This document shows positions 1 to 44,213 of a stretch of DNA of 44,213 nt, in pieces. The notes beneath the pieces are model-generated. The model worked only from the letters and a program-made list of their open reading frames with translations, was not told where the DNA came from and did no database searches. Made by a program: the position numbers and the translations under genes. The stretch is from Patescibacteria group bacterium (GTDB lineage Bacteria > Patescibacteriota > Microgenomatia > UBA1400 > PJMF01), in assembly GCA_039714855.1 (NCBI GenBank), contig JBDLIL010000003.1, forward strand, positions 1 through 44,213, given 5' to 3'. Within the stretch, counting starts at the first letter, position 1. The number at the start of each line of letters is the position of its first letter.

Positions 1-587
<587 letters not shown>

Positions 588-629
588 ATTTATTATTAAG
601 TAAATTTGTTGGCTTATATAAAAAATTAA

Positions 630-669
630 TCCTCCTTCGCCTCGAATAAATTCTTGGCTTCGAAGGACG
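630..669. repeat. Palindromic element in the 16S leader (TCCTCCTTCGC...GCTTCGAAGGACG family)
   Basis: Same ends as the element at 44021-44049. Confidence 0.7.
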
Positions 670-780
670 TTACGGAATTACACTAAATTTTCCAAATACA
701 TGGTTGAAATAGTGGAATTATTAGTTTCCACCACCATGTTTGAGTCTTATCACATTGCATTTGCTGTATGCATCTTCACT

Positions 781-792
781 TGTTAAGGAGCA
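781..792 (-). promoter_or_regulatory. rrn leader boxA antitermination element
   Basis: Minus strand TGCTCCTTAACA, one mismatch to E. coli boxA TGCTCTTTAACA, about 200 nt upstream of the 16S. Confidence 0.6.
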
Positions 793-934
793 AGGTGCCC
801 TGCGCCTTGCGACGCCAACCCTTCGAAGTCCCGCTAAGAGCGTGGACGAAGGAGGGTTAAAGGGCAAACAGAAAATATGTCTTAAACCAGTTTTCTAATA
901 TTTATTTACTAGAACTTAGTTTAGAGGAGTATCC

Positions 935-962
935 ATTCTAACAAAAATATTTCTAGAGTCGA
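935..962 (-). promoter_or_regulatory. Putative rrn promoter
   Basis: Minus strand TCGACT-N16-TAGAAT with a TGn extension, upstream of boxA. Confidence 0.45.
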
Positions 963-1058
963 GGAGGAAAACTCTCATACGATCATTTCTCCACCTAGAC
1001 AAATAAGTAATTGATAGTGATTATAGCTTTTATAAAGTCTAAGTTTTTACTGCTGTTG

Positions 1059-1610
1059 CTAAGGCAATAGGAGGAGGATTAGTCCTACCAGAAGAAACAG
1101 TGTCGCTGAAAAAACAAACAGGCGTAGTGTCCAATAAGGCCCCCCCTCACACTTCCACGGCAAATTTTTAACCCATGAAGACGTTAGATGTGAAATGTTC
1201 AAAAGGATAATTGTCATTAGGGCATAAAAAACCAAAGGAGTCAGAAATGGTAGTGCTTTAGCTATTCCAAAAGGGTCGAATTGTTTTATGAATTCATAGG
1301 TTTTTTGGTGTACTTGTGTTCTTGAGGTGTAGGAGAAAATAGGAGTGAAATATATCTCCATTAATTCTCCAAACAAAAACCACAGAAAAATTTTGTAGAG
1401 AATCATGGCAAGACTACTGTCTGTCCAAAACGAATATGGTTTATGAGTAGTAATCCCATAAACTCTTGAACGGATAAAAACTGTTGTTATGTGCATGAGT
1501 ATATGAAAGAAAAAAAAGGATGTAGATGCAACAAGGGGTAAGTAGAAGTTAGGCCAAATACTTTTTAAGATGATAAAAATTATGATTGAAGTGATTAGTC
1601 TAAATCGCAT
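1059..1610 (-). CDS. Hypothetical membrane protein
   Basis: 183-aa ORF with several hydrophobic segments and a TGcTATACT -10 upstream. No family recognised. Confidence 0.6.
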   Translation of the reverse strand: MRFRLITSIIIFIILKSIWPNFYLPLVASTSFFFFHILMHITTVFIRSRVYGITTHKPYSFWTDSSLAMILYKIFLWFLFGELMEIYFTPIFSYTSRTQVHQKTYEFIKQFDPFGIAKALPFLTPLVFYALMTIILLNISHLTSSWVKNLPWKCEGGPYWTLRLFVFSATLFLLVGLILLLLP

Positions 1611-1797
1611 GTGTTGACGCTGAGTATAGCACTGATTTTTTGATACATATCTGTCATTTTTTCTAGCTGTTTGAACCTTTGGTCTCTGCCAAAAACTCTA
1701 TCTCCAAATCCGGGAGCATGAATAAAACCTTTCGTCTTCGTGGTTACGCCAGTGATCATCTTCAAACATCTAGATAATTCTAGCAGATTAGTTAAAA

Positions 1798-2967
1798 TTA
1801 ACTAATCACTCCCCCGCCTAAGCAAATATAAGTTGGATATTGGACATCAGATACTAGATATTTGTTGGGTGTATAAAAAACAGCAAACTGACCAGCGGCG
1901 ATGCCGCGCTGAGCTTCTTCTAATTTTACTTCCCAGCCAGAGGCTGGTCGGCCTTTGGCCGATATTTTCCTTACTTTGCAGGGTAATAATTTTCCAGTGT
2001 GCCTTATTCTCACAAAAAGTTTTTGTTTTATGTGCACTGAAGTATCGCCATCTCTTTTCTGCAGTCGCGGTGCAGCAAAGAAAAGAGCATGGTGATCTGA
2101 AGAAAAGTGCAAGTTTGTAACTTGAAATTCTGATTTGAGCGTTTCAGTGCCAAAGCCAACTACTAGCTGATTCTTTTTAATATCTTTTGCAATTACGTAA
2201 AAAGGTGGAATATTAGAATTTTTTTGCTCTATTGTAAAACCACTGCGTTGGCCAATAGTATAAAACCAAAGTCCCTTGTGCTTGCCAATAATATTATTAT
2301 TGATATCAACTACATCTCCAGGTTTCTTACCAAATTTTTCACGTAGCATTTTTTGTACATCTACATCACCTATAAAGCAAATACCCACAGAATCTTTTTT
2401 GTCTGCTATATGCAATTTTAATTCTATGGCTTTGTTTCTAACTTCTTCTTTGCTTAAATTTTGCAGTGGAAATAGCGTATGTTTTAATTGCTCTTTTGTA
2501 ATTTGATGCAAAAAGTAAGTCTGATCTTTATGTTTGTCTTTAGGAGTTAGTAATTGTTTGTTGTTTGGTGCTTGTAATTTGTTATTTGCAGCGATAGCTG
2601 CGTAGTGTCCAGTAGCAATAAAATCAAAACCATTTTCTAGGGCCCAGTCATAAAAAAGCCCGAATTTTATTTCTTTATTACACAAAACATCAGGGTTTGG
2701 AGTCTTGCCTTGTTTATATTCAGAGAAAAAATATTCTATGATTTTTTCTTTATACGCTTTTTTGAAATCTAAAGTTTTAAAAGGGATATTAAGTTTTAAA
2801 GCAATTTTAAGAGCATCTTTTTTATCTTGCTCGGCCCTGCAGCCGGGCTCATTCCAGCACTCTATATATATAGTGGTAATATCGTAACCTTGCTCTTTGA
2901 GCAGATGAGCACAGACAGCGGAATCTACTCCGCCACTGAGGCCTAAGGCTACTTTTTTATTTTTCAT
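1798..2967 (-). CDS. mnmA: tRNA-specific 2-thiouridylase MnmA, with several short in-frame insertions
   Basis: Motifs SGGVDS, TPNPDVLCNKEIKFG, ATGHYA, KDQTYFL, DSVGICF, YTIGQR and GQFAVFY. Start moved to ATG 2967 (MKNKK), 6 nt after TATAAT. Confidence 0.96.
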   Translation of the reverse strand: MKNKKVALGLSGGVDSAVCAHLLKEQGYDITTIYIECWNEPGCRAEQDKKDALKIALKLNIPFKTLDFKKAYKEKIIEYFFSEYKQGKTPNPDVLCNKEIKFGLFYDWALENGFDFIATGHYAAIAANNKLQAPNNKQLLTPKDKHKDQTYFLHQITKEQLKHTLFPLQNLSKEEVRNKAIELKLHIADKKDSVGICFIGDVDVQKMLREKFGKKPGDVVDINNNIIGKHKGLWFYTIGQRSGFTIEQKNSNIPPFYVIAKDIKKNQLVVGFGTETLKSEFQVTNLHFSSDHHALFFAAPRLQKRDGDTSVHIKQKLFVRIRHTGKLLPCKVRKISAKGRPASGWEVKLEEAQRGIAAGQFAVFYTPNKYLVSDVQYPTYICLGGGVIS

Positions 2968-2989
2968 GGGGTAATTATACAACCAGGTT

Positions 2990-3014
2990 GTCATCCCGGC
3001 GAAGGCCGGGATCC
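2990..3014. repeat. REP-like palindrome GTCATCCCGGCGAAGGCCGGGATCC
   Basis: Hairpin ATCCCGGC-GAAG-GCCGGGAT. Same GTCATCCCG...GGGATC ends as 36080-36106. Confidence 0.8.
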
Positions 3015-3044
3015 ATAGGATGAAAAAAGCAATTAATTTGAGAT

Positions 3045-3446
3045 TTAAATTAATTTAGAAATATCGCTAAAAATCTGCTGATTATTTTCAAACAAAATAG
3101 TTTTGCAGCCGGCAGCTAAAGCCGCGTTTATATTTTTTATCTGATCATCTACAAAAATAATTTCACTAGCCTTTATCTTAGTTTTTTCAGCAATTACTTT
3201 ATAAGTTTGAGGATCAGTTTTGCTTAAATTTAAATCTTGAGCCGAAAAAATATAATCAAAATTTTTTTCTAAAATTGATTTAATAAATGGTGTTCTTAGC
3301 ATGAAGCTAGAATTTGAGAGAATTCCCGTTTTGTATTTATTTCTTAGCTCATCAATTTTTTTCAACAATTCTTGATTGACAATCCCTTTGCTGGGTTGAC
3401 TTAAAAAAATTACATTAAAAAAGTCAAAGAGGAGAAGTTTTGTCAT
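3045..3446 (-). CDS. Capless HAD-family hydrolase
   Basis: Motif I variant LLFDFFNV, then ILSNS, K-x-DP and FVDD..N..AA..G. No cap domain. Confidence 0.85.
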   Translation of the reverse strand: MTKLLLFDFFNVIFLSQPSKGIVNQELLKKIDELRNKYKTGILSNSSFMLRTPFIKSILEKNFDYIFSAQDLNLSKTDPQTYKVIAEKTKIKASEIIFVDDQIKNINAALAAGCKTILFENNQQIFSDISKLI

Positions 3447-3460
3447 GGTGGGTGAACAAA

Positions 3461-4321
3461 TTACTTACTATAAATATAGTCTATTATTTTTTTAGCTACG
3501 TTAACAGAAGGATTGACCTTATCAAAGCCCTCAAACCCCGGGCAGTCGTTAATTTCTAAAATATATGGGTTGTCGTTTTTATCAAAAATAATATCTATAC
3601 CGGCAAGTTCTATCTCAAGTTTTTTACATACCGATAGCGCTATCTTGCTTAATGGTTTTTTATACTTAGCTTCAATTTGACTATACTTTCCTCCCTGATG
3701 AATGTTGCTAGTGAACTTTCCTTTTGGTTTGGTTTTTTTCATGGATCCCAAAACTTGGTTGTTGAGAACAATAGCTCGGTAATCACAATTGCTTTTAATT
3801 AGTGATTGAGCAATAGTTTTAGCTTTTCCGTAACGATTTTTTATCTTGATTAAATTTCTTATATAATTAACCTTAGACACGGCCTTACCATTGTTTTCTG
3901 TTGAATTTTTTAGGACAGTGGGTAAAGAAATTTTGTTTTCAAAGTTGCCAAAATAGGTTTCGGGAATAGGTAAATTTAGTTTTGCTAGTAAGGACATCTG
4001 AGTAGTTTTTGAGGCATAAAAATATTTTGAGTAGTATTTGCCGTTAAGTACTTTTTCTTTGTCTATTACTTGAAATAATGATTTATTGAATTCTCTAATA
4101 AAATCGGAAGTTTTTTCGAATGAACTTTTGATGATGATGCGATCGAAAGATCTAATATCAATATTATTAACGTATATGTGAGTTTGTCCCTTTTGAAAAT
4201 GGCAAAAAAGCTCCTTTGTATTAGCTAAGATTATTTCGGAAAAGACCTTTTTTCCCTCAGAAACAATCTTTTTCAAAGGGTAAATATTTACTCTATTGTC
4301 TGCGATAATTAGCAACTTCAT
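3461..4321 (-). CDS. RimK-type ATP-grasp amino-acid ligase
   Basis: Motifs LPIPET, VLK, DYRAIV, FTSNIHQGG, GIDII and ILEINDCPGFEGF. Confidence 0.85.
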   Translation of the reverse strand: MKLLIIADNRVNIYPLKKIVSEGKKVFSEIILANTKELFCHFQKGQTHIYVNNIDIRSFDRIIIKSSFEKTSDFIREFNKSLFQVIDKEKVLNGKYYSKYFYASKTTQMSLLAKLNLPIPETYFGNFENKISLPTVLKNSTENNGKAVSKVNYIRNLIKIKNRYGKAKTIAQSLIKSNCDYRAIVLNNQVLGSMKKTKPKGKFTSNIHQGGKYSQIEAKYKKPLSKIALSVCKKLEIELAGIDIIFDKNDNPYILEINDCPGFEGFDKVNPSVNVAKKIIDYIYSK

Positions 4322-5297
4322 ATTTTATTTCTATCATATCCAAAATAATTGATGCAGTATCTATAGGTTTACCTTTTAATGGATAGTGATGCATTCTTAA
4401 ATATGGGGCTGCATTGACTTCAATTATTCCACCTGACTTTTGTTGCGCAATGGGAATTTCCAGCGAATTGCACATAACGTCAATACCGACCGTATCAAGA
4501 TCACAAATTGAAGAAATTTTTTCGAATAATTCAATATTTTCTTTACACGCTTGGTCAGTTACGTTCCAGGATTCTCCTCCAGTGGAAATGTTAGCTGTTT
4601 TTCTTAGTGATACTTCTTGGTTTTTTTTAGGGATTGAGTTAATTGTTAGGTTTTGTTCTTTCAGATAATCAATTACCAATTCGTCAATTAGAATTTTCGA
4701 TAGAGGTTTTGTTTGTTTTTCACCTCTCCATGGATGAAGATTTTTTTCTATAATTAATTCTTTGATAGTTTTTTCACCGTTTCCAGTCACATGCGCAGCT
4801 TTTCTATGATTAGCAGCAACAAATTTGTGATCGATACATAATATTCTATATTCATTGCCTATTAAAGTTTCTTCAAAGAGAACATAGTTTGAGCTGTCTA
4901 TTTGAATTTTTGACAGGCAATTTTTAGCTTGGTCTAGATTTTTTATACCTATAATTACCCCTGCTCCTTCACTTCCATTAAATGGCTTCATTACCAAGGG
5001 AAATATTAATTTGCGCAACAAAAAGACATCACTTTTATTTTTTATTACGATATGACGTGCAGTGGGAATATGAAAATGGTTAAAAACTATTTTGCTTAGA
5101 TCTTTTCTCAGAGCAATGCTGTCGCCGACCGATGATTGAAAGGATGACTTTGATCCCCTGGTGTACCACCATTTATTTCCCCTCGTCATCTTGATTGTAT
5201 CCTCATCAAGAATTTCACATTCTATGCCTCTTTTTTTTGCTGCCTTTAGCATCAAGCTGGCGGTCATGGTTAGTTTTTGATTAGACATGGTGCTCAA
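4293..5297 (-). CDS. ATP-grasp ligase resembling the CphA/GshF ATP-grasp module (no Mur-ligase domain)
   Basis: Motifs AAKKRGI, PLVMKP..GSEG.GV, GNEYRIL, AAHVTGNG..TI.ELI...N.HP.RG, ANISTGG, GIDV and IIEVNAAPYLRMHHYP. The start may be ATG 5288. Confidence 0.88.
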   Translation of the reverse strand: MSTMSNQKLTMTASLMLKAAKKRGIECEILDEDTIKMTRGNKWWYTRGSKSSFQSSVGDSIALRKDLSKIVFNHFHIPTARHIVIKNKSDVFLLRKLIFPLVMKPFNGSEGAGVIIGIKNLDQAKNCLSKIQIDSSNYVLFEETLIGNEYRILCIDHKFVAANHRKAAHVTGNGEKTIKELIIEKNLHPWRGEKQTKPLSKILIDELVIDYLKEQNLTINSIPKKNQEVSLRKTANISTGGESWNVTDQACKENIELFEKISSICDLDTVGIDVMCNSLEIPIAQQKSGGIIEVNAAPYLRMHHYPLKGKPIDTASIILDMIEIKYEVANYRRQ

Positions 5298-6250
5298 AAA
5301 TTGTTCTCTTTTCCAACTTTCCTCATTTCACTAGCATATTTTTCTCTATCCAAAGTAAAAAAGCTTGGTAGCAGTGGCTTAAAATTGGGATTTAATTCGA
5401 CAGCTTTGCCTACATCTTCCAGCGCCATTTTGCCAAAATATAAATTTGTGATATCAAAATTGTTTTTTTCTAAGTATTTGAATACATTTACTAGACCCTC
5501 AAAATAAACCAAATCTTTACTATATCCACCTGCTTTACTAGTATCAAAAATACCCCTCTTTTGTCTTAAGGTGACCATCCACCTAGTTTCTTGATCTTGT
5601 ATATATTTGCCCAAAAACTGCCAGGTTTCCGAAAACGAATGATTTTGTGCAAAATCAACCGCCGCATATCTAATAGCTGATTTGTAAGCAGACTTATAGC
5701 TTTTGGGTAAAAGTGAGTGTAGTGATGCCAAGCCTTCTTCTGTTTTTAGATAATTTATAAAACCATGTTTTTTCTTTTTTCTATACCATATTTGTTTTTC
5801 ATAGTTAATTCTTCTGATAGCGTGCGTACCAATTTCATGATAAAGCAAGCCAATCAAATCATCTTTTCTGAATTTTGCATTATTTCTTAATTTGATAACA
5901 TCAGTGGTAATAGAAGCTCTGGATACAAAAGATGACGACCAAGTTATTTCATATCTCTTTTCCAAATGATGCATTTCCAAAAAACTATTAATTTTTTTAT
6001 TCACACTCTCATGAGTAAGGAGTGGCCCCTCCAGCATGAGAAGGTCTTGCTCATTTCTGCCAAAATAAGCTTTATTTAAAATTTCTTGCGCCAGCTCTAA
6101 ATATTTTTTTTGAGTTTTGCCAAATTTGTAGAGTTTTTCATTAGTAACTTCTTCTGAATATATAAATTGTGGATTATAGGAGTTATCGGCAAGAAACTTC
6201 TCTTTTTCTTCTAGCAAATTTGTGGGAGTAATTTTTTGCAAAAATGTCAT
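5294..6250 (-). CDS. DUF1704 / MATCAP-like (Tyr/Phe carboxypeptidase-type) zinc metallopeptidase
   Basis: YNPQF.Y, HEIGTH (HExxxH) at 5822-5839, TEEGLA, R.KRG..DTS..GG..KD.VY.EG and LY.GK. Confidence 0.88.
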   Translation of the reverse strand: MTFLQKITPTNLLEEKEKFLADNSYNPQFIYSEEVTNEKLYKFGKTQKKYLELAQEILNKAYFGRNEQDLLMLEGPLLTHESVNKKINSFLEMHHLEKRYEITWSSSFVSRASITTDVIKLRNNAKFRKDDLIGLLYHEIGTHAIRRINYEKQIWYRKKKKHGFINYLKTEEGLASLHSLLPKSYKSAYKSAIRYAAVDFAQNHSFSETWQFLGKYIQDQETRWMVTLRQKRGIFDTSKAGGYSKDLVYFEGLVNVFKYLEKNNFDITNLYFGKMALEDVGKAVELNPNFKPLLPSFFTLDREKYASEMRKVGKENNF

Positions 6251-6252
6251 TA

Positions 6253-7539
6253 TTAGTTTTCTTTTTCACCAATTAAAAATCCTTCAGTGTCTTTGCGCCC
6301 TAATTCTACATCATGTTTAGATCTATTGAGCCTTTTGCTCACTATCATGGCAGTTTTCATTTGCTTACCCTTGAGACGAATTTTTACCTCAATAACTGGA
6401 ACTTTTCCTTCTATTTCTTCTTGTTGGCGCCAAAGCAAATCTTCTAGATCTACTAGCCCTAGTTTTTCTGCTAAAGTTTGAGATATAGCTGAGCGATACC
6501 TGCTAGTACTCACCAGAGCAGGAGTTTTATGAGATTTTCCATGATCATCATAGACCAAAATTTGTGGATCAATAGAAATAATTTTTAGTCCCTCTTCAGC
6601 TTTTATTTTATCTGCAAATTCTTCAGCAAAAAGTGCTTGAGCTATTTTTACTCCATGTTTTGCATTGTGAACTTCCAAGCCTTCTACTCTTTCTAATCTT
6701 TTTTTCAATCCCTCTTTATTGGCAAGTTGAATTGAAAGTCCAGGGAACCCATTTAATTCTACTACCATGGGACCTTTTGTTTCGTGAATAAAAAGATCTG
6801 CTCCCATAAACTGGTATTCGGCTACATTAGCCGCAGCTACAGCCAATTCTAGTGTCTCGCTCCAAAATGGGATACTGACCCCATTTATTTTTTTCTTGCC
6901 CTTTGGAAAGTGTGTGATGCTTTCACCTTTACCCTTGATCCCATATGTGGTTATTCCAGTAGCGATATCTACACCTATGCCTAGAGCTCCTTTATCTAAA
7001 TTAGCTTTACCATTGGATTCTTTTGTAGGTATGCGCAGCATAGCCATCACAGGTACGGAATTAAAAACAATCACTCTTACATCTGGAGTACCTTGATATG
7101 ATAATTTCGCTAATTTTGGATGAGGTGGTATCATTTCCTCAATTAATGCATGAAATTGGGATCCCCAAGTACTAAATTCACCATCTAGTATATTGCGGAT
7201 ATGAAGCTCAAGATCATTTGAATTTAGTCTTTCTTTGCCATTTGTAAGCCAAATAGATTTATTTTCTTTCTTTTCAAGAATTACTAAAATACCTTTACCA
7301 GCACTACCGCTGACTGGTTTGATCACAAAAGGTGTGGGAATAGTTTCCCATTGCAATTGCTCTAGTTGTTCCATTGATTCTAAAACATGATAAAGTTTTG
7401 CGGTAGCTATTTTATTTTCCTGCAAAAGTATTTTGGTTTTCAATTTGGAAAAACCAAACTTTCTTGATTTAGAAGAATTGAGCTTCGTAAAGAAATAACG
7501 AGCATTCATCCCTAGGATATGCGACGGTTTGCTTGGCAT
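6253..7539 (-). CDS. Alpha-L-glutamate ligase-like ATP-grasp protein fused to a C-terminal, apparently inactive aspartyl-protease-like domain
   Basis: ILGMNAR, FVIKP..GS.GKGI, G.PDVRVIVFN..PVMAMLR.PT..S.GKANL..GA.G.GVD and VVELN..PGLSIQLAN. C-terminal ALVSTSRYRSAIS...LA.KLGL...LGR.D..GFLI has STS where DTG is expected. Start moved to ATG 7539. Confidence 0.88.
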   Translation of the reverse strand: MPSKPSHILGMNARYFFTKLNSSKSRKFGFSKLKTKILLQENKIATAKLYHVLESMEQLEQLQWETIPTPFVIKPVSGSAGKGILVILEKKENKSIWLTNGKERLNSNDLELHIRNILDGEFSTWGSQFHALIEEMIPPHPKLAKLSYQGTPDVRVIVFNSVPVMAMLRIPTKESNGKANLDKGALGIGVDIATGITTYGIKGKGESITHFPKGKKKINGVSIPFWSETLELAVAAANVAEYQFMGADLFIHETKGPMVVELNGFPGLSIQLANKEGLKKRLERVEGLEVHNAKHGVKIAQALFAEEFADKIKAEEGLKIISIDPQILVYDDHGKSHKTPALVSTSRYRSAISQTLAEKLGLVDLEDLLWRQQEEIEGKVPVIEVKIRLKGKQMKTAMIVSKRLNRSKHDVELGRKDTEGFLIGEKEN

Positions 7540-7563
7540 AATGCGGTTCAAAAATTTGATTAT

Positions 7564-8517
7564 TTATTCTTCAATTATAGGCCTAAAACGCAGCCACTCA
7601 GCCAAGCGTAGCCCAGTAAATCTTCCAACAACGAAATTTAGAATTGCAGTAGAAATCAGCAGTAGTTCTGGTTCTAGAAGGGCGAGCTTTTGTAAAAATT
7701 CCCATTGTAAGAGGATGCTAGAAATAAAAGCTAAGACCAGAGTTTCAATTGTTAGGGCGAGTGCATCGCTTTGTTTGGTGCTGACTTGAGCGTCTAAAAA
7801 GTTTTGACCTAATAACACCAAGATTAAAATAGGGAAAATGTTTACTATCATTAGGCTGGTAATATTGAGTATTGGGGCTACTATAAAAAGCCCTAAAATA
7901 CCTAGCGATACACCCCAAAGAGTGAGAGCAGTTCTGGGCAAATATGGCAATCTAAAGCGGCTTAAAATCCTCTTGGCTATAAGAGCAGTAACAACTATCG
8001 CAGCGAACATAATTAATCCTGCTACTACCCCAGTAGAAACTAAAGCCACAGATAAGACGGCAGGTATGTAAATGCCAAATCCTCGCAAACCAATAATATG
8101 CCTGGATGAAGCAATGAAGGAAGCCACTAGAGGAAAGAGTAATACCAAAACCAAGACGTTGGCAGGTATTCCTTGAGCAATGGTTTCTCTAATGGCGTGT
8201 TGTAAAAAGTTATTCCAACTCAGTGGTCCGGGTGGATTATCATCGAGATGCTTGGCTAATTTGCTTTTTTGTTGTCCTCCAGTTTCGGTAATATCTTTAT
8301 CTTGTTTTTCTTTGATTTTTTCTTGGACTTCTGCAGAAGGTGATGCCAGCGAAGTGCTTTCTGTAGCCTCTGCGGACTCTGTGGCTTCGATCTCTTCATT
8401 TATGGGATTAATTTCAGCTGTAAGTAAGGGGTTGTTTTCTTGAGCGAAAGCTGAAGTGAAAAATGTAAGATTAAGAATGAAAAACAATACTATGGTAAAG
8501 GATAACTTTTTAAGCAT
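7564..8517 (-). CDS. 7TM protein of the 7TM-transglutaminase-associated family, with a signal peptide and an acidic N-terminal region
   Basis: LL.P.VA......R.IIGL.GFG.Y.P..L..A, PR, FPILIL and G.FTGLRL.E..RF. Ends in PIIEE. Start moved to ATG 8517, 6 nt after TATAAT. Confidence 0.85.
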   Translation of the reverse strand: MLKKLSFTIVLFFILNLTFFTSAFAQENNPLLTAEINPINEEIEATESAEATESTSLASPSAEVQEKIKEKQDKDITETGGQQKSKLAKHLDDNPPGPLSWNNFLQHAIRETIAQGIPANVLVLVLLFPLVASFIASSRHIIGLRGFGIYIPAVLSVALVSTGVVAGLIMFAAIVVTALIAKRILSRFRLPYLPRTALTLWGVSLGILGLFIVAPILNITSLMIVNIFPILILVLLGQNFLDAQVSTKQSDALALTIETLVLAFISSILLQWEFLQKLALLEPELLLISTAILNFVVGRFTGLRLAEWLRFRPIIEE

Positions 8518-8536
8518 GAGGCTATTATAGCTTATT

Positions 8537-8899
8537 CTAAAGCACAAAACCTACAAAAGATTGAAGAAAACCAAGTAAGAATGAAATTAATACTAGGGTA
8601 AAGAATTGATTGAGTTCAATTCCTGCTATATTGCTAGCTTCGATGCTGAATCCTGGGACAAGATAAGTTGCCAGCCAGAGCAAACTTACATTTATTACTA
8701 ATGAAAATAAGCCCAGGGTGACCATATTGATGGGCAAAAAAAGGATATTTAAGATGGGGCGAACTATTTTTTGCAAAAGTGTTAATACTACAGCTGCAAT
8801 TAATAATGTAGCCCAATCTTGATATGAGACTGTAGGCAAGGCCCAAGCTAGGATAAAAATAGTAACAGCAGATTTGATGATGGGTTTAAGTAGGTTCAT
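8537..8899 (-). CDS. YvlD-like 4-TM membrane protein (phage holin superfamily IV annotation)
   Basis: VRPIL..L.LP...TLGLF.LVIN..LL.L...LVPGF. Confidence 0.88.
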   Translation of the reverse strand: MNLLKPIIKSAVTIFILAWALPTVSYQDWATLLIAAVVLTLLQKIVRPILNILFLPINMVTLGLFSLVINVSLLWLATYLVPGFSIEASNIAGIELNQFFTLVLISFLLGFLQSFVGFVL

Positions 8900-8943
8900 G
8901 ATGATTTATTAACTATATACTAATTAATAATAGCTTTTTTGCG

Positions 8944-10296
8944 CTAATCAAACAAGTTTTTTAGTCTGCGCCTCTTGTGCTGATATTTAGAAAATCTATG
9001 AGATTCGTCTCGCACGCGTTGTACTAATTGCAGAGCTGGGTGATTATTGGGTAGTTTTGTTGTTTTGTATTTTATTTTTCCATCTTTAGTTTTTAATGGA
9101 ATTATTATCCTGTCTGGGTTTTTGGCAATGCTGATGACTATTCCCGACCATTGCCAGGCAGATACAGCTGCACGCAATTGCCCCTTTCCTCCGTCAATTA
9201 TGATTAAATCTGGTGTTTTCCACTCGGGATGATTTTGCCTGCGCAATATGACTTCTTTTAACATCTGATAATCATTGGGAGTATTCAGAGTTTTTATGTT
9301 AAACAATTTATACTCACTTTTGTTTGCCTGACCATTTTCAAAAACAACCATAGACACACTAGCTAATTTACCTTGAGTGTTGCTGACGTCATAGCCTTCA
9401 ATGCGGGTTAACTTGTGGGCTGCGGGCAATGGGTAGTGGACACGTAACAGTCTGTTTAGTTGTATTAAAGCTTCTTGTTCAAACATTGGTTTAAGTTGTG
9501 GCAAAGTGATATCTGGTTTTAATCTAAATTTGGGATTTGTAACTTCTTTGATTAAATTTAATTTATCTCGCAATATTGCCGCTTTTTCAAAATTTTGTTT
9601 TTCAGATTCTAGAGCGATATTTTGCTTAATATTTTTAATAACGTTTTTGCTTTTGCCTTTGAGAAATAAAATTAGTTGTTTAATATTATTTTTATAATCT
9701 TCACTGGAGATTTTTCCTATGCATGCGCCAGAGCATTGATTGATATGATAATAAAAGCAAGCTTTGTTTGATTCTGGCTTATCACAAAACTTAAATATTT
9801 TTCTGGCGATTTTTAAAACCTCTTTAAGTTTGTAAGTACTTTGAAAAGGCCCTATTATTGCTCCTTTGTAATCCAAGTTATTTAACTCTTTTTTTCTCAA
9901 AACACTCACTTTGGGAAATTTAGATTTATTAATAAAAATATATATAGGAGATTTATCATCTTTTAGCAAAATGTTAAAGTCTGGCTGATGAGTTCTAATT
10001 AGTTCGGCTTCTATTAGTAGTGCCTCTATTTCGCTGGCTAAAACAGAGTACTTTATTTGTGTTGCAATTTTTACTAAGCGCTTTTTTTCTCTTGGCAATC
10101 TTTTGAGCTGTTTATAAGAAGCAACTCTTTTTTTTATTGATTTTGCTTTGCCAACGTAGAGAATATTATCGTTTTCGTCTGAGAACCAATAAACTCCCGG
10201 CAGTGAGGGTAATGACGATAATGCTGCTGCCCAATAAAGTGAGGGCGACAGGATTGGAGAAGTAGTTGCTGAGTTGGCTGCCTGCCTTGATGTCAT
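8944..10296 (-). CDS. uvrC: Excinuclease ABC subunit C, lacking the C-terminal HhH domain
   Basis: LP..PGVY, LYVGKA, EALL.EA.LI, PDFN..LKDDK, Cys cluster, UVR domain, IEGYDVS, DLIIIDGGKGQL and RDESHRF. Overlaps the upstream gene by 131 bp. Confidence 0.93.
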   Translation of the reverse strand: MTSRQAANSATTSPILSPSLYWAAALSSLPSLPGVYWFSDENDNILYVGKAKSIKKRVASYKQLKRLPREKKRLVKIATQIKYSVLASEIEALLIEAELIRTHQPDFNILLKDDKSPIYIFINKSKFPKVSVLRKKELNNLDYKGAIIGPFQSTYKLKEVLKIARKIFKFCDKPESNKACFYYHINQCSGACIGKISSEDYKNNIKQLILFLKGKSKNVIKNIKQNIALESEKQNFEKAAILRDKLNLIKEVTNPKFRLKPDITLPQLKPMFEQEALIQLNRLLRVHYPLPAAHKLTRIEGYDVSNTQGKLASVSMVVFENGQANKSEYKLFNIKTLNTPNDYQMLKEVILRRQNHPEWKTPDLIIIDGGKGQLRAAVSAWQWSGIVISIAKNPDRIIIPLKTKDGKIKYKTTKLPNNHPALQLVQRVRDESHRFSKYQHKRRRLKNLFD

Positions 10297-12013
10297 AATG
10301 GTAATAGGTATTATTTAACCGTATTGTAAGCGCTTTTTCTGTAGGAAGCGACCAGTTTTTGCTTTGAGCAGAAATTGGCACAGTGATTTGTTGAAAAGGC
10401 AAAAGAGCGTCTATTTTTTCTATGTTACTGTGAATTTGTAGATTGCTATCATCCGAATTTACCCCTAATGGAATTTGATACCAAGCTTGACCAGTGAGAT
10501 TTTGAATTTTTAACGAGTAGCGACCGATCCAAGGAATTTGATAAAAATAATATTGATCTAATGACAATTTAACATCGAAATTGGCTGTGGAGAAATTATC
10601 AGCAAACTGAACCTTTACATCTTTACTATTTTGTTCCTCGAATTTATACGATCCAGCAGGGTATGGTGTTTCGCTAGAATCGCCATTGATGGCAAAAACT
10701 ATATGATTAAGATCGAATTGATCAAAGTAGTTTATGCCTCCGGTAGTGTTTTCCCAAGTGGGATCGACTTGTATCCAAGTGTCTTTTTCATAATCATAAT
10801 ATTCAGGCCAAGTATGCAACACATCTTGAACTAGACTTAAAGGTCTAAGAACATTATTTTGAGTAAAGGCGTAGCCCGTCAATCTTCTAGAAGGTATATT
10901 TTTTGCTCTAGCTAAGCTTACAAAGAGGTCGGTAAATTCTTGACAACTGCTATTTTCAGGATTTTGGATAGTACCCTGAGCACCCAAGCGAATATTTTTG
11001 TTGCCAATCTTTTGATAATTATAGCTCAGAGTATCAACGACATACTTATAAATATCTCTAGCACTATTTTGTTTTTGAGCTAGATTTATAATGTTTTTAT
11101 TATTTGGCCAATATTTTTGCTCTCTAGTATAATTGGAATTTGGAACTACATTGGGATAATCGCCTATGGCATCCAGGCTCACTAGGGTTTGTAAAGTTAG
11201 GTGGACAATTAACTTTTCTTGTGCCTGCAATTGGTAAGAAGCAATCCAGTTGCCATCAGAATCTTTTTCAATTTTTAAAGGTGTAGGATTTAAATCTACA
11301 TAATTCATTTTTTGATATAAGGTATCTGGAGGAAGGGCTATTTGAATAATGCCAGTAGCCTCAGTAGTATTTTCCAGGTTATATCTGAGGCTTAGATCAT
11401 AATATTGTTCACGACCGTAAAAGACTAAAATACTTTCGTCCGTTAAATTATCAAATTTTGTCAAAACATGGGTGTTTTTAGCGATCCAGTCAGAGTTTGC
11501 TGGAGTAGATTTACTTGGTCCACCATATTTAAGCGGAGTTTCTATACTTACTTGATAGTTATCAAATAGATTTTTTTTAGCTAATCTGGGTATGGAAACT
11601 TCTAAAGCGTTTCCACTGACTATGGCAATGTCGGGTGAGTTGTAATTAAGGGTAAAGACTCTTTTTTTACCTTGACCGACGTTTTTATCAGGAAATTTAA
11701 TGCTAATACTGGTTTGATTTGTGGTGTTGACTACATTGGTATCTAGTTTTTTACTTTGTTGAGTAACAACGACATTATCAATTTTATTAGAACCAACTAT
11801 GACGGCGTACTCTTCTATCAAGTATTGCGGACTTTTATTGATAATGGTGAATTCTTGAGAAACTTTAGTAATCCCATTTTCTTGAACGACGTAACTAGCA
11901 TCCAAAGAAATATCAAAATAATCCTGGGAATTATCTGCTTGGGCGAAAACCTTTTGGGAAAAGAGTGGAAAAAGCAAAAAACTGATGATTAGAAAAATTT
12001 TTTTCACTAACAT
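10166..12013 (-). CDS. Secreted, C-terminally anchored transglutaminase-like protein
   Basis: Signal peptide ending VFA. Catalytic triad motifs SCQEFTDLF, LHTWPEYY and WIQVDPTW. C-terminal hydrophobic helix followed by RRKR. Confidence 0.88.
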   Translation of the reverse strand: MLVKKIFLIISFLLFPLFSQKVFAQADNSQDYFDISLDASYVVQENGITKVSQEFTIINKSPQYLIEEYAVIVGSNKIDNVVVTQQSKKLDTNVVNTTNQTSISIKFPDKNVGQGKKRVFTLNYNSPDIAIVSGNALEVSIPRLAKKNLFDNYQVSIETPLKYGGPSKSTPANSDWIAKNTHVLTKFDNLTDESILVFYGREQYYDLSLRYNLENTTEATGIIQIALPPDTLYQKMNYVDLNPTPLKIEKDSDGNWIASYQLQAQEKLIVHLTLQTLVSLDAIGDYPNVVPNSNYTREQKYWPNNKNIINLAQKQNSARDIYKYVVDTLSYNYQKIGNKNIRLGAQGTIQNPENSSCQEFTDLFVSLARAKNIPSRRLTGYAFTQNNVLRPLSLVQDVLHTWPEYYDYEKDTWIQVDPTWENTTGGINYFDQFDLNHIVFAINGDSSETPYPAGSYKFEEQNSKDVKVQFADNFSTANFDVKLSLDQYYFYQIPWIGRYSLKIQNLTGQAWYQIPLGVNSDDSNLQIHSNIEKIDALLPFQQITVPISAQSKNWSLPTEKALTIRLNNTYYHYDIKAGSQLSNYFSNPVALTLLGSSIIVITLTAGSLLVLRRKR

Positions 12014-12094
12014 AGTTTATCAGTAAGAGCTTTCAGATCAAGCCTTGCCTGTAAGATGACGCTGAGTATTTTTTGTAGTATAAATAAGGTATTG

Positions 12095-12817
12095 ATGAAA
12101 AAAAGTAGAATCAGCAAAGAAAATAAAAAATTAATTGTCATTTCGATGATTCCTATCGCTTTACTTCTTGTGGGATTATTGGTTGCTTTATTTCTTGGCT
12201 CTGCTTCACAAGATATTCGTCAACAGGCATCTGGATGTAGCGAAAATCCAGTGAATGTAGAATTTCGTAAATACACCGGTAAAGATGAGCCTGGATGGAA
12301 AGATGGTGTTAAGTTTAAAAATGTTGAAGTTGGTGACAAATTTGATGTTAACTGCTTTGCAAGGAATGGTTCAGCCCTTTTGAGTGCTGGTAAGTTTACC
12401 GTCAAATTGGGAGGAAAACAAACCAGCATTCCTTCATCGGCCTTTAAAACTTCTACGGAAGTCAGGGGTTGGCAAATTGATAAGCCTGGTGCATGGGCAT
12501 TTACTTGTTCTAATAGTAAGGGGTGTAGCAATACTGACACTATCACTGTAATTGGCAAAACTCCTAAAAAAGTTGCTTGTTATACTTACAATGACAAAAA
12601 AGAAGTTTGTACAAAAACAAAAGCCATTTACGAAAAATGTAATACTAATAAGGGTAGGTACCCCACCCTAAAAAAATGTTCTAAGGCTAATTCAAACGAG
12701 GCTAGTGGCAATGATTGTGATACAGCTTACCAGGCAGACATAAATCAAGATTGTCAGGTGGATTTACTTGACTACGATCTTTTCTTAAAGGATTTTCGTG
12801 CCTACTACAGTGAGTAA
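12095..12817 (+). CDS. Surface protein with an N-terminal TM, a Cys-rich region and a C-terminal dockerin-like repeat
   Basis: TM followed by QDIRQQA. C-terminal ADINQDCQVDLLDYDLFLKDF resembles a dockerin Ca-binding loop plus helix. Confidence 0.7.
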   Translation: MKKSRISKENKKLIVISMIPIALLLVGLLVALFLGSASQDIRQQASGCSENPVNVEFRKYTGKDEPGWKDGVKFKNVEVGDKFDVNCFARNGSALLSAGKFTVKLGGKQTSIPSSAFKTSTEVRGWQIDKPGAWAFTCSNSKGCSNTDTITVIGKTPKKVACYTYNDKKEVCTKTKAIYEKCNTNKGRYPTLKKCSKANSNEASGNDCDTAYQADINQDCQVDLLDYDLFLKDFRAYYSE

Positions 12818-14057
12818 AAAAAAATATCCTCACCATCGATTCAAGATTGGACTAATGGTTTTTGCTTTGTCAGTTTTGTTTTTGATCACCTTGGGTTTAC
12901 TTTACCTTCAACTGCGGCAGCTGCAAAATAGGCAAGATATTACTTCAAAAGCAAGTTCACAGTTGGCGCAGATAAAATGGGGTGATGTTTCGAATCAGAG
13001 TGAAAATCAAGATTTCAATATTCCTATTCTTATCAATTCTCAGCAATATAGTTTTTCTGCAATACAAATAAAAGGTAAACTTTACAATATTGCTGCTGAT
13101 AAGGTTACTATAATTCCCCACAACCCAAGCGGTTTGAACTCAGTAATTTCTAAACTTGAACCAGAAAACGGGGCTACTGCTTTCACCCTAATTTATTTTT
13201 CTGACATTGCTGGTTCTTCTCTTTTTTCTACTGTTAATCAGGATGTCAAGCTTGCTGACCTGAGCATTTCAGACTTGAGTGCTGGTAATTATTCAGTTCA
13301 TTTGGATGTTGCTAGCTCGATGATCACTAGTTTTCTTTATCCAAATTTAAGCTTAGAGGCATCAGCAGATCGTTCTTTTACAGTTTCTCATCTTCAAGTT
13401 GGTGGCAGTGATAACAATAAAAAGAATTGCAACCAGAATTGCGCCACTGACACTGAGTGTAAAAGCGAATTTATTTGCTATAAGGGGCGATGTCGGAGTG
13501 ATGAAGATAAAGAAGATGTCAACTGTGTTTTAACTTCAGATGATGGGATCAATCGAGATTGTGATGAATATTGCGCAGACAGTAGTGAGTGCAATAGTGA
13601 GCTAAATTGTTATTACAATCGTTGTCGGAATCCCTTGAATTTGCTATCAGAAGCCTGTGCTTCGCCAACACCTAGACCCACACTTAGCCCAACTACTTAT
13701 GATGGCAAGGGTGGAACTAGTGCAGATTCTTCTACTCCCAAACCTACTTCTATTGCAGCCACCAAGCTTATTATTGATGGTCAAGAATATGGCAAAAACG
13801 CCAGTGCTGCTACTGCGCTCAAGACAAGCCCCAGTCCTTCGCCCAGAGCTTCGGTTACTCCTAGGCCATCACCTAGTTTGAGACCTTCACCATCACCCAC
13901 CATTAGACCCGCCTTAAAACCTGAGTCTCAAGTTTTTGAAGAAGAAAAATCAAGCAACTGGTTGGGAATTTTTATCTTAGTTGCAATTGTTGGGGTGATC
14001 GGGATTGCTGGTTTCATGGCCTTTATAAACTGGAAACCAAAAGCAGATTCTTTTTAG
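12798..14057 (+). CDS. Surface protein with N- and C-terminal TMs, a cohesin-like beta domain, two 6-Cys repeats and a Pro/Ser/Thr linker
   Basis: QDITSKA after the TM. Repeats C-x3-C-x5-C-x5-C-x4-CR-x9-C twice, then SPSPSPR...PSPSPT. The start may be GTG 12810. Confidence 0.72.
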   Translation: MPTTVSKKKYPHHRFKIGLMVFALSVLFLITLGLLYLQLRQLQNRQDITSKASSQLAQIKWGDVSNQSENQDFNIPILINSQQYSFSAIQIKGKLYNIAADKVTIIPHNPSGLNSVISKLEPENGATAFTLIYFSDIAGSSLFSTVNQDVKLADLSISDLSAGNYSVHLDVASSMITSFLYPNLSLEASADRSFTVSHLQVGGSDNNKKNCNQNCATDTECKSEFICYKGRCRSDEDKEDVNCVLTSDDGINRDCDEYCADSSECNSELNCYYNRCRNPLNLLSEACASPTPRPTLSPTTYDGKGGTSADSSTPKPTSIAATKLIIDGQEYGKNASAATALKTSPSPSPRASVTPRPSPSLRPSPSPTIRPALKPESQVFEEEKSSNWLGIFILVAIVGVIGIAGFMAFINWKPKADSF

Positions 14058-17038
14058 TTTTTCTTGCTTTGCATTTTTTGAAATTCTTCTTTCAAATATT
14101 GTCCGGTAAAAGAATTTGGATTTTTGATAACTTGGGTGGGTTTAGCTTCAGCCAGTAGTTCTCCGCCATATTCACCACCCTCAGGTCCCAAGTCTATCAG
14201 CCAATCGGCATTTTTAATTACATCTAAATTGTGTTCGATGACTATGACGGTGTTATTTTGGGCTACCAATTGATGCAAGACGTCTAAGAGTTTTTGCACA
14301 TCATGAAAATGAAGACCGGTAGTAGGTTCATCCAGTAAATAAACAGCATGCTCGTGGTAACGAGTAGAAAGTTCTTTAGCCAGTTTTACACGCTGAGCTT
14401 CCCCTCCACTGAGTGTGGGTGCTGGTTGACCCAAGCGAATATAGCCTAGGCCCACGTCTTGTAGAGTTTGTAATTTTTTTCTTAGCGTACTGTGATTGGC
14501 AAAAAACTTTAGGGCTTCGTCTACACTCATTTGTAATACGTCACTAATAGTTTTAGTTTTGTAACGCACTTCCAAAGTCTCAGCATTGTAGCGCTTGCCT
14601 TCACAAACATCACAGGTGACATAAACATCAGGCAAGAATTGCATTTCGATTTTTAACTGCCCATCACCCTGACAGGTTTCACAGCGACCACCTTTGACAT
14701 TAAAACTAAATCTGCCAATTTTGAAGCCCCTCATCTGCGCATCTCTTGTGTTAGCAAAAACTTTGCGAATATAATCAAAAATTTTGGTATAAGTTGCTGG
14801 ATTGGATCTAGGAGTTTTGCCAATAGGACTTTGGTCAATTAAATTAACTTTCTTAACCTCATCTGGGACCATAAGCTTGGTTATTTTTCCCGGAGATTTG
14901 CTAATTTTTTTGCCTAAAGATTTAGCCAAATGATGATAGAGAGTGTCATGCAGTAAGGTTGATTTACCGCTACCAGAAATACCAGTAATACAAGTGAGGG
15001 TTTTTAGTGGGAAGTCTACATCGATAGATTTAAGATTGTGTTGAGTGGCGCCCTCTATTCTTATCTTACTGCCACTAGCATTTCTTTCTGGCATGGCATC
15101 GGGATCGATTATTTGGCGTTTGCCATTAGACACGCCATGGCGTGTCTCTACGTCTAGCTTGCGCTTCAAATATTTACCAGTTAAAGATCTGCGTGATGCC
15201 ATGATTTTTTCTGGACTCCCTTCGGCAACTAATTCGCCACCTTTTTCCCCTGCCAGTGGTCCAAAGTCTACTATATGATCGCTAGAAAGCATCAGATCTC
15301 TATCGTGCTCTACTACTATTACAGTGTTGCCTTTGTCTCTTAGCTGTTTAAGGGTGCTTATGAGTCTATCGTTGTCTCTTTGGTGGAGGCCAATGGTTGG
15401 TTCATCCAGAATATAAAGTACACCAGTGAGGCCAGTGCCAATTTGTGAGGCCAATCTAATACGTTGAGCTTCGCCACCGGCTAAGGTGCTGGCTTCACGA
15501 TTCAAACTTAAATAATTTAAACCCACTGCATTTAAAAAGCTTAGTCGTGAGGTAATTTCTTTAAGAATAGGTTTGCTAATAATCTTTTCTTTTTCACTTA
15601 AGATATTTTTATTAACTATTTCCTCTACCCACTTCAAACTTCTATTAATAGTCAAACTAGTAATTTTTGCAATATTAGTGTTATTAATATGCACGGCTAA
15701 AGCTTCATCTTTTAGTCGTGTGCCGTCGCAAGATTCACATTTTTGCCTCATCATATACTGTCCAATCTCTTTGCGCATATATTCGCTATCCGTCTCAGCA
15801 TAGCGGCGTTCTAAATTTTTGATAAAACCCTCAAACTTTTGATGAATTACAGTTTCTTTGCCATATCTATTAGTGCCACGCACTTCATAAACTTTATCAG
15901 AGCCGTAAAGTAATATATTTTGAGTTTCTGAATTCATGTCAAAAAAAGCAGTTTTTCTGAAATCAAAGCCGGAGTCATCTATAACTTCTCTCACTAGTCG
16001 TGACCACCAGCTATCATTGCCCATAACTCGTGCAAAAGGCACAATGGCGCCCTCACTAAGAGTGAGTGCCGGAGCAATAATTTTTTCTTTATCGATTTTT
16101 AAAATGGATCCTAAACCATTGCAGCTAGGACAAGCTCCGTGTGGTGAGTTAAAAGAAAATAATCTTGGTTCCAATTCACTGATAGAAATGCCACAATAAC
16201 TACAAGCTAATTTTTCGCTAAATAATCTATCCTCGTAATTTGTGGGATTATCTGGAAAGTTAAGTGAATCATCTTGAATATAAGAAACTGTTACAAAGCC
16301 GTCAGATAATTTTAAGGACTCTTCAATAGATTGAACTAGTCTGCTGCGCAAAGTTTTTCGTTCACTAGCATTTCTTAGTTGTTTTTTGGAAGTCACTAGC
16401 CTATCAAGTACCACACTAATGGTATGTTTATTAGTTTTTATAAGTGAGATATTAGAATCAACATCATAAAATTTATTATCTATTCGCAGTCGCTGGTAGC
16501 CCTTTTTTTGCAGGTTTTCAAAAAGTTGCTGAAATTCACCTTTTCTATCTCGCACTATGGGTGAGAGAATCATGAACCTGGTAACTTGACTGTTAGCTCG
16601 CTTATCTAGATCTTCTAATACATGATTAACTATTTGATCCACACTTTGAGTGCTGACTTCCCTACCGCAATCGGGACAATGTGGATGACCAACTCTAGCA
16701 AATAATAATCTTAAGTAGTCATAGATCTCGGTAATAGTACCGACAGTAGATCTAGGATTATGAGAAGTAGTTTTTTGATCTATGGATATAGCTGGTGATA
16801 AACCTTCGATGTGATCTACATCAGGTTTATTCATGACACCAAGAAATTGCCTGGCGTAAGAGCTAAGGCTTTCTACGTATCTGCGCTGACCCTCAGCATA
16901 CAAAGTATCAAATGCCAATGAGCTCTTGCCACTGCCAGAGATACCAGTAAAAACCACTAGTTTATTCTTGGGAATCTCGAGATTTAAATCTTTGAGATTG
17001 TGTTGACGAGCGCCTTTGATTTTTATTGAATTTGTCAT
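14054..17038 (-). CDS. uvrA: Excinuclease ABC subunit A
   Basis: GARQHNLK, two GISGSGKS P-loops, zinc fingers and LSGGEAQR motifs. Start moved to ATG 17038 because the upstream extension reads through a palindromic repeat. Confidence 0.98.
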   Translation of the reverse strand: MTNSIKIKGARQHNLKDLNLEIPKNKLVVFTGISGSGKSSLAFDTLYAEGQRRYVESLSSYARQFLGVMNKPDVDHIEGLSPAISIDQKTTSHNPRSTVGTITEIYDYLRLLFARVGHPHCPDCGREVSTQSVDQIVNHVLEDLDKRANSQVTRFMILSPIVRDRKGEFQQLFENLQKKGYQRLRIDNKFYDVDSNISLIKTNKHTISVVLDRLVTSKKQLRNASERKTLRSRLVQSIEESLKLSDGFVTVSYIQDDSLNFPDNPTNYEDRLFSEKLACSYCGISISELEPRLFSFNSPHGACPSCNGLGSILKIDKEKIIAPALTLSEGAIVPFARVMGNDSWWSRLVREVIDDSGFDFRKTAFFDMNSETQNILLYGSDKVYEVRGTNRYGKETVIHQKFEGFIKNLERRYAETDSEYMRKEIGQYMMRQKCESCDGTRLKDEALAVHINNTNIAKITSLTINRSLKWVEEIVNKNILSEKEKIISKPILKEITSRLSFLNAVGLNYLSLNREASTLAGGEAQRIRLASQIGTGLTGVLYILDEPTIGLHQRDNDRLISTLKQLRDKGNTVIVVEHDRDLMLSSDHIVDFGPLAGEKGGELVAEGSPEKIMASRRSLTGKYLKRKLDVETRHGVSNGKRQIIDPDAMPERNASGSKIRIEGATQHNLKSIDVDFPLKTLTCITGISGSGKSTLLHDTLYHHLAKSLGKKISKSPGKITKLMVPDEVKKVNLIDQSPIGKTPRSNPATYTKIFDYIRKVFANTRDAQMRGFKIGRFSFNVKGGRCETCQGDGQLKIEMQFLPDVYVTCDVCEGKRYNAETLEVRYKTKTISDVLQMSVDEALKFFANHSTLRKKLQTLQDVGLGYIRLGQPAPTLSGGEAQRVKLAKELSTRYHEHAVYLLDEPTTGLHFHDVQKLLDVLHQLVAQNNTVIVIEHNLDVIKNADWLIDLGPEGGEYGGELLAEAKPTQVIKNPNSFTGQYLKEEFQKMQSKKN
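15127..15151 (-). repeat. GTAG-type REP inserted in-frame in uvrA (encodes VETRHGVS)
   Basis: Minus strand GTAGAGACACGCCATGGCGTGTCTA, with a perfect 20-bp palindrome at 15128-15147. Confidence 0.8.
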
Positions 17039-17061
17039 AAATAACTTGTTTGTAATAAACC

Positions 17062-17108
17062 AGATTTCTCCTCCAAAGGCGGACAGGCTCTCCAATTCTG
17101 GAGAGGGA
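17062..17108. repeat. Composite palindromic element, copy 1
   Basis: The 29 bp at 17067-17095 are identical to 20273-20301. Confidence 0.85.
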
Positions 17109-17140
17109 TTAAACGAATGTTTATTCTACCTTGTTTGGGG

Positions 17141-19444
17141 TTATATTTGGAGGGTCGAGATTTTGTCGCGAATTATGACTGCTAGCTCAAAATCCATCTC
17201 ATTAGCTGCGGCTTTCATACGGCGATTTAATTTTTCTATCATTTTTTTACGCTCATCGGGGGTCATGGCTTCAGGGTTGAGTTGGTTTAGATCTACACGT
17301 TGGGCTTTGCTGAGTTGCACGTAGAGTGCCGCAGCCTCGCCAGAGACGCGATGAATCGCGTCTGTACCTGGCTCGTCTTTTTTTTCCAGCATGCGTTCGC
17401 GAATGGGCTTATCAATAGAGATAGGCGTAATTTTATGTTTTTTATTAAATTCCAGCTGGATATTTCTTCTTCTGTCTGTTTCGGTTATTGCCGCCTTCAT
17501 AGACTTGGTGAACTTATCAGCATATAAAATTACTTGTCCGTCTTGGTGCCTGGCAGCGCGCCCCATGGTTTGAATAAGCGCGGTGCTACTGCGTAAAAAG
17601 CCTTCTTTGTCGGCATCTAAAATAGCAACTAGTGTGACTTCGGGTAAATCTAGACCTTCTCGTAGCAGATTAATTCCTACTAATACGTCATATTTGCCTT
17701 TGCGCAAATCTGCCAAGATGTCAGAGCGCTCTAGGGTTTCTATGTCGGAGTGTAGGTAGGCGACTTTGGGTAATGCCTCACCTCTCGCGTCCTCGCTCCG
17801 CTTTCGCGTCGACTCAGACTCGAGTCCCTCTCCACTGAATGGAGAGGGTTGGGCAGTAGTATAAAATTCTTGGGGTATTGGTCCAATTTCGAGTTCTACA
17901 GGATTTAGTTGTTCGTTGGTGCGGATAAGCTTGTTTTCACCATTGGCTTCGGCTTCTCTCTGACGTTGCAGTGCAGCGTCACTACTATTTGCAATTAAAT
18001 TTGTCATCTTTTTTTCATCGTTTAAATATTCTGTCAGGGCCTCGGCCATTTTTTTGGTCAGAGTTGTCACTAGCACTCGCTGACTTTTGGCCTTGCGTTT
18101 CATAATTCCTATTATTAAATCTTCTATTTGGCCTTTGCTGCGTCTTAATTCAATTTCTGGGTCTATTAATCCAGTAGGTCGCACTAGCTGTTCTACCACT
18201 CCACCAGAAAGCGAAGTTTCAAACTCATTTGGTGTGGCGGACACATAAATATTTTGTGGGGTACGCTCTGCAAACTCTTCATATTGCAGTGGCCGATTAT
18301 CTTTAGCGCTGGGCAATCTAAAACCATAATCTATGAGGGTCTCTTTACGGGCCTTGTCGCCCTTATACATGGCTCTTATTTGTGGCAGCGTCATGTGGCT
18401 TTCGTCTATTACGGTTAGGAATTTATTGTCGCCGTATTTGCGGGCATTTTCGGCAAAGTGGTCTAGCAAGCTAAAGGGTGCTTGGCCTACTTTCCTGCCA
18501 TCAAAGTATCTTGAATAATTTTCGATGCCATTTACAAAGCCAAACTCAGTGATCATCTCTAAATCATAATTAACTTTTTGTTCTAAGCGATATGCTTCTA
18601 GCGGCTTATTATCTTTTTTTAATTCCTCTACTCTCTTTTTCAAATCTACTCTAATTTGCTTAATGGCATTTACTTGGGTATTAGGATTTACTAAGTAATG
18701 CTTTGCAGGATAAATCATGTAGCGTTTTACATAGGTTGCTTCATCCACAATCACAGACCCCGTAATTGGATCTATCCAAGTGATATTAGTAATTTTGTTT
18801 TCCAGCGTGTCTATAGAAAGAGCTCTATCTTCATATGCTGGCCATATTTGCAGTACATCGCCGCGTAATCTATAACTACCTCTTCTTAGTTCGGCATCAG
18901 ATCTGTCATATTGCAGTTGACTGAGTGCTTCTAATAAAGTTTGTCTTTCTATTAGTTGCCCTTCTATGAGTTCTACAAAATAATTTCCATACTCTACTGG
19001 TGAGCCTAAGTTATAAATGCAAGAAACAGATGCAACTACTATGCAATCGGGTCTTGTCATCAGGTTTGTTGTCGTTGCCAACCTTAGTTTGTCAATTTCA
19101 TCATTAATAGTTGCTTCTTTTTCAATATAAGTGTCAGAGCTGGGGATATATGCTTCTGGTTGGTAATAATCATAATAAGAGACAAAGTAGCTGACAGCGT
19201 TGTTAGGAAAAAATTCTTTAAACTCTTGGTAGAGCTGTGCGGCTAAAGTTTTATTATGAGCGATTACTAGTGTCGGCTTCTGCACTTTCTCTATCACATT
19301 CGCCACCGTAAAAGTTTTCCCACTGCCAGTTACACCCAGCAAGGTTTGATGTCCTCTATCTTTCTCCACTCCATCAGCTAAGGCTGCTATTGCCTCGGGC
19401 TGATCTCCGGTTGGTTTAAAAGGCGATTTCAAAGTAAATTTCAT
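17141..19444 (-). CDS. uvrB: Excinuclease ABC subunit B, with an insertion of about 80 aa
   Basis: PTGDQP.AI, GVTGSGKT, YYDYYQPEAY, IDESH, VGINLLREGLDLPEV and a C-terminal UVR domain. Confidence 0.98.
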   Translation of the reverse strand: MKFTLKSPFKPTGDQPEAIAALADGVEKDRGHQTLLGVTGSGKTFTVANVIEKVQKPTLVIAHNKTLAAQLYQEFKEFFPNNAVSYFVSYYDYYQPEAYIPSSDTYIEKEATINDEIDKLRLATTTNLMTRPDCIVVASVSCIYNLGSPVEYGNYFVELIEGQLIERQTLLEALSQLQYDRSDAELRRGSYRLRGDVLQIWPAYEDRALSIDTLENKITNITWIDPITGSVIVDEATYVKRYMIYPAKHYLVNPNTQVNAIKQIRVDLKKRVEELKKDNKPLEAYRLEQKVNYDLEMITEFGFVNGIENYSRYFDGRKVGQAPFSLLDHFAENARKYGDNKFLTVIDESHMTLPQIRAMYKGDKARKETLIDYGFRLPSAKDNRPLQYEEFAERTPQNIYVSATPNEFETSLSGGVVEQLVRPTGLIDPEIELRRSKGQIEDLIIGIMKRKAKSQRVLVTTLTKKMAEALTEYLNDEKKMTNLIANSSDAALQRQREAEANGENKLIRTNEQLNPVELEIGPIPQEFYTTAQPSPFSGEGLESESTRKRSEDARGEALPKVAYLHSDIETLERSDILADLRKGKYDVLVGINLLREGLDLPEVTLVAILDADKEGFLRSSTALIQTMGRAARHQDGQVILYADKFTKSMKAAITETDRRRNIQLEFNKKHKITPISIDKPIRERMLEKKDEPGTDAIHRVSGEAAALYVQLSKAQRVDLNQLNPEAMTPDERKKMIEKLNRRMKAAANEMDFELAVIIRDKISTLQI
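17340..17367 (-). repeat. REP-like palindrome in-frame in uvrB (encodes GTDAIHRVSG)
   Basis: Hairpin AGACGCGAT-GA-ATCGCGTCT. Confidence 0.75.
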
Positions 19445-19487
19445 GAAGGGTTATTATAGCGTGATTGGTATAATATGGCGATAAATT

Positions 19488-20138
19488 ATGAACAAAGCTT
19501 TTATTTTTGATTTTGACGGCGTGATCATCAACAATGAGCCAGCTTGGGAGCAGGCCAAAGAAGAACTTTATCAACGACTTTTTGGCAAAGAAGTTTATTT
19601 ATGTTTAGGCTCAACCCTTGGTATCAATATGGATGACATCTATAAAAGAGCTCAGAAATGTGGAACAAGAGTAAGCAAAAAAACTTTTCTTAAAGAATTT
19701 CAGAGTTACGCTCCGAAAATTTATCAAAGTGCTCCACTTGCTGAAGGAGTTGATGCTATTGGTCAAACACTAACTGATCTTGGATACAAAATTGCTATCG
19801 TTTCAGCTTCGCCGATGGAGTGGATTAGCATTGCGCTTAAGCGCACTAAACTAAAAAAATATCTCACTTATGCTTTATCACTATATGACAGAATTGATCT
19901 TCCGCACAAGCCAGCACCAGATGGATATTTAGAAGCAATTAAAATACTCAAGGCTTCTCCTAAAGCTACTTGTGTTTTAGAAGATTCCAATCCTGGGATT
20001 GAATCTGCCAAAGCAGCTGGAGTGTTTGCTATTGGTTTTCAGCAAAATTCAATTGGTCATGAATTAAAGAACGCTGATGCTTATGCAAAAAATTTGGATG
20101 AAGTGGTTCAGATATTAAAGAAAGATATTTCTAAATAA
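19488..20138 (+). CDS. HAD-family phosphatase (beta-PGM/CbbY-like)
   Basis: IFDFDGV, IVSAS, KPAPD.Y and LEDSNPGIESAKAAG. Confidence 0.9.
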   Translation: MNKAFIFDFDGVIINNEPAWEQAKEELYQRLFGKEVYLCLGSTLGINMDDIYKRAQKCGTRVSKKTFLKEFQSYAPKIYQSAPLAEGVDAIGQTLTDLGYKIAIVSASPMEWISIALKRTKLKKYLTYALSLYDRIDLPHKPAPDGYLEAIKILKASPKATCVLEDSNPGIESAKAAGVFAIGFQQNSIGHELKNADAYAKNLDEVVQILKKDISK

Positions 20139-20222
20139 AATTTTCGAACACAATAACTTTTAGTTGTTTGCCACTAATCGCCAGTAGGTTTGAATTCATG
20201 TTTCTCAGAATACAACCTCACC

Positions 20223-20313
20223 TATCTAGAAATTCTTCTCCGCCAGCTGGCGGATCAAAAATTATCTAGATGTCTCCTCCAAAGGCGGACAGGCTCTCCA
20301 AGTGTGGAGAGGA
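20223..20313. repeat. Nested palindromic elements, including composite copy 2
   Basis: Perfect palindrome TCCGCCAGCTGGCGGA at 20239-20254 flanked by TATCTAGA direct repeats, followed by the copy of 17067-17095. Confidence 0.8.
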
Positions 20314-20349
20314 TCAGCCTTTATTATAACCTTTTGGTACAATGCCTCT

Positions 20350-21282
20350 ATGAAGAAAATTCTGCCTGTTTTGGCGATCGCAATTGTTCTACTAGGAATT
20401 GGCGTTTTTTTTGTATACCAGAGGAATCAACAAATGCGACGATCGCTGGTTGATGACGCGACAAAACAGGAGCTTCCAGATATTCCTTTGTCAACATTTT
20501 CTTTAGATGAAGTTGACACATATAATATTCAGTGGTCTCCTGACCACTCTTATGGCATCTTTTTATATACTATTCCTGAGCATTCTGAATCAGGCCTAGT
20601 AATAAGAGAATTTATTTATGCTGTCTATGTAAATCCAAGCTCAGTCAAGGATCCATTTGTGATATTAAAAACTGTGGTCAATAAGTTTGATGGGTTTGGT
20701 TGTGGTTACGCAGGCTGTGATGAAGCTCTTTACAATAACAGCCTTGCTCTTGTGGAGTTTACTCTTGATAATAAGCACTTTTTGCTTCAACGTCCATTTA
20801 CAAATCCCAGTGAAGCTGATATTTACCTGTATTCAAGTGAGGCCAAAGAAATAAAGCTCTCAACATTGGACAAGGTAGCAATGTCCACATCTGCTCACTT
20901 TATTCCCAACACTAATAAGGTTATTTTCCAAGATAAGCAGCTTAAAAACATTTTTGAATATGATATCGAAAATCAAACCGTTAAACTTATTTATGCCATA
21001 CCTCTCAATCTTGATGATAGGCATGAACAATGGGGAGTCAGCTCATCATTTTCACCAAATAGAAAGTATATTGCTTATTGGATTGATCGTGACAAAAAAC
21101 CTGGTACTTATGTGGTCAGCCTCAAAACTAAAAGATTCAAGTTTTTCTCCATGAAAGTATTGCCTTATTGGATTGATGATCAGACTATTAGTGTAAAAAC
21201 AATAAAAAGTCTCGAAAGAGGGAGTATGGAAATGAGACCAATTTCAGAATCTCGTTCTCAGGTTAATATTGGAGATTTATAG
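20350..21282 (+). CDS. Membrane-anchored protein with TolB/WD40-like beta-propeller motifs
   Basis: N-terminal TM, then WSPD, F..DNKH and FSPNRKYIAY. Start moved to ATG 20350, 6 nt after TGgTACAAT. Confidence 0.65.
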   Translation: MKKILPVLAIAIVLLGIGVFFVYQRNQQMRRSLVDDATKQELPDIPLSTFSLDEVDTYNIQWSPDHSYGIFLYTIPEHSESGLVIREFIYAVYVNPSSVKDPFVILKTVVNKFDGFGCGYAGCDEALYNNSLALVEFTLDNKHFLLQRPFTNPSEADIYLYSSEAKEIKLSTLDKVAMSTSAHFIPNTNKVIFQDKQLKNIFEYDIENQTVKLIYAIPLNLDDRHEQWGVSSSFSPNRKYIAYWIDRDKKPGTYVVSLKTKRFKFFSMKVLPYWIDDQTISVKTIKSLERGSMEMRPISESRSQVNIGDL

Positions 21283-21395
21283 ATCCCCTTTTAGCAGGTT
21301 TCTTTTTTTAGTTGGGAGAGAATAAGAGAGCCACTATTTATAACCTTGATGTGGTGTGTGGGGAGGTATAATTAAGATCAGAGTTGTTTTTTTAA

Positions 21396-21647
21396 ATGAT
21401 CAAACAATCTGTGCCTAATATGAAATATTCAAACTCCTCAACATTAATAGAAGAGCCAGCCGATGGAGGTAGATTCGAACTAGTGCCATCAAGAAGGCAT
21501 TGGCAATCTACGGCTTTTGGTAGAAATACTCTCAAGGACATTGTTGATGGTACAGGAAATGGTTCGCCCAGATCTAATAGAAATAATCAGACCGCTATAG
21601 CATTAAAAGATATTGGTAATCATAAACTTTCTAATGATTCTAAATAA
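21396..21647 (+). CDS. Small hypothetical protein
   Basis: 83-aa ORF downstream of a TATAAT. No family recognised. Confidence 0.4.
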   Translation: MIKQSVPNMKYSNSSTLIEEPADGGRFELVPSRRHWQSTAFGRNTLKDIVDGTGNGSPRSNRNNQTAIALKDIGNHKLSNDSK

Positions 21648-21683
21648 GACTATTTGAATATGGTTGAATTAATTTTTTATATT

Positions 21684-22397
21684 ATGGAAATACTAAATAA
21701 TCCCTGGATAACAGGAATAGTAGGTGGTGTCATCAGCGGTTTTATAGTCTACTTTGTTACAAGTAAGCTATTATCTAAAAAACAAAATAAGGAGTATTCA
21801 CAAAAAGTGACTACTGCGAATAACGAAATACTTTATGTGATGCGTCCCTTGATTGTACAAAAGCAGATTCCTTCAAAACTAATTATAGAATCAACGATTG
21901 AATCAATTGCGAGAAAATACGAAGTTAATAAGAGTGATCTTTTTGACATACCATTACTCGCCGATGACCTTATAAGAGAAGTTATGGAGAATGCGTTTTT
22001 AGATTCAAAACAAAAAATGGAATTTTGTACTAAGATAAACGAACTAAAAGTTGAAAAAATAACATCGAAGGAAATAGTAAGGGTCTATGAAAAAATAGTA
22101 TATCGAAAAGATCGCATATCTTCTCAATATGTAAGTATTCTTCTCGCTGCTACCGCATCTACGATGGTTCTTTTTATCAGTTTTTTTTCAACAATAAAAG
22201 GGGGTATGAATTTTAATGGATTTAATAACTTTTTAGAAGCTAGTACCATTACACTTATTAGTGTGATAGTTCCAATGGTGGCAATGACGATGACAATGTT
22301 TCTTAAAAAAATAAGACAGTATGAGAGTGACAAAAAGAATGAGCACGAGGAAGAAAAGAAAAAAAAGAAAACCCCCAGCCAAAATAATGTAGAATGA
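21684..22397 (+). CDS. Hypothetical membrane protein (3 TM)
   Basis: NNPWITGIVGG N-terminal TM, two C-terminal TMs and a charged tail. Confidence 0.75.
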   Translation: MEILNNPWITGIVGGVISGFIVYFVTSKLLSKKQNKEYSQKVTTANNEILYVMRPLIVQKQIPSKLIIESTIESIARKYEVNKSDLFDIPLLADDLIREVMENAFLDSKQKMEFCTKINELKVEKITSKEIVRVYEKIVYRKDRISSQYVSILLAATASTMVLFISFFSTIKGGMNFNGFNNFLEASTITLISVIVPMVAMTMTMFLKKIRQYESDKKNEHEEEKKKKKTPSQNNVE

Positions 22398-22403
22398 GAA
22401 TAA

Positions 22404-22895
22404 ATGAAAGCTATCATCATCGCCCCTTCTCTCTCTGGAAAAACAAGCATAATAAAATATCTTCAAGAAAATTATGATTTTAATGTAAGTGAAATGGATG
22501 AGGAATTAACTAAAATTAATAATGGTAAGTTCCCGGAAGATGCTAAAAGTAAGCATGATGTATTAGCCTTCAAGGTAATTAAGCAAATATTGTTATTAAA
22601 AGACATAATTTTTTTTACTAATACTAATTATTTTTCAGATCAAGATTTAATAAAAGCCAAAGAACTTGGTTTCAAGATAATCCAGCTTGATCTTAGTATT
22701 GAAGAATTAAGAAAAAGAAATAAGAAACGTATGGAAAATGAAGGATATGATGATATGAGTAGGTGGTTAGATGGAATGGTTGAATATCAAGAAAATATTT
22801 TTGAAAAAGGTTTTGTAGACAGGAAAATTAGTGCAGTTCAACCAGCATCTGAAGCTGTAAAAGATTTGTTGGACTATACTAATACAAAAAAATGA
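22404..22895 (+). CDS. P-loop NMP/shikimate-kinase-like protein
   Basis: IIIAPSLSGKTS Walker-A variant and L.KRN..R lid-like motif. Confidence 0.65.
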   Translation: MKAIIIAPSLSGKTSIIKYLQENYDFNVSEMDEELTKINNGKFPEDAKSKHDVLAFKVIKQILLLKDIIFFTNTNYFSDQDLIKAKELGFKIIQLDLSIEELRKRNKKRMENEGYDDMSRWLDGMVEYQENIFEKGFVDRKISAVQPASEAVKDLLDYTNTKK

Positions 22896-22914
22896 AAAAT
22901 AAAATAACCACCCC

Positions 22915-23412
22915 ATGAAACTACTAAAAACAATCAAAGACAAAGATTTGCCCAGGGATGAATCAAGTTTGGAAATTCGGGAATGTTCGAGAGGAGTATT
23001 TGTAAACAAAGATGGCTTAATCCCCCTTTTATTTGCTTCTAATATTGATATCCACGAATTGCCCGGTGGTGGTATAGACCCCGGTGAAGACAGACACAGC
23101 GGCTTGGTCAGAGAAGTGCTAGAAGAAGCTGGCGGTGAAATAGAAGTGACTCATGAACTTGGCAAGATAATTGAATATCGATCCAAGATTAATCGAAAGC
23201 AAATATCATATTGTTATTTTGGCAAGATTAAATCTGTAGCGGAGCCCACATACACAGAGGAAGAATTGCGCGACGGCACTATTCTAGAATGGATGACGAT
23301 AGATGAAGCAATTGCAAAAGTTAAAGGCGACAAGTCAAGTGAATATGAAGGCCCATTTATTCAGGAGCGAGATTTGTTCCTATTAGAATTAGCTAAGTCG
23401 CTATTATACTAA
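22915..23412 (+). CDS. NUDIX hydrolase
   Basis: Nudix box LPGGGIDPGEDRHSGLVREVLEEAG. Confidence 0.92.
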   Translation: MKLLKTIKDKDLPRDESSLEIRECSRGVFVNKDGLIPLLFASNIDIHELPGGGIDPGEDRHSGLVREVLEEAGGEIEVTHELGKIIEYRSKINRKQISYCYFGKIKSVAEPTYTEEELRDGTILEWMTIDEAIAKVKGDKSSEYEGPFIQERDLFLLELAKSLLY

Positions 23413-23417
23413 TTATC

Positions 23418-23658
23418 ATGAATACAACAATTTTTCTCGCCAGACTTTGGGGTAGTTTTTTTATCATCTTTGGTTCGCTTTTTATTATTACACGGCAGCT
23501 GGGTAAGACTATTGAGATGACAAATTAAGGGTATTCATAAAATTGGCTTCCCAGAAAGTATTCATAAACAAGCCCAGCGCTTTAAAACCAAGCAAATGGT
23601 CAGCACTGTTTTTCTGCTAATTTTAGGTGTGTGGTTGTTGTGGAAGAGTTTCGCCTAA
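23418..23658 (+). pseudogene. Frameshifted or internally deleted small membrane-protein gene
   Basis: MNTTIFLARLWGSFFIIFGSLFIITRQLGKTIEMTN* is followed in another frame by KGIHKIGFPESIHKQAQRFKTKQMVSTVFLLILGVWLLWKSFA*. Both halves look like membrane protein. Confidence 0.55.
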
Positions 23659-23681
23659 ATTTCGTATATAATTAAGTAATT

Positions 23682-24521
23682 GTGCCAAAAAAAGATGCTT
23701 CAATCTTACTTTTTCATGAAAAACAGGTTCGTCGTCACTGGAATGAAAAGAAAGAATTATGGTATTTTTCTATTGTCGATATAATTTCTGTTTTAACTAG
23801 TTCAACTATTCCTAAAAGATATTGGAGTGATCTTAAATCAAAACTCAGAGAAGAAGGAAGTGAGGTGTACGATAAAATCGTACAACTGAAACTTAGAGCC
23901 TCAGATGGGAAAAAATACAATACAGACTGTTTTTCTACGGAGGATATGTTGAGAGTCGTCCAGTCAATTCCCTCACCAAAGGCAGAACCTTTTAAGATTT
24001 GGTTAGCAAAAGTTGGTTATGAGCGCATAGAAGAAACAGAGAATCCTGAACTAGCTTTTGATAGAGCCATGAAAACTTATCTTAAAAAAGGCTATTCTAA
24101 AGATTGGGTTAACCAGAGACTTAAGACAATTGAGGTAAGAAAAGATCTTACAGACGAATGGCAAGAGCGAGGAGTAAAAGAGGGTTTGGAATTTGCAATC
24201 CTAACAGATGAGATTACTAAAGCCTGGTCTGGAAAATCTGTAAGGCAATATAAAAAATTCAAAAATCTCAAGAAACAAAGTCTTAGAGATAATATGACCA
24301 ATCTTGAATTAGTGCTAAACATGCTTGCTGAAGTTTCTACTACAGAGATTTCTAAAGAAAAACGACCAAAAACTTTTTCTGAAAGCAAAACTATTGCCAA
24401 ACAGGGTGGAGGAACCGCAAGAAAAGCAAGAAAAGACATTGAGCAAAAGATAGGTCGTAGCGCTATCTCTGCGAAAAATGCTAAAAATTTACCTAGTGAG
24501 AGAATAAAAAAGTTGAGATAA
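23682..24521 (+). CDS. BRO-N domain (phage antirepressor-like) protein
   Basis: WYFSIVDII..LT, QLKL.A.DGK.Y.TD, QSIPSPKAEPFK.WLA.VG.ER and LRDNMT..EL. Confidence 0.88.
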   Translation: MPKKDASILLFHEKQVRRHWNEKKELWYFSIVDIISVLTSSTIPKRYWSDLKSKLREEGSEVYDKIVQLKLRASDGKKYNTDCFSTEDMLRVVQSIPSPKAEPFKIWLAKVGYERIEETENPELAFDRAMKTYLKKGYSKDWVNQRLKTIEVRKDLTDEWQERGVKEGLEFAILTDEITKAWSGKSVRQYKKFKNLKKQSLRDNMTNLELVLNMLAEVSTTEISKEKRPKTFSESKTIAKQGGGTARKARKDIEQKIGRSAISAKNAKNLPSERIKKLR

Positions 24522-24528
24522 TATCTCT

Positions 24529-25278
24529 ATGCTTATCACCCCCATTAAAACCCCTCTCATAAAACCCAATGATGATCTAGTAAAAATTATTACTGATAAT
24601 TTAAAGGAATTGCCAGAGAAAAGTATTTTAGTAATTGCTTCTAAGATATTTAGTACTGTAGAAAATAGATTTGTAGAGAAAAAAACTGGCACCAGAGAAG
24701 AAAAGCATGATTTAGTAAAGCAAGAAGCTGAATACTACACCCAACCCCATTCCTCTAAATACAATCTAATGTTAACAGTGAAACGCAATTGGATATTTAT
24801 AAATGCTGGCATAGATGAGAGTAATGCTGATGGCAAATATTTATTGTGGCCAGAAGATCCCCAAAAATCTTTGAATAATTTATGGCATGAGTTAAGAAAG
24901 TTTTATAAAGTAAAAGAATTGGGTTTATGTATGTCTGATAGCAGCAGCATTCCTCTAAATTGGGGTGTGATTGGCAGAGCTATTGCCTATTGCGGTTTTA
25001 ATCCGCTAAAAAATTACATCGACAGTAAAGATTTATTTGGTAGAAAAATGCTCATGGAACAAAGTAATATTGCTCAAAGCATTACTGCCGCTGCTACTCT
25101 AGAAATGGGAGAAGGAGCTGAGTCTACTCCCCTAGCCTTAGTGGAAGATATTAAAGACATTGAGTTTCAAGATCATGCGCCCACTCAGCGAGAACTAGAT
25201 AAATTAAAAATAAATTTGGAAGACGATGCCTTCGCACCGATACTTACAAATGCTAATTGGCATAAAGGTGGTTCGTAA
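24529..25278 (+). CDS. CofE-family (F420-0:gamma-glutamyl ligase-like / FolC2-like) ligase
   Basis: VIASKI.S..E.R, NAGIDESNA, SDS...PL..G..G.AI..G, DLFGR and MGEG.E.TPLA. Confidence 0.85.
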   Translation: MLITPIKTPLIKPNDDLVKIITDNLKELPEKSILVIASKIFSTVENRFVEKKTGTREEKHDLVKQEAEYYTQPHSSKYNLMLTVKRNWIFINAGIDESNADGKYLLWPEDPQKSLNNLWHELRKFYKVKELGLCMSDSSSIPLNWGVIGRAIAYCGFNPLKNYIDSKDLFGRKMLMEQSNIAQSITAAATLEMGEGAESTPLALVEDIKDIEFQDHAPTQRELDKLKINLEDDAFAPILTNANWHKGGS

Positions 25279-25295
25279 TTTATGATGGGCTTGTT

Positions 25296-25835
25296 ATGAA
25301 TTCTATCTCCACCAAAACCGGTGATAAAGGTCAATCTGGTCTGATTAGTGGTGAGCGAATGAGCAAGGATGCCAGTTTTTTTGATGCTATTGGCACTGTG
25401 GATGAACTCAATTCCTGGTTAGGCTTTGTGGTTTCAAAATTTGATAACAATTTTCCTAAAAATAAAAAGTTTTTATTAAAAGTACAAAACACTTTGTTTT
25501 ACATTGGTGCTGAATTAGCCAAATCACCCAAAGTCAAACTTACTTCTCGACATTTAAAGATTTTAGAACTTCGTGCTTCAGATTTAGAGTTTGAGTTAAA
25601 AGCAAAATGGCATGATAAGTTTTTACTGCCAGGTGGCACAGAGCTAGCTGGAGTTTTGGACATAGCTCGCTCTGTTTGCAGACGCACAGAGCGCGTATTA
25701 GTAGCTCACAGCAAAAATCAAAAAATTAGACCTCTAATATTAAAATACCTGAATAGACTCTCAGATTATTTATATCTCCTGCGCACTTATATTAATGCTA
25801 AGTATGAGTACGGCGAACGGGAGTTTGAGGCTTAA
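25296..25835 (+). CDS. PduO-type ATP:cob(I)alamin adenosyltransferase
   Basis: TKTGDKG.S.L, GTVDELNS.LG, F.LPGG, ARSVCRRTER and YLNRLSDYL. Confidence 0.92.
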   Translation: MNSISTKTGDKGQSGLISGERMSKDASFFDAIGTVDELNSWLGFVVSKFDNNFPKNKKFLLKVQNTLFYIGAELAKSPKVKLTSRHLKILELRASDLEFELKAKWHDKFLLPGGTELAGVLDIARSVCRRTERVLVAHSKNQKIRPLILKYLNRLSDYLYLLRTYINAKYEYGEREFEA

Positions 25836-26452
25836 TATGCGAACTTGCGTATCAGTCCCGCTACTCTACCCTGTATCTGCACATTAGTCGCATAAATAGG
25901 GCTCATTTGAGAGTTGGCTGGCTCTAGGCGAACTCTAGTGACTTCACGATAAAATCTTTTCAAAGTTGCTAAACCATTATCTAACAAAGCTACGACTATC
26001 TCACCATCTTTTACATCTTGAGTCTCCTCTATGACCACATAGTCACCATCGTCAATGTGATCTTCAATCATAGACTTACCTTTTACCTGCAAAACATAAG
26101 CGCGCTTTTTGCCAGTAATTAATTCTGGAGAAACCTTCATAGTGGCATTAGGGTCTGTGTATGGATCTATGGGTTGGCCTGCAGCAATAAAACCCATGAC
26201 TGGCAAATCAATGCTGTCTGTCATTCTTAAAAATGTGCGGTCTACCAGCTCTATTCCCCTTACAGTACCTGCATATTTTTTGATTACCTTCTTGCGTTGC
26301 AAGGCTTGTAAGTGCTCATGTATTGTGGCTAGTGATGATACACCTATGCAGTCAGCAATTTCCTGCAAAGTAGGAGAGTAGCCATTCTTCTGAATGTATT
26401 GGGCGATAAAGTCAACAATTTGTCTTTGGCGTTTATAGAGAGTGACTGGCAT
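25832..26452 (-). CDS. lexA: LexA repressor
   Basis: wHTH GYSPTLQEIA, cleavage site IAAGQP, catalytic Ser (GKSM) and Lys (ATLKR). Confidence 0.97.
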   Translation of the reverse strand: MPVTLYKRQRQIVDFIAQYIQKNGYSPTLQEIADCIGVSSLATIHEHLQALQRKKVIKKYAGTVRGIELVDRTFLRMTDSIDLPVMGFIAAGQPIDPYTDPNATMKVSPELITGKKRAYVLQVKGKSMIEDHIDDGDYVVIEETQDVKDGEIVVALLDNGLATLKRFYREVTRVRLEPANSQMSPIYATNVQIQGRVAGLIRKFAY

Positions 26453-26477
26453 AAAACTCCTTTGTTATTAATTCGGG

Positions 26478-26523
26478 CGAATAATTTACGAATTAAAGTC
26501 ACTATAAGCGAAGTTAAGACGAA
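26478..26523 (-). promoter_or_regulatory. Two candidate direct-repeat LexA boxes (TTCG-N7-TTCG) over the lexA promoter
   Basis: CGAA-N7-CGAA at 26478-26492 and 26509-26523. Minus-strand -10 TATAGT at 26501-26506, -35 TTGCTT at 26525-26530 and SD AGGAG at 26457-26461. Confidence 0.75.
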
Positions 26524-26654
26524 GAAGCAATTGGATCTTAGTAGATCATAATAGTTACTGAGTGTACTAGTTACTAAGTGTACAAGTTGTTTGATTTACT
26601 AGTATTGCGAGAACTTGTATACTTGTATCCTTATTAACTTGTAAACTTAACCCC

Positions 26655-27299
26655 ATGCAAATAATTACATTTTTTATCGATTTTATTCTTCATATAGATG
26701 AACATATGGTAGACATAGTAACCCAGTATGGAACTTTAACTTATGGAATTCTCTTTTCTATTATTTTTGCAGAAACAGGCTTGGTAGTTACTCCCTTTTT
26801 GCCGGGAGATTCGCTACTTTTTGCAGTGGGAGCCTTAGCGGCCTTAGGTTCTTTTAATTTGCCACTGATTTTATTTTTGCTTTCTGTTGCGGCTATACTT
26901 GGTGACACTGTGAACTATGCAATTGGAAAATATTTTGGTCAAAAAATAGTGGATAATCCCAAAATTCCTTTCGTCAATCAGCAGCACATAGATGAGACGC
27001 AAGCTTTTTATAAAAAGCACGGGGGCAAAACTATTATTCTAGCTCGCTTTGTGCCTATAGTTAGAACCTTTGCACCATTTGTGGCAGGTGTGGGTAAAAT
27101 GGACTATCCTAAATTTGTTAGTTACAACGTGATTGGTGGCTTAATTTGGATTTTCTCTTTTACTTTGCTGGGGTATTTCTTTGGCAATATTCCTGCTGTG
27201 GCACATAATTTCACCCTAGTTATTCTAGGCATAATTGCAATGTCTGTATTGCCAATGGTTTATGAGTATGTGAAGGCGAAGAGAAAAAAGATTAAATAA
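26655..27299 (+). CDS. dedA: DedA-family membrane protein
   Basis: FAETGL...PFLPGDSLLF, GD.VNY.IG and ARFVPIVRTFAPFVAG. Confidence 0.95.
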   Translation: MQIITFFIDFILHIDEHMVDIVTQYGTLTYGILFSIIFAETGLVVTPFLPGDSLLFAVGALAALGSFNLPLILFLLSVAAILGDTVNYAIGKYFGQKIVDNPKIPFVNQQHIDETQAFYKKHGGKTIILARFVPIVRTFAPFVAGVGKMDYPKFVSYNVIGGLIWIFSFTLLGYFFGNIPAVAHNFTLVILGIIAMSVLPMVYEYVKAKRKKIK

Positions 27300-28977
27300 G
27301 TGCTCGTCCCGTCATACTACTTGGTTTTTGAATTCCCATAATGGAAAGTATAGTGGGGGCCACATCAGAAAGGATTCCTTGTGGCAATGTAGCAGGATTA
27401 CTTTCAAAACGTTTTCCAATAATTAAAAGTGGTACGGGATTATTAGAATGCTCTGTGTCAGTTTTTCCAGTTTGGTTATTTATTAGCTCTTCGACATTGC
27501 CATGATCTCCCGTTATTAAAATCACTCCTCCTTTTGGATAAACAGCATTTACAATTCTTCCCACAATCTCGTCAGTGATTTCACAAGTTTTTATGGAAGC
27601 CTGTAAATTTCCGGTATGGGCAACCATATCGGGGTTGGCAAAATTCGCAATAATCACATCGTATTTATCTTCAGCTATTTTTTCTAGCATTGCATTCGCT
27701 AGCTCATAGGCACTCATTTCAGGTATTTCATCATAAGACTTAACACCTTTAGAAGGAATAATAATTCTATCTTCTCCAGGATACTGGATATTTTTTTGGC
27801 CATTCATAGAATAAGTTACAAAACGCTCTTTTTCAGTTTCTGACATTCTTAGTTGTCGCAAACCAAAATCTGAAAATACTTTACAAATAGGATTTTCAAT
27901 CAATTGTGGTGAGAAAGCTACATCTACAGGCAGATGCTTCTCATACTGAGTCATGGTGGTGAAATAAAGATTTTTCAGTATTTTTTTTCTTTGAAATGTG
28001 TTCTCAGGACTTGTGTTCCGAGGATTGTTTCCTTCTTCTGAATAAGGATCAAACTGCGGATTAGTTCCTTTTTCAAAATCACTTAGAGTGAATGCTCTAG
28101 TTAGCTCTCTAGGTCTATCAATTCTATAATTGAAAAATATTACGGCATCGCTATCTGAGACTAAGTTTTTCTGTCCACTTTCATCAACTATGAGTACCGG
28201 CTCAATAAACTCATCAGTGGTGTCGCGAGCATATTGTTCATTAATAGCGGTGACAGGATCTGATGATTCAAGTCCTTCTCCAAGGACCAATGCATGATAG
28301 GTTTTACCGATTCTGTCCCAGCGTTTATCTCTATCCATAGCATAATATCTACCTGTAAGACTAGCGATTTTACCTACACCAATTTTTTGGCATTCTTTTT
28401 GAATATTTTTAATTGTCTCTATTCCTGCAGTGGGTGGGGAATCTCTGCCATCCGTGAAACCATGAATATATACCTCTGTTACCCCTTGTTCTTTGACTAA
28501 GTTTAATAACGCATAAAGATGTTCAATATTTGAGTGAACTTCTCCTTCACCGATGAGTCCCATAATATGTAATTTAGATTTATGTTGTTGCACATGTTTA
28601 CAAGTATTAATGAGAGCATGATTATTAAAAAAAGATCGGTCTAGAATAGCAGTATCGATTCGAGGCAAATTTTGATAAACAATAGTGCCCGCACCCATAT
28701 TCAAGTGACCAGTTTCCGTATTGCCATCTTCGTCTTTTGGTAAACCCACATATTCTCCGCTGGCTCCCAATTGGGTATGAGGAAACTTGAGCCAGTAACT
28801 ATCTATGTTAGGAGTTTGAGCACGTTCTATAGCATTACCGGCGTTTTTGGGACCAATCCCCCAGCCATCAAGAATGAGTAATACCACTGGTTTGGGACCA
28901 TAATAATCTTGCTTAGGATTAAGTTCGTCAAAATCTTTGTTTGTGATAATAGGGGTGGTGTTAAATTGTTGGATCAT
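27292..28977 (-). CDS. gpmI: 2,3-BPG-independent phosphoglycerate mutase (Thr at the catalytic Ser position)
   Basis: ILDGWG, GNTETGH, TDGRD, GRYYAMDRD.RW, NPDMVAH and GDHGN. Confidence 0.92.
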   Translation of the reverse strand: MIQQFNTTPIITNKDFDELNPKQDYYGPKPVVLLILDGWGIGPKNAGNAIERAQTPNIDSYWLKFPHTQLGASGEYVGLPKDEDGNTETGHLNMGAGTIVYQNLPRIDTAILDRSFFNNHALINTCKHVQQHKSKLHIMGLIGEGEVHSNIEHLYALLNLVKEQGVTEVYIHGFTDGRDSPPTAGIETIKNIQKECQKIGVGKIASLTGRYYAMDRDKRWDRIGKTYHALVLGEGLESSDPVTAINEQYARDTTDEFIEPVLIVDESGQKNLVSDSDAVIFFNYRIDRPRELTRAFTLSDFEKGTNPQFDPYSEEGNNPRNTSPENTFQRKKILKNLYFTTMTQYEKHLPVDVAFSPQLIENPICKVFSDFGLRQLRMSETEKERFVTYSMNGQKNIQYPGEDRIIIPSKGVKSYDEIPEMSAYELANAMLEKIAEDKYDVIIANFANPDMVAHTGNLQASIKTCEITDEIVGRIVNAVYPKGGVILITGDHGNVEELINNQTGKTDTEHSNNPVPLLIIGKRFESNPATLPQGILSDVAPTILSIMGIQKPSSMTGRALI

Positions 28978-28986
28978 AAAATAAAC

Positions 28987-30249
28987 TCAGGATGACGTAT
29001 TCCTTAATTCTAAGTCTATAGACAAAAGGCGATTGTATTTAGCTGTTCTTTCGCCTCTATTGGGAGGGCCAAATTTTACATAATCAGCGCCTACTCCCAC
29101 AGCAAAATCAGCGATAAAATCATCGATAGTTTCGCCACTTCTGTGGGAAATAATAGTCTGCCAATTATTTGTTTTAGCTTGTTGAATGACCTGGATTGTT
29201 TCCATAATAGTTCCTACCTGATTTGGTTTTATTAGGATTGAGTTACAGAGTTTGTCTGCAGCTGCTTTTATCAGACGATTTTTATTGGTAACTAACAAGC
29301 TGTCACCTACTATACTGGTGCTTTCAGAAATTTGGTGGGTAAGTTTTTGCCATGAGTCAGTATCATCTTCATGAAAAGGATCCTCTATATACATAAGGTG
29401 ATAGAGTTTTTTCATTTTTAGATAATACTCAAGCATTTCTTGTGCTGAGTAAGGTTCCTCTCTATCTTTTAATTCGTATTTATTGTTTTTATAAAATTCA
29501 CCAGCGGCCACGTCTACTCCCAAAAATATATCTTGGGCAAAAGTGTAAGGAGTCATCTTGGCAGTTTCCACCAAGATCTCAAATGCATCAATGTTGTTAT
29601 ATAAATTGGGAGCGTATCCTCCACCTAAGCCTGTAGAGCGAATAGCTCCTTTTGACGCCAAAACCTCATCGAGTTTCTGAAAGAAGGTTACCGCCATATT
29701 TAATGAAGTATTGAAATCTAAATTTGTGGCAGGGATCAAATGAAATTCCTGTATATCTAAATTTCCGGTTCCATGCTTGCCACCATTAATTACCGAGTAA
29801 ACACAGCTAGGGATGTTGAGTGTGGAGCTTAGATTGTAGAGCTGATGAACATATTGATAAAGATTGAGCCCATTAGCTACAGCTCCAGCTTTTAAGATAG
29901 CTTGAGAGACGGCCAAGGTGGCATTAGCACCCAAGCGAGATTTATTATTAGTACCATCCAGAGTAATCAAAAGTTGATCATGCTCATTTTGTTTACTGGG
30001 ATCTTTGCCAATTAGTTGTGGAGCGATTACGGTATTGATGTTGGCTACAGCTGTCAAAACTCCTTTGCCCAGCATGCGAGTAGCATCATTATCCCGCAGT
30101 TCTACTGCTTCATATTTACCTTTGGAGGTTCCCGATGGAACGCTGCTAATCACGGATTGGCCAGTATCCAGCCAAATACTACATTCTACCGTAGGAATAC
30201 CTCTAGAATCCAAAATCTCTCTAGCATAAATGTGTTGAATATTTGACAT
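28987..30249 (-). CDS. eno: Enolase homolog (GDEGG motif altered to GLGGG)
   Basis: REILDSRG.PTVE, EAVELRD, NGGKH, QEF, IEDPF, LIKPNQVGT, SHRSGET and ER.AKYN.L. Confidence 0.9.
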   Translation of the reverse strand: MSNIQHIYAREILDSRGIPTVECSIWLDTGQSVISSVPSGTSKGKYEAVELRDNDATRMLGKGVLTAVANINTVIAPQLIGKDPSKQNEHDQLLITLDGTNNKSRLGANATLAVSQAILKAGAVANGLNLYQYVHQLYNLSSTLNIPSCVYSVINGGKHGTGNLDIQEFHLIPATNLDFNTSLNMAVTFFQKLDEVLASKGAIRSTGLGGGYAPNLYNNIDAFEILVETAKMTPYTFAQDIFLGVDVAAGEFYKNNKYELKDREEPYSAQEMLEYYLKMKKLYHLMYIEDPFHEDDTDSWQKLTHQISESTSIVGDSLLVTNKNRLIKAAADKLCNSILIKPNQVGTIMETIQVIQQAKTNNWQTIISHRSGETIDDFIADFAVGVGADYVKFGPPNRGERTAKYNRLLSIDLELRNTSS

Positions 30250-30252
30250 ATA

Positions 30253-31839
30253 TTAGCGACCAATTATTAACTCTTCTTCTATTTCAAAAATGCGTTTTTT
30301 GAAATATTGCAATTGATTTTGCTTTACTAGTATGCTGCTAATGTGTTTTCGCAGCAGATAGTTTAAAAATTCATTGTCAATTTTTTCTAATTGTATTTGT
30401 ATATGAAAGTTTCTCTTAGAAGTATGCACTTTTTCAAAAAAGCGATCAAGCAGTTTTTTTATTAGATTTGTATCAAAAGTATAAAGATTATTTATATTAC
30501 TAGTGTTCTGATCAATGCCTTTTAAAAATAAATCTATACTTTTTAAATTTAACGAAAATCCAGCAATGGGGTATGGGAGATAAGCTTCTATTTCTAGCAA
30601 TGGAGCGGGACTGGCAAATTCTAGTAATACCGGTTGCTTATTAAGACTTTGTTTGAGCAAGAGAAGTTCATGAACTGTTCTCACAAATGGTAATACCAGC
30701 TTGCTGTTTTTATTTTTTGATTTGCTTTTCTCAAAATTTCCTATTTCTTTTTTTAATAAATTGGGATTACTAAGCAACTCTATACTCTGAGCTTTGGGAA
30801 AATATATCTGATTTTCGTCAGAGTTTTTTACTAATACTTGAGTGTTGGTTTTTTGATTTTTCCAGCCAGAGTCTGATCGGTTTTTGGCCGATACTTTTAG
30901 CTGCTCACTAGTCTGTGGATCTTTTGTAATTCCTAATATATAAATTTTATTTTTTTCACTTGCCCATTCCAAGGCTACATGATTGATGCTTTTTCTTTTT
31001 GAAATTGAGACATACTTTGCTATTTCTAGCACTTGCTTGTCACTCAAAGAGGCAAGGAGTTGTTTATTTTTAGAAACTTTTTTTATTTTCAAAGAATCTA
31101 GTTTTCTTTTGTGCTGACTAGTTTTAATAGCAAGGTCGCGTAAAATAATATTTTGACTAGAAAAACTAACAAAGAATTTATCTATTTCTTGTATCTGACT
31201 TATATTGTCTGCAATACCCCAAACAGAATAAATGCTAATTATGCTTTTTCCCAAGCCTTCTACATTGCTTGTAAAAGCAATGCCCGCACTATCAGATTGA
31301 ATCATTTTTTGAATAATGATGGTAGTGGAAGCAAATTGTCCGGATTTGATTTCCTGATATCTTTTTTTGAGTAAGGAGACATCAAAATGATCTGCCCATA
31401 CAGAAGTAACAGAGTGCAACAAATTAGCATCACCCTTGACGTTTAAATAAGCGTTTTTGAGAGAGTCTTCAGTTTTTGCTAATGGGCTCAAGCGAATTGC
31501 TACAAAATCACTTTTAAAACGTTGCTGATATTCAGATATGAGTTGTTTTGTTAGCTCTCTGGGATATTTTAGAGTTTTTATGTAATTTTTAATTAATTTG
31601 CTACTAGCTTCAACGCTGTGTGAGTTTTCCCAATCTGTGCTATCCAGTTGTTCAAGGAATTTGTCTTCTAATTTATTAAAAAATAAGATATCTTTGAGAA
31701 TCTTGCTGGGGATTACTAGGCTTTCTGGTACAGGTAATTTTAATTTGTAAAGTTGACCAATCTGTGCTGCCTTATTGCCAATATAACGGGCATTAATCTG
31801 AGAGAATTCTGCTAAAGCCAATAACGGAATTGAAGGCAT
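30253..31839 (-). CDS. Degenerate PEP synthase/PPDK-like protein
   Basis: IG.KAA.IG.L, PVP, IQKMI.S..AG.AF, EWA and C-terminal PFVRT..EL. No phospho-His (TSHAAI-type) swivel motif is visible. Confidence 0.75.
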   Translation of the reverse strand: MPSIPLLALAEFSQINARYIGNKAAQIGQLYKLKLPVPESLVIPSKILKDILFFNKLEDKFLEQLDSTDWENSHSVEASSKLIKNYIKTLKYPRELTKQLISEYQQRFKSDFVAIRLSPLAKTEDSLKNAYLNVKGDANLLHSVTSVWADHFDVSLLKKRYQEIKSGQFASTTIIIQKMIQSDSAGIAFTSNVEGLGKSIISIYSVWGIADNISQIQEIDKFFVSFSSQNIILRDLAIKTSQHKRKLDSLKIKKVSKNKQLLASLSDKQVLEIAKYVSISKRKSINHVALEWASEKNKIYILGITKDPQTSEQLKVSAKNRSDSGWKNQKTNTQVLVKNSDENQIYFPKAQSIELLSNPNLLKKEIGNFEKSKSKNKNSKLVLPFVRTVHELLLLKQSLNKQPVLLEFASPAPLLEIEAYLPYPIAGFSLNLKSIDLFLKGIDQNTSNINNLYTFDTNLIKKLLDRFFEKVHTSKRNFHIQIQLEKIDNEFLNYLLRKHISSILVKQNQLQYFKKRIFEIEEELIIGR

Positions 31840-31892
31840 GTATTAATAGTAGCATTTTGAAAAAGAATAAAGAATAAAGAATAAAACTTTGT

Positions 31893-33131
31893 TCAGCCCA
31901 GTGTTTCTTTATGATCAAGATTTTTGGATACCACTTGATTTGGCAAAACAATTGCCTCTGAGCCTATTAAAACCCCTGGCATAGTGTTACTACTGATGCC
32001 TAATTTGGCTCCATTGCCAACAATTGCACCCAAAGTTCTTCTATGAGTGGAAAGCATTTTGTTTTTTACTTTGGTTTGAATTATTTTTCTATCCAGGCGT
32101 TTGTTGGCCGTAATAATGCCAGCACCAATGCGCACATTTTTGCCAATAATGGAGTCGGCTATGTAGCCAAAATGAAAACTGGAGTTTTCCATCATGATGG
32201 AGCGTACCAATTCACTGTTGGCTCCAACTACGGCCTTTTTTTCTAGACTGCTTTGCCTCACAAATGAAAAGTCTCCTACCAATGAGTGAGGCCCCAAATA
32301 ACATGGTCCCACTACTCTAGCACTATGGCCCACTCTAGCTCCTTCGGCTATATGCACTGCTCCAGCCTCTTCATCTATTATCGCAGTGCTAGAAATGTCG
32401 GCAGTAGGGTGTTTAAATGATTTTAATTGCGCAAATAAAGCTTTTTGAAAGTCAAATAATTGCCATGGTAGTTTGAGAGAGGGAAATTCTTCTTCAAAAG
32501 TTACTAGAGATATGGCTTTTTTCTTTAGTATTTTGTCTATTGCAAGTTCAAAAGAGTATTCCTCACTGGGTGTTTCTTTCAGGGTTTGCAGATAATTTTG
32601 GTCCAAAAGATAGACAGCTTCTATTTTGACATCTGATGGCTCTGTGCCCTTTGCGGGTTTTTCTACTAAGCCAACTGCCTTGCCATCTTTCATTTCAAAA
32701 ATTCCATATAGCCAAGGTTGCTCTACGGGGAGGCCGCAAAGAACCATATCTTCTTTTTTTTCTAGAAACTTATTAGATATTTCTCCAGCATTTATTAGAG
32801 TTGGTCTAATCACCAAAAATTGATCCTTTAAAAATTCTTTAGCAGCTAAAACAGCATCACCCATCCCTATAGCTTCTTTTTGTAGTACTAAATTAATTGC
32901 TAAATCGGATTCAAAATCTTCTAATAATTTGCTCAAGCCCTTGCCGTCGTGATCCCTTTCTGAGATTACTATGACAATATCTTTGTATCCATGCTGCTCT
33001 AGATTTTTTAGAGTCCTAAGGATAATGGGTTCTCCAAACAAACTCAGAGTGCTTTTGTGTGGACCATTATTAAAAGGAAAAAAGCGAGAATTTTTACCAG
33101 CGGCCAAGATTACGACTGTGGGTTTGTTCAT
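31893..33131 (-). CDS. Bifunctional sugar-1-phosphate nucleotidyltransferase/acetyltransferase (archaeal GlmU-like)
   Basis: ILAAG...RF.P, YG, VEKP, PW, a hexapeptide-repeat C-terminus, YIADSIIG and GAG..TAN.R.D. Confidence 0.88.
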   Translation of the reverse strand: MNKPTVVILAAGKNSRFFPFNNGPHKSTLSLFGEPIILRTLKNLEQHGYKDIVIVISERDHDGKGLSKLLEDFESDLAINLVLQKEAIGMGDAVLAAKEFLKDQFLVIRPTLINAGEISNKFLEKKEDMVLCGLPVEQPWLYGIFEMKDGKAVGLVEKPAKGTEPSDVKIEAVYLLDQNYLQTLKETPSEEYSFELAIDKILKKKAISLVTFEEEFPSLKLPWQLFDFQKALFAQLKSFKHPTADISSTAIIDEEAGAVHIAEGARVGHSARVVGPCYLGPHSLVGDFSFVRQSSLEKKAVVGANSELVRSIMMENSSFHFGYIADSIIGKNVRIGAGIITANKRLDRKIIQTKVKNKMLSTHRRTLGAIVGNGAKLGISSNTMPGVLIGSEAIVLPNQVVSKNLDHKETLG

Positions 33132-33136
33132 ATGAT

Positions 33137-33742
33137 TTATTTTATCACTTTTTCTAATTTGCCAAGATTGTGAATAGTTGCAAATTTTTCATGCTTTTTA
33201 TCAGACTTTCTGTTGATCCAGATCACTTGAATATCATTTCTAAGCTCTAAAATTTTTTCTAAATATTCTGGCTTATCGTCAATAATAACACTAGCAGGAA
33301 ATTTAGTGACAAGCTTGGGGCTTATTTTGTTGCTACTGATAAAAGTAATTTTGGGGTCAAAATAGTTTATTAATCCTGAAAGTTTTAGTTTTTTCTCTTG
33401 CCACAAAATCACAGCTTCAGTAAAAGTTCCCAGCTGATATCTTCCTCTCATGGCATCTAGAGTTGCTAGGGTGTCGGGGTAAAGCGATTGCTCAAATAAT
33501 TCTCTTTTGAAAAATATTTCTTCTAACTTTTTTTCATCAACATTAAATTCTTTGGCCAAAGTTTCTAGGTAGTCCCAGGGGTTAAATGCTGTTCTAGTGA
33601 TGCTGCTGCGATACTTTTTATAAACTTCTAATATTTTCTCAAGTGGTTGCTTTAGCTCTTCGGCCATAGCAAGGTCGGCCGACTTCATGAATTTTTTTGT
33701 ATCAAAAAGAGTGGAATCAATATCGAATAATACTGTCTTCAT
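33137..33742 (-). CDS. HAD-family hydrolase
   Basis: LFDIDSTLFD and IIDDKPE. Confidence 0.85.
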   Translation of the reverse strand: MKTVLFDIDSTLFDTKKFMKSADLAMAEELKQPLEKILEVYKKYRSSITRTAFNPWDYLETLAKEFNVDEKKLEEIFFKRELFEQSLYPDTLATLDAMRGRYQLGTFTEAVILWQEKKLKLSGLINYFDPKITFISSNKISPKLVTKFPASVIIDDKPEYLEKILELRNDIQVIWINRKSDKKHEKFATIHNLGKLEKVIK

Positions 33743-33990
33743 AGTGCCTTATATCTTTCTATAGCAGCATAGCAGTTTCTGAATGCTAGCGGCTCAGGAA
33801 AGCTATCTTTGCTAAACCATTGTAGCTCTGCCACGTCATCTTGGGCTTTGGGTTCTCCAGAAATAACTTTTAGTACGCAGTCTTCTACCGTTTCAGCAGC
33901 CTCTATAAAACCACCTACCAAGTCCCAGATTCCCTTTTGTGGTTCTATTCCTCGTTTGGCAAAAAGAAATTTGCCATCCTTTTCTATCAT
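33739..33990 (-). pseudogene. NUDIX hydrolase remnant with an in-frame deletion of the RExxEE half of the Nudix box
   Basis: KRGIEPQKG.WDLVGGFIEAAETVEDCVL joins directly to KVISGEPKAQDDVAELQWF. Confidence 0.7.
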
Positions 33991-34008
33991 AAGAATGATT
34001 TATCATTT

Positions 34009-35421
34009 TTAATGACTGGCAATTGGGTTAGACCAATCTAAATCAACTCCACGATCTGCCAAAGTTTGTTTGACGAGGGATTTTAGTTCTTCAAGCCGCT
34101 CGCTTGTTTTGGCCTCTACTCTACCAGTAATAAGTGCTTCGGTATTTGAGTTTCTAATTAAGAACCAACTATGATCTGGAAAAGTTACTCTAACCCCATC
34201 AATGTCCATGATCTCTGCATCAGCAAATTCTTTTCTAAATTTATCAATTATAGATTTAATAATAGTAAACTTATTATTATCTTCTTCATCTGCGCATGGC
34301 ACCCTGAATTCAGGAGTACTTACATAGTTAGGCATACTGGCTACCAGCTGAGAAACAGTTTTATTTTGCTTTGAGAAAAACTCCACGAATCTTGCAGCTG
34401 CATAGCTAGCATCATCAAAACCATAGTATTTATCTTTTAAGAAAAAGTGACCTGCGATTTCGTTACCCAGAAGTGCCCCTACTTCTTTCATTTTGGCAAT
34501 TACAAAAGGATAACCGGTTTTGCATAAGTGCACTTTAGCTCCAGCCTGCTCAAGCTGATCGATGGCAACTCTAGAAGTAGAAATATTAAAAGCAGCTTTT
34601 AAATCTGAGTGCTCTGCAATCATGCCAGTACCGATTAGGGCACCAATAAGATCATTGCTAACAAATTTCCCGCTTTCATCGTAAACTCCAAATCTGTCGC
34701 CATCTCCATCCATGGCAATGCCCATGTCAGCATTTTCTTCTTTTATTTTTTGCCCTAATTCTAAGTAAAAATCTTCTTTCTGTGGATAAGGAGGATGATT
34801 TGGGAAAGAGCCATCATGATCACAGTACATCTTAATAACCTCGCAGCCAATTTTTTCTAGTATTTTTTCTGTATGCTCACTACAAGTTCCATTGCCACAA
34901 TCAAGTACAACTTTTACTTTCTTACCCAATTTGATATCTCTTGTTGTTCTTTCAAAGTAATCCGGCCAAAGATCATCTTCGCTATATTCACCCTTTCTAT
35001 CAGCTTTTTTATGTTCTTGATTCAAAACTAAATCTCGAATAGCTTCATATTCAGCAGTACTAAAGTGAACTTTGTTAAAAGCTGCTTTAAATCCGTTATA
35101 TTCTGATGGATTGTGGGAGGCAGTAATGCTTACGCTAGCCTCTGCATTTCTTAAATACCAAGTGGCATAACTCATAGGTGTAGTTATTATGCCCAGGAAA
35201 ACAACATTCATGCCAGTTTCAAGCAGGCCCTTAACAAAATTTTCTTTTATTTCTTCACCATGAATTCTGTTGTCTCTGCCTACATAAACAGTTGAAGCTC
35301 CTTTTTCTTTGAAAAAAGTGCCCATTGCTAGGCCAATTTCATAAACGTCTTCTGGGAACATTTCTTTGTTCCACACGCCTCTAATATCGTAAGCTTTGAA
35401 AATTCCTGGATTACCTTTCAT
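34009..35421 (-). CDS. Phosphomannomutase/phosphoglucomutase
   Basis: FKAYDIRG, TASHNP..YNG.K, DGDGDR, GNEIAGH and DG.RV. Confidence 0.95.
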   Translation of the reverse strand: MKGNPGIFKAYDIRGVWNKEMFPEDVYEIGLAMGTFFKEKGASTVYVGRDNRIHGEEIKENFVKGLLETGMNVVFLGIITTPMSYATWYLRNAEASVSITASHNPSEYNGFKAAFNKVHFSTAEYEAIRDLVLNQEHKKADRKGEYSEDDLWPDYFERTTRDIKLGKKVKVVLDCGNGTCSEHTEKILEKIGCEVIKMYCDHDGSFPNHPPYPQKEDFYLELGQKIKEENADMGIAMDGDGDRFGVYDESGKFVSNDLIGALIGTGMIAEHSDLKAAFNISTSRVAIDQLEQAGAKVHLCKTGYPFVIAKMKEVGALLGNEIAGHFFLKDKYYGFDDASYAAARFVEFFSKQNKTVSQLVASMPNYVSTPEFRVPCADEEDNNKFTIIKSIIDKFRKEFADAEIMDIDGVRVTFPDHSWFLIRNSNTEALITGRVEAKTSERLEELKSLVKQTLADRGVDLDWSNPIASH

Positions 35422-35454
35422 AATTATCCTTTCTTCTTTCTTATAGAAGTCACT

Positions 35455-36177
35455 TTACATATTTATGATTAATAGTTCAAGTTCACTGCTAAGCGGCAAG
35501 ATATTTTTGCTAGTTTTTTGCTTCAAATCCAATTCAAATAATTGTTTATGAATATTTAATAATTTTTCTAAACTAAATCTAGAGCTTTGAGACTTTAGTT
35601 TAGATACTATAAATGGTGGTCCTTTAATCTGGCCACCGTCTTTGGCTTGAATTAGTAATCTAATTTGTCTAATTAGCATAGCCAGCAGCATAAAATCACC
35701 ATCTGATTTTAATACTTCTTTCATCATTTCTAGCTGCTGTTTTTGTTTATTATTTTGTCCTAAAATATCTAGAAACTTAAATAATTTATTACTTGTTTTA
35801 AAGCCAAAAACTTTAGCAGAAGGAAATTTTTTCAGCATAGTGGCTGTTAGCTGCCTAGATTCATATAAGATCACGTTTTCTAGATATTGGATACCTGCCT
35901 GCCGGCAGGCAAGGTCAGATATTAGATATTGGATTAGGTTTTTTTTGCGTTTGGAGCTCGGGAGCGAGTGCAGGCCCTCTATGATAATTAGTTGTTCTGA
36001 GCCGAAAAGACTAGTAGAGTTTAGTTCTAGTTCCAAGTTTTTTAATTCTAATTTTTTAGCCTCCAATCTTACAATATTTGTCATCCCGAGCGAAGTCGAG
36101 GGATCTTTGGCGTTGGTGATTAGCTCTAGCAACTTGGCTCTGGACTGGATAATATTATCGCCATGAATAATGATCAT
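35455..36177 (-). CDS. holA: DNA polymerase III delta subunit-like protein (short CPR form) with two in-frame palindrome insertions
   Basis: IIIHGD, SLFG..LIIIE and P.F...KL..Q...F....L......L.ELD...K. Confidence 0.75.
   Translation of the reverse strand: MIIIHGDNIIQSRAKLLELITNAKDPSTSLGMTNIVRLEAKKLELKNLELELNSTSLFGSEQLIIIEGLHSLPSSKRKKNLIQYLISDLACRQAGIQYLENVILYESRQLTATMLKKFPSAKVFGFKTSNKLFKFLDILGQNNKQKQQLEMMKEVLKSDGDFMLLAMLIRQIRLLIQAKDGGQIKGPPFIVSKLKSQSSRFSLEKLLNIHKQLFELDLKQKTSKNILPLSSELELLIINM
35894..35914. repeat. Palindrome CCTGCCTGCCGGCAGGCAAGG in-frame in holA (LACRQAG)
   Basis: Inverted repeat embedded in GATATT heptad repeats. Confidence 0.8.
36080..36106. repeat. REP-like GTCATCCCGAGCGAAGTCGAGGGATCT in-frame in holA (DPSTSLGMT)
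   Basis: Same family as 2990-3014. Confidence 0.8.
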
Positions 36178-36224
36178 ACTTATGAATCATAACTCATAAA
36201 TCACAATTCATATATAATACCCAA

Positions 36225-37115
36225 ATGCATTGGCTCGTTCCTTCTACTATCTTTGTAATTGCTCAATCTGTAAAAGATTCGATTCGCAAACACAGTTTAA
36301 ACCATCATGAAAATTTTGCAGTTTTGGGGTTGGAGTTTATTTTTGCTTTTATATTTATTTTTACTTGGACGCTTATATTAAAGATCCCCATAGTATTAGA
36401 TCGTTATACATTGTTGTTTTTGGCTCAGGGAATAATTCACGGCTTGGGAAGCACGGGTAAAGTAAATGCTGTCAACATATCTTTGTCCAAAACTATTTTA
36501 GTTTCAAAATTTGTGATTTTATTTCCCATGCTCTTATCACTTATCTTCTTCAAAGAGTATGAGATATTTCATTTCATGAGTTTGCCAGGGATGTTGAGAA
36601 CAATTTCCTTACTTCTTTTTCCACTCATATTGTTTTTAATGTCCAAGCCAAATGGTGACAAAGAAGATGCTAGCAATGGAAAAACTTGGATTTTTAGCAT
36701 GTTGCAGTATGGGTTGTTTGTTGGTCTTTTGGTCTTTTTTAATAAAATGTTTATTGACTCCAATAGGGTGATGGAGGCAACTTTGTTTCAACGCTTTGGA
36801 GTTACTGTAACAGTGTTGATTATTTCTTGGCTTACTAAGACCCGTTGGGTACTCACCAAGAGATTTTGGACTCTTAGCATAATCGATGGATTTCTGATTA
36901 GTTTAGCTCAACCAGCTTATTTGTTAGCACTATCGATGGCTCCCTTAGTAATAGTGGCACCATTGCAAAAAATGCTAACTGTAATTTTAACCACAGCTGC
37001 TGGACTTTTTATTTTTCATGAACGCAAAAAAGTTGTTGCTTGGGCAAAATGGGGATATCTGCTAAGTGGGGTGGGTATAGCAATGATTTTTATTGCTGAA
37101 CTTCTAGAAATTTAG
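36225..37115 (+). CDS. EamA/DMT-family transporter
   Basis: About 10 TMs in two repeats, each ending in F.E. Confidence 0.8.
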   Translation: MHWLVPSTIFVIAQSVKDSIRKHSLNHHENFAVLGLEFIFAFIFIFTWTLILKIPIVLDRYTLLFLAQGIIHGLGSTGKVNAVNISLSKTILVSKFVILFPMLLSLIFFKEYEIFHFMSLPGMLRTISLLLFPLILFLMSKPNGDKEDASNGKTWIFSMLQYGLFVGLLVFFNKMFIDSNRVMEATLFQRFGVTVTVLIISWLTKTRWVLTKRFWTLSIIDGFLISLAQPAYLLALSMAPLVIVAPLQKMLTVILTTAAGLFIFHERKKVVAWAKWGYLLSGVGIAMIFIAELLEI

Positions 37116-37164
37116 TTTCATGCTACACTAATTTAGTACTTATTTTTTTCAAAGGAGGGTTTTT

Positions 37165-37575
37165 ATGAAAACCTCGTTTAAACAATTGCTTACAATGTTT
37201 GTAAGTTTTTTTTTGGTGCAAAGCGCGATTGTATACTTAGCAAGCATGCTTTTTGCGGATCAGGTGGTGCTGGGAACACATCTCTACTCTCCCTTGCAAG
37301 GACTTTTACAGAGCATGTTTGTTTTGACCCTTATTATGGTGGGGGCTATGCCAGTTATTGAGCTAGTGCTCAAACGCTACAAGATCAAGTTTCAAGATAA
37401 ACACTGGTTGCTTTTGTATTTTGTTATTAATACAGTGGCGATATGGGTGGTAGCCAGATTTGCCGAGCAATTAGGATTCGGAATCAGCTCTTGGTTGGTG
37501 GCAGTCATTTTAGGATTGATTTTTGGTGTGGATCAAGCTTTGATTGTAAAGAAAATAAGCAGCAAACTGAAATAA
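37165..37575 (+). CDS. 4-TM membrane protein
   Basis: Four hydrophobic helices and SD AAGGAGG upstream. Confidence 0.75.
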   Translation: MKTSFKQLLTMFVSFFLVQSAIVYLASMLFADQVVLGTHLYSPLQGLLQSMFVLTLIMVGAMPVIELVLKRYKIKFQDKHWLLLYFVINTVAIWVVARFAEQLGFGISSWLVAVILGLIFGVDQALIVKKISSKLK

Positions 37576-37591
37576 GATTGAAAGAAAAAAA

Positions 37592-37765
37592 CTAAAGATA
37601 ATTTTGCACCATTCCTAGGATATATCCAGCCATAAAAATGGCTAGGTACAAGAATATTTGTTGGATTGTTTTGATATATTTATCTTGCTTATTGCGTTTG
37701 CCAATATTTACAGCTGAGCTTATTTTTTGCGAAACAGTTTTTTTTCTTGAAAATAAATTTTTCAT
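37592..37765 (-). CDS. 57-aa small protein with a C-terminal TM (below the ORF-track cutoff)
   Basis: MKNLFSRKKTVSQKISSAVNIGKRNKQDKYIKTIQQIFLYLAIFMAGYILGMVQNYL*, with TATACT 7 nt upstream. Confidence 0.6.
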   Translation of the reverse strand: MKNLFSRKKTVSQKISSAVNIGKRNKQDKYIKTIQQIFLYLAIFMAGYILGMVQNYL

Positions 37766-37802
37766 AAGTATGAGTATACTAGTTACTAAGCAACTAAGTA
37801 TA

Positions 37803-38480
37803 CTAGCTGAGATTTAATCCCCTTCTTTTTAGCCAACCCCTATTTTTTTTATGCTCAGGATCAAACTTTTCTACTAAATTCCAAAAAGATCTCGAATGAT
37901 CCATGTGTTTTCTATGAGCCAATTCGTGAATAATTACATAATCTATTACTTTGGGTGGGGTGTGTACCAATCGCCAATTAAAATTTAAATTACCTTTACT
38001 ACTGCAGCTGCCCCATCTGGTTTTTTGCTCTCGCAAAGTAATTTTTCCGAATGAAATTTTCATCTTTTTGGCTATAGCATGAGTTCTGGGAATTATATAT
38101 TTTGTTGCTGTATTTTTTAGAAATCTATTTATGGCTTTTTCAGAATTAGCTTTGGTATTTTTTAATAAATTTATATTAATATTATTTTCAATTGTTTTTA
38201 CGCCGGGCAATATACTAATATCTGACTTAATTATTTTTTTGTATTTTTTACCAAATATTAAAATTTCGTTATTATTAACAGCAAAGTTTTTGCTAGCTTT
38301 TTGTTGAATTAAAGCTTTTTCTATCCATGTTTTATTTTTTTTTACAAAAAGATTTATTACAAATTTGGGAGTCATTTTGGGCGTGACTACTACCACCTGA
38401 CCACTGCCATCAATTTTAATTTTTATTGACTTGGATTTGGGATGAGTTTTGTGGATATATGAGATTGCTTTCTTTATCAC
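37803..38480 (-). CDS. YgjP/DUF45-family metal-dependent hydrolase
   Basis: KTRWGSCS..G.L.FNWRL, DYVIIHELAH and H...FW. Confidence 0.92.
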   Translation of the reverse strand: MIKKAISYIHKTHPKSKSIKIKIDGSGQVVVVTPKMTPKFVINLFVKKNKTWIEKALIQQKASKNFAVNNNEILIFGKKYKKIIKSDISILPGVKTIENNININLLKNTKANSEKAINRFLKNTATKYIIPRTHAIAKKMKISFGKITLREQKTRWGSCSSKGNLNFNWRLVHTPPKVIDYVIIHELAHRKHMDHSRSFWNLVEKFDPEHKKNRGWLKRRGLNLS

Positions 38481-38487
38481 GAGGAAA

Positions 38488-39000
38488 TTAGAAAATTTTA
38501 TTTTTGATCAAAAGTATATCATCGATGAACTTGCTCCATAGTTCTATCAAAGGTAGGTCATTGAGAGTATTGAAAATAAAAGCATTACCAAAAAGTAAGA
38601 AAACGGCAATAATGGTATTCAGTGCTTTAGCAGCTTTATTTTGAATCAATGTAATTTTAAGAGCAAAGAACATGCTTAAAATGGTCGATCCTGTCATTAA
38701 TATCGCCTGCACCGCTATACTGTTTACTTCAGACTGTGTAATGCTGTGCTGCAATAACCTTGCTTCCAAAATAGGAAAATCCACCATCACAAACTTTAAT
38801 GAGTTAAAGAGACCCATTAGGCCTTGGATAGTAAGGCCAATGGCAATAAGTCTTCTGGCAGTAGGATTGACAAAAATTTCTTCAGCTTTTTCTAAATAAG
38901 ATATCTCTTGAGGATTGGAAATTTCCTGTTTTGTTTGCATTTGGGGAATCTGAGTGGCTGCAGGAATAGGAGCTGGAGTTGTTGAGATTTGATTATTCAC
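38488..39000 (-). CDS. Hypothetical membrane protein (3 TM)
   Basis: Start moved to GTG 39000 (alternatively ATG 39012) to avoid overlap with tRNA-Leu. TGcTATGAT lies 7 nt upstream. Confidence 0.65.
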   Translation of the reverse strand: MNNQISTTPAPIPAATQIPQMQTKQEISNPQEISYLEKAEEIFVNPTARRLIAIGLTIQGLMGLFNSLKFVMVDFPILEARLLQHSITQSEVNSIAVQAILMTGSTILSMFFALKITLIQNKAAKALNTIIAVFLLFGNAFIFNTLNDLPLIELWSKFIDDILLIKNKIF

Positions 39001-39060
39001 AGTAGCTATCATAGCACTTTTTCGTATAATACATCTGTTGCCAGTGCTTGTACTGAGCAT

Positions 39061-39142
39061 GCCGAAGTGGCGGAACTGGTAGACGCGCACGGCTTAGAAC
39101 CGTGTGGAGCAATCCATGGAGGTTCGAGTCCTCTCTTCGGCA
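39061..39142 (+). tRNA. tRNA-Leu(TAG)
   Basis: GCCGAAG/CTTCGGC acceptor stem, CACGG-CTTAGAA-CCGTG anticodon arm, long variable arm and GGTTCGAGTCC. Confidence 0.96.
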
Positions 39143-39151
39143 CCGCAGCCA

Positions 39152-39183
39152 TAAAAAATCCCCGCTTGCGCGAGGGTTTTTTG
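39152..39183. terminator. Putative bidirectional intrinsic terminator
   Basis: AAAAAATCCCCGC-TTGC-GCGAGGGTTTTTT between convergent units. Confidence 0.6.
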
Positions 39184-39265
39184 AATCAGAACGTACCCCC
39201 GGTGAGGAGAAACCTTCTGATATGTTTAGAAGTATACTAGATACATACAAATATATCAAGTAGTA

Positions 39266-39949
39266 TCAAAGTATTTCTTCTTGATTGGCGTATTCAAGCA
39301 CACTAGGGTTATCTTCTTTGAGTTCTTTACCCTTGACGTAATCATTGTATTTCATTTCACTCATCCATTGTTTAACGCTCTCTGCCCAACTGCCATCACT
39401 AAACGGAGTATATTTGGTCATGATTAACTCAGGGGTATCTAGGCCAATGTCTATGTAATATTTTTTCAGTTCTCTAGCAGCTCTTTCAAAATTAGCCTCA
39501 AAGCTTTCAAAGCCTAGAGTGCCGCGCTCATGAATTCCAAACCCAAGACAATTATAAGATCCAGCCGGAATTTTATTGCACAAATTGCTTTCTTGCATAG
39601 CTATGGCTGGGAGTAGACGAAAATCAAATTCATATTCATCTGCCAGACTAACAAAAACCTCACCGAAATGATCATGGGGTTCTAGGGGTGAATTGTGTCT
39701 TTTGAGAAATTCAGCTACAATTTCTGCTCTAGCGTCAGCTAATTTCATATCAGTTTCGATGCCTTTGACATTACCCACAACCTTGATTTCTACAATAGAC
39801 TCTTGAGAGGAAGAAACAGACTCTGGGACAATGTTTGCTACTATAGGTTGATTTTTATGCAAGATAAAAAAGTAATAGGCCGATATACTGGTTAGAGTTA
39901 CACCAGTGCTAAGCAAAACCCAAGCCAGGCTGAAAAACAGTTTTTTCAT
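39266..39949 (-). CDS. Membrane-anchored lysozyme-like (glucosaminidase-type) protein
   Basis: N-terminal TM, then L..HNSPL, D.RLLPAIAMQES, YN..GFG and I..KY.P....WA. Confidence 0.7.
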   Translation of the reverse strand: MKKLFFSLAWVLLSTGVTLTSISAYYFFILHKNQPIVANIVPESVSSSQESIVEIKVVGNVKGIETDMKLADARAEIVAEFLKRHNSPLEPHDHFGEVFVSLADEYEFDFRLLPAIAMQESNLCNKIPAGSYNCLGFGIHERGTLGFESFEANFERAARELKKYYIDIGLDTPELIMTKYTPFSDGSWAESVKQWMSEMKYNDYVKGKELKEDNPSVLEYANQEEIL

Positions 39950-40021
39950 AGTTCTTAAAAATTTATTGTAACAGTTGCATCTCTACAAGTACACTTGAGT
40001 ATGATATCCTATAATATAGAA

Positions 40022-41008
40022 ATGCCAAATTTTAAATTAGAAGTACTAAAGATCAGTTTTTTCGTATTTTTAACTCTTTTTGTTTTTGCAAATAGGGTTA
40101 TAGCAGCTGATTCTAGAGTTTTGGGTATTCATATTCTTCGTCCAGAAGAAATCAGCCAGGCTAAAAGCTTATTGCTCGAGGAAAATCAAGAAGAGTGGAA
40201 GTATATTACTATCCCCTTGTCTCTTGAAGATTTGAATAGGAAAGATAATTGGCAGGAGTTTTTTTGGAAGGCAAAAGAGGCTAAATTTATTCCCATAGTG
40301 CGTCTGGTAACCAGGTTTGATAATGAATCTTGGCAGTTGCCAAATAAAAAGGAAATTACCAATCAGATTAGTTTTTTATCTTCCCTCGAGTGGCCTACTC
40401 CAGAAAGGCACATTATTGTTCTTAATGAAGTAAACCACGCTCCTGAGTTTGGAGGTCAAATTGACCCCTCTAGATACGCTAAAATACTAGAATTTACCAG
40501 CAATTGGGCTCATAGTGAGGCCAAAAACTACAAAGTTTTGCCTGCTGCTATGGATTTGGCTGCATCTAACACTTCTCAAACGATGGAAGCTTTCTTGTAC
40601 TTAGAGAAAATGTACGCAGCTAATCCTGAAGTTTTTGACACTTTGGATTATTGGAATTCGCACTCTTATCCTAATCCAGGTTTTGTGTCTTCTCCTACTA
40701 GGCATGATAAAAAATCTTTGAGGGGTTTTGAGCATGAATTGGCTTTTGTAAAAGACAAAACGGGTAAAGATTTGCAAGTTTTTATTACTGAAACTGGTTG
40801 GAGAGATACTAGTGCAACTTCCAGATGGCTAGATTCATATTATGAATATGCTATGCAACATATTTGGTCTGATCCCAGAATCAAAGCTGTTACACCATTC
40901 ATCTTACAAGGATCCCCAGGACCATTTGCAGCTTTTAGTTTCTTGGATGAAGCTGGTCAACCAAACAGACAGTACTATGCGTACAGAAATTTAATTGAGA
41001 AGTATTAA
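40022..41008 (+). CDS. Secreted clan GH-A glycoside hydrolase-like protein
   Basis: Signal peptide, acid/base NEVNH, HSYP and nucleophile FITETGW. Start ATG 40022, 6 nt after TATAAT. Confidence 0.78.
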   Translation: MPNFKLEVLKISFFVFLTLFVFANRVIAADSRVLGIHILRPEEISQAKSLLLEENQEEWKYITIPLSLEDLNRKDNWQEFFWKAKEAKFIPIVRLVTRFDNESWQLPNKKEITNQISFLSSLEWPTPERHIIVLNEVNHAPEFGGQIDPSRYAKILEFTSNWAHSEAKNYKVLPAAMDLAASNTSQTMEAFLYLEKMYAANPEVFDTLDYWNSHSYPNPGFVSSPTRHDKKSLRGFEHELAFVKDKTGKDLQVFITETGWRDTSATSRWLDSYYEYAMQHIWSDPRIKAVTPFILQGSPGPFAAFSFLDEAGQPNRQYYAYRNLIEKY

Positions 41009-41697
41009 TTGATGCCCGCAGAATTTAGGTTGACTTGCCCTGTTTGAGTTAAATTTTCTGTTTTGTAAGCAAAGGCCTTGTGCCATTCCTCGTATTTTGA
41101 TTTTATTTTTTCGAGATTTGGTTCGCCAAAAAATTCAAGTAATTTGTTAAATTGTTCCACCTTATCTTTTCCGTATCTATTAAGAGATTCAATGATGTGT
41201 TCTTTACTTTTAAACTTGGGGGTTTTTGAATGAAATTTGGCTGCGTATCCTACCAGTTGCCCTTCTATTGTTTGAGGGATTAGATCTTGGACTGGCAAAT
41301 TGAGGCCGTAATTTTGGATATCTTGAGCAGTAAGACCGACACCAGTGTGAGTGTAGGCTGCTTCTACTATCACTGGGTCCAAGCCTTCTTTTTGAAGTAT
41401 TTTTGCACCTGTTACCACGTGTTGAATATAAGGTTTTTCGGAAGGTGTTTGATCTGGAATCCACTCAAAACCACCACAACAATAGACTCCGATATCATGT
41501 AAGAGTGCAGCTTGAATTGCGTGGGGGATGTTTATACTGCTGCTGTCAAAATATTTTGATGATAATAATTGCTGCACTATGTCAGCCACAATATTACAAT
41601 GTGTCCAAACCAAATCAAGTAGGACGAGTGATTTTGCATATTTTTGATGCAAAGCCAGGGCTCTAGGGTGTTGGTTTTGGTTTACAAACTCAATCAC
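41005..41697 (-). CDS. HD-domain (HDIG-type) phosphohydrolase
   Basis: WTHC..VA, LLHDIG, H...GA.IL and HTGVG. The final Asp (YADKF) appears as YAAKF. Confidence 0.85.
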   Translation of the reverse strand: MIEFVNQNQHPRALALHQKYAKSLVLLDLVWTHCNIVADIVQQLLSSKYFDSSSINIPHAIQAALLHDIGVYCCGGFEWIPDQTPSEKPYIQHVVTGAKILQKEGLDPVIVEAAYTHTGVGLTAQDIQNYGLNLPVQDLIPQTIEGQLVGYAAKFHSKTPKFKSKEHIIESLNRYGKDKVEQFNKLLEFFGEPNLEKIKSKYEEWHKAFAYKTENLTQTGQVNLNSAGIN

Positions 41698-41826
41698 AGT
41701 TGCTCTAGTTGTAACATATTTTTTATTCAGTTAGGGCAATAAAAAAATATTTGTAATTTATTGCTAAAAATCAGTATAGCATTCTTGGAAGAGTGATATA
41801 ATTGGTTCTCGCGTGGCGAGTATTTT

Positions 41827-41903
41827 GCGCCAGTAGCTCAGTGGATTAGAGCAGTGGTCTTCGGAACCAAAGGCCGGGGGTTCGAATCCCTCCTGGCGCA
41901 CCA
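41827..41903 (+). tRNA. tRNA-Arg(TCG), CCA encoded
   Basis: GCGCCAG/CTGGCGC acceptor stem, CTTCGGA anticodon loop and GGTTCGAATCC. Confidence 0.95.
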
Positions 41904-41993
41904 TTGGTTTTGGTTTTATAATCTAGGGCCTGTTTAGAATTTGTTATTTTAAATTTGTTTAGGATTTGGAATTTACCACAGTAGGTAGTATTT

Positions 41994-42067
41994 GGGTCCG
42001 TAGCTCAGTTGGTTAGAGCGACAGCCTTTTAAGCTGTGCGTCCCGGGTTCGAGTCCCGGCGGACTCA
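41994..42067 (+). tRNA. tRNA-Lys(TTT)
   Basis: GGGTCCG/CGGACTC acceptor stem and ACAGC-CTTTTAA-GCTGT anticodon arm. Confidence 0.96.
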
Positions 42068-42133
42068 CTTTGGCCTCGTGTGTTACCGATGTATATTGCC
42101 AACTTTGACTTTTCTGCTTAGAATTGCTCAAAT

Positions 42134-42865
42134 ATGTCAGTTCGTTACTACCCGCTTGTAAATAGGTTTATTAGCTCTCTGCAACTTAATGATAGGGACG
42201 TTGATTCTAAGGCTAAAAAAACTTCTTTTTTCGATCAGCCTTTTATTACTATTGCTAGGGAACCTGGTAGCGGAGGTGCTCCTGTAGCCAAAGCTGTAGC
42301 CAAAAAACTAGGCTTTGTTTTTGTGGACAAGCAAATTATCGAGAAAGTTGCCAAATCTACCAAAAAGCGAAAAGAGGTTATTAAGCAAATTGATGAAAAA
42401 GAACGAACTGCCATGTCCGACATGATTCACTCGATTTTTAATAAGGATTATGTAAGTGATATCAAATATCTTACTGAAATGACCAAAGTGGTGATGGCGT
42501 ATGCCCATAAAGGGCGTGTAGTGATTTTGGGCAGAGGGGCCAACTTTATTACCCCAATGGCAAAAGGTTTGCATGTCAGTATTACGGCGCCTTATGCCAC
42601 TAGGGTGAAAAGAGCCATGGATTATGAGGGTTTTTCTAGAACTCAGGCTAAAGAAGTCATCAGTAATGTTGAAAAAACTAGGCGGGCTTTTGTTAAGCAA
42701 TATTTAAAACGTGATAGTAAAAAAGCCAATGCTTATGATTTAACTCTTAATACTGCTTATTTGTCTGTCGATCAATCTAGAGACATTATTGTTGAGGCTT
42801 TTTGTAACAAATTTTCTCGTTTTAAGCGCTATGGTTCTTTATTCAAGACAGCAGTTTCCCAATGA
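42134..42865 (+). CDS. Cytidylate-kinase-like family protein
   Basis: ITIAREPGSGG..VA..VA.KLG, VILGRGA and R.AF..QY......YDL.LN. Confidence 0.88.
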   Translation: MSVRYYPLVNRFISSLQLNDRDVDSKAKKTSFFDQPFITIAREPGSGGAPVAKAVAKKLGFVFVDKQIIEKVAKSTKKRKEVIKQIDEKERTAMSDMIHSIFNKDYVSDIKYLTEMTKVVMAYAHKGRVVILGRGANFITPMAKGLHVSITAPYATRVKRAMDYEGFSRTQAKEVISNVEKTRRAFVKQYLKRDSKKANAYDLTLNTAYLSVDQSRDIIVEAFCNKFSRFKRYGSLFKTAVSQ

Positions 42866-43509
42866 ATACTTCCCAAGTTTACAAGAAATATAAAATTATG
42901 CCCTCTTTGCAGCAGCATCAATTGCGTGTGGCGGCAGTTGCAAAATTAATTTGCGAAAATTTTACCAACCATATAGATTCTAAATCTATAATTACAGCTT
43001 GTTTACTTCATGATATGGGCAATATTCTGAAATCTGACCTCACTTTATTTCCAGATTTTTTGAAGCCTGAGGGTTTAGAATATTGGCAAGTTGTTAAAGA
43101 AGAATTTAGGGAAAAATATGGTGATGATGAGCATTGGGCCAGCATGCTCATTTCTAAAGAACTCGGAGTAAAGCAAAAAGTTTTGGATTTGATTGATGGT
43201 ATTGGTTTCGAAAACATTGAAAAACATTTTTCTGCAAAAGATTTGGAAAACATGATCTGCGAGTATGCTGACTGTAGGGTGGCTCCTCATGGGGTTGTTA
43301 GCTTGGATGAAAGATTGACTGATCTTGAAGAGCGTTATGGTTTTAGGTATCCGGATAGTGATCATAAGAATATGAGGCAAAAATTTTATGATCTTGCAAG
43401 ACGGAGTGAAACTTATATTTTTAAAAATCTTATTATAAAGCCAAAAGATATCAGTGCGGAGGCTTTGAATGATACAATTCCGGAGTTACGCTTATTTGAA
43501 ATTTCTTAA
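42862..43509 (+). CDS. HD-domain protein
   Basis: HQLRVAAVA, LLHDMGN and YAD.RV.P.G..SL.ER..DL..RY. Confidence 0.85.
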   Translation: MNTSQVYKKYKIMPSLQQHQLRVAAVAKLICENFTNHIDSKSIITACLLHDMGNILKSDLTLFPDFLKPEGLEYWQVVKEEFREKYGDDEHWASMLISKELGVKQKVLDLIDGIGFENIEKHFSAKDLENMICEYADCRVAPHGVVSLDERLTDLEERYGFRYPDSDHKNMRQKFYDLARRSETYIFKNLIIKPKDISAEALNDTIPELRLFEIS

Positions 43510-43541
43510 TAATAGATACCGAAGTGCTTGCACTGAGCTTA

Positions 43542-43625
43542 GCCGAAGTGGCGGAACTGGTAGACGCGTACGCCTCAGAAGCGTATGGATGTATTTCCTT
43601 GGAGGTTCGAGTCCTCTCTTCGGCA
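43542..43625 (+). tRNA. tRNA-Leu(CAG)
   Basis: GCCGAAG/CTTCGGC acceptor stem, TACGC-CTCAGAA-GCGTA anticodon arm and long variable arm. Confidence 0.95.
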
Positions 43626-43656
43626 CAAAAGCTGATATAATGTGCTTTCTCGTTAA

Positions 43657-43706
43657 GCCCAGGTGGCCCGCCTTCGCCAAGGCTTCGGCAGGGCTAATGG
43701 AACTGG
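43657..43706 (+). pseudogene. tRNA-Leu 5' fragment split by a 31-nt palindrome
   Basis: GCCCAGGTGG [CCCGCCTTCGCCAAGGCTTCGGCAGGGCTAA] TGGAACTGG, compared with the intact GCCCAGGTGGTGAAATTGG at 43724. Confidence 0.75.
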
Positions 43707-43723
43707 AGTTGAAGTTTTTAAAA

Positions 43724-43805
43724 GCCCAGGTGGTGAAATTGGTAGACACGCAGTCTTGAGGAGGCTGTCCTTTCGGGGATGGAGGTTCAAGTCCTCTCCT
43801 GGGCA
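43724..43805 (+). tRNA. tRNA-Leu(GAG)
   Basis: GCCCAGG/CCTGGGC acceptor stem and CAGTC-TTGAGGA-GGCTG anticodon arm. Confidence 0.95.
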
Positions 43806-43817
43806 CTATTTAATATT

Positions 43818-43893
43818 GGCCGCTTAGTCTCAGCTGGTTAGAGCGTCCGGTTTACATCCGGAAGGTCGTCCCGCCATGGCGGGACAGCGGCAA
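43818..43893 (+). pseudogene. tRNA-Val(TAC)-like gene whose T-arm is an 18-bp palindrome
   Basis: GCCGCT/AGCGGC acceptor stem, D-arm, and TCCGG-TTTACAT-CCGGA anticodon arm. GTCCCGCCATGGCGGGAC replaces the TTCGA arm. Confidence 0.8.
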
Positions 43894-43900
43894 ACAAATA

Positions 43901-43974
43901 GGACTCATGGCTCAGTTGGTTAGAGCGCCTCGTTTACATCGAGGAGGTCGGAGGTTCGAATCCTCCTGAGTCCA
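43901..43974 (+). tRNA. tRNA-Val(TAC)
   Basis: GGACTCA/TGAGTCC acceptor stem, CCTCG-TTTACAT-CGAGG anticodon arm and GGTTCGAATCC. Confidence 0.96.
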
Positions 43975-44004
43975 CAAAACTTGTGTTAGAATTATCAAGT
44001 TAAA

Positions 44005-44063
44005 AACAAGCCAAGCTAGCTCCTCCTTCGCTAAAGCTACGGAAGGACGCAGCAAGGTGGTCA
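44005..44063 (+). pseudogene. tRNA-Phe 5' duplicate split by a 32-nt palindrome
   Basis: AACAAGCCAAGCTAGC [TCCTCCTTCGCTAAAGCTACGGAAGGACGCAG] CAAGGTGGTCA. The joined flanks are identical to 44073-44099. Confidence 0.85.
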
Positions 44064-44077
44064 TTACTAACTAACAA

Positions 44078-44150
44078 GCCAAGCTAGCCAAGGTGGTCAA
44101 GGCACGTGTCTGAAAAACATGGGATTGAGGTTCGACTCCTCAGCTTGGCA
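44078..44150 (+). tRNA. tRNA-Phe(GAA)
   Basis: GCCAAGC/GCTTGGC acceptor stem, CGTGT-CTGAAAA-ACATG anticodon arm and GGTTCGACTCC. Confidence 0.95.
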
Positions 44151-44213
44151 CAGTTTTCTCAACATCTTGTATTTTCCTATTGCATTTACCACTAAATATA
44201 TGTAGTTTTTATG

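What the first reader, a model, noticed from the sequence alone, without database searches (positions are those of the whole stretch)
3045..8547. Candidate write/erase peptide-tailing operon: three ATP-grasp ligases, a MATCAP-like carboxypeptidase and a 7TM protein
Seen: six co-oriented genes that overlap or are separated by 25 bp or less. In order they are 7TM protein, alpha-L-glutamate-ligase-like ATP-grasp fused to a protease-like domain, DUF1704 peptidase with intact HEIGTH/EEGLA, CphA/GshF-like ATP-grasp, RimK-like ATP-grasp, and capless HAD. Established: 7TM plus ATP-grasp plus peptidase neighbourhoods were predicted bioinformatically as peptide-tagging systems, RimK adds C-terminal glutamates, and DUF1704 is the family of the animal tubulin-tail carboxypeptidase MATCAP. 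Inference: three distinct amide ligases (writers) plus a C-terminal trimmer (eraser) form a reversible tailing or peptide-polymer system, loosely analogous to the tubulin code. This is a large investment for a reduced-genome organism. I know of no biochemical characterisation of this combination.
Basis: partly seen in the sequence, partly recalled or inferred. Interest (0 to 1): 0.85.

Follow-up and report, generated by a model that had tools for sequence, protein, structure and literature searches.

The report
Bacterial glutamate-tail writer/eraser membrane operon
A tiny-genome bacterium carries a conserved operon that pairs peptide-adding ligases with a relative of the animal tubulin-tail trimmer MATCAP. 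The neighbouring membrane protein ends in the same Glu-Glu tail that such enzymes act on, so it may be their target.

Summary
Six co-oriented, tightly packed minus-strand genes encode:
- a PF14402 7TM protein;
- a TIGR02291/RloC-like ATP-grasp fused to a retropepsin-like domain;
- a MATCAP/DUF1704 peptidase with intact HEIGTH and EEGLA motifs;
- an ATP-grasp like the cyanophycin-synthetase G domain;
- a RimK-like ATP-grasp;
- a short HAD.

The core (7TM, ATP-grasp, MATCAP) is conserved across Patescibacteria: 105 of 135 MATCAP-selected loci, with ATP-grasp and MATCAP fused into one protein in 22. The two extra ligases and the HAD are recurrent but optional.

New here:
- The fused protease domain belongs to the RimB/RloA family. 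Its catalytic Asp is lost in this window (S-T-S) and in all 47 loci of its taxonomic family.
- In a sister genome without MATCAP, an intact stand-alone retropepsin sits at MATCAP's position.
- The 7TM protein ends in cytoplasmic -EE, as do 116 of 120 close homologues, against 7 of 870 proteins in this genome.

Best reading: an RloBC-type system in which MATCAP replaced the retropepsin eraser, and the -EE tail of the 7TM protein is the likely acceptor. There is no biochemical evidence. The trait associations are not significant after correction for relatedness. It is a new variant of a known kind.

The parts
8537..8899 (-). PF04020 four-helix membrane protein, the conserved upstream neighbour in the window's family
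   Evidence: Pfam PF04020 E 3.3e-23. Present next to the 7TM gene in 44 of 106 loci, all in the window's order.
7564..8547 (-). RloB-like 7TM protein: signal peptide, acidic ectodomain, seven helices, cytoplasmic C-terminal tail. It lacks the transglutaminase-like ectodomain. Probable true start is the ATG at 8517.
   Evidence: PF14402 E 1.7e-21. NF052267 RloB matches only model positions 314-507 of 508. Hydropathy and positive-inside give N-out/C-in. AF2 model pLDDT 81.6.
7567..7572 (-). Terminal Glu-Glu codons of the 7TM protein, the candidate acceptor tail (...RFRPIIEE)
   Evidence: 116 of 120 closest homologue clusters end in 2-5 Glu. 54 of 103 surveyed loci end in -EE. Only 7 of 870 proteins of this genome do.
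6640..7551 (-). RloC/RimK-related ATP-grasp ligase domain (residues 1 to about 304) of the 432-aa protein
   Evidence: PF14397 E 1.1e-59 and TIGR02291 E 3.3e-71. D252, E265 and N267 are invariant in 49 homologues. AF2 pLDDT 86.4; best Foldseek hits are ArgX/LysX and RimK.
6253..6639 (-). Retropepsin-like (RimB/RloA family) C-terminal domain of the same protein, catalytically dead here
   Evidence: Profile A2 against PDB: 9g59 E 2.6e-10, 9g58 5.5e-8, Ddi1 1.4e-5. The homologous domain in L043 hits PF05618 at E 7.6e-12.
6502..6513 (-). V-S-T-S in place of the catalytic x-D-T-G of retropepsins
   Evidence: Alignment columns. 32 of 49 homologues keep D-T-G. 0 of 47 loci in the window's family keep D-[TS]-G.
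5294..6250 (-). MATCAP/DUF1704 family metallopeptidase with no signal peptide
   Evidence: PF08014 E 3.2e-29 (102.5 bits, cut-off 27). phmmer against human KIAA0895L (7z5g) gives E 1.5e-35.
5822..5839 (-). HEIGTH zinc/catalytic motif of the MATCAP homologue
   Evidence: Aligned to HEIGTH of human MATCAP. Coordinates. E281 of HExxxH is catalytic in TMCP1 (PMC10499314, passages read).
5726..5740 (-). EEGLA motif, holding the putative third metal ligand
   Evidence: Aligned to EEGLASLHS of human MATCAP. Coordinates.
4293..5297 (-). ATP-grasp ligase like the cyanophycin-synthetase G domain and the ATP-grasp half of GshAB. An optional accessory gene.
   Evidence: TIGR02068 positions 152-470, E 2.8e-83 (280 bits, cut-off 850). 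PDB CphA1 7wac E 3.1e-44. A homologue lies within 8 kb in 34 of 106 loci.
3461..4321 (-). RimK-like ATP-grasp ligase. An optional accessory gene.
   Evidence: PF08443 E 4.3e-25. TIGR00768 gives 104.2 bits, below the 143.4 cut-off. PDB RimK 7qys E 1.4e-15. A homologue lies within 8 kb in 21 of 106 loci.
3045..3446 (-). Short HAD-fold protein with little or no cap and motif I reading D-F-F-N-V. An occasional neighbour.
   Evidence: HAD_2 E 1.5e-12 over model positions 86-177 only. Similar short HADs lie next to MATCAP in L124, L125, L155 and L158.

Best explanation
This is a Patescibacterial variant of the RloBC / RimK-RimB type of peptide-tail system.

Proposed mechanism:
- A cytoplasmic ATP-grasp ligase related to RimK and RloC activates a C-terminal carboxylate and adds glutamate (or similar residues) one at a time.
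- A peptidase removes those residues again.
- In this lineage the original eraser, a RimB/RloA-type retropepsin domain fused to the ligase, has lost its catalytic Asp.
- A MATCAP-family metallocarboxypeptidase has taken over that role. The animal members of this family trim tubulin -EE(Y) tails and polyglutamate chains.
- The most likely acceptor is the cytoplasmic C-terminal tail of the adjacent 7TM membrane protein, which ends in -EE. The length of that tail would then be set by ligase against peptidase, possibly in response to envelope or osmotic stress.
- The CphA-G-like ligase, the RimK-like ligase and the short HAD are optional accessory genes. They probably add other residues or prime the same chain.

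Shown: the domain identities, the motifs, the conservation and fusion of the genes, the loss of Asp, and the -EE tail with its predicted topology.

Inferred: which residues are added, the acceptor, the direction of the evolutionary replacement, and the physiology.
For: (1) Families. Searches give the domain identities. The closest structural relatives of the core ligase are ArgX/LysX and RimK, all of which act on the C-terminal Glu of a protein.

(2) Linkage. 105 of 135 MATCAP-selected loci have the ATP-grasp nearby, and 103 of 106 (window included) have the 7TM gene adjacent. ATP-grasp, retropepsin-like domain and MATCAP are one polypeptide in 22.

(3) Eraser replacement. In a sample selected by ATP-grasp, D-[TS]-G is intact in 58 of 60 loci without MATCAP. 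It is lost in 70 of 103 MATCAP-selected loci and in all 47 of the window's family. In G427, the one informative family member without MATCAP, an intact stand-alone retropepsin occupies MATCAP's position. It matches PF05618 at E 1.5e-9 and keeps D-T-G.

(4) Known chemistry of both erasers. RimB removes Glu from polyglutamylated RpsF (PMC11957791, abstract and passages). RloA cleaves Glu-rich sequences (PMC11957051, section headings and passages). MATCAP/TMCP enzymes detyrosinate -EEY tails and shorten polyglutamate chains (PMC10499314, passages).

(5) Acceptor.
- The 7TM tail ends in -EE in the window, in 116 of 120 closest homologue clusters (2-5 Glu) and in 54 of 103 loci from several families. 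The background in this genome is 7 of 870.
- Topology puts the tail in the cytoplasm with the enzymes.
- -EE tails are almost confined to loci with MATCAP.
- Ribosomal protein S6, the canonical RimK target, ends in -VKK here.

(6) Predicted complex of the ligase with the 7TM domain: 'weak support', score 0.37 against a best control of 0.00.
- The mark was reached by 58 of 80 solved complexes and 2 of 110 mismatched pairs.
- At 0.60 or under it was reached by only 7 of those 80 solved complexes, and by both mismatches that passed.
- The runs agree in at least 90% of contacts and the partner's pLDDT is at least 72.
- My own alignments were used, so these counts hold only roughly.
Against: - No biochemical or expression data exist for any of these genes.
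- The trait associations (-EE with loss of D-T-G, -EE with absence of CphA-like ligases) rest on few independent events: parsimony changes are 7, 5 and 14. They are not significant in independent-pair tests, with median p 0.5-1.
- 49 of 103 loci have MATCAP but a 7TM tail that does not end in -EE. The tail therefore cannot be the universal acceptor in that form.
- The two proteobacterial RloB proteins I could read end in ...AKARS and ...PGKDK.
- One -EE-type tail (L175) has no MATCAP in its locus.
- RimK also makes free poly-glutamate, so a free product is possible.
- The complex prediction is only weak, and no interface was reported.
- The core ligase and the RimK-like ligase score below the curated cut-offs of their NCBIfam models, so Glu specificity is not assured.
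- ORFs in relatives were called by a simple script, and accessory ligases were classed by their best window paralogue.
Confidence: 0.5

Rival explanations
1. The ligases make a free acidic peptide or polymer (poly-alpha-glutamate, or a mixed Glu/Asp chain) that is not attached to the 7TM protein. The 7TM protein exports, anchors or senses it. MATCAP and the retropepsin degrade or size it. Polymerising or releasing glutamate could, for example, buffer cytoplasmic osmolarity or supply an envelope polymer.
For: - RimK makes free poly-alpha-L-glutamate, and RimB stimulates this (PMC11957791 abstract).
- In P. aeruginosa the eraser RloA is secreted, and loss of rloB or rloC rescues the hypo-osmotic lethality of the triple protease mutant. 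That fits a toxic exported product (PMC11957051).
- In Photobacterium, low salinity induces RimK 52-fold, a GshB-annotated gene 38-fold and a QEGLA gene with a neighbouring locus tag 27.5-fold (PMC10308900 table).
- About half of the MATCAP loci have 7TM tails that do not end in -EE.
- G domains of the CphA type elongate a free polymer.
Against: - Here both peptidase types lack signal peptides and are fused or adjacent to cytoplasmic ligases.
- This reading does not explain why the 7TM tail ends in 2-5 Glu in 116 of 120 close homologues.
- It also does not explain why -EE tails go with MATCAP.
- The 7TM fold matches no solved transporter at E 0.001 or better.
Confidence: 0.27
2. Only the core (7TM, ATP-grasp, MATCAP) is a system. 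The CphA-like ligase, the RimK-like ligase and the HAD are unrelated small-molecule enzymes inserted next to it. They might make, for example, a dipeptide osmolyte or a product like glutathione or cyanophycin.
For: - The sister genome G083 has the core flanked directly by mnmA, without these three genes. Its only CphA-like gene lies on another contig, at 32% identity.
- Only 15 of 47 family loci have any accessory ligase.
- The CphA-like protein also matches the ATP-grasp of GshAB and N-acetylglutaminylglutamine synthetase.
Against: - Accessory ATP-grasp genes recur directly downstream of the core in many distant families: 46 of 106 MATCAP-selected loci and 46 of 75 loci selected by ATP-grasp.
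- They are sometimes fused to the core ligase. The 921-aa protein of L043 carries a second ATP-grasp.
- In the window they overlap the neighbouring genes by 4 and 29 nt.
- The CphA-like protein lacks the N and M domains of cyanophycin synthetase and the GshA half of GshAB.
Confidence: 0.15
3. The system modifies or recycles a peptide part of the cell envelope, such as peptidoglycan stem peptides or a surface polymer, rather than a cytoplasmic tail.
For: - Pfam names PF14397 'sugar-transfer associated'.
- rlo mutants show defects in morphology, ampicillin sensitivity and biofilm formation (PMC11957051).
- A secreted protein with a Transglut_core domain lies two genes upstream.
Against: - No glycosyltransferase, Mur-ligase or flippase gene lies in the conserved core.
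- The enzymes are cytoplasmic.
- The closest structural relatives act on protein C-termini.
Confidence: 0.08

Closest known systems
RloABC operon of Pseudomonas aeruginosa (Lormand et al. 2025, PMC11957051 / PMC12239564)
   Same: A PF14402 7TM membrane protein (RloB) sits next to a TIGR02291-type cytoplasmic ATP-grasp (RloC), together with a retropepsin-family peptidase that cuts Glu-rich sequences. The genetics show that the ligase and 7TM genes act in the same process as the peptidases, and that their loss rescues the peptidase mutant's defects.
   Different: - Here the 7TM protein lacks the transglutaminase-like ectodomain: the RloB model matches only positions 314-507.
- The retropepsin is not secreted. 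It is fused to the ligase and is catalytically dead.
- A MATCAP metallopeptidase is present.
- The 7TM tail ends in -EE, whereas the two proteobacterial RloB tails I read do not.
- Extra ligases are attached.
RimK-RimB-RpsF ribosomal protein S6 polyglutamylation (PMC11957791)
   Same: An ATP-grasp alpha-L-glutamate ligase extends a protein tail that ends in Glu, and a retropepsin-like protease removes the added Glu. RimB-RimK hybrid proteins exist. RimK is among the best structural and sequence matches.
   Different: - S6 of this genome ends in -VKK.
- The ligases score below the RimK family cut-offs.
- The proposed acceptor is a membrane protein.
- The eraser is a zinc carboxypeptidase rather than an aspartic endopeptidase.
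Eukaryotic tubulin tail cycle: TTL/TTLL ATP-grasp ligases with MATCAP/TMCP carboxypeptidases (PMC10499314; PDB 7z5g)
   Same: A MATCAP-family enzyme with identical HEIGTH and EEGLA motifs (E 1.5e-35 to the human protein) is paired with ATP-grasp amino-acid ligases and a substrate-like tail ending in -EE.
   Different: There is no tubulin. The ligases are of the RimK/RloC and CphA types; they match the TTL family only weakly (E 6e-4 to 9e-3). Gene-level operon linkage and fusion replace cellular co-regulation.
Cyanophycin synthetase CphA1/CphA2 G domain and the GshAB ATP-grasp half
   Same: The 334-aa ligase aligns to the G domain, which elongates a chain at its C-terminal carboxylate (TIGR02068 positions 152-470, E 2.8e-83; 7wac E 3.1e-44).
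   Different: It lacks the N and M domains, so it cannot make multi-arginyl-poly-aspartate alone, and it lacks the GshA half. It scores 280 bits against a cut-off of 850.
Proteobacterial QEGLA (TIGR02421) cassettes
   Same: A MATCAP-family gene sits next to an ATP-grasp annotated as glutathione synthetase, and to an N-formylglutamate amidohydrolase-like gene, on an Aminobacter plasmid. A similar FGase neighbour occurs in the Patescibacterial locus L010/L059.
   Different: The proteobacterial QEGLA proteins are about 620-660 aa. They are not next to a 7TM_transglut gene in the two loci I read.

Membership tests
MATCAP / DUF1704 (PF08014; TIGR02421 QEGLA) | Pfam score above the gathering cut-off | tested here: met
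   102.5 bits against 27. TIGR02421 gives only 101.7 bits against 338.65, so this is not the proteobacterial equivalog.
MATCAP / DUF1704 (PF08014; TIGR02421 QEGLA) | HExxxH motif plus the downstream EEG motif that holds the third metal ligand | tested here: met
   HEIGTH at residues 138-143 and EEGLA at 171-175, aligned to the same motifs of human KIAA0895L. The roles of the motifs are taken from PMC10499314.
MATCAP / DUF1704 (PF08014; TIGR02421 QEGLA) | Carboxypeptidase activity on acidic C-terminal tails | not testable with these tools
   Needs an enzyme assay.
RloABC system | 7TM_transglut membrane protein adjacent to a TIGR02291-type ATP-grasp | tested here: met
   PF14402 E 1.7e-21. TIGR02291 E 3.3e-71, though below the curated cut-off (239.9 against 314.2 bits). 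The two genes are 12 nt apart.
RloABC system | Inactive transglutaminase ectodomain on the 7TM protein | tested here: not met
   NF052267 matches only model positions 314-507 of 508. The N-terminal 130 aa hits no transglutaminase model at E 10 or better.
RloABC system | Secreted, catalytically active retropepsin (RloA) | tested here: not met
   The retropepsin-like domain is fused to the cytoplasmic ligase and reads S-T-S in place of D-T-G.
RimK (TIGR00768 / PRK10446) S6 glutamate ligase | Score above the family cut-off | tested here: not met
   RimK-like gene: 104.2 bits against 143.4, and PRK10446 58.5 against 331. Core ligase: 51.7 against 143.4.
RimK (TIGR00768 / PRK10446) S6 glutamate ligase | Ribosomal protein S6 ending in Glu as acceptor | tested here: not met
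   S6 of this genome ends ...LAEVKK.
Cyanophycin synthetase (TIGR02068) | N domain, G domain and Mur-ligase-like M domain in one protein, scoring above the cut-off | tested here: not met
   Only model positions 152-470 of 862 are matched, at 280.4 bits against 850.
ATP-grasp superfamily (all three ligases) | Mg/ATP-binding Asp ... Glu-x-Asn motif present | tested here: met
   Core ligase: D252, E265 and N267 are invariant in 49 sequences. E-V-N in the CphA-like protein and E-I-N in the RimK-like protein were read and located.
HAD phosphatases | Motif I D-x-D-x-[TV] | tested here: not met
   The window reads D-F-F-N-V. Neighbouring-locus homologues read D-F-F-N-T, D-F-S-W-V, D-F-F-N-V and D-F-S-N-V. 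The form of the motif is recalled, not taken from a call.

The most novel reading that the evidence does not exclude
The 7TM membrane protein is itself the substrate. Its cytoplasmic -EE tail is lengthened by the operon's ATP-grasp ligases and shortened by MATCAP. That would be a bacterial 'tail code' on a membrane protein, and the second known target of C-terminal polyglutamylation after ribosomal protein S6. It would also be a prokaryotic antecedent of the eukaryotic TTL/TTLL-MATCAP tubulin cycle. In evolution MATCAP displaced a retropepsin eraser, and the tail became genetically pre-primed with Glu.
Probability: 0.35. Interest if true: 0.85.

Novelty: new variant of a known kind. Interest (0 to 1): 0.66.

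Why it matters
The biochemical product of RloBC-type systems is unknown, although the operon affects osmotic tolerance, antibiotic sensitivity and biofilm formation in Pseudomonas (PMC11957051).

The Patescibacterial variants act as natural experiments:
- ATP-grasp and MATCAP are fused in some lineages.
- MATCAP and an active retropepsin swap at one operon position.
- The membrane protein carries a genetically encoded oligo-Glu tail.

Together these point to one simple, testable substrate hypothesis. According to PMC11957791, C-terminal polyglutamylation is so far known only for ribosomal protein S6, so a second, membrane-bound target would widen that modification.

The cluster also gives bacterial MATCAP/DUF1704 proteins a concrete predicted role. 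It places a ligase, a trimmer and an -EE tail together in bacteria, which bears on where the tubulin-tail enzymes came from.

Tried and rejected
- **Fold of the 7TM protein.** The AF2 model has pLDDT 81.6. Foldseek against the PDB gave no match at E 0.001 or better; the best was E 1.3. I draw no transporter or channel analogy from this.
- **Expression.** No RNA holder was listed for window 3045-8899. I did not lay reads.
- **Promoter and terminator scan of 1600-10500.** 30 promoter-like sites against 30.2 expected, and no convincing minus-strand terminator between the genes. Uninformative.
- **Correlated evolution.** Raw tables look strong:
  - -EE against D-[TS]-G intact: 52, 2, 18 and 31 (-EE with D-T-G lost; -EE with it intact; non-EE with it lost; non-EE with it intact).
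  - -EE against a CphA-like gene: 49, 5, 20 and 29 (-EE with none; -EE with one; non-EE with none; non-EE with one).
  - On a FastTree of the ATP-grasp domain the traits change only 7, 5 and 14 times. The independent-pair sign tests give median p 0.5-1. I therefore report these as leads, not as shown.
- **RimK acting on S6.** Rejected, because S6 ends in -VKK.
- **Cyanophycin or glutathione synthesis by the CphA-like gene alone.** Rejected as a family membership, because domains are missing. The chemistry is not excluded.
- **Atlas search of the 7TM domain.** It returned only PF14402 clusters.
- **Searching outside the phylum.** The genome-contig scan with the ATP-grasp alignment returned only Patescibacteria-like loci. 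Some carry 'Gammaproteobacteria' or 'Bdellovibrionales' in their record titles, which I did not verify. Proteobacterial examples therefore came from only four plasmid-collection records.
- **Rows dropped.** Of the 135 MATCAP-selected loci, 4 gave no phmmer hit and 26 had hits but no core ATP-grasp. These were mostly stand-alone, divergent MATCAP-like genes of 430-480 aa, or short contigs. All 30 were left out of the tables. Three loci with the ATP-grasp but no adjacent 7TM were left out of the tail counts. Five of the 80 loci were duplicates of earlier ones and were dropped. Four of the remaining 75 had no 7TM within 600 nt. One of those is L248, whose 7TM tail ...RHLQEE appears but is not counted.
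- **Literature.** Only 2 papers in the library hold 'DUF1704' or 'QEGLA'. No listed paper combined MATCAP/DUF1704 with ATP-grasp. Supplementary files were not consulted. The supplements of PMC11957051 on the distribution of Rlo proteins might bear on how far the Patescibacterial forms were already seen.

Full report
**What is there.** On the minus strand of window 3045-8547 lie six co-oriented ORFs. They are separated by 12, 2 and 14 nt or overlap by 4 and 29 nt. In transcription order they are:
- A 327-aa membrane protein matching PF14402 7TM_transglut, E 1.7e-21.
- A 432-aa protein matching PF14397 (E 1.1e-59) and NCBIfam TIGR02291 'alpha-L-glutamate ligase-like' (E 3.3e-71, below its curated cut-off), with about 125 extra C-terminal residues.
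- A 318-aa PF08014 MATCAP protein, E 3.2e-29.
- A 334-aa ATP-grasp matching positions 152-470 of the cyanophycin synthetase model (E 2.8e-83) and the ATP-grasp half of GshAB.
- A 286-aa RimK-like ATP-grasp, PF08443 E 4.3e-25.
- A 133-aa protein matching the C-terminal half of HAD models.

The MATCAP homologue aligns directly to human KIAA0895L (PDB 7z5g) at E 1.5e-35, with HEIGTH and EEGLA on the same motifs. The window belongs to a 970-kb genome that is 94% complete. Close homologues carry Pacebacteria and Woesebacteria names.

**The 'protease-like' domain.** I aligned the 432-aa protein with 48 homologues from related genomes (A1). The C-terminal domain has a consensus ...A-x-I-D-T-G-x-x-x-S-x-I..., the signature of retropepsins.
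- A profile of this domain (A2) matches PDB 9g59 and 9g58 ('putative ATP-dependent zinc protease domain', E 2.6e-10 and 5.5e-8), 2pma, and the Ddi1 retropepsin domain.
- In one homologue (L043) the same region hits Pfam PF05618 directly at E 7.6e-12. The paper on Rlo proteases says Pfam files RloA peptidases as zinc proteases (PMC11957051). That PF05618 is that Pfam family, and that RimB belongs to it too, is my reading, not a call result.
- 32 of 49 sequences keep D-T-G. The window reads V-S-T-S and its sister genome I-N-T-G.
- In the window's own family, 0 of 47 loci keep D-[TS]-G; most read N-T-G.

The gene is therefore an RloC/RimK-type ligase fused to a dead RimB/RloA-type protease domain. 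An AF2 model of the whole protein (pLDDT 86.4) has ArgX/LysX and RimK as its best Foldseek matches, including the RimK-RpsF complex. These enzymes all work on the C-terminal Glu of a protein.

**Conservation.** PF08014 occurs in 76 of 401 sampled genomes of the phylum. In the order it occurs in 85 of 201, and in 51 of 54 genomes of the window's family. I fetched up to 20 kb around 135 of these hits. I then searched their ORFs with the window's proteins by phmmer.
- 105 of the 135 loci have the core ATP-grasp. With the window, 103 of 106 have the 7TM gene directly adjacent.
- In 22 of the 106, ATP-grasp, retropepsin-like domain and MATCAP form one protein of about 770-840 aa. One of these was confirmed by Pfam.
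- Genes like the window's CphA-like ligase lie within 8 kb in 34 of 106 loci, in up to three copies. RimK-like genes do so in 21. One or the other is present in 46, both in 9, a HAD in 6, and the upstream PF04020 gene in 44.
- In the window's family, 15 of 47 loci have an accessory ligase and 4 have both.
- The sister genome G083 has uvrC, PF04020, 7TM, ligase, MATCAP and mnmA with nothing in between. Its only CphA-like gene lies elsewhere, and the window's RimK-like protein found no match there.

The core is therefore a conserved system. The two extra ligases and the HAD are a recurrent but optional add-on.

**A second sample, chosen by ATP-grasp.** This sample came: 80 loci, 75 after removing 5 duplicates.
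- Most 7TM + ligase modules have no MATCAP in the fetched stretch (60 of the 71 with an adjacent 7TM).
- These carry one or two RimK-like or CphA-like genes instead (accessory ligases in 46 of 75).
- They keep D-[TS]-G in 58 of 60.

**Eraser replacement.** Loss of the catalytic Asp is almost confined to loci that have MATCAP: 70 of 103 in the MATCAP-selected set, against 2 of 60 MATCAP-free loci. Three sampled genomes of the window's family lacked a MATCAP hit, and only G427 is informative, because in the other two the ATP-grasp gene runs into a contig end. The G427 locus reads as follows:
- uvrC, then PF04020.
- A 7TM gene whose product ends ...SILEKK.
- The ligase, with I-N-T-G.
- A stand-alone 134-aa retropepsin, PF05618 E 1.5e-9, with D-T-G intact.
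- A CphA-like ligase, then mnmA.

An active retropepsin thus sits exactly where MATCAP sits in the window. RimB removes Glu from polyglutamylated S6 (PMC11957791, abstract and passages). RloA cleaves Glu-rich sequences (PMC11957051). MATCAP/TMCP enzymes remove the residue after -EE and shorten polyglutamate chains (PMC10499314, passages). I infer that MATCAP and the retropepsin do the same job on the ligase's product.

**A candidate acceptor.** The window's 7TM protein ends ...RFRPIIEE.
- Of the 120 closest homologue clusters, 116 end in two to five Glu: 41, 43, 31 and 1 clusters for two, three, four and five.
- In the 103 surveyed loci, 54 end in -EE. These come from several families, including the deep-branching fused forms.
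- In this genome only 7 of 870 ORFs of 100 aa or more end in -EE.
- Hydropathy and the positive-inside rule give a signal peptide, an acidic outside segment, seven helices and a cytoplasmic, Arg-rich C-terminus. That is the side where the ligases and MATCAP sit, since they have no signal peptides.
- -EE tails are nearly restricted to loci with MATCAP. The exception is L175.
- The two proteobacterial RloB proteins I could read, which have active secreted-type RloA partners and no MATCAP, end in ...AKARS and ...PGKDK.
- Ribosomal protein S6, RimK's usual target, ends in -VKK here.
- A complex prediction of the ligase with the 7TM domain gave 'weak support'. The score was 0.37 against a best control of 0.00. 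That mark was reached by 58 of 80 solved complexes and 2 of 110 mismatched pairs. At 0.60 or under it was reached by only 7 of those 80, and by both mismatches that passed. The runs agree in at least 90% of contacts and the partner's pLDDT is at least 72. My own alignments were used, so the counts hold only roughly. No interface was reported.

**Caveats.**
- All of this is comparative. The raw associations are -EE with loss of D-T-G, and -EE with absence of CphA-like genes (5 of 54 -EE loci against 29 of 49 others). They involve only 7, 5 and 14 parsimony changes on the ATP-grasp tree, and they are not significant in independent-pair tests.
- About half of the MATCAP loci have tails that do not end in -EE, for example ...KENVSK in one large family that keeps D-T-G and carries two CphA-like genes. 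If the tail is the acceptor there, it must first be processed or primed. Otherwise the product is free.
- ORF calling in relatives was mechanical.
- Residue specificity of the three ligases is unknown. All three keep the Asp...Glu-x-Asn motif.

**Comparison with the known.**
- The closest system is RloABC. The window shares the PF14402 protein and the TIGR02291-type ligase. It fails two features: the transglutaminase ectodomain and the secreted active retropepsin.
- It works like RimK-RimB-S6 but is not a member.
- It shares with the tubulin cycle a true MATCAP homologue, ATP-grasp ligases and an -EE tail.
- In Proteobacteria, MATCAP-family 'QEGLA' genes sit beside a GshB-annotated ATP-grasp and an FGase-like gene. 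In Photobacterium, a GshB-annotated gene and a QEGLA gene with neighbouring locus tags are both induced at low salinity, along with RimK (PMC10308900 table). This fits the hypo-osmotic phenotype of rlo mutants.
- Iyer et al. 2009 predicted peptide-modifying ATP-grasp neighbourhoods that include 7TM proteins. I could not read that paper and cite it from recall only.
- I found no paper in the library that links MATCAP/DUF1704 to ATP-grasp operons, or an -EE tail to RloB-type proteins.

**Verdict.** The 'write/erase' reading is reasonable and now has a specific, testable form. However, the trio of ligases is not obligatory, the core belongs to a known kind, and nothing biochemical is shown. I rate it a new variant of a known kind, with interest 0.66.

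Noticed in passing
window 8537-8899 (-): A 120-aa four-helix membrane protein (PF04020, named a 'phage holin' family) lies directly upstream of the 7TM gene. The same holds in 44 of 106 surveyed loci, all in the window's order. It may belong to the operon.
   Followed up: partly
window 3045-3446 (-); L124, L125, L155, L158: Short HAD-fold proteins (132-174 aa) recur next to the MATCAP gene in the window's family. Their motif I reads D-F-[FS]-x-[VT], so the second Asp is missing, and they have almost no cap. This is a distinct small subfamily of unknown role.
   Followed up: partly
window 10166-12013 (-): A 615-aa protein with a signal peptide, a Transglut_core domain (PF01841, E 8.7e-14) and a C-terminal membrane anchor lies two genes upstream, beyond uvrC. 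It holds the same place in G083 and G427. The window's 7TM protein lacks the transglutaminase-like ectodomain that RloB has.
   Followed up: partly
L052 6581-8116; L046 12331-13899: The long (about 510-525 aa) Patescibacterial 7TM_transglut proteins carry a PKD domain in their ectodomain. Pfam detects no transglutaminase domain there.
   Followed up: no
L043 10711-13473 (-): A 921-aa protein combines ATPgrasp_ST, a PF05618 retropepsin domain and a second ATP-grasp (ATP-grasp_3) in one chain. An accessory ligase is thus fused to the core ligase.
   Followed up: no
L010/L059 (G013) and Aminobacter plasmid L253: A gene like N-formylglutamate amidohydrolase (PF05013) lies next to the MATCAP-family gene, both in a Patescibacterial locus and on an alphaproteobacterial plasmid. 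It may be a further hydrolase of the same pathway.
   Followed up: no
L042, L045, L049, L051, L091, L094, L097 and others: Divergent MATCAP-like proteins of about 430-480 aa stand alone, with no ATP-grasp or 7TM gene nearby. They appear to be a separate branch of the family in Patescibacteria.
   Followed up: no
L174-L178, L180, L185, L186, L200, L201 and others: Several records titled 'uncultured Gammaproteobacteria', 'Pseudomonadales' or 'Bdellovibrionales' carry Patescibacteria-type loci with 37-47% identity to the window's ligase. The record titles may be mislabelled.
   Followed up: no

Follow-up and report, generated by a model that had tools for sequence, protein, structure and literature searches.

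Hairpin-split partial tRNA copies in a Patescibacteria genome, probable footprints of small selfish elements

Partial tRNA copies beside intact genes are the classical signature of integration by an integrase. Displacement of the end of an essential gene is known from fungal mitochondria, where mobile endonuclease ORFs enter the gene end as a cassette that supplies a new end and leaves the old one as a dead fragment. The double-hairpin elements of Allomyces and fission-yeast mtDNA are short GC-rich hairpins in an AT-rich genome, as in the Patescibacteria case described here, and the Rickettsia palindromic elements form a short palindromic family in a small AT-rich genome, where both non-coding DNA and, in frame, protein-coding genes tolerate them.

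Among nucleases the closest described system is SegB of phages T4 and T6. SegB is reported to be a free-standing GIY-YIG homing endonuclease, encoded in a tRNA gene cluster, that recognizes a tRNA T-loop motif and cleaves within tRNA genes; adjoining tRNA genes travel with it, and a tRNA segment is amplified in tandem in a manner that depends on the nuclease and on recombination (PMC2330249, PMC13096335).

The tRNA cluster of the window and its hairpin repeats

The window, the whole 44,213-nt stretch of DNA analyzed here, derives from an uncultured Patescibacteria/Microgenomates bacterium whose 0.97-Mb genome is available as a short-read metagenome bin (81 contigs, 94% complete, 42 tRNA genes). 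Four adjacent tRNA genes are affected in the window, an unusually rich instance (Table 1).

Table 1. Features of the tRNA cluster and its partial tRNA copies
Feature	Coordinates	Strand	Evidence
Weak 8-nt copy of tRNA-Leu(CAG) positions 2–9 (43519–43526), then 15-nt spacer with small palindrome (to 43541)	43519..43541	+	No hairpin-family match
tRNA-Leu(CAG), intact	43542..43626	+	ARAGORN; Rfam tRNA, 55.7 bits
Extended -10 box (TGNTANAAT type), 15 nt 5' of broken Leu(GAG) copy	43633..43641	+	
Broken Leu(GAG) copy, left half: 2 leader bases + tRNA positions 1–10	43655..43666	+	12/12 identical to 43722–43733
31-nt hairpin of genome-wide family in Leu(GAG) scar	43667..43697	+	nhmmer E=6e-6; folds; core pattern with 1 mismatch
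Broken Leu(GAG) copy, right half: 9-nt D-loop-like piece	43698..43706	+	7/9 match to gene positions 11–19
AT-rich spacer before tRNA-Leu(GAG)	43707..43723	+	No promoter-region copy (shuffle p 0.92)
tRNA-Leu(GAG), intact	43724..43806	+	ARAGORN; Rfam
Broken near-full-length tRNA-Val(TAC)	43818..43892	+	Positions 1 to ~51 and 3' acceptor strand retained
tRNA-Val(TAC), intact; allele unlike broken copy, with compensatory stem differences	43901..43975	+	ARAGORN; Rfam
Extended -10 box (TGNTANAAT type), 17 nt 5' of position 1 of broken Phe copy	43984..43992	+	
Broken Phe copy, left half: 5 leader bases + tRNA positions 1–11	44005..44020	+	16/16 identical to 44073–44088
32-nt family hairpin in Phe scar	44021..44052	+	Core pattern exact; nhmmer E=4.8e-7; folds
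Broken Phe copy, right half: tRNA positions 12–22	44053..44063	+	11/11 identical to 44089–44099
14-nt AT-rich spacer before tRNA-Phe; final 5 bases are the leader repeat	44064..44077	+	
tRNA-Phe(GAA), intact	44078..44151	+	ARAGORN; Rfam

An earlier note on this DNA had described an exact copy of the tRNA-Phe 5' end split by a hairpin after position 11, and both halves were found to agree with the gene at every base; tRNA-Phe(GAA) itself is 85–96% identical to the tRNA-Phe genes of relatives. The corresponding description of tRNA-Leu(GAG), with the hairpin placed after position 10, is exact for the left half and looser for the right, a 9-mer that one relative (L072) carries in its tRNA-Leu(GAG) gene; the intact gene begins 17 nt past its broken copy. 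A duplication had likewise been claimed for tRNA-Leu(CAG). The 8 nt in question are indeed repeated 24 nt upstream of their copy in the gene, and since an 8-mer at such proximity is only marginally beyond chance (approximately 0.3 chance matches estimated over 42 genes), this case is regarded as weak; no family hairpin is present. When Rfam models were run on 38000–44213 at E≤1, seven tRNAs and sub-threshold chance matches were returned and no known cis-regulatory RNA leader (T-box, riboswitch).

The fourth case in the window, absent from the earlier note, is the broken tRNA-Val(TAC), in which the T arm has been replaced by an 18-nt perfect palindrome (43868–43885) and which was called by neither ARAGORN nor Rfam. 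Over its first 51 nt it matches the intact tRNA-Val(TAC) of four relatives at 47 positions and its intact neighbour at 39. The broken gene is thus another allele than its neighbour and resembles functional genes of relatives, as expected if the gene or gene end had been imported and not copied locally. A 6650-nt contig from an unrelated sequencing run (X2), possibly from another organism, joins the first 51 nt of the broken Val to tRNA-Phe via 48 letters, a junction in which palindrome, second Val gene and Phe scar are all missing.

The Phe and Leu(GAG) inserts are 80% alike across 25 nt. The earlier note had the inserts differ in sequence, with a core shared by those of Phe and Leu(GAG); those of Phe, Leu(GAG) and the 5' scars on other contigs are one repeat family, of which the Leu(CAG) spacer and the Val palindrome are non-members by the model used. 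The family hairpin is GC-rich, with a conserved 14-nt loop and a co-varying stem, and nhmmer detected 29 copies in the genome at E<0.01: six in tRNA leaders, three at tRNA 3' ends or the nuclease cassette described below, ten in open frames of at least 200 aa and ten elsewhere. Eleven matches to the core pattern were present in the genome and none to the reversed control, and the pattern also occurred in 9 of 40 relatives, these from eight other families of the order. In a stem pairing test covering 48 of 50 distinct copies, the mean duplex energy of a copy's own arms was -8.07 vs -5.71 +/- 0.27 for shuffled arms, with none of 1000 shuffles as good. The hairpin family is therefore a multi-copy, non-coding, dispersed palindromic repeat with compensatory conservation of structure, in the manner of MITEs, and because it occurs in both orientations it acts as DNA. 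Some copies lie in frame within coding genes, including an apparent loop insertion in one for a membrane protein (contig C21) where the residues encoded by the element fall in a gap of two of three homologues, these being only ~33% identical. No direct repeat of at least 8 nt was found around the copies in coding genes; at the tRNA scars 0–4 bases could be read by eye as repeated on both sides of the hairpin.

Recurrence in the genome and turnover among relatives

Alignment of tRNA 5' ends to upstream DNA across the genome, a check proposed in the earlier note, found at least 10 exact bases of the gene's own 5' end within 150 nt upstream for 6 of the 42 tRNA genes, compared with 0/42 downstream and 4/1646 for non-cognate upstream pairs (other amino acids). 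Two further 5' copies have diverged, and the scarred tRNA genes are thus Phe, Leu-GAG, Lys-CTT (two tandem units), Ser-GCT, Ser-TGA, Glu-CTC, Glu-TTC and Val-CAC, spread over 6 contigs. Their order is constant: promoter, leader, tRNA positions 1 to 10–13 (20 in Val-CAC), a hairpin of 27–41 nt, a D-loop piece that stops at position 19–28, 8–13 bases beyond the hairpin, a spacer of 11–27 nt and the intact gene. Four broken copies retain full (100%) identity to their tRNA, and the mismatched copies (Val-CAC, Leu-GAG and Glu) are older copies in decay. Both Glu paralogues retain the scar, which has thus persisted through a gene duplication, and this could hint at some use of it.

Insertion positions were not random with respect to the tRNA: among 13 exact 5' copies collected, the copy end fell at position 9–13 in nine and at 18–20 in four. 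The converse arrangement, a mirror image of the scar lying at the T arm and the 3' end, was identified in 27 cases in relatives, where it is at least as common as the 5' form, and in the genome of the window at tRNA-Gln and tRNA-Ala; in the 3' cassettes the repeat starts right behind the T loop, at position ~59. The earlier proposal of a recurring process that places palindromes in tRNA starts while an intact gene is retained was accordingly correct as to recurrence and too narrow in confining it to 5' ends and to the junction of acceptor and D stem.

Extended -10 boxes are present where the earlier note had reported them, and in 6/8 scars genome-wide a TGNTANAAT box lies 9–22 nt before the broken copy, compared with 9–29 nt before the gene at cassette-free tRNA genes of the same genome. 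The motif has a genome-wide frequency of 0.12 per kb per strand, and the same genome-wide count located no such box ahead of the displaced intact genes; a simple promoter scan of 43300–44213 that required a -35 hexamer listed neither of the two boxes in the window. Since the spacing between promoter and broken copy is the normal one, the left halves of the broken copies are most likely the native gene starts and, being downstream of the promoter, should form part of the transcript leader.

The possibility that the spacer descends from the promoter-leader region and has since decayed, as plain tandem duplication would have it, was considered and rejected. In semi-global alignments of the two against shuffles, significance was reached for Ser-GCT alone (p 0.01) and not for Phe, Leu-GAG, Lys unit 1, Glu-TTC, Glu-CTC or Ser-TGA, Val-CAC being outside the comparison; identity between spacer and promoter region is otherwise limited to 0–13 terminal bases.

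Among 29 relatives of the same family the syntenic Leu-Leu-Val-Phe cluster is mostly compact. Terminal copies were present at 14/123 tRNA genes of these clusters, involving different hairpin families and different ends, and a family hairpin preceded tRNA-Phe at 0/29 loci. Two relatives carry a copy of the tRNA-Phe 5' end, exact in one (L070) and partial in the other (L077); in both a different hairpin interrupts the copy, and at a different position. The affected tRNAs differ between genera. Scars are thus present in one genome and absent at the same site in a related one.

A GIY-YIG nuclease gene at related loci

The earlier note had proposed looking for a RAYT/TnpA(Y1) gene. A search of the genome (94% complete) for Y1_Tnp (PF01797), which as a control was positive in 6/14 reference genomes, yielded nothing at E≤0.01, and the protein associated with the repeats is instead a minimal GIY-YIG nuclease. 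On contig C22 a 103-aa GIY-YIG ORF (PF01541, Pfam E=1.2e-19) begins 41 nt past tRNA-Gln and has a family hairpin on either side, that on the right in inverted orientation; a 14-nt copy of the tRNA-Gln 3' end comes next. The nuclease consists of the catalytic domain alone, about 85–105 aa, lacking a DNA-binding domain. Its score against TIGR01453 is sub-threshold (20–24 bits, cut-off 56), the closest relative with a solved structure is a UPF0213 protein (E=3.8e-6), and tblastn against 50,697 phage records gave no match at E≤0.001.

Within the order, 76/151 genomes contain homologues of the nuclease, many of them interrupted by stop codons. At the best 30 homologue loci, a tRNA on the same strand was found within 260 nt in 20, and a copy of 11–18 nt of the tRNA 3' end 327–376 nt downstream in 10; in 8 of these 10, C22 being one, family-like hairpins stand at both cassette ends (flanks read by eye). 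The nuclease also occurs in the 5' form. In one relative (L059) the promoter and tRNA-Ser positions 1–12 are followed by a double hairpin, five D-loop bases, a GIY-YIG ORF and the intact tRNA-Ser, and a similar nuclease-bearing 5' form is found at tRNA-Asn in another (L056). No nuclease ORF was found in the window or beside any of the eight 5' scars of the genome and, given that C22, L059 and L056 do carry the ORF, the window copies are at most derivatives or trans-mobilized forms. The scars of the window are connected to the nuclease through the common hairpin family and through the loci of relatives.

Origin of the scars and comparison with known systems

These data suggest that the scars are probably footprints of small selfish elements of Patescibacteria, the window holding nuclease-less miniatures. 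The building block would be the GC-rich hairpin, its 14-nt loop conserved and its stem free to co-vary, and the full element, of ~330 bp, would comprise a stand-alone GIY-YIG gene of ~100 codons next to or between hairpins, situated in the D or T arm of a tRNA gene. At a 5' target the native start (promoter, leader and positions 1 to ~12) would stay in place and a segment of ~60–75 nt enter behind it, composed of the hairpin, a short D-loop piece, an AT-rich spacer and fresh copies of the last leader bases and positions 1 to ~12. As the incoming segment would supply a fresh gene start, the tRNA gene would be whole again downstream. Transcription of the intact tRNA would then run from the old promoter across the scar, whose removal would fall to RNase P; an RNase P RNA is present in the genome (75.7 bits, full model length, under the Rfam gathering score). 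By analogy with phage SegB, the mechanism that we favour is a nuclease, acting in cis or in trans, that may break tRNA genes in a conserved arm, with recombinational repair, or homing from an occupied allele, presumably leaving the broken end, the hairpin and the regenerated end; survivors would be limited to events that restored the essential gene.

Several observations stand against this account. No nuclease gene accompanies the 5' scars of the genome, the nuclease known from C22 is a bare catalytic domain, the spacers do not copy the promoter region beyond a few terminal bases, and both Glu paralogues have kept the scar. The hairpin lies inside the broken copy, with 8–13 tRNA bases beyond it, and not at the junction of the repeats, a placement predicted neither by classical target-site duplication nor by simple Campbell-type integration. 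The intact copy retains the presumed target sequence, which leaves classical homing immunity without an explanation.

An unlikely alternative is the coincidence of two neutral processes, in which tandem tRNA duplications arise by themselves, with no nuclease cassette involved, and a MITE-like palindrome preferring D and T arms lands in the dispensable copy, insertions in the working copy being purged. The hairpins in coding genes, where flanking duplication is lacking, fit this account, as does the broken Val, a whole gene beside a diverged second gene with a palindrome simply in place of the T arm, where redundancy seems to have come first. Against it, all six exact 5' copies (≥10 nt) in the genome contain a hairpin and no hairpin-free partial copy exists, the broken copies end in the narrow range given above, and eight independent partial duplications of one short segment in a streamlined 1-Mb genome would need a cause of their own.

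The scars might also be functional RNA leaders, either controlling processing, stability or transcription of the tRNA in cis or serving as decoys for tRNA-targeting enzymes, with the hairpin as a protein-binding module. A position between promoter and gene, where the scars should be transcribed, the co-variation of the stem, the leader kept by both Glu paralogues and the four copies identical to their tRNA would all be expected of such a leader. We consider it improbable, and the leader or decoy role raised in the earlier note is left without support: the hairpin is not conserved at orthologous genes, as at the 29 tRNA-Phe loci, it occurs in either orientation and also inside coding genes, older copies decay, and the Rfam search of 38000–44213 returned no family besides tRNAs and chance-level matches. 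That the partial copies are attL and attR remnants of tyrosine-recombinase islands or prophages after deletion of the element is very improbable. Two PF00589 recombinase genes are indeed present in the genome; they reside on contigs (C52 and C33) that carry no tRNA gene, the repeats are 60–150 nt apart with a 30-nt hairpin as the sole remnant, inside the repeat, at least eight tRNA genes are affected in a 1-Mb genome, and no gene other than that of a GIY-YIG nuclease was found inside such repeats in this genome or in relatives. Chimeric joining of reads at repeated palindromes, conceivable in a short-read metagenome bin of 81 contigs in which the hairpin is repeated ~30 times, is scarcely credible as the source of the scars, given a 2221-nt Logan contig of run X1, the product of an independent assembler though possibly of the source sample, that spans 43300–44213 with 0 differences, and the same architecture on 7 contigs and in genomes from other studies. 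Only run X1 contains the stretch; other runs share at most 11% of its words, from conserved tRNA parts, and the one RNA run 4%.

Beyond the preferred reading of the scars as element footprints, we tentatively raise the possibility that they belong to an undescribed class of mobile element, in which a sequence-specific hairpin and a domain-only GIY-YIG nuclease might colonize practically any tRNA gene at its D and T arms, regenerate the gene end each time by break and resynthesis, leave hairpin-tagged dead ends in leaders or trailers of tRNAs, swap tRNA alleles between lineages and seed nuclease-less hairpins across the genome, including those in frame in proteins. No published description of hairpin-split tRNA scars was found in the literature searched. 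If such a class exists, the tRNA diversity and promoter-leader architecture of Patescibacteria would have been shaped by a gene-drive-like parasite, and the pair of hairpin and nuclease would amount to a structure-guided DNA-targeting system of a new type. Few sequences in any cell are as conserved and essential as tRNA genes, and an element that enters them in dozens of lineages without killing its host must have a dedicated route for restoring the gene, the working out of which would add a new mode of DNA mobility. For annotation of CPR genomes, pseudo-tRNAs, odd tRNA leaders and short GC-rich protein insertions would share one cause, and for tRNA evolution resident genes would be inactivated while diverged alleles take over, as at the Val locus. 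The nuclease is very small and may recognize a DNA hairpin loop, which gives it possible interest as a tool.

Shared with SegB is a GIY-YIG gene lodged among or at tRNA genes, and the 3' cassettes, with their repeat starting right behind the T loop, recall the T-loop motif that SegB recognizes. The Patescibacteria case differs in being chromosomal, in its conserved hairpin modules and many nuclease-less miniatures, in the D arm as a second target and in the broken gene end left beside the regenerated gene, and its nuclease, a catalytic domain alone closest to UPF0213, is by sequence no relative of SegB. The fungal mitochondrial cases concern protein-coding genes and not bacterial tRNA genes, and the displaced end there is not known to be split by a hairpin. 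Rickettsia palindromic elements measure ~100–150 nt, as against ~30 nt for the hairpin described here, which differs further in its associated nuclease gene and in its habit of sitting in duplicated tRNA ends. With REP and REPIN sequences the family shares short imperfect palindromes, a conserved part, a co-varying stem and tens of dispersed copies, and it departs from REP/REPIN-RAYT systems in that no Y1 transposase was found, 10/29 copies lie in open frames of at least 200 aa and the link is to a GIY-YIG nuclease; REP elements are not known to duplicate tRNA ends as targets. As in attL and attR, a partial direct repeat of a tRNA end lies beside the intact gene. Unlike attL and attR, the repeats flank no integrase or island, lie tens of nt from the gene, are interrupted by a hairpin and occur equally often at 5' and at 3' ends.

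Scarred tRNA genes in the window and across the genome

Four tRNA genes (Leu-CAG, Leu-GAG, Val-TAC and Phe-GAA) were called by ARAGORN and Rfam in the last 700 bases of the window, which is contig C3 of a 970 kb assembly (genome G000; 81 contigs, 36% G+C). At tRNA-Phe, 16 bases (five of leader plus positions 1-11) are repeated 68 nt upstream and a further 11 bases (positions 12-22) are repeated 36 nt upstream, both without mismatch and separated by a 32-nt insert. Similarly, Leu-GAG has an upstream repeat of 12 bases (two leader bases and tRNA positions 1-10), after which come an insert of 31 nt and then 9 nt resembling the D loop. The coordinates given in the earlier note proved exact on re-checking. 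Leu-CAG, the third case it had described, is a weak one, with an upstream copy consisting of an 8-mer only. A fourth case, overlooked there, is a broken but nearly whole tRNA-Val(TAC), which neither ARAGORN nor Rfam detected; the intact tRNA-Val(TAC) lies 9 nt downstream of it and is a different allele. A contig from the sequencing run X1, possibly the source of the assembly itself, covers the whole tRNA stretch with zero differences.

Amongst the 42 tRNA genes predicted by ARAGORN in G000, six are preceded, at a distance of no more than 150 nt, by an exact copy of at least 10 bases from their own 5' end, compared with 4/1646 for the control using upstream regions of non-cognate tRNA genes, and exact copies of this length were found downstream of none (0/42). 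Together with two diverged cases, these share one architecture, present at eight tRNA genes on six contigs and consisting of an extended -10 box, a leader of 9-22 nt, tRNA positions 1 to 10-13 (to position 20 in Val-CAC), a hairpin of 27-41 nt, a D-loop piece with its last base at position 19-28, an AT-rich spacer of 11-27 nt in which the final 0-13 bases repeat the leader, and the intact tRNA gene. The hairpin is located not at the repeat junction but inside the old gene end, 8-13 tRNA bases of which follow it. Lys-CTT is preceded by a tandem pair of identical 76-nt scar units.

The extended -10 type motif TGNTANAAT occurs in G000 at 0.12 per kb per strand and ends 9-29 nt before cassette-free tRNA genes. 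For six of the eight scarred genes its end lies 9-22 nt upstream of the broken copy; it was found before the intact copy in none of the eight. The broken copy therefore still stands in the native promoter context; the intact gene has been displaced 67-152 nt downstream, and its transcription should pass through the scar. G000 also has an RNase P RNA, the full model (1-367) being matched over 422 nt with a score of 75.7 bits, below the Rfam gathering score of 100; this RNA may contain insertions.

Break positions were clustered in a sample of 203 tRNA loci, biased because many were fetched via the hairpin, the nuclease or tRNA-Phe. Exact 5' copies (n=13) end at position 9-13 in nine cases and at 18-20 in four, whilst for 25 of the 27 3' copies the distance between the start of the copy and the 3' end is 9-21 nt (mode 14, immediately after the T loop), the remaining two being much longer and nearly whole-gene (55 and 71 nt). 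Separately, a nuclease-less 3' form was observed in G000 at tRNA-Ala(TGC), and two ARAGORN calls with unusual anticodons, a tRNA-Ile of G000 and a tRNA-Ser of a relative, may be miscalls or altered copies.

Locations of features in the window, in other contigs (C) of G000 and in a locus (L049) of a relative
Feature	Location	Description
Hairpin variant	window 830-855, minus strand	extra inner stem-loop; near window start, non-tRNA context; resembles hairpin of tRNA-Ser(TGA) scar
Broken tRNA-Val(TAC)	window 43818-43892	T arm replaced by 18-nt perfect palindrome, CATG centre
Segment compared with X2 contig	window 44148-44213	
RNase P RNA	C16:2927-3348	
GIY-YIG ORF	C16:6500-7250	~100 aa; flanking GC-rich hairpins of other sequence families; no adjoining tRNA gene
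GIY-YIG ORF	C9:3150-3850	as for C16
GIY-YIG ORF	C28:8050-8800	as for C16
In-frame hairpin	C21:4739-4769	membrane protein
In-frame hairpin	C22:5379-5412	
In-frame hairpin	C14:17052-17084	
In-frame hairpin	C2:9638-9663	
In-frame hairpin	C45:3070-3102	
Thr-TGT, Thr-GGT, Tyr cluster	C18:5829-6149	family hairpin starts <=3 nt from each tRNA-Thr 3' end
tRNA-Ala(TGC)	C15:5136-5290	17-nt exact copy of own 3' end 55 nt downstream of gene, preceded by GC-rich hairpin of another family
tRNA-Ile, anticodon TAT	C19:6542-6618	
tRNA-Ser, anticodon ACT	L049:361-446	beside GIY-YIG gene

The hairpin family and GIY-YIG nuclease cassettes

A 19-letter core pattern of the hairpin (up to one mismatch) has 11 matches in G000, the reversed pattern used as control having zero, and is also present in 9 of 40 relatives, members of 8 other families of the order. 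With a profile constructed from the copies, 29 were detected in G000 at E<0.01, of which six lie in tRNA leaders, three directly behind tRNA 3' ends or in the nuclease cassette, ten inside open frames of at least 200 aa and ten elsewhere. Across 50 distinct copies from G000 and other genomes a 14-nt centre is conserved, and the arms vary between copies yet remain complementary: the mean own-arm duplex energy was -8.07, compared with -5.71 +/- 0.27 when arms were dealt among copies, and 0/1000 shuffles attained the own-arm value (48/50 copies scorable). The hairpin is found in both orientations relative to the tRNA. Copies lying in frame within long ORFs, several of which are tabulated, encode short peptides whose type (...FAKAS.D... 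or ...LKLRRA...) varies with frame and strand. The in-frame copy of the C21 membrane protein coincides with an alignment gap in two of three distant homologues, which is no more than suggestive. The hairpins behind the two tRNA-Thr genes of contig C18 may represent simple insertions at the 3' end, or may act in processing or as terminators.

A search of G000 for GIY-YIG domains identified small stand-alone ORFs, four of them scoring above the Pfam cut-off and one below it, with a further match within a 456-aa open frame of the window. One ORF (contig C22; 103 aa, PF01541, E=1.2e-19) begins 41 nt past tRNA-Gln(TTG), with a family-like hairpin directly behind the tRNA, and its last codons contain an inverted family hairpin followed by 14 nt that duplicate the 3' end of the tRNA. 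Domain and structure-relative searches detected no DNA-binding domain in this nuclease. Homologues are present in 76/151 genomes of the order, often in multiple copies and often with stop codons. Within the 30 best homologue loci a same-strand tRNA lies within 260 nt in 20 (upstream of the ORF in 18, downstream in two), and in ten an 11-18-nt tRNA 3'-end copy is located 327-376 nt downstream of the intact gene; eight of these ten cassettes are bounded by family-like inverted hairpins, with flanks judged by eye and the C22 locus counted amongst both the ten and the eight. In the 5' form at L059, a relative's locus, a promoter and tRNA-Ser positions 1-12 precede a double hairpin, after which come five D-loop bases and then a GIY-YIG ORF that ends seven bases before the intact tRNA-Ser; a similar nuclease-bearing 5' form is present at tRNA-Asn in L056. 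These two loci are the 5' counterparts, having the anatomy seen in the window with the nuclease gene still inside. Three further ORFs of G000 are tabulated, and there seem to be several hairpin-nuclease lineages in this genome.

Turnover and allele replacement

The cluster Leu-CAG, Leu-GAG, Val-TAC, Phe and Gly-GCC is syntenic and mostly compact in 29 same-family relatives, in which 14/123 tRNA genes have terminal copies, with other hairpin families, at other positions and frequently at the 3' end. The hairpin found before tRNA-Phe in the window was seen there in 0/29. An exact 5' copy of the tRNA-Phe start is present in one relative and a partial copy in one more, both split by a different hairpin at another position and extending into the anticodon loop. 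In one family relative (genome G175) Phe, Val, Leu-GAG and Leu-CAG are each followed by their own 3'-end copy; in the first three the T-arm/3'-end copies are split by one identical 32-nt hairpin of another family, which looks like a burst of one element. Leu-CAG has a shorter hairpin of different sequence.

Within the first 51 nt of the broken Val copy, 47 positions match the functional tRNA-Val(TAC) of four relatives compared with only 39 for the intact neighbour, and stem differences between the two alleles are compensatory. For the broken Leu-GAG copy, too, the D-loop piece agrees with an allele found in a relative and not with the adjacent gene. At least some of the events therefore exchange the resident gene or gene end for a diverged one. 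An unrelated run (X2) has a contig of 6650 nt in which 48 letters link the initial 51 nt of the broken Val type to tRNA-Phe, bypassing the palindrome, the second Val gene and the Phe scar; this contig may derive from a related but different organism. Relative to the window, an X2 contig carries ~119 extra letters after tRNA-Phe with a hairpin-like start and then a repeat of the last bases of the tRNA, which suggests a 3' form at tRNA-Phe in a close relative.

Proposed mechanism and comparison with known systems

From the observed anatomy, repeat family, nuclease-gene link, native position of the broken copy and turnover, we infer a mechanism of scar formation in which the D or T arm of tRNA genes would be broken by a minimal GIY-YIG nuclease, with the hairpin loop as its probable guide. 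With a sister or an occupied allele as template, repair would then produce the order old end, hairpin, new end, and selection would retain only outcomes with a whole tRNA gene. The nearest tested system is phage SegB. SegB is described as a GIY-YIG enzyme with a 27-bp site that includes a conserved T-loop motif, cutting within tRNA genes and spreading along with neighbouring tRNA genes (PMC2330249). Following its breaks, a segment that contains tRNA is reported to be amplified in tandem in a recombination-dependent manner (PMC13096335).

Tests for membership of each known family were negative. A SegB relative was rejected by domain, structure-relative and phage-record searches with the C22-type nuclease. 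The earlier note had suggested looking for a RAYT/TnpA(Y1) gene elsewhere in the genome. A REP/RAYT system was rejected as no Y1/RAYT transposase was found in G000 and hairpins lie inside coding frames. An integrase origin was rejected since both tyrosine recombinase genes of G000 are on contigs without tRNA genes, and a known RNA leader since there was no such Rfam match in window 38000-44213. Literature searches gave no account of elements of this hairpin/GIY-YIG kind at the tRNA genes of CPR bacteria. Analogues include fungal mitochondrial mobile ORFs with replacement gene ends, double-hairpin elements and Rickettsia palindromic elements. In its behaviour the system resembles a free-standing homing-endonuclease cassette joined to a family of MITE-like palindromes.
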